Positions 1-30,887 of a DNA stretch of 30,887 bases are shown piece after piece. Position 1 is the first letter of the stretch, and each line of letters opens with the position of its first letter. The stretch is from Escherichia coli (lineage in GTDB: Bacteria > Pseudomonadota > Gammaproteobacteria > Enterobacterales > Enterobacteriaceae), in assembly GCF_003334765.1 (NCBI RefSeq), contig NZ_QOWT01000041.1. One strand, given 5' to 3'. The position numbers and the translations under genes were made by a program. The notes beneath the pieces were generated by a model, which was not told the origin of the DNA, did no database searches, and worked only from the letters and a program-made list of their open reading frames with translations.

Positions 1-27
1 TTTCTCTTCAACCGAACCGGCTGTTTG

Positions 28-43
28 TGTGAAGTGATTCACA
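28..43. promoter_or_regulatory. Perfect CRP-consensus palindrome TGTGA-N6-TCACA, at the window edge so its target gene is unknown
   Basis: Sequence tgtgaagtgattcaca matches both half-sites of the cAMP-CRP consensus exactly with 6-bp spacing. It lies about 360 bp upstream of the purH start; the gene it might serve lies outside or at the edge of the window. Confidence 0.4.
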
Positions 44-264
44 TCCGCCGTGTCGATGGAGGCGCATTATAGGGAGTTCTCCGCAGGCCGCAATAGAAAA
101 ATTGCAGAAAAATGACTGACTGCTGCATTCCCCAGCAAAAGCCCGCTTTATACCTTTTTACGCACAGAGTTATCCACAATCATCAATGTAATTTCTGTAT
201 TTTGCCCACGGTAACCACAGTCAAAATTGTGATCACCATTGAAAGAGAAAAATTCGCGAGCGTT

Positions 265-280
265 GCGCAAACGTTTTCGT
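265..280. promoter_or_regulatory. PurR operator (PUR box) upstream of purH
   Basis: gcgcaaacgttttcgt matches the PurR operator consensus (ACGCAAACGTTTTCNT) and sits about 110 bp upstream of the purH start codon. purHD is a classic PurR regulon member. Confidence 0.7.
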
Positions 281-387
281 TACAATGCGGGCGAAAAATA
301 AGGATGCCCCGTTAGGGGCGTTAGCTGAGTTTTTCGCGAAAAATTCAGCTAACGCTCTCTGTAATAGTCAAATCCAGGGGATTTACC

Positions 388-1977
388 ATGCAACAACGTC
401 GTCCAGTCCGCCGCGCTCTGCTCAGTGTTTCTGACAAAGCCGGTATCGTCGAATTCGCCCAGGCACTTTCCGCACGCGGTGTGGAGCTGCTGTCTACAGG
501 GGGCACTGCCCGTCTGTTAGCAGAAAAAGGTCTGCCGGTAACCGAAGTTTCCGATTACACCGGTTTCCCGGAGATGATGGATGGACGCGTGAAGACCCTG
601 CATCCGAAAGTACATGGTGGCATTCTGGGCCGTCGCGGCCAGGACGATGCCATTATGGAAGAACATCAGATCCAGCCTATCGATATGGTGGTTGTTAACC
701 TGTATCCGTTCGCCCAGACCGTGGCCCGTGAAGGTTGCTCGCTGGAAGATGCGGTTGAGAACATCGATATCGGCGGCCCAACGATGGTGCGCTCCGCCGC
801 CAAGAACCATAAAGATGTCGCAATCGTGGTGAAGAGCAGCGACTATGACGCCATTATTAAAGAGATGGATGACAACGAAGGATCGCTGACGCTTGCAACC
901 CGTTTCGACCTCGCCATCAAAGCCTTCGAACACACTGCCGCCTACGACAGCATGATTGCCAACTACTTCGGCAGCATGGTTCCGGCTTACCACGGTGAAA
1001 GCAAAGAAGCCGCCGGTCGCTTCCCACGCACGCTGAACCTGAACTTCATTAAGAAGCTGGATATGCGTTACGGCGAGAACAGCCACCAGCAGGCTGCCTT
1101 CTATATAGAAGAGAATGTGAAAGAAGCCTCCGTTGCTACCGCAACCCAGGTTCAGGGTAAAGCCCTCTCTTATAACAACATCGCCGATACCGATGCGGCG
1201 CTGGAGTGCGTGAAAGAGTTCGCCGAGCCGGCATGTGTGATTGTGAAGCACGCCAACCCTTGCGGCGTGGCTATCGGCAATTCCATTCTTGATGCTTACG
1301 ATCGCGCGTACAAAACCGACCCAACCTCCGCATTCGGCGGCATCATTGCCTTTAACCGCGAGCTGGATGCGGAAACCGCACAGGCCATCATTTCTCGTCA
1401 GTTTGTCGAAGTGATTATTGCGCCGTCCGCCAGCGAAGAAGCCCTGAAAATCACCGCCGCCAAACAGAACGTACGCGTTCTGACCTGCGGTCAGTGGGGC
1501 GAGCGTGTTCCGGGCCTCGATTTCAAACGCGTGAACGGCGGTCTGCTGGTTCAGGATCGTGACCTGGGGATGGTCGGTGCGGAAGAACTGCGCGTGGTGA
1601 CCAAACGTCAGCCGAGCGAACAGGAACTGCGTGATGCGCTGTTCTGCTGGAAGGTGGCGAAGTTTGTGAAATCCAACGCTATCGTCTATGCCAAAAACAA
1701 TATGACTATCGGCATTGGCGCGGGCCAGATGAGCCGCGTGTACTCCGCAAAAATCGCCGGTATTAAAGCGGCCGATGAAGGCCTGGAAGTGAAAGGTTCC
1801 TCGATGGCTTCTGACGCGTTCTTCCCGTTCCGCGACGGTATTGATGCCGCCGCCGCTGCGGGCGTGACCTGCGTAATCCAGCCTGGCGGTTCTATCCGTG
1901 ATGACGAAGTGATTGCCGCCGCCGACGAGCACGGTATTGCGATGCTCTTCACCGACATGCGCCACTTCCGCCATTAA
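388..1977 (+). CDS. purH: Bifunctional AICAR transformylase / IMP cyclohydrolase
   Basis: 529-aa ORF beginning [27 protein letters not shown], with an MGS-like domain followed by an AICARFT domain. The length equals E. coli PurH. A ribosome-binding site (aggggatt) precedes it, and purD follows 11 bp downstream. Confidence 0.95.
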
Positions 1978-1988
1978 TGGAGCAATAG

Positions 1989-3278
1989 ATGAAAGTATTA
2001 GTGATTGGTAACGGCGGGCGCGAGCACGCGCTGGCCTGGAAAGCGGTCCAGTCGCCGCTGGTTGAGACTGTTTTTGTTGCTCCGGGTAATGCAGGCACTG
2101 CACTGGAACCCGCGCTGCAAAACGTTGCTATTGGCGTGACCGATATCCCGGCGCTGTTGGATTTCGCACAAAACGAAAAGATTGATCTGACCATCGTCGG
2201 CCCGGAAGCGCCGCTGGTGAAAGGCGTGGTCGATACCTTCCGCGCCGCCGGGCTGAAAATCTTCGGCCCAACCGCAGGTGCGGCCCAACTGGAAGGCTCA
2301 AAAGCGTTTACCAAAGATTTCCTGGCCCGCCATAAGATCCCTACGGCGGAATACCAGAACTTCACCGAGGTAGAACCTGCGCTGGCGTATCTGCGTGAGA
2401 AAGGCGCGCCAATCGTCATTAAAGCGGACGGTCTGGCTGCCGGGAAAGGCGTTATCGTGGCGATGACGCTGGAAGAAGCGGAAGCGGCTGTTCACGATAT
2501 GCTGGCGGGCAACGCTTTTGGCGACGCGGGTCATCGCATCGTTATCGAAGAGTTCCTCGATGGCGAAGAAGCGAGCTTTATCGTGATGGTGGACGGCGAG
2601 CATGTGCTGCCGATGGCTACCAGCCAGGATCACAAACGCGTAGGCGATAAAGATACCGGACCAAACACCGGCGGGATGGGCGCTTACTCCCCCGCGCCGG
2701 TAGTAACCGATGACGTTCATCAGCGCACCATGGAACGTATTATCTGGCCAACCGTGAAAGGCATGGCGGCGGAAGGCAACACCTACACCGGTTTTCTCTA
2801 CGCGGGCCTGATGATCGACAAACAGGGCAATCCGAAGGTTATTGAATTTAACTGCCGCTTTGGCGATCCGGAAACCCAGCCGATTATGCTGCGCATGAAG
2901 TCCGATCTGGTTGAGCTCTGCCTGGCGGCCTGTGAAAGCAAACTGGACGAGAAAACGTCCGAGTGGGATGAACGCGCTTCTCTCGGCGTGGTGATGGCTG
3001 CGGGTGGATATCCGGGTGATTACCGCACCGGTGACGTGATCCACGGCCTGCCGCTGGAAGAAGTGGCAGGCGGCAAAGTGTTCCACGCGGGCACAAAACT
3101 GGCGGATGACGAGCAGGTAGTGACCAACGGCGGGCGCGTACTGTGCGTCACCGCGCTGGGTCATACCGTGGCAGAAGCGCAGAAACGCGCCTATGCCTTA
3201 ATGACCGATATCCACTGGGACGACTGCTTCTGCCGGAAAGATATCGGCTGGCGCGCTATCGAACGCGAGCAGAACTAA
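1989..3278 (+). CDS. purD: Phosphoribosylamine-glycine ligase (GAR synthetase)
   Basis: 429-aa ORF beginning MKVLVIGNGGREHALAWK with an ATP-grasp fold. It forms the canonical purHD operon arrangement. Confidence 0.95.
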   Translation: MKVLVIGNGGREHALAWKAVQSPLVETVFVAPGNAGTALEPALQNVAIGVTDIPALLDFAQNEKIDLTIVGPEAPLVKGVVDTFRAAGLKIFGPTAGAAQLEGSKAFTKDFLARHKIPTAEYQNFTEVEPALAYLREKGAPIVIKADGLAAGKGVIVAMTLEEAEAAVHDMLAGNAFGDAGHRIVIEEFLDGEEASFIVMVDGEHVLPMATSQDHKRVGDKDTGPNTGGMGAYSPAPVVTDDVHQRTMERIIWPTVKGMAAEGNTYTGFLYAGLMIDKQGNPKVIEFNCRFGDPETQPIMLRMKSDLVELCLAACESKLDEKTSEWDERASLGVVMAAGGYPGDYRTGDVIHGLPLEEVAGGKVFHAGTKLADDEQVVTNGGRVLCVTALGHTVAEAQKRAYALMTDIHWDDCFCRKDIGWRAIEREQN

Positions 3279-4600
3279 CGCGACAGTTTTGCCAATAGCG
3301 TTTTGCGCGTGATCCCTAACTGACGGGCGGCTTCGGTTTTGTTGCCGCCCGTTTTCTCCAGCGCCGCCAGAATCACCTCTTTTTCCACTTCCACCAACGG
3401 CTGAATATCCTGACTTTGTCCCAGCGGGATCGGCGTACTGGCAATCGCCAGCGGCAGCTCGCGTTCGGAAATATATTCCCCGGTCAGCAGCACCACTGCC
3501 CGTTCCACCGCGTTTTCCAGCTCACGAATATTTCCCGGCCAGTCGTAATGAATCAACAGATCCATCGCCTGGGGCGTAAAACCTTTTACCGCCTTGCGAT
3601 TACGCTCGGCAAAGCGCTGCAGAAAATGGCCAGCCAGCAGAGGGATATCTTCCCGCCGTTGCCGCAGCGATGGTACTTCAATCGCCACCACATTCAGGCG
3701 ATAGTAGAGATCCTGGCGAAAACGCCCGGCATTCACCTCTGCGGCAAGATCGCGATGGGTCGCCGCAATCAGCCGGACATCAACCGAGATAATCTGGTTG
3801 CTACCGACACGCTGAACTTCGCGCTCCTGAATCGCACGCAGCAGACGCACCTGCATCATCGGCGAGATATCGCCAATTTCATCGAGAAACAGCGTGCCGC
3901 CGTCCGCCTCAACAAAGCGCCCTTCCCGGCGTTTATCGGCTCCAGTAAACGCCCCTTTTTCGTGACCGAACAATTCAGATTCCAGCAAGGATTCGTTGAG
4001 TGCCGCACAGTTGAGCGTTACCAGCGGTTTTTCGCTACGTGCGCTACTGGCGTGAATCGCCCTGGCGACCAGCTCTTTACCGGTGCCGGAATCGCCGTGG
4101 ATCAGTACCGTGGCTTCCGATGGCGCGACGAGGGCGATTTCACTGAGCAGGTGTTGCATCGCCGGGCTTTTACCGACCATACCGAACTGGCTGGCAGTCA
4201 CCGCAGGTGTTTCAGCATCAATACTGTGCGTATGCGCGAGCGCTTTTTCCAGCGTCGCCTGTAGGTTATCGAAATCCAGCGGCTTGATGAGATAATCCAG
4301 CGCCCCAGTTTTCAGTGCCTCTACCGCCGTCTCGACGCTGGAGTACGCAGTCATAATCAGCACCGGAATTGCCGGGTTTAACGCTTTGATCTCTTTCAGC
4401 GTGGCGATGCCGTCCATCTCCGCCATTCGCACATCGCAAAGCACAAGATCAAAAACCTGTTCCCGCACCTGCTCCAACGCCTGTCGCCCGCTGTTCGCCA
4501 GCGCGACGTTATAGCCCCAGCCGCGCAGTAAAGCCTGCAAAATAGTGCAGTGGCTAATGTCATCATCCACCACCAGAATATCGATATTATCGTGCGTCAT
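3275..4600 (-). CDS. zraR: Sigma-54-dependent response regulator (NtrC family) of the ZraSR two-component system
   Basis: 441 aa with a receiver domain (DILVVDDD ... D56), an AAA+ sigma-54 activation domain carrying the GAFTGA motif (seen as [14 protein letters not shown]) and a C-terminal Fis-type helix-turn-helix. It overlaps the zraS stop by 4 nt. Confidence 0.95.
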
Positions 4601-5994
4601 CCTTGTGGGTCCTTACGCGTAATATTGACCGGAAGCCAGAGGGTGAACGTTGAGCCTTTTCCCTCCTGGCTTGCGACCTGAATTGTACCACCGTGTTGTT
4701 CAACAATATTATGCACGACCGCCAGCCCCAATCCGGTGCCTTCGGCTTTAGTGGTGAAGTACGGAGTGAAGATGGCATCAAGCTGATCTGCCGCAATTCC
4801 CTTACCGCTGTCGGTAACGCTGATTTTCACGCCCGCGCCGCTTTCGCTGGCCGTCACGCTAATCACGCCATGCTGACCAATCGCCTGAATAGCATTGAGA
4901 TAGAGATTCAACAGGACCTGAGTCAGCCTGTCCGGGTCGGCCTGAATTTCCGGTAATGTGTCGTTGGCGGTAAAGCGTAACTGGATCTCCCGGCTGTTTG
5001 CATCCTGACTTACCAGCTGTAATGAGTGGTTAATCAGCGTGTTGAGATCCACCGCCTGCAAAGCCAGATGCGTTGGCTTAACCAGTTCCAGCAACTCGCT
5101 TACCACGCGGTTTAAACGGTCGGCCTCTTTCGCCATCACCTGCGCCAGTTGATGCGCTTCTCCCCCTGCAGGCGCGCGCTCGGCAAAGTATTTCGCCAGT
5201 CCTTTAATCGAGGAAAGTGGGTTACGGATTTCGTGGGCAACGCCTGCCGCAAGATGCCCCAGCGCCACCAGCTTCTCTTTGCGCTTCATTTCATCTTGTA
5301 GAAGCTGGCGCGAGCGCAGATAGCGGCGATACCAGAAGAATGACAATACGCTTGCCAGCAAGACCGTCGCCAGGGCGAAGAGGATAATCAGGGTATTGCG
5401 CTTTTCCCCACTCTGGGTTGCAACCAGATCACTGGCATCAACGGCGATAAAAATAGCCTGTTGTGCATCTACTTGTGGCACAGCTTTGCCGTTACAGCGC
5501 GGCATATTGTGCATTCCATGCCGCCAGGGCGCTGACATTGGCTGGAACAAACGATAGACCTCAAGTGCAGGCGTAGTTTCCGTTTTCCCAAGCAGCCGCC
5601 AGCGGGAGTTTTCCTCTGGCTTTAATTTCTGCATTTCATCCGGCGAATAGAGCGCACGCCCGACCTTATCGGGGTCGCTATGAAGAATAATGATGCCCTG
5701 CGCATCGGTGACTGCGAACCACAACACTCCCGGCTGTCCCGCCATCTCTTCCAGAAGCGCCTGTTGCTGTACATGGTGCATTCGCATCCCCATCCCTACG
5801 CGGCTTCCCGACTCCAGAGCGCGGATAAGCACATTACCTTTTTCCAGTAATGCCTGGCGGTCTGCCTCGCTTGCCCGCCCATAATCACGAATCACAGTTA
5901 CCGCAAACAATCCCACCAGCCCAACAATGACCACGGGGAGGATCGCGCTTAACCATTTAGCTAAGGAGTCTTTAGAACGTTGCATAAAACGCAT
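4597..5994 (-). CDS. zraS: Sensor histidine kinase ZraS (HydH)
   Basis: 465 aa with two transmembrane segments flanking a periplasmic domain, an H-box (LAAGVAHEIRNPL) and a HATPase_c domain. It lies upstream of and overlaps zraR. Confidence 0.95.
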   Translation of the reverse strand: MRFMQRSKDSLAKWLSAILPVVIVGLVGLFAVTVIRDYGRASEADRQALLEKGNVLIRALESGSRVGMGMRMHHVQQQALLEEMAGQPGVLWFAVTDAQGIIILHSDPDKVGRALYSPDEMQKLKPEENSRWRLLGKTETTPALEVYRLFQPMSAPWRHGMHNMPRCNGKAVPQVDAQQAIFIAVDASDLVATQSGEKRNTLIILFALATVLLASVLSFFWYRRYLRSRQLLQDEMKRKEKLVALGHLAAGVAHEIRNPLSSIKGLAKYFAERAPAGGEAHQLAQVMAKEADRLNRVVSELLELVKPTHLALQAVDLNTLINHSLQLVSQDANSREIQLRFTANDTLPEIQADPDRLTQVLLNLYLNAIQAIGQHGVISVTASESGAGVKISVTDSGKGIAADQLDAIFTPYFTTKAEGTGLGLAVVHNIVEQHGGTIQVASQEGKGSTFTLWLPVNITRKDPQG

Positions 5995-6025
5995 CTTCTT
6001 CTTTGCCTGCTCATCCCTTTCTGAC

Positions 6026-6041
6026 AGCAGAAATCATGCCA
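6026..6041 (-). promoter_or_regulatory. Sigma-54 (-24/-12) promoter for zraSR
   Basis: The minus strand reads TGGCATG-attt-CTGCT, with GG and GC at the canonical spacing, 30 to 45 bp upstream of the zraS start. Confidence 0.55.
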
Positions 6042-6092
6042 TCTTTTATCAGCGCTTACCCTGCGCTGTAACACAAAGGCTTAAGTTTCAAT

Positions 6093-6139
6093 GAGTAAAA
6101 ATGACTCGCTACCCGCAGCAGGCGAGTCATTTTTACTCG
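6093..6139. promoter_or_regulatory. Enhancer (upstream activating sequence): perfect 17-bp inverted repeat, candidate ZraR binding site
   Basis: gagtaaaaatgactcgc-N13-gcgagtcatttttactc forms perfect arms centred between the two divergent sigma-54 promoters. This matches the described ZraR-binding region of the zraP-zraSR intergenic region. Confidence 0.7.
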
Positions 6140-6180
6140 TTTATCATGCCAGATTACCCGTCATATCAGCGTTTCATCGT

Positions 6181-6196
6181 TGGCACGGAAGATGCA
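6181..6196 (+). promoter_or_regulatory. Sigma-54 (-24/-12) promoter for zraP
   Basis: TGGCACG-gaag-ATGCA is a near-perfect match to TGGCACG-N4-TTGCA. It sits 36 bp upstream of the zraP start codon. Confidence 0.75.
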
Positions 6197-6231
6197 ATAC
6201 CCGAAGTAAGACAACCACTGGAGGATTAACC

Positions 6232-6657
6232 ATGAAACGGAACACGAAAATTGCCCTGGTAATGATGGCGCTTTCAGCAATGGCGATGGGATCGACATCT
6301 GCATTTGCTCACGGCGGACACGGTATGTGGCAGCAAAATGCCGCGCCTTTGACCAGCGAACAACAGACAGCGTGGCAGAAAATCCATAATGACTTTTACG
6401 CTCAAAGCAGCGCACTGCAACAGCAACTGGTGACGAAGCGTTATGAATACAATGCCCTGTTAGCCGCGAACCCACCGGATAGCAGCAAAATTAACGCGGT
6501 CGCCAAAGAGATGGAGAATTTGCGTCAGTCGTTAGATGAGTTACGGGTGAAACGAGATATCGCGATGGCTGAAGCGGGTATTCCGCGCGGAGCCGGAATG
6601 GGCATGGGCTACGGCGGCTGCGGTGGTGGCGGTCATATGGGTATGGGCCACTGGTAA
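6232..6657 (+). CDS. zraP: Zinc-resistance-associated periplasmic protein (CpxP family), 141 aa
   Basis: The true start is the ATG at 6232 (MKRNTKIALVMMALSAMAMGSTSAFA is a signal peptide), preceded by the ribosome-binding site ggagga. The 188-aa six-frame ORF starting at 6091 is an artefactual upstream extension that begins inside the enhancer palindrome. The C-terminus is rich in Gly, Met and His (GMGMGYGGCGGGGHMGMGHW), typical of metal binding. Confidence 0.9.
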   Translation: MKRNTKIALVMMALSAMAMGSTSAFAHGGHGMWQQNAAPLTSEQQTAWQKIHNDFYAQSSALQQQLVTKRYEYNALLAANPPDSSKINAVAKEMENLRQSLDELRVKRDIAMAEAGIPRGAGMGMGYGGCGGGGHMGMGHW

Positions 6658-6658
6658 A

Positions 6659-7360
6659 TCAGAACGTTTTCTCGTTGGGTTGCCAGCGACAGAAATCAGA
6701 GTTTGCCACTAACAGTAATTGCGAACCTTCGGGCGCTTCCAGCCATGCCACGCTGACATCAACAGAAGAGCGGCTCTGGCGGCGCTCGATATGCGCTATC
6801 GCCTGCGAATCTAAATCAGGTTTAATGGTTTGCCCTTCGCAGGTGGTCACGGTCTGTTCCATCGCATGCCAGCGCCCCTGGCGCAGCACGACTCTCCCCT
6901 GACGTAAGGCATCGCTAATCTGGCGGATCTGATCAGCACGATAACGGTATAAATCGATTTGGTCGTTAGAAAGCTGCTGCTTTTCCCCATCGGATTCACG
7001 TTGCATAAAGCTCAGATCACCGCGATCGTCAAAACGCGCGCGAATATTCACCGGCGGTTTGCTGTAAACATTGATATTGATGAGCGTGAGGTTATCGCCC
7101 TGCCAGCGATACTCTCGCGTCGTGGTATCGCCACTGCGCCACGGGCTAAACACGGCAAGCAGATGCACATTATCGCCGCTGTCTTTTCGCCAGATGCGTA
7201 CCGCGCCCTGGTCTTCAGCAAATCCACTGGCGGTAAAGGGAGGAAGTGAAGAGTTATGACTACAGGCAGTGAGAAGCAGAGCGCCAGCCAGCATCAATGA
7301 TCGACGCCAGAAAGACAAAAGGGGTGAAACCACCCCTTCGTTAAAACTGTTCACTGCCAC
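6659..7360 (-). CDS. yjaH: DUF1481-family lipoprotein
   Basis: 233-codon ORF with a lipoprotein signal (RRSLMLAGALLLTAC, lipobox LTAC). The exact start is uncertain because the annotated E. coli protein is about 231 aa, so a start 2 codons in at GTG is possible. It is convergent with zraP, with stop codons 1 nt apart. Confidence 0.8.
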   Translation of the reverse strand: MAVNSFNEGVVSPLLSFWRRSLMLAGALLLTACSHNSSLPPFTASGFAEDQGAVRIWRKDSGDNVHLLAVFSPWRSGDTTTREYRWQGDNLTLININVYSKPPVNIRARFDDRGDLSFMQRESDGEKQQLSNDQIDLYRYRADQIRQISDALRQGRVVLRQGRWHAMEQTVTTCEGQTIKPDLDSQAIAHIERRQSRSSVDVSVAWLEAPEGSQLLLVANSDFCRWQPNEKTF

Positions 7361-7366
7361 GCAATC

Positions 7367-7639
7367 TTACTTAACTGCGTCTTTCAGTGCCTTGCCAGAA
7401 ACAAATGCCGGTACGTTAGCTGCGGCAATTTTGATTTCTTTACCGGTCTGCGGGTTGCGGCCAGTACGCTCAGCGCGGTGGTTCACTTTGAAGGTACCGA
7501 AACCAACCAGTTGTACAGCATCGCCTTCTTTCAGAGACTCAGTAATTGCAGCCAGAGTGGACTCCAGAGCAGCTTTAGCCTGGGTTTTGGACAGTTCTGC
7601 TTTCTCTGCAATTACATCAATCAGTTGAGTCTTGTTCAT
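7367..7639 (-). CDS. hupA: DNA-binding protein HU-alpha
   Basis: 90 aa, [90 protein letters not shown]. The HU signature is present. Confidence 0.97.
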
Positions 7640-7825
7640 AAGTTATCCTTACAATGTGTTTATCGCTTGCTAAGCATCGAGTGCGACGGAAATGCCAGAA
7701 TAGCACTCTCCTGCATACACGCACCGATAGCCACTTTTTTTCGCCCCCCAAATGTAGACCAGACGGGGGGCGAAAGGGAAGACTCCAGGTACGACAAATC
7801 AGGCGTTAAATCACGTTTTCTGGTC

Positions 7826-8416
7826 TTATTGCTGAAAAATTATACCAACATTGCTCTCACCCGCCTCACGCAGGTCTGCCCTAAGGCCTTTTATCAGCTC
7901 GATATCGCGTTCTTCGCACTCAGCTAAAAGTCGGAATATTTCCCACTGAATGTCCCATTCTTGCTCTACAGCTGGGTTTTCTTTAAGCTCTTCATCGCTC
8001 ATTTCGCGACCAGCCTGAGTCATTTCCAGCATCGCAACGGTCGTGATGGAGGTCTTACTCACTTCCACCGCGTGTTCGAGCGTTTCACCACTCAAACGCG
8101 AATGGACCAGTTCACTTAACGCCACGCAGGCATCGATTGCCGGATAAACGCCGTACAGATCGAAATCGTCGGCTGAAGGAATCGCTTCTTCAAATTTCTC
8201 CAGTTGGCTGTCGAAATTTACTTTTGCGTCTTTAACGGTCAGCGTTTCCCAGATGAGATCGAGAATGCGACGGTAAATTTGCCCATCACCAAAACCGGTT
8301 TGCTGGCAGAACATGGCGTAATTGGGGTACATGCGTTCGCATAAGCAAGCCATGAAAGTGACATGCTGCCAGCTTTCCAGGCGCTCCAGACGCAGATGAA
8401 TTGGGTTTTGTAACAT
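7826..8416 (-). CDS. yjaG: DUF416-family protein YjaG
   Basis: 196 aa beginning MLQNPIHLRLERLESWQHVTFMACLCERMYPNY. The position between hupA and nfi matches E. coli. Confidence 0.9.
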   Translation of the reverse strand: MLQNPIHLRLERLESWQHVTFMACLCERMYPNYAMFCQQTGFGDGQIYRRILDLIWETLTVKDAKVNFDSQLEKFEEAIPSADDFDLYGVYPAIDACVALSELVHSRLSGETLEHAVEVSKTSITTVAMLEMTQAGREMSDEELKENPAVEQEWDIQWEIFRLLAECEERDIELIKGLRADLREAGESNVGIIFQQ

Positions 8417-8458
8417 GTTGAGTTCTCAAATACGGAAATTATCCGCAGTTTACCTGAA

Positions 8459-9130
8459 TTAGGGCTGATTTGCTGTATAGCGCACGAACGCCGGACGTTC
8501 CGAGGCCACCGCGTCCGCCCAGCGCGTTGGCTCCGGCAGACGATAGCCTTTCATGCAGCGTTGTACCCACGCCAGCGCGCTGTCCACGCTGACCCGATGG
8601 CCGGTAGCGATAAACAACGGGTTACAGCGCGCTTTGCTGCGCCAGACCCAGGCCAGCTGCTCGCCTTTATCCATCAGTGGGGCCAGCGCGCCCGGTTCGC
8701 TGGAGAGCGGTTCGAATTTACCGCAGAGCCGTTTTTTCGCCACGCCAATGGTCGGCACATCCACCAATAAGCCAAAATGGCTGGCGACGCCAAGACGGCG
8801 AGGATGCGAGATCCCATGACCATCGACAAACACTAAATCCGGCTTTTGCGACAGCATCTCCCACGCTGCCAGCAGCGCAGGATATTCGCGGAAGGAAAGA
8901 AAACCTGGAATGTAAGGCATGGTGGTGGCGATGCGGGCAACTTTATACTCGACCAGCTCAAGCGAGGGATATTTCAGCAGCACCATCGCCGCTCGCGTCA
9001 CTTCTCCGCCCTGCTCAAACCCGACATCGGCTCCGGCGATCAGATCCGGTGGATCTTTATCGAGTCGATCCTCGCGGATCACAGAAGAAGCCAGTTCGAT
9101 TTGTTGAGCGCGTAATGACGCGAGATCCAT
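8459..9130 (-). CDS. nfi: Endonuclease V (deoxyinosine 3' endonuclease)
   Basis: 223 aa when started at [16 protein letters not shown]. The ORF track extends it 2 codons to 9136. The hemE stop at 9140 lies 3 to 9 nt upstream of the nfi start, so the two genes are tightly coupled. Confidence 0.9.
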
Positions 9131-9139
9131 AATCACTCC

Positions 9140-10204
9140 TTAGCGGTGATACTGTTCAGACAGTCGATGCACTGCCTCCACGAACACGCCAGCATGTTCT
9201 GGCGGCACATCCTGATGAATGCCGTGACCAAGGTTAAAGACATGACCTTCGCCGTGACCGAAACCTGCAAGTATAGTCGCTACTTCTTCTTCAATGCGGG
9301 CAGGCGGCGCGTACAGCATCGACGGATCCATATTACCCTGCAACGCGACTTTATTGCCCACACGGCGGCGCGCATCGGCGATGTCCGTTGTCCAGTCGAG
9401 GCCCAGCGCATCGCAACCGGTTTCTGCCATGGCTTCCAGCCACTGTCCGCCGCCTTTGGTAAACAGCGTGACCGGTACGCGGCGACCGTCGTTTTCACGC
9501 AGTAAACCATCAACAATTTTATGCATGTAATAGAGCGAGAACTGTTGATAATCGCGCCCGGTAAGCACGCCGCCCCAGGTGTCGAAAATCATCACTGCCT
9601 GAGCACCGGCTTTAATCTGCGCATTCAGATACAAAGTGACGCTTTTCGCCAGTTTATCGAGCAGAGCGTGCAGCGCCTGCGGATCGGCATACATCATTTT
9701 TTTGATCACGGTGAAGGCTTTGCTGCTGCCGCCTTCCACCATGTAGGTCGCCAGCGTCCACGGGCTGCCGGAAAAACCAATCAGCGGCACTTCGCCTTTC
9801 AGTTCGCGACGAATGGTACGCACCGCGTTCATCACGTAACCCAGTTCATCTTCCGGGTCCGGAATTGGCAGTTTATCGACGTCAGCTTTGCAGGTGACTG
9901 GCGAGGTAAAACGCGGACCTTCTCCGGCTTCAAAATAGAGCCCTAACCCCATCGCGTCCGGCACGGTGAGGATATCGGAAAAGAGGATCGCCGCATCCAG
10001 CGGGTAGCGACGCAGCGGTTGCAAAGTCACTTCGCACGCCAGCTCGGCGTTTTTGCACAGCGACATAAAATCGCCTGCCTGGGCGCGCGTGGCTTTATAT
10101 TCCGGTAGATAGCGACCCGCCTGGCGCATCATCCATACTGGAGTGACATCAACGGGCTGGCGCAGCAGCGCCCGCAGATAACGATCGTTTTTAAGTTCGG
10201 TCAT
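9140..10204 (-). CDS. hemE: Uroporphyrinogen decarboxylase
   Basis: 354 aa beginning [36 protein letters not shown], a URO-D family protein. Confidence 0.95.
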
Positions 10205-10243
10205 TTTGGCTGTTCCTTAGTGCGTCAGGCGGTCAGTGTATCA

Positions 10244-11017
10244 TCACTCATACTCTGCCCGACACATCGCCACCGTATCTTCTATCAGACGGCGCGCTAC
10301 GGTGCCGGGCGGCGGGAGTAACGGCAAATCGTCATAGCGATACCAGTTCGCCTCGAGCAATTCTTTCGGGTCGATCACGATGTCGCCGCTGTCATATTCC
10401 GCCATAAACGCGGTCATTAAAGACTGAGGAAACGGCCACGGCTGAGAAGTCACGTAACGCAAGTTTTTAACTTTAATTCCGCTCTCTTCCATCACTTCCC
10501 GCGCGACTGCCTGCTCGAGGGTTTCGCCCACTTCGACGAATCCGGCAAGTACTGTATGGACACCGTTACGATGGCGGGTATGCTGGGCGAGGAGGATCGA
10601 ATCATCGCGACGGATGGCAACAATAATGCAGGGGGCGATTTGCGGGTAGTAACGCTCACGGCAATGGCTGCACAGCATCGCCCATTCGGTTTTGCTCGGA
10701 TACATTTCATGCCCGCAGTAACCACAGTATTTATGCGATCGGTAAAACTCCGCCAGTTGTACGCCTCGTCCGGCCAGTTGAAACAGCCCAACATCGAGAT
10801 CAATGACCTGACGTACCGACCCCATATCGTGACGCCGCTGCTGTTGTACTAACCAAACAGGTTCCCCCTGCCATTCGCCGATTTGTAGTGCGCGCTGACC
10901 CACAAGATCGAAATTTGCCGCTTCGCCATATGGCAATTCTCCCTTCGGCAACCATAATTTTTGTTCATGGCTGACGACCCACCAGCCGTGATCTAATTTT
11001 TCAATTATACGATCCAT
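10244..11017 (-). CDS. nudC: NADH pyrophosphatase (Nudix hydrolase)
   Basis: 257 aa with a Cys4 zinc ribbon (CGYCG...CSHC) and a Nudix box ([22 protein letters not shown]). Confidence 0.93.
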
Positions 11018-11111
11018 AGCTCTTGCACTACCTTTGCATCACTGGCATGTTTAACATGGTTTTTACATTTCTCACTGAGCAGTTTTTGAATACAAACTTG
11101 CGGAGTCAATC

Positions 11112-11588
11112 ATGCTTAACCAGCTCGATAACCTGACGGAGCGCGTCAGAGGAAGTAACAAACTGGTTGATCGCTGGCTACATGTACGTAAGCATCTGCT
11201 CGTGGCTTACTACAATCTGGTTGGCATTAAGCCTGGCAAAGAATCGTACATGAGGCTAAACGAAAAAGCCCTTGATGATTTTTGTCAGAGCCTGGTCGAT
11301 TACTTGTCTGCCGGACATTTCAGTATTTATGAGCGCATTCTTCATAAGCTGGAAGGCAACGGGCAACTCGCGCGCGCCGCGAAGATTTGGCCGCAACTCG
11401 AAGCCAATACTCAACAGATTATGGATTACTACGATTCCAGTCTGGAAACCGCCATCGATCATGATAATTACCTTGAGTTTCAACAGGTTTTATCTGACAT
11501 CGGCGAGGCGCTGGAAGCGCGCTTTGTGCTGGAAGATAAGCTGATTCTGCTGGTGCTTGACGCCGCCCGCGTCAAACATCCTGCTTGA
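11112..11588 (+). CDS. rsd: Regulator of sigma D (anti-sigma-70 factor Rsd)
   Basis: 158 aa beginning MLNQLDNLTERVRGSNKLVDRWLHVRKHLLVAYYNLVG. It is divergent from nudC across a 94-bp spacer. Confidence 0.93.
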   Translation: MLNQLDNLTERVRGSNKLVDRWLHVRKHLLVAYYNLVGIKPGKESYMRLNEKALDDFCQSLVDYLSAGHFSIYERILHKLEGNGQLARAAKIWPQLEANTQQIMDYYDSSLETAIDHDNYLEFQQVLSDIGEALEARFVLEDKLILLVLDAARVKHPA

Positions 11589-11621
11589 GTTCTGCGCTGT
11601 TAACGCGTAATTTACATTCAA

Positions 11622-11650
11622 TGCCCCATTTGCGGGGCTAATTTCTTGTC
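11622..11650 (+). terminator. Possible rsd intrinsic terminator (weak)
   Basis: Stem gcccc-atttgc-ggggc followed by taatttctt, 35 bp after the rsd stop. The stem is short, and the hairpin abuts the start of the TPP riboswitch P1 stem. Confidence 0.3.
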
Positions 11651-11729
11651 GGAGTGCCTTAACTGGCTGAGACCGTTTATTCGGGATCCGCGGAACCTGA
11701 TCAGGCTAATACCTGCGAAGGGAACAAGA
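11644..11729 (+). promoter_or_regulatory. TPP (thi-box) riboswitch aptamer in the thiC leader
   Basis: The P1 stem pairs cttgt (11645-11649) with acaag (11724-11728). It encloses the conserved thi-box motifs ctgagaccgtttattcgggatc and aacctgatcaggctaatacctgcgaagggaa. An expression platform follows (hairpin atcgcc/ggcgat, then a U-rich tract) up to the thiC start at 11821. Confidence 0.9.
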
Positions 11730-11817
11730 GTTAATCTGCTATCGCATCGCCCCTGCGGCGATCGTCTCTTGCTTCATCCGTCGTCTGACAAGCCACGTCC
11801 TTAACTTTTTGGAATGA

Positions 11818-14343
<2,526 letters not shown>

Positions 14344-14351
<8 letters not shown>

Positions 14352-15099
14352 CCGTGACTTTATGCGTTATAGCCGCCAAATCCTGCTCGACGATATCGCT
14401 CTGGACGGGCAGCAAAAACTGCTCGACAGCCAGGTGCTGATTATCGGTCTGGGCGGGCTGGGTACACCTGCTGCGCTGTACCTGGCGGGCGCTGGCGTCG
14501 GGACGCTGGTACTGGCAGATGACGACGATGTGCATTTAAGCAATCTGCAACGACAAATCCTCTTTACCACTGAAGATATCGATCGCCCGAAATCGCAGGT
14601 CAGCCAACAGCGACTGACACAGTTGAATCCCGACATTCAACTGACAGCATTACAACAACGGTTAACGGGTGAGGCGTTAAAAGATGCGGTTGCACGGGCC
14701 GATGTGGTGCTCGACTGTACCGACAATATGGCGACTCGCCAGGAGATTAATGCCGCCTGCGTGGCACTCAACACGCCGCTTATCACCGCCAGCGCGGTCG
14801 GATTTGGCGGTCAGTTGATGGTACTGACGCCGCCCTGGGAGCAGGGGTGTTACCGCTGCCTGTGGCCAGATAACCAGGAGCCAGAACGCAACTGCCGCAC
14901 GGCGGGCGTGGTTGGCCCGGTGGTCGGGGTTATGGGCACTTTGCAGGCACTGGAAGCCATTAAGTTATTAAGCGGTATAGAGACACCTGCGGGAGAACTC
15001 CGACTGTTCGACGGTAAATCGAGCCAGTGGCGCAGCCTGGCGTTGCGCCGCGCCAGTGGTTGCCCGGTATGCGGAGGAAGCAATGCAGATCCTGTTTAA
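14344..15099 (+). CDS. thiF: ThiS adenylyltransferase (E1-like)
   Basis: 251 aa from [15 protein letters not shown], with the ThiF/MoeB fold motif GLGGLG and a C-terminal CxxC. The six-frame ORF starting at 14251 is an over-extension. It overlaps the thiE stop by 8 nt. Confidence 0.92.
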
Positions 15100-15283
15100 C
15101 GATCAAGCGATGCAGTGCGCCGCCGGGCAAACTGTTCACGAACTACTGGAGCAACTCGACCAACGACAAGCGGGCGCGGCTCTGGCGATTAATCAGCAAA
15201 TCGTCCCGCGTGAGCAGTGGGCGCAACATATCGTGCAGGATGGCGACCAGATCCTGCTTTTTCAGGTTATTGCAGGGGGTTGA
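15083..15283 (+). CDS. thiS: Sulfur-carrier protein ThiS (C-terminal GG)
   Basis: 66 aa, [16 protein letters not shown]...FQVIAGG, ending in Gly-Gly. The start overlaps the thiF 3' end by 17 nt. Confidence 0.9.
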
Positions 15284-15284
15284 A

Positions 15285-16055
15285 ATGTTACGTATTGCGG
15301 ACAAAACGTTTGATTCACATCTGTTTACCGGCACAGGGAAATTCGCTTCTTCACAACTGATGGTGGAGGCGATCCGCGCTTCCGGCAGCCAGCTGGTGAC
15401 ACTGGCGATGAAACGTGTCGACTTGCGCCAGCACAACGACGCTATCCTCGAACCGCTTATCGCGGCGGGTGTGACCCTGCTGCCAAATACATCCGGGGCG
15501 AAAACAGCGGAAGAAGCCATTTTCGCCGCCCATCTGGCTCGTGAAGCGTTAGGCACAAACTGGTTAAAATTAGAGATTCACCCTGACGCCCGCTGGCTGT
15601 TGCCCGATCCCATCGAAACCCTGAAAGCCGCCGAAACGCTGGTACAACAGGGATTTGTCGTGCTGCCTTACTGCGGGGCCGATCCGGTATTGTGTAAACG
15701 TCTGGAAGAAGTCGGCTGTGCAGCGGTGATGCCGCTCGGCGCGCCGATTGGCTCGAATCAGGGACTGGAAACCCGCGCCATGCTGGAGATTATTATCCAG
15801 CAGGCCACAGTGCCGGTGGTTGTCGATGCTGGCATCGGCGTTCCCAGCCATGCCGCGCAGGCGCTGGAAATGGGGGCCGACGCGGTGTTAGTGAATACGG
15901 CGATTGCCGTCGCGGACGATCCCGTCAACATGGCGAAGGCATTTCGTCTGGCGGTAGAAGCAGGCCTACTGGCACGTCAGTCCGGACCGGGCAGCCGCAG
16001 TTATTTTGCTCATGCCACCAGCCCGCTGACCGGATTTCTGGAGGCATCGGCATGA
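15285..16055 (+). CDS. thiG: Thiazole synthase
   Basis: 256 aa from [20 protein letters not shown]. The thiS stop and thiG start are arranged as TGAAATG. The six-frame ORF starting at 15027 is an over-extension. Confidence 0.93.
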
Positions 16056-17185
16056 AAACCTTCAGCGATCGCTGGCGACAACTGGACTGGGACGACATCC
16101 GCCTGCGTATCAACGGCAAAACGGCTGCTGACGTAGAGCGGGCGCTAAATGCCTCGCAACTCACCCGCGACGACATGATGGCGCTGTTATCGCCTGCCGC
16201 CAGTGGCTATCTGGAACAACTGGCCCAACGGGCGCAGCGTCTGACCCGTCAGCGATTTGGCAACACAGTTAGTTTCTACGTCCCGCTTTATCTTTCCAAT
16301 CTTTGCGCTAACGACTGCACGTACTGTGGATTTTCCATGAGTAATCGCATCAAGCGCAAAACGCTGGATGAAGCGGATATTGCCAGGGAAAGTGCCGCTA
16401 TACGGGAGATGGGCTTTGAACATCTGCTGTTAGTCACTGGTGAACATCAGGCGAAAGTGGGGATGGATTACTTTCGTCGTCATCTCCCTGCCCTTCGTGA
16501 ACAGTTCTCTTCACTACAGATGGAAGTGCAACCGCTGGCGGAGACGGAATACGCCGAGTTAAAGCAACTTGGTCTGGATGGCGTGATGGTTTATCAGGAG
16601 ACATATCACGAGGCGACTTATGCCCGCCATCATCTGAAAGGCAAAAAACAGGACTTCTTCTGGCGGCTGGAAACGCCGGATCGGCTGGGGCGTGCGGGGA
16701 TTGATAAGATAGGCCTCGGCGCGCTAATTGGCCTTTCCGACAACTGGCGCGTTGACAGCTATATGGTTGCCGAACATTTGCTATGGCTGCAACAGCATTA
16801 CTGGCAAAGCCGTTACTCTGTCTCCTTTCCGCGCCTGCGCCCGTGTACTGGCGGCATTGAGCCTGCGTCGATTATGGATGAACGCCAGTTAGTGCAAACC
16901 ATCTGCGCCTTCCGACTGCTTGCACCGGAGATTGAACTGTCACTCTCCACGCGGGAATCACCGTGGTTTCGCGATCGCGTTATTCCGCTGGCGATCAATA
17001 ACGTCAGCGCCTTCTCGAAAACGCAGCCAGGTGGCTATGCCGATAATCACCCCGAGTTGGAACAGTTCTCACCGCACGACGATCGCAGACCGGAAGCGGT
17101 TGCTGCCGCGTTAACCGCTCAGGGTTTGCAGCCGGTATGGAAAGACTGGGACAGCTATCTGGGACGCGCCTCGCAAAGACTATGA
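16052..17185 (+). CDS. thiH: 2-iminoacetate synthase (tyrosine lyase, radical SAM)
   Basis: 377 aa with the CxxxCxxC motif ([10 protein letters not shown]). The start overlaps the thiG stop through an ATGA overlap. Confidence 0.94.
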
Positions 17186-17299
17186 GACGGAATGTAAGAA
17201 CGTAAATTTATTCCGAGCCGCTACGGAAGATGAAAAACGCAAGGTTGTTGAAAGCGTTGTGTTTTTTTATGGTAGTGCCGTCAGCAGGAATGTTGTCCA

Positions 17300-17338
17300 G
17301 GGCGAAAAGCTTCTTCCTCGTTTCGCCCTGCCTTTCTT
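17300..17338 (+). terminator. Candidate intrinsic terminator of the thiCEFSGH operon
   Basis: A perfect 8-bp stem gggcgaaa...tttcgccc with a 13-nt loop, followed by tgcctttctt, about 115 bp after the thiH stop. Confidence 0.45.
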
Positions 17339-17397
17339 AAAAATTCCGTAATGCAAAGTCTGAAGCCATCGCCTGTTGAGCAATGAAAGAGATCTGA

Positions 17398-17426
17398 TTG
17401 TAAGAGAGTAAATACTCAACTATGAT
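17398..17426 (+). promoter_or_regulatory. Near-consensus sigma-70 promoter (TTGTAA-N17-TATGAT) for the intergenic sRNA
   Basis: The -35 element is TTGTAA (17398-17403), followed by an exact 17-bp spacer and the -10 element TATGAT (17421-17426). The predicted transcription start is about 17433-17434. Confidence 0.55.
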
Positions 17427-17432
17427 AGAGAC

Positions 17433-17593
17433 GAAAATAAGAACACATGTTCTCATCTTCCAGGATGCAGCAGACTGAAGAAATTCAGACATCCCGCAAC
17501 CTGCGATTATCGCAAGGTCAAGGCAAAGTCCGGTAATGGCGTTCTGAATACCAGAGATAATTCTCTGGCGAAACCCACCTTAAGGTGGGTTTT
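17433..17593 (+). ncRNA. sroH: Candidate small RNA in the thiH-yjaZ spacer, consistent with SroH
   Basis: A strong promoter (see above) and an intrinsic terminator (17571-17601) delimit a transcript of about 160 nt with no convincing ORF. SroH was reported from RNomics in the htrC(yjaZ)-thiH intergenic region at about this size. Confidence 0.5.
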
Positions 17594-17601
17594 GTTATTT
17601 T
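17571..17601 (+). terminator. Intrinsic terminator (stem aaacccacc/ggtgggttt plus tgttatttt)
   Basis: A 9-bp stem with a ttaa loop followed by a T-rich tail on the plus strand. It overlaps the yjaZ stop codon (17595-17597). It probably ends the sRNA and plus-strand readthrough. Confidence 0.6.
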
Positions 17602-18134
17602 GAGGGCTGAGGAAGCTGCTTATTTCTCAATAAGTTGTAGGCAATGGTGAAAAATTTCACTGATTTACCTTTCTGTTTTTCAGAAATGGGATAAGCGCTA
17701 GTTACATGCAAACGGAGTTTTTTCTTTTCCCTGAAAGCCCTGAACGCAACAAAGTAAAATGCCTTATCTCCTCCGTCTAAGTCCACCTCAATCACGGCAT
17801 AGCTACCATACCCGGCATGAATAACGTTGCTTTCTGGCAGCGCCAAAATAGTTCTTTTTAAGTGTGTGCGCGCTAAGTTATAACGGTGCTGGCAGAAGGG
17901 ACGAGATTCTTTAGGCGCGTGGTACATTAACGATTGTTTTTCTTCGTTCGTCTGATGTTCATAATCTTTTGTGAAGCAGTGAAGAGAGTAGGTAACCCAA
18001 AAGCGATACTCTAAAGGCTCTTTGCCCTCATGATGCTGAACGTAGACAGCCTGATGAGCATCAAGAAATGATAAATCACGAATATCACCATCCGGATGTC
18101 CAAAAGGTCGCCACTTTTCCACTTCCTGTTTCAT
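17595..18134 (-). CDS. yjaZ: Heat-shock / stationary-phase protein YjaZ (HtrC)
   Basis: 179 aa, MKQEVEKWRPFGHPDGDIRDLSFLDAHQAVYVQHHEGKEPLEYRF. It lies downstream of rpoC on the same strand, as in E. coli. Confidence 0.85.
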   Translation of the reverse strand: MKQEVEKWRPFGHPDGDIRDLSFLDAHQAVYVQHHEGKEPLEYRFWVTYSLHCFTKDYEHQTNEEKQSLMYHAPKESRPFCQHRYNLARTHLKRTILALPESNVIHAGYGSYAVIEVDLDGGDKAFYFVAFRAFREKKKLRLHVTSAYPISEKQKGKSVKFFTIAYNLLRNKQLPQPSK

Positions 18135-18297
18135 TCTCGTTCCTTAAGAAAGTTACACAGGAATAGTATCGAATCCTTGCCGAGTTTGACTCAATTAGTT
18201 CAGTCAGTTTCAGGATATTAGTCATCTCTACATTGATTATGAGTATTCAGAAATTCCTTAAATATTCTGACAAATGCTCTTTCCCTAAACTCCCCCC

Positions 18298-18325
18298 ATA
18301 AAAAAACCCGCCGAAGCGGGTTTTT
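18298..18325 (-). terminator. rpoC intrinsic terminator (bidirectional geometry)
   Basis: Stem cccgc-cgaa-gcggg, flanked by an A9 run on one side and a T5 run on the other. On the minus strand it reads stem followed by ttttttt, 22 nt downstream of the rpoC stop. Confidence 0.8.
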
Positions 18326-18346
18326 ACGTTATTTGCGGATTAACGA

Positions 18347-21300
18347 TTACTCGTTATCAGAACCGCCCAGACCTGCGTTCAGCAGTTCTGCCAGGCTGGC
18401 AGATGCGTCTTCTGCAGTCACCTGCGGTGCAGCCGGAGCTTCACCCGCAGCACGGCGACGCATACGATCCTGGTGGTACGCGTAACCGGTACCTGCCGGG
18501 ATCAGACGACCCACGATAACGTTCTCTTTCAGGCCGCGCAGTTCGTCGCGTTTGCCCGCAACGGCTGCTTCGGTCAGCACGCGAGTGGTCTCCTGGAACG
18601 ATGCCGCGGAGATGAAGGACTCGGTTGCCAGAGACGCTTTGGTGATACCCAGCAGATCGCGGGAGTAAGTTGCACCCACTTTGCCGTTCGCTTCCAGTTC
18701 GCGGTTTGCGATCTTGACGCGAGAGTATTCAACCTGTTCGCCTTCCAGGAAGTCGGAGCTACCCGCGTTAACGATGGTAGCTTTACGCAGCATCTGACGA
18801 ACGATAACTTCGATGTGTTTATCGTTAATCTTAACGCCCTGCAGACGGTATACGTCCTGTACTTCGTTAACGATGTAACGAGTAACAGCATGAACACCAC
18901 GCAGACGCAGAATGTCGTGCGGCGCTTCCGGACCGTCGGAAATTACGTCACCACGTTCTACACGTTCACCTTCGAACACGTTGAGCTGACGCCATTTCGG
19001 AATCATCTCTTCGTACGGATCGCTACCGTCTACCGGGGTGATAACCAGACGACGTTTACCTTTGGTTTCTTTACCGAAGGAAACGATACCGCTGATTTCA
19101 GCCAGGATTGCCGGCTCTTTCGGACGACGTGCTTCGAACAGGTCCGCAACGCGCGGCAGACCACCGGTGATGTCCTTGGTACCGCCGGATTCCTGCGGAA
19201 TACGCGCCAGGGTGTCACCAGAGCTGATCTGTACGCCATCTTCCAGCTGAACAATCGCTTTACCCGGCAGGAAGTACTGCGCTGGCATATCGGTACCTGG
19301 GATCAGAACGTCGTTACCCTGAGCATCAACGATTTTCAGTGCCGGACGCAGATCTTTACCACCTGCGGTACGTTCTGCGGAATCCAGAACCACCAGCGAA
19401 GACAGACCGGTCAGTTCGTCGGTCTGACGCGTAATGGTCTGGCCGTCGATCATGTCAGTAAAGCGTACAAAACCGCTTACTTCGGTGATAACCGGCATGG
19501 TGTGCGGGTCCCAGTTTGCAACGGTTTCGCCGCCAGCAACCTGTTCGCCATCGCCTTTCGCCAGTACCGCACCGTAAGGTACTTTGTAGCTTTCTTTAGT
19601 ACGACCGAATTCGTCGATCAGTTTCAGTTCAGTATTACGGGAAGTGATAACCAGTTTACCGCTGGAGTTCACAACCGACTTCACGTTGCTGAGCTTGATG
19701 CTACCTTTGTTTTTCACTTGGATGCTGGATTCAGCAGCCGCACGAGATGCCGCACCACCGATGTGGAACGTACGCATGGTCAGCTGTGTACCCGGTTCAC
19801 CGATGGACTGTGCCGCGATAACACCGATTGCTTCACCCTTGTTGATGATGTGGCCACGCGCCAGGTCACGACCGTAGCAGTGCGCACATACACCAAAGTC
19901 GGTGTCACAAGATACAACAGAACGTACTTTAACCGCGTCGACAGAGTTCTCTTCCAGCAGGTCACACCACTGTTCGTGCAGCAGCGTGTTGCGCGGAACG
20001 AGGATATCAGCAGTACCCGGCTTCAGAACGTCTTCAGCAGTTACACGACCCAGTACGCGATCGCGCAGCGGCTCTTTAACGTCACCACCCTCGATAACCG
20101 GAGTCATCATGATACCTTCATGGGTACCACAATCGTCTTCGGTAACCACCAGGTCCTGCGCCACGTCAACCAGACGACGAGTCAGGTAACCGGAGTTCGC
20201 AGTTTTCAGTGCGGTATCCGCCAGACCTTTACGAGCACCGTGGGTGGAGATGAAGTACTGGAGTACGTTCAGACCTTCACGGAAGTTCGCGGTGATTGGC
20301 GTTTCGATGATGGAGCCATCCGGCTTCGCCATCAGACCACGCATACCAGCAAGCTGACGAATCTGTGCCGCAGAACCACGCGCACCGGAGTCGGCCATCA
20401 TGTAGATGCTGTTGAAGGAAACCTGCTTCTCTTCCTGACCGTCACGGTTAATCACGGTTTCAGTTTGCAGGTTATCCATCATCGCTTTGGATACACGATC
20501 GTTCGCCGCAGCCCAGATATCGATAACTTTGTTGTAGCGTTCGCCCGCAGTTACCAGACCAGACTGGAACTGCTCCTGAATTTCAGCAACTTCTGCTTCT
20601 GCCTCGGAGATGATTTCGTGTTTCTTCTCCGGGATGACCATGTCATCGATACCAACAGATGCACCAGAACGCGCTGCATAGGCGAAGCCGGTGTACATGA
20701 TCTGGTCCGCAAAAATAACGGTCGGTTTCAGACCGAGAATGCGGTAGCAGGTGTTCAGCATTTTGGAGATTGCTTTTTTACCCAGCGCCTGGTTGACGAT
20801 GGAGTAAGGCAGACCTTTCGGTACAATCATCCACAGAATGGCACGGCCAACAGTCGTGTCTTTCAGGCTGGTTTTCGCTACTAATTCACCGTTAGCATCT
20901 TTTTCATACTCGGTGATACGCACTTTAACGCGCGCATGCAGAGAAGCCAGACCAGAGCGATACAGACGTTCTGCTTCTTTCGGGCCAGTCAGCACCATGC
21001 CTTCGCCTTTGGCGTTAACACAGTCACGGGTCATGTAGTACAGACCCAGTACAACGTCCTGAGACGGAACGATGATTGGTTCGCCGTTCGCCGGGGACAG
21101 GATGTTGTTGGTAGACATCATCAGCGCACGCGCTTCCAGCTGGGCTTCCAGCGTCAGCGGTACGTGAACAGCCATCTGGTCACCATCGAAGTCGGCGTTA
21201 TATGCCGCACAAACCAGCGGGTGCAGCTGGATAGCTTTACCTTCGATCAGTACCGGTTCAAATGCCTGGATACCCAGACGGTGCAGAGTCGGTGCACGGT

Positions 21301-22570
21301 TCAGCAGTACCGGGTGTTCGCGGATAACTTCGTCCAGGATATCCCAAACGACAGCTTCTTCGCGCTCAACCATTTTCTTCGCAGCTTTAATGGTGGTAGC
21401 AAGACCACGCAGTTCCAGCTTGCCGTAGATGAACGGTTTGAACAGCTCCAGTGCCATTTTCTTCGGCAGACCGCACTGATGCAGACGCAGGTATGGACCT
21501 ACGGTGATTACAGAACGACCGGAGTAGTCAACACGCTTACCGAGCAGGTTCTGACGGAAACGACCCTGTTTACCTTTGATCATGTCGGCCAAAGATTTCA
21601 GAGGACGCTTGTTAGAACCGGTGATCGCACGACCGCGACGACCGTTATCCAGCAGGGCGTCTACCGCTTCCTGCAGCATACGTTTTTCGTTACGTACGAT
21701 GATGTCCGGCGCAGCCAGATCCAGCAGACGTTTCAGACGGTTGTTACGGTTAATGACGCGACGATACAGATCGTTCAGGTCAGAAGTCGCGAAACGACCA
21801 CCATCCAGCGGAACCAGCGGACGCAGATCTGGCGGCAGTACCGGCAGAACGGTCAGGATCATCCACTCTGGTTTGTTACCAGACTGAACGAACGCTTCCA
21901 GCAGTTTGATACGCTTGGTCAGCTTTTTACGCTTGGTTTCGGAGTTGGTTTCGTTCAGCTCTTCACGCAGCTGTTCGCACTCTTGCTCCAGATCCATGCT
22001 CTTCAGCAGAGCCTGGATTGCTTCCGCCCCCATCTTCGCGTCGAATTCGTCACCGAACTCTTCCAGCGCGTCCAGATACTGCTCTTCAGTCAGGATCTGC
22101 TGACGTTCCAGGTTGGTCATACCGCCTTCGATAACCACATAGGATTCAAAGTACAGTACGCGTTCGATATCGCGCAGCGGCATATCGAGCAGCAGACCGA
22201 TACGGGACGGCAGCGATTTCAGGAACCAGATGTGCGCAGTCGGGGAAGCCAGTTCGATGTGGCCCATACGCTCACGGCGTACTTTAGTCTGGGTCACTTC
22301 AACGCCGCACTTCTCACAGATGACGCCACGGTGTTTCAGGCGCTTGTACTTACCGCACAGGCACTCGTAATCTTTTACCGGCCCAAAGATACGGGCGCAG
22401 AAAAGGCCGTCACGTTCTGGTTTGAACGTACGGTAGTTGATGGTTTCCGGCTTTTTAACTTCACCGAAAGACCATGAACGGATCATGTCTGGCGAAGCCA
22501 GAGCAATTTTGATCGCATCAAACTCTTCGGTTTTAGTCTGCGCTTTCAGAAACTTTAATAAATCTTTCAC
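18347..22570 (-). CDS. rpoC: DNA-directed RNA polymerase beta' subunit
   Basis: 1407 aa starting with a GTG codon ([49 protein letters not shown]). The ribosome-binding site gggag lies upstream, and the gene ends ...AGLGGSDNE. Confidence 0.98.
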
Positions 22571-22646
22571 GGATTTGCTCCCGTCGGAGTTAGCACAATC
22601 CGCTGCCGGGTTTTAACCCGACAGCAGTGACCTGTTTGAGCGAGAA

Positions 22647-25600
22647 TTACTCGTCTTCCAGTTCGATGTTGATACCCAGCGAACGAATCTCTTTCAACAA
22701 TACGTTGAAGGATTCTGGCATGCCCGGCTCCATCTGATGGTTGCCGTCCACGATGTTTTTATACATCTTGGTACGACCGTTCACGTCATCAGACTTAACG
22801 GTGAGCATTTCCTGCAGGGTGTATGCTGCGCCGTATGCTTCCAGCGCCCACACTTCCATCTCCCCGAAACGCTGACCACCGAACTGTGCCTTACCACCCA
22901 GCGGCTGCTGAGTAACCAGGCTGTAAGAACCGGTGGAACGCGCGTGCATCTTGTCGTCGACCAGGTGGTTCAGTTTCAGCATGTACATGTAACCAACGGT
23001 TACCGGACGCTCGAACTGTTCACCAGTGCGACCATCGTACAGGCGGATCTGACCGGAAGTCGGCAGGTCGCCAAGTTTCAGCAGCTCTTTAATTTCTGCT
23101 TCTTTCGCACCGTCGAACACCGGCGTTGCGATTGGCATACCTTTGCGCAGGTTTTCAGCCAGACGCATAACTTCTTCATCGCTGAAGGTACTCAGGTCAA
23201 CTTTCTGACGAACGTCAGCGCCCAGATCGTACGCACGCTGGATGAATTCGCGCAGTTTCGCGACTTCTTGCTGCTGTTTCAGCATGGCGTTGATCTTGTC
23301 GCCGATACCTTTCGCAGCCATACCCAGGTGGGTTTCGAGGATCTGACCGATGTTCATACGAGACGGTACGCCCAGCGGGTTCAGTACGATGTCTACCGGC
23401 GTACCGTTTTCATCGTAAGGCATATCTTCGATCGGGTTGATCTTAGAAATTACACCCTTGTTACCGTGACGACCTGCCATCTTGTCACCAGGCTGGATAC
23501 GGCGTTTAACCGCCAGATATACCTTAACAATCTTCAGCACGCCCGGTGCCAGATCGTCGCCCTGGGTGATTTTGCGGCGTTTCGCTTCGAGTTTCTTCTC
23601 GAACTCGTGTTTCAGTTCGTCATACTGCTCAGCCAGCTGTTCCAGCTGATTTTGTTTCTCTTCGTCTGTCAGGCCCAGCTCCAGCCAGCGATCGCGCGGC
23701 AGTTTGTCGAGCTTCTCAGCTTCAACGCCACCGGCTACCAGCACAGCACGGATACGGCTGAACAGACCCGCTTCGAGGATCTGCAGTTCTTCAGACAGGT
23801 CTTTCTTCGCCTGTTTGAGCTGCATTTCTTCGATTTCCAGCGCACGTTTGTCTTTTTCTACGCCATCGCGAGTAAAGACCTGAACGTCGATAACCGTACC
23901 GGATACACCGTTTGGTACGCGCAGAGAAGAGTCTTTAACGTCAGAGGCTTTCTCACCGAAGATCGCACGCAGCAGTTTTTCTTCTGGGGTCAGCTGAGTT
24001 TCACCTTTCGGCGTTACCTTACCAACCAGAATGTCGCCACCGGTCACTTCCGCACCAATGTAAACGATACCGGATTCATCCAGTTTGGAGAGCGCAGCTT
24101 CACCCACGTTCGGGATGTCAGCGGTGATCTCTTCCGGACCCAGCTTGGTGTCACGGGACACACACGCCAGTTCCTGAATGTGGATGGTGGTGAAACGGTC
24201 TTCCTGAACAACACGCTCGGATACGAGGATGGAGTCTTCGAAGTTGTAACCATTCCACGGCATGAACGCTACGCGCATGTTCTGACCAAGCGCCAGTTCA
24301 CCGAGGTCGGTGGACGGACCGTCTGCCAGCACGTCGCCACGTTCAACCGGTTCACCCAGAGACACACACGGCATCTGGTTGATACAGGTGTTCTGGTTAG
24401 AACGGGTGTATTTGGTCAGGTTGTAGATGTCGATACCTGCTTCACCCGGATACATCTCGTCTTCGTTAACTTTGATAACGATACGGGAAGCATCCACGTA
24501 CTGAACGACACCACCACGTTTAGCTACCGCAGTTACACCGGAGTCAACGGCAACAGCACGTTCCATACCAGTACCAACCAGCGGCTTATCAGCGCGCAGA
24601 GTCGGAACGGCCTGACGTTGCATGTTCGCACCCATCAATGCACGGTTGGCGTCATCGTGTTCCAGGAACGGGATCAGGGACGCACCGACGGATACCACCT
24701 GCTGGGTGGATACGTCCATGTAGTCAACCTGGTCGCGGCTGAACAAGCTGGATTCGCCTTTGCTACGGCAAGTTACCAGGTCTTCTACGAAGTGGCCTTC
24801 TTCATCCAAGTTGGAGTTCGCCTGGGCGATAACGTAGTTGCCTTCTTCGATAGCAGACAGGTAGTGAATTTCGTCAGTTACAACACCGTCGGTCACTTTA
24901 CGATACGGAGTCTCAAGGAAGCCGTATTCGTTAGTCTGTGCGTACACGGACAGAGAGTTGATCAGACCGATGTTCGGACCTTCAGGGGTTTCGATTGGAC
25001 ATACGCGACCGTAGTGAGTCGGGTGTACGTCTCGAACTTCGAAGCCTGCACGTTCACGGGTCAGACCGCCTGGGCCGAGTGCGGAGATACGACGTTTGTG
25101 CGTAATCTCAGACAGCGGGTTGTTCTGGTCCATAAACTGAGACAGCTGGCTGGAACCGAAGAACTCTTTCACTGCTGCGGAAATCGGCTTGGCGTTGATC
25201 ATATCCTGTGGCATCAGGGTATCCAGATCGCCCAGAGACAGACGCTCTTTCACCGCACGCTCTACACGTACCAGGCCAACGCGGAACTGGTTTTCCGCCA
25301 TTTCGCCAACGGAACGGATACGACGGTTGCCGAGGTGGTCGATATCATCGACTTCGCCTTTACCGTTACGGATATCGATGAGCTTTTTCATAACATCAAT
25401 GATGTCGTCTTTGCTCAGGATACCGGAACCTTCGATTTCTTCGCGCAGCAGAGAACGGTTGAACTTCATACGACCAACCGCAGACAAGTCATAACGGTCT
25501 TCGGAGAAGAACAGGTTCTCGAACAGGCTTTCAGCTGCTTCACGAGTCGGCGGCTCGCCAGGGCGCATCATGCGGTAGATTTCTACCAGTGCGCTCAGAC

Positions 25601-26675
25601 GGTCGTTAGTTGGGTCGACACGTAAGGTTTCAGAGATATATGGGCCGTGATCCAGATCGTTGGTGAACAGCGTTTCGATACGCTTGTGACCAGACTGGCT
25701 CAGCTTAGCCAGCAGATCCAGGCTCAGCTCCATGTTCGCTGCGCAGATCAGCTCGCCGGTAGACTCATCAATATAGTCTTTAGCAACCACTTTACCTGCG
25801 ATGTACTCAACCGGGACTTCGATCAGTTTGACGTCGTCTTTTTCCAGCTGGCGAATGTGGCGCGCAGTGATACGGCGGCCTTTTTCTACGTACACTTTAC
25901 CGTTAGCTTCGATGTCAAAAGATGCGGTTTCACCACGCAGGCGTTCCGGCACCAGTTCCATCTGCAGCTTGTTATCACGGATTTCAAAGATAACTTTTTC
26001 AAAGAACAGGTCGAGGATCTGCTCTGTGGTGTAGTTCAGGGCGCGCAGAATGATGGTCGCAGGCAGTTTACGGCGACGGTCGATACGTACGAACAGGTTG
26101 TCCTTCGGATCGAATTCGAAGTCCAGCCAGGAACCACGGTAAGGGATGATACGCGCGTTATACAGCACTTTACCCGAAGAGTGGGTTTTACCTTTGTCGG
26201 AGTCAAAGAAGACGCCCGGACTACGGTGCAGCTGGGAAACGATAACACGCTCAGTACCGTTGATAACAAAGGTACCGTTGTCTGTCATGAGCGGAATTTC
26301 GCCCATGTAGACTTCTTGTTCTTTAATGTCTTTTACGGTGCCTTCCGGCGCTTCGCGCTCATAGATCACCAGACGCAGTTTAACGCGCAGCGGTGCGGAA
26401 TAGGTCACGCCACGGATTTGACATTCCTGGACGTCAAACACCGGTTCGCCAAGGCGGTAGCTGACGTATTGCAGCTCGGAATTACCGCTGTAGCTCTGAA
26501 TCGGGAATACGGAACGGAAAGCAGCTTCCAGACCATACTGCCCTTCAGGATCTTGCTCGATAAATTTCTGAAACGAGTCAAGCTGGATAGAAAGGAGATA
26601 AGGTACATCCAGAACTTGTGGACGTTTACCAAAATCCTTACGAATACGTTTTTTCTCGGTATAGGAGTAAACCAT
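22647..26675 (-). CDS. rpoB: DNA-directed RNA polymerase beta subunit
   Basis: 1342 aa from [28 protein letters not shown], with the ribosome-binding site gagg. The ORF track over-extends the start by 11 codons. The rifampicin-resistance-determining region (codons 507-533) reads [27 protein letters not shown], which is the wild-type sequence at D516, H526 and S531. Confidence 0.98.
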
Positions 26676-26924
26676 AGGGTTCCTCAGCTCGCTGACAAGT
26701 CGACCCATCTGTCCATTGAGCGGACAGTTTGTGCAACACTATTTTGTTGACCGGAAAATGGAACACTTTCCGCAATGCCTGTTGCTATCACGCTTAAACC
26801 ATTTCATTGCGATTTACACAGAACGGACGTCCTGTCGCAGTATATTAAGTCGTCGATAGAAACAAGCATTGAAAGGCACAGCAGTAGTCAAACAGTGTGA
26901 AACGCTACTGGCGCCTTACAGCGC

Positions 26925-26977
26925 AAAAAGGCTGGTGACTAAAAAGTCACCAGCCATCAGCCTGATTTCTCAGGCTG
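26925..26977 (-). terminator. rplL-rpoB intergenic attenuator hairpins
   Basis: The minus strand reads gctggtgac-ttttt-agtcaccagc followed by ctttttgcg, which is a stem followed by T5. A second hairpin, cagcctga-gaaa-tcaggctg, lies adjacent (26958-26977 in plus coordinates). These lie within the 319-bp rplL-rpoB spacer known to hold a partial terminator and an RNase III processing site. Confidence 0.65.
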
Positions 26978-26994
26978 CAACCGGAAGGGTTGGC

Positions 26995-27360
<366 letters not shown>

Positions 27361-27426
27361 TTAAATTGTTCCTGAATATCAGAATAAGTTTATACGTAAG
27401 CGAATGCGTTAAAAAGATAACTGCGA

Positions 27427-27924
27427 TTAAGCAGCTTCTTTCGCATCGCGTACAGCAGCCAGAGTACGAACCAGTTTGCCAGCCGAAGCTTCTTTCATGG
27501 TTGCCATCAGGCGTGCAATTGCTTCTTCGTAGGTCGGCAGAGTTGCCAGGCGGTCGATCTGAGACGCCGGGATCAGCTCACCTTCAAAGGCAGCGGCTTT
27601 GACCTCAAATTTTGCATTCGCTTTCGCGAACTCTTTGAACAGACGAGCAGCAGCGCCCGGGTGTTCCATAGAGTATGCAATCAGGGTCGGACCAACAAAC
27701 GCGTCTTTCAGGCACTCGAACGGAGTACCTTCAACAGCACGGCGCAGCAGGGTGTTACGAACAACACGCATGTATACGCCAGCTTCGCGACCTGCTTTAC
27801 GCAGTTCAGTCATTTTATCTACAGTTACGCCACGGGAATCCGCAACTACTGCAGACAGCGCGCCTTTGGCTACTTCGCTGACTTCAGCAACAATCGCTTG
27901 TTTGTCTTGAAGATTTAAAGCCAT
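27427..27924 (-). CDS. rplJ: 50S ribosomal protein L10
   Basis: 165 aa, [54 protein letters not shown]. Confidence 0.98.
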
Positions 27925-28285
27925 TAGCTTTGCTCCTGGATGTTTGCCAGAGAAAATCTCTGGAACTCACTTCACTCCTCCAAACGGAGAGAGCGTCTTA
28001 ATTACGGTGAGCAGAAACAAGCCAGAATATAAAAGAATAATCTTAGCGTTCTGTCACCGTCTACGCAGGGGATTAAGTTTCTTGCGAAACTCCTGCGGTC
28101 TTCGACGGAGGCCTGGATAGGCCAGGCTCCAACGAACAAATCTTTTCTATCCGTCGCTATTCAGCTTGTGACGGCGTTGGCTTCCTTCATTCGCACCAGT
28201 CACATAGTTAGCTATGCTCCTGGCGACTCACTCAGTTGCCGCCTTGCCACAACCCGAATATCTCGGATATACGTCTGCATTAAGC
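27925..28285 (-). promoter_or_regulatory. Long rplJ 5' leader, the L10-(L12)4 autoregulatory leader region
   Basis: About 355 nt of untranslated leader lie between the predicted promoter (below) and the rplJ start. This is consistent with the known long rplJL leader that binds the L10-L12 complex for translational feedback. Confidence 0.55.
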
Positions 28286-28314
28286 ATTATACGTGGGGGT
28301 AAGATTGTAGACAA
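28286..28314 (-). promoter_or_regulatory. Sigma-70 promoter (TTGTCT-N17-TATAAT) for rplJL-rpoBC
   Basis: The minus strand reads ttgtct acaatcttacccccacg tataat, with a perfect -10 element. It sits immediately downstream of the rplA stop. Confidence 0.55.
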
Positions 28315-28336
28315 AATCACCGCCCACGTAAAGGCA

Positions 28337-29631
<1,295 letters not shown>

Positions 29632-30177
29632 TTAGGCTTTTTCAACCTGGCTGAAGTCCAGCTCTACCGGGGTCGCACGACCGAAGATAGAAACAGACAC
29701 TTTCAGACGAGATTTCTCGTAATCCACTTCTTCAACAACACCGTTGAAGTCAGCGAACGGACCATCATTAACACGGACCATTTCACCCGGTTCAAACAGC
29801 GTTTTCGGACGCGGCTTATCACCAACCTGCTGCAGGCGGTTCATAATCGCATCGACTTCTTTATCGCTGATTGGCGCAGGACGATCGGAAGTACCGCCGA
29901 TGAAGCCCATCACACGCGGTACGCTGCGCACCAGGTGCCAGCTCGCGTCGTTCATCACCATCTGAACGAGGACGTAGCCAGGGAAGAATTTACGTTCGCT
30001 TTTGCGACGCTGACCGCCACGGATTTCAACCACTTCTTCGGTTGGTACCATGACTTCACCAAACAAATCTTCCATGTTGTGTAATTTGATATGCTCACGC
30101 AGCGACGTTGCTACGCGGCCTTCAAAACCGGAAAACGCCTGAACGACGTACCAGCGCTTTTTAGGAGCTTCAGACAT
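29632..30177 (-). CDS. nusG: Transcription termination/antitermination factor NusG
   Basis: 181 aa beginning [50 protein letters not shown], with NGN and KOW domains. Confidence 0.98.
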
Positions 30178-30178
30178 C

Positions 30179-30562
30179 TCAGAACCTCAGGCCAGTGATA
30201 AAGGATACCAGGCGAACCAGAATACCATCCAGTCCCCACAGGATCAGTGACATTACTGCGGTAACCGCAGCCACAATCAGCGTGGTGTGCAATGTTTCCT
30301 GGCGAGTCGGCCAAATGACCTTACGGACTTCGGTACGCGCTTCACGGGCAAAAGCAACGGTAGCTTTACCTTTTGTCGTTAACAGCGCGACACCACCCGC
30401 TGCAGCAATCAGAATTACTACGGCCAGCGCACGCAGCGGCAGCATAATGTCGCGATAAAGATAGTTGCCGACAATCGCCACCAGGAGCAATGCCACCACA
30501 ACGACCCACTTCATCGCTTCCAGGCCGCGCCCGCTTCCTTGAGCTTCGGTATTCGCACTCAT
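30179..30562 (-). CDS. secE: Preprotein translocase subunit SecE
   Basis: 127 aa, [61 protein letters not shown]. It has three transmembrane segments and lies 1 nt upstream of nusG. Confidence 0.97.
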
Positions 30563-30734
30563 AAACCAACCTGTCAGAAGTTTTCTACAAACATTTTCAC
30601 CCCGCGATCGCGAGGCAAACCAAATCGAAACGCGTATTAGCTTTTCGGATTATACGCCCTCAACAGAGCCTGTCTCAGCAATGATTATGACAAAGAAAAT
30701 CACTGATGAGCCAGGTTCTGGTACGAAAGCGTGC

Positions 30735-30761
30735 AAAAAGGGCATCAAATGATGCCCTTTT
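30735..30761 (-). terminator. tufB intrinsic terminator (bidirectional geometry)
   Basis: aaaaa-gggcatc-aaat-gatgccc-tttt. On the minus strand the stem is followed by ttttt, 32 nt after the tufB stop. Confidence 0.75.
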
Positions 30762-30792
30762 AGTGCGCATTGCGTCAAATGTTATCGGCAAT

Positions 30793-30887
<95 letters not shown>

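Follow-up and report, generated by a model that had tools for sequence, protein, structure and literature searches.

In Escherichia coli, ribosome synthesis and carbon catabolism are inversely coordinated, and the effect of cAMP-CRP on rRNA is generally thought to be indirect, exerted through growth rate, ppGpp, and fis expression. The heterogeneity of the seven rrn operons has long been noted. Canonical CRP sites follow a 22-bp consensus (AAATGTGATCTAGATCACATTT) and include those of lac and gal as well as the perfect-core sites of caiT/fixA and gcd/hpt. At the level of RNA, the 5' hairpin of ompA protects against 5'-end-dependent decay. At crp/yhfA, one CRP site serves both as a repressor of crp, at +41.5, and as an activator of the divergent yhfA, at -42.5 (Shimada 2011, Table S4).

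Here we describe a palindrome that lies near the left edge of a stretch of E. coli DNA of 30,887 bp, the whole of which is referred to below as the window. Positions 28 to 43 of the window read TGTGAAGTGATTCACA, a 16-bp palindrome with a perfect CRP core (TGTGA-N6-TCACA). An earlier note on this DNA had claimed that both CRP half-sites are perfect, and the sequence, read directly, is indeed an exact match.

Results and discussion

Position of the palindrome at the rrnE promoters

The first part of the window (positions 1 to 1200) matches E. coli K-12 MG1655 with 100% identity and is shared by all 5426 complete E. coli genomes. The annotated record shows purH and purD transcribed to the right; the leftward neighbor, on the opposite strand, is the rrnE operon, which encodes 16S rRNA, tRNA-Glu, and 23S rRNA. 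The earlier note had proposed that the palindrome might serve a divergent gene or promoter just outside the window. Extending the sequence leftward revealed such a divergent unit, the rrnE rRNA operon, with its P2 promoter just left of the window; the proposal has to be amended in that the site lies between two promoters, the first of which, P1, has its -10 element and start inside the window. The features of this region are as follows.

Positions 1 to 7, plus strand: T-rich tail of a terminator-like hairpin, the stem of which lies just left of the window, directly upstream of the rrnE P2 -35
Positions 11 to 57, minus strand: predicted 5'-terminal stem-loop of the rrnE P1 transcript, +1 to +47 (fold compared with shuffles, rrnB plus 26 lineages, compensatory changes)
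Positions 25 to 46, no strand: extended 22-bp CRP-type site (weight matrix, 14.1 bits)
Position 57, minus strand: rrnE P1 start (A), assigned by homology to rrnB P1 (TATAAT, 8-nt GC-rich discriminator, +1)
Positions 65 to 70, plus strand (purH facing): hypothetical mirror-image -10, CATTAT, which starts 21 bp after the palindrome and would give a start near window position 77, close to 4207843 on the minus strand of NC_000913.3
Positions 66 to 71, minus strand: rrnE P1 -10, TATAAT, invariant in all seven operons and followed by the discriminator GCGCCTCC at positions 65 to 58
Positions 88 to 93, minus strand: rrnE P1 -35, TTGCGG, with a 16-bp spacer to the -10 (sequence and rrn comparison)
Positions 265 to 286, plus strand: putative purH promoter core, with a PurR-box-like sequence, GCGCAAACGTTTTCGT, at 265 to 280 and a -10, TACAAT, at 281 to 286 (consensus knowledge of PurR boxes)
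Positions 388 to 1977, plus strand: purH coding sequence, with its ATG at 388

We take the start of an rrn P1 promoter to be the A found 9 nt after TATAAT; applied to rrnD, this rule gives the known G. Because this established start applies to rrnE by homology, the region of the palindrome should be transcribed. The palindrome occupies +15 to +30 of P1, centered at +22.5, and thus belongs to the transcribed spacer between rrnE P1 and P2. The P2 promoter is TTGACT-16-TAATAT, with a -35 beginning 17 bp beyond the left end of the window, and the center of the palindrome lies at about -86.5 relative to the P2 start deduced from the P2 -10. With respect to the inferred purH start, the center is at about -258. 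The distance of about 360 bp upstream of purH that the note had given agrees with the annotation, in which the motif ends 345 bp before the ATG at 388, and the placement at about -258 upholds the view that the site is too distant to act on purH.

Other inverted repeats were observed on either side of the palindrome. A terminator-like hairpin at window positions -15 to 7 on the plus strand (CCTGAATTTCAGG and then ATTTTTCTCT) points toward purH, antisense to the rRNA. The sense strand of this hairpin is the second stem-loop of the predicted P1 leader fold, and operons of the rrnB class have a different palindrome at the equivalent position. In the 5' untranslated region of purH, positions 306 to 352 hold two adjacent near-perfect hairpins, GCCCCGTTAGGGGC (306 to 319) and TTAGCTGAGTTTTTCGCGAAAAATTCAGCTAA (321 to 352). 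On the minus strand, the former was flagged as resembling a terminator, and together the two produce a weak, spurious Rfam match to mir-725 (E = 0.02).

Score and rarity of the CRP match

The exact pattern TGTGA-N6-TCACA has a single match in the 30,887-bp window with both strands scanned. The chance expectation is 0.01 per window, and 1 of 100 dinucleotide-preserving shuffles contained a match. For a graded comparison, we used a symmetrised 22-bp CRP weight matrix derived from 68 curated RegulonDB CRP sites (Shimada 2011, Table S4). With its 14.1 bits, the extended site at positions 25 to 46 would rank 7th among these 68 sites, in the top tenth, and it has the top matrix score of the whole window, while the runners-up in the purH-rrsE spacer reach 8.6 and 7.6 bits. 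The second-best matrix score in the window, 12.7 bits, belongs to AATGGTGAAAAATTTCACTGAT at positions 17643 to 17664.

A matrix score of at least 14.1 bits was present in 5.3% of 1000 shuffled windows of about 31 kb each. Across a 4.6-Mb genome, about 4 exact matches would be expected by chance, by our arithmetic (4.6e6/4^10). The observation of the palindrome is confirmed, and its own statistical weight is modest.

Copies among the rrn operons of E. coli

Alignment of the seven rrn upstream regions of MG1655 reveals two classes of P1-P2 spacer. Starting at the P1 -10 and continuing into the 16S gene, rrnH is the same as rrnE, the 16-mer included; upstream of the -10, the two are wholly different. 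A copy with one mismatch, CGTGAAACACTTCACA (8.6 bits), is present in rrnD. On NC_000913.3, the three copies occupy 4207877 to 4207892 (rrnE), 223499 to 223514 (rrnH), and 3429019 to 3429034 (rrnD). The remaining four operons, rrnA, rrnB, rrnC, and rrnG, are without the motif and have GGCAAACACGCCGCC at that place. Members of the E/H/D class share the P2 -10 TAATAT and a shorter P1-P2 spacer; in the A/B/C/G class, the P2 -10 is TATTAT and the spacer is approximately 9 to 11 nt longer. Every complete E. coli genome (5426 genomes) contains the first 75 nt of the window, at a median of two places per genome.

A CRP-like sequence of another kind was seen upstream of rrnC, where AAGTGTGATTACGGTTGCAAAA (NC_000913.3, approximately 3941375 to 3941396) scores 11.6 bits at a distance of about 130 bp upstream from rrnC P1. 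Within it is TGTGATTACGGTTGCA, which was recovered by gSELEX as a CRP target for yieP/rrsC (Shimada 2011). Another rrn operon therefore has a different, experimentally enriched CRP site.

Conservation across Enterobacterales

Species were compared at the rrn promoter that adjoins purH. The identical 16-mer is found there in Escherichia, Klebsiella, Citrobacter, Enterobacter, Dryocola, and Pseudescherichia, and both pentamers are kept around a changed center (ACAACT, AAAACA, or ACAACA) in Scandinavium, Serratia, Buttiauxella, and Trabulsiella. The purH-adjoining promoters of Raoultella, Pluralibacter, Pantoea, Sodalis, Photorhabdus, and Xenorhabdus are without the motif. In the loci examined in Vibrio, Pasteurellaceae, and Aeromonas, purH does not adjoin an rrn operon. 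One record in this comparison, CP170191.1, titled Enterobacter hormaechei strain B56, has a PurH 100% identical to that of E. coli and a near-identical rrnE promoter region and looks mislabelled.

A broader sample came from a metagenome scan that was anchored solely on the P1 core TATAATGCGCCTCCATCGACACGG and pooled with the genome loci, giving 86 distinct leaders. The perfect motif stands at the identical offset in 48 of them. The ten columns of the half-sites hardly vary among 37 distinct E-type sequences, with changes almost confined to the outermost base (AGTGA, CGTGA, and TCACG), and the 4 nt before and the 6 nt after the motif are freely variable. Loop positions 13 and 14 (AC) of this class behave like the half-sites, being invariant in 36 of the 37 sequences. 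In 41 of 42 distinct sequences that bear the motif, 30 nt separate it from the P1 -10; in rrnD the spacing is 29 nt. The distance to the P2 -10 in the same 42 sequences takes values of 70, 72, 73, 74, 75, 76, 77, or 85 nt, with no helical phasing.

The region is also touched by an Rfam family, RF02849 (Ysr197, Yersinia sRNA 197), which aligns to window positions -105 to 126 on the minus strand with 117 bits (E = 1e-29), a score below the gathering score of 167. The alignment runs from the rrnE P1 promoter through the P1-P2 leader into the beginning of the P2 leader. Ysr197 appears to be an rrn promoter/leader fragment that was catalogued as an sRNA and not an independent sRNA gene. Since its model spans untranscribed promoter DNA, we set its structure aside as evidence.

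A predicted stem-loop at the 5' end of the P1 leader

On the minus strand, which is the sense strand of rrn, the palindrome reads TGTGAATCACTTCACA. The rrnE P1 transcript is predicted to begin with a stem-loop of three tiers, in which an outer stem joins the 5' end, AUCGA, to UCGGU at +43 to +47, a middle stem joins CGGC to GCCG, and the apical hairpin, UGUGAA-UCAC-UUCACA, is the CRP palindrome. For the rrnE leader from +1 to +108, the minimum free energy is -33.6 kcal/mol (z = -3.69), none of 200 shuffles is as stable, and the palindrome forms the apical hairpin. The rrnB leader gives the same three-tier fold with other sequences; its changed start, ACUGAC, is matched by a changed partner, GUCAG. 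Changes in the initial transcribed sequence of rrnB and rrnD are accompanied by changes in the partner strand of the outer stem.

The fold was further examined by an alignment-free test on 26 lineages with less than 70% identity in +11 to +56, with the first 10 nt, which the promoter constrains, held fixed in the shuffles. The mean z across these divergent lineages was -2.87, and 22 of the 26 fell below -1.64. The first six nucleotides paired with a partner beyond +26 with a median probability of 0.77, compared with 0.21 in shuffles (p<0.05 in 19 of the 26 lineages). This 5'-end signal in the 26 lineages is independent of the apical stem spelling the CRP motif.

The apical stem was compared between classes by numbering pairs from a shared anchor, which places the E-type pairs at (5,20) to (9,16). 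In the same register, the apical pairs are UA/GC/UA/GC/AU in the E class, CG/GC/GC/CG in the rrnB class, and AU/AU/GC/CG in a class designated X. The X class includes a lineage with E-type flanks (CGCT...CAGCGACG) in which TGTGA/TCACA has been swapped for AAGC/GCTT with the pairing retained. Further lineages have small GCAA-tetraloop hairpins nearby.

In a gapless anchored alignment, which was forced by an identical artificial 3' tail lying outside every pair, 78.9% of the cells at the five apical pairs hold standard pairs, compared with 18 to 50% when the partner is slid, a comparison in which the register was taken from the E-class sequence and is thereby favored over the slid controls. The apical covariation score is 0.497; shuffles give 0.139, and none of 500 attains the observed value. 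All 5 of the 5 pairs change on both sides, although these changes reflect few class-level events.

A sequence-based alignment of 19 representatives with MAFFT, followed by RNAalifold, recovered no pairs. MAFFT had gapped the E-class rows and shifted their register, and in the alignment given to RNAalifold the classes were visibly misaligned. We attribute the null result to this misalignment, that is, to a technical failure, because the anchored gapless and alignment-free tests both gave clear signals. What the comparisons can show as maintained is an RNA hairpin, the version of which in rrnE, rrnH, and rrnD spells the CRP consensus.

The palindrome as the proposed DNA image of an RNA hairpin

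The explanation that we prefer, with about an even chance of being correct, is that the palindrome reflects, at the DNA level, the apical hairpin of a conserved 5' stem-loop in the P1 pre-rRNA leader and that the CRP consensus is spelled incidentally in the rrnE/H/D class. The 16-mer would encode the hairpin UGUGAA-UCAC-UUCACA at the tip of a stem-loop in which the 5' end of the pre-rRNA leader made from P1 is sequestered. The other rrn leaders, those of rrnA, rrnB, rrnC, rrnG, and many enterobacterial lineages, would retain a hairpin in the same register, built from stems of quite different sequence, and the rrnE/rrnH version, nearly matched by that of rrnD, would merely happen to spell TGTGA-N6-TCACA. 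As duplex DNA, the same bases would make a good CRP-type site, probably bindable by cAMP-CRP, and such binding would be unnecessary to explain why the 16-mer is present or conserved.

We infer that selection acts on the RNA rather than on the DNA. As to what is selected for, our guess is that the predicted stem-loop protects or sequesters the 5' end or else aids promoter-proximal elongation. The center of the CRP consensus carries little information. The invariance of the AC loop in the E class is not explained by CRP binding, since CRP has little preference at those central positions.

Some of the evidence sits uneasily with an origin in RNA. A 5-bp stem with a 6-nt spacing should spell TGTGA/TCACA in approximately 1 in 1000 cases per stem class, which makes the coincidence an uncomfortable one. 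The half-sites are otherwise unchanged from Escherichia to Serratia and Yersinia, with variation confined to the outermost position, which is also the pattern of real CRP sites. The covariation comes from a few class-level events and not from many independent ones, and the combination of sequence-based alignment and RNAalifold gave no structure.

A possible CRP operator at P1

The main rival to the RNA hairpin is a selected cAMP-CRP operator that would lower the P1 promoters of rrnE, rrnH, and, more weakly, rrnD when cAMP is high, either sterically or via a divergent class II promoter, or both. We regard it as possible but doubtful. In the steric variant, CRP at +22.5 would, judging from known footprints, conflict with the hold of RNA polymerase on downstream DNA at P1. 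In the divergent variant, polymerase would be recruited in the manner of crp/yhfA to a class II promoter whose -10 overlaps the P1 -10. The RNA hairpin and an operator could coexist.

Binding of CRP at the palindrome is plausible from its sequence, as the core is perfect and the 14.1-bit score stands 7th among the 68 curated sites. At least 10 genera share invariant half-sites despite variation in the flanks on the 5' and 3' sides and in part of the spacer, and the Yersinia consensus of Ysr197 is likewise UGUGA-N6-UCACA. The fixed spacing to P1 would fit either repression of P1 or a divergent promoter like that of crp/yhfA, for which RegulonDB provides the precedent (Shimada 2011, Table S4). 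The spacing that holds in 41 of 42 sequences places the center of the palindrome, at window position 35.5, at -41.5 as reckoned from the start of the mirror-image -10. This hexamer, CATTAT (65 to 70), has 4 of 6 matches to a -10, including A-11 and T-7; as a sequence it merely mirrors the invariant TATAAT of P1, and the divergent promoter proposed from it is hypothetical. With respect to documented promoters, the palindrome fits neither a class I position (-61.5, -72.5, -82.5, or -92.5) nor the class II position (-41.5).

Binding data exist for a CRP site predicted for purH. As far as the accessible part of the 2023 CRPBSFinder paper goes, a predicted purH CRP site was shifted by cAMP-CRP in a gel, and purH mRNA, measured by qPCR, rose 2-fold in a crp deletion (PMC10199772). 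The palindrome is the only strong candidate in the spacer, which would make the gel shift a point in favor of an operator; however, that part of the paper does not confirm the shifted fragment as the palindrome at positions 28 to 43. The CRP gSELEX table (Shimada 2011) lists yieP/rrsC, and the spacers purH/rrsE and gmhB/rrsH are not among its entries. In the literature searched, we found no report of CRP at the rrnE, rrnH, or rrnD promoter, and the 16-mer string occurred in no paper searched. Absence from CRP ChIP lists would be weak evidence against an operator, because reads over the motif should multi-map between rrnE and rrnH.

Expression data also speak against operator function. Reporter fusions to the seven rrn promoters all gave the same order of media (LB > glucose > glycerol), and rrnE was the strongest and rrnH the weakest promoter despite their identical motif. 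Moreover, the motif is missing from four of the seven operons, and in one lineage a stem that is not a CRP site has taken its place. That cAMP-CRP binds inside the P1 initial transcribed region of rrnE and rrnH, more weakly in that of rrnD, and in the same operon class across Enterobacterales, thereby lowering P1 activity in poor carbon, is in our judgment a tentative proposal that is rather unlikely to be correct.

Improbable alternatives: activation of P2, control of purH, and chance

A role for the palindrome at P2 seems very improbable. CRP would act there as a class I activator of rrnE P2, sustaining basal rRNA synthesis in poor carbon. In established spacing studies, the permissive class I centers in this range are -82.5 and -92.5. 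The site does lie upstream of P2, within a range workable for class I activation, and P2 is regarded as the rrn promoter that matters at slow growth (PMC4696680). A center at -86.5, however, is roughly half a helical turn from either permissive position, and the distance to the P2 -10 drifts between 70 and 85 nt among 42 distinct sequences. Class I activation of P2 was rejected on these two grounds, wrong phase and drifting spacing.

We give equally little credence to direct regulation of purH-purD by the palindrome, as would follow from the CRPBSFinder paper, in which CRP represses purH about 2-fold. The increase in purH mRNA in the crp deletion and the positive EMSA on the predicted purH site, as given in the accessible part of that paper (PMC10199772), are what this assignment has in its favor. 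Against it, the center at about -258 from the putative purH start lies beyond the rrnE P1 UP element and Fis region, there is no second operator for looping, and a 2-fold change in a slow-growing crp mutant could easily be indirect, through purine pools, PurR, or growth rate. The fragment tested in that study may, from what its accessible part states, have been the weaker half-site at positions 225 to 246. Direct control of purH was rejected because the distance is too great. The half-site at 225 to 246, AATTGTGATCACCATTGAAAGA, is a weak CRP-like sequence (7.6 bits) centered about 58 bp upstream of the putative purH start.

A chance palindrome with neither DNA- nor RNA-level function would be compatible with the approximately 4 exact matches expected per genome and with the 5.3% of shuffled 31-kb windows that reach the same score, but it is strongly disfavored by the conservation data, given that none of the 5426 complete E. 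coli genomes departs from the sequence (present at a median of two places in each), that the half-sites are kept across Enterobacterales while the flanks diverge, and that the palindrome belongs to a fold more stable than shuffles in 22 of 26 lineages.

Implications

If the palindrome were an operator, it would provide a hard-wired, operon-specific link between catabolite status and ribosome synthesis, beside ppGpp/DksA and Fis and superimposed on the RNA hairpin. It would also supply a reason for the differences among the seven operons, and the direct link could be tested by simple promoter fusions. If, as in the RNA explanation that we prefer, the CRP match is incidental, the locus would illustrate that a textbook-perfect motif can be a by-product of structured RNA. 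In the literature searched, we found no earlier description of a conserved 5' stem-loop in the P1 leader. On this analysis, the CRP site that has been published for purH should also be treated with caution.

Comparison with known systems

As an RNA element, the predicted rrnE stem-loop resembles the 5' hairpin of ompA in that the very 5' nucleotides are paired in a stable predicted stem-loop and undergo compensatory change. It differs in belonging to a pre-rRNA leader that is removed in processing, so that a stabilising role in rrnE would be an extrapolation from the ompA type. The resemblance to Ysr197 is one of sequence, as the consensus of that family carries UGUGA-N6-UCACA at the same place as the rrnE leader; in contrast to the fold predicted here, its model starts upstream of the P1 start and covers untranscribed DNA, and the half-sites are not locally paired in its structure line.

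As a DNA element, the palindrome shares with the canonical CRP sites of lac, gal, caiT/fixA, and gcd/hpt both perfect pentamers and the 6-bp spacing. Unlike these sites, it is located at +22.5 of P1, -86.5 of P2, and about -258 of purH. Position 6 is A/T-swapped relative to the canonical sites, giving TGTGAA...TTCACA in place of TGTGAT...ATCACA, and the swap extends the RNA stem.

Among regulatory arrangements, crp/yhfA offers a parallel in that the rrnE site is likewise downstream of a start and at a class II distance from an opposite -10 that overlaps the first promoter. The differences are that the divergent promoter at rrnE is hypothetical (-10 CATTAT) and that the site is 20 bp closer to the start of the promoter that would be repressed. 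The competing promoter at this locus, rrn P1, is moreover among the strongest in the cell.
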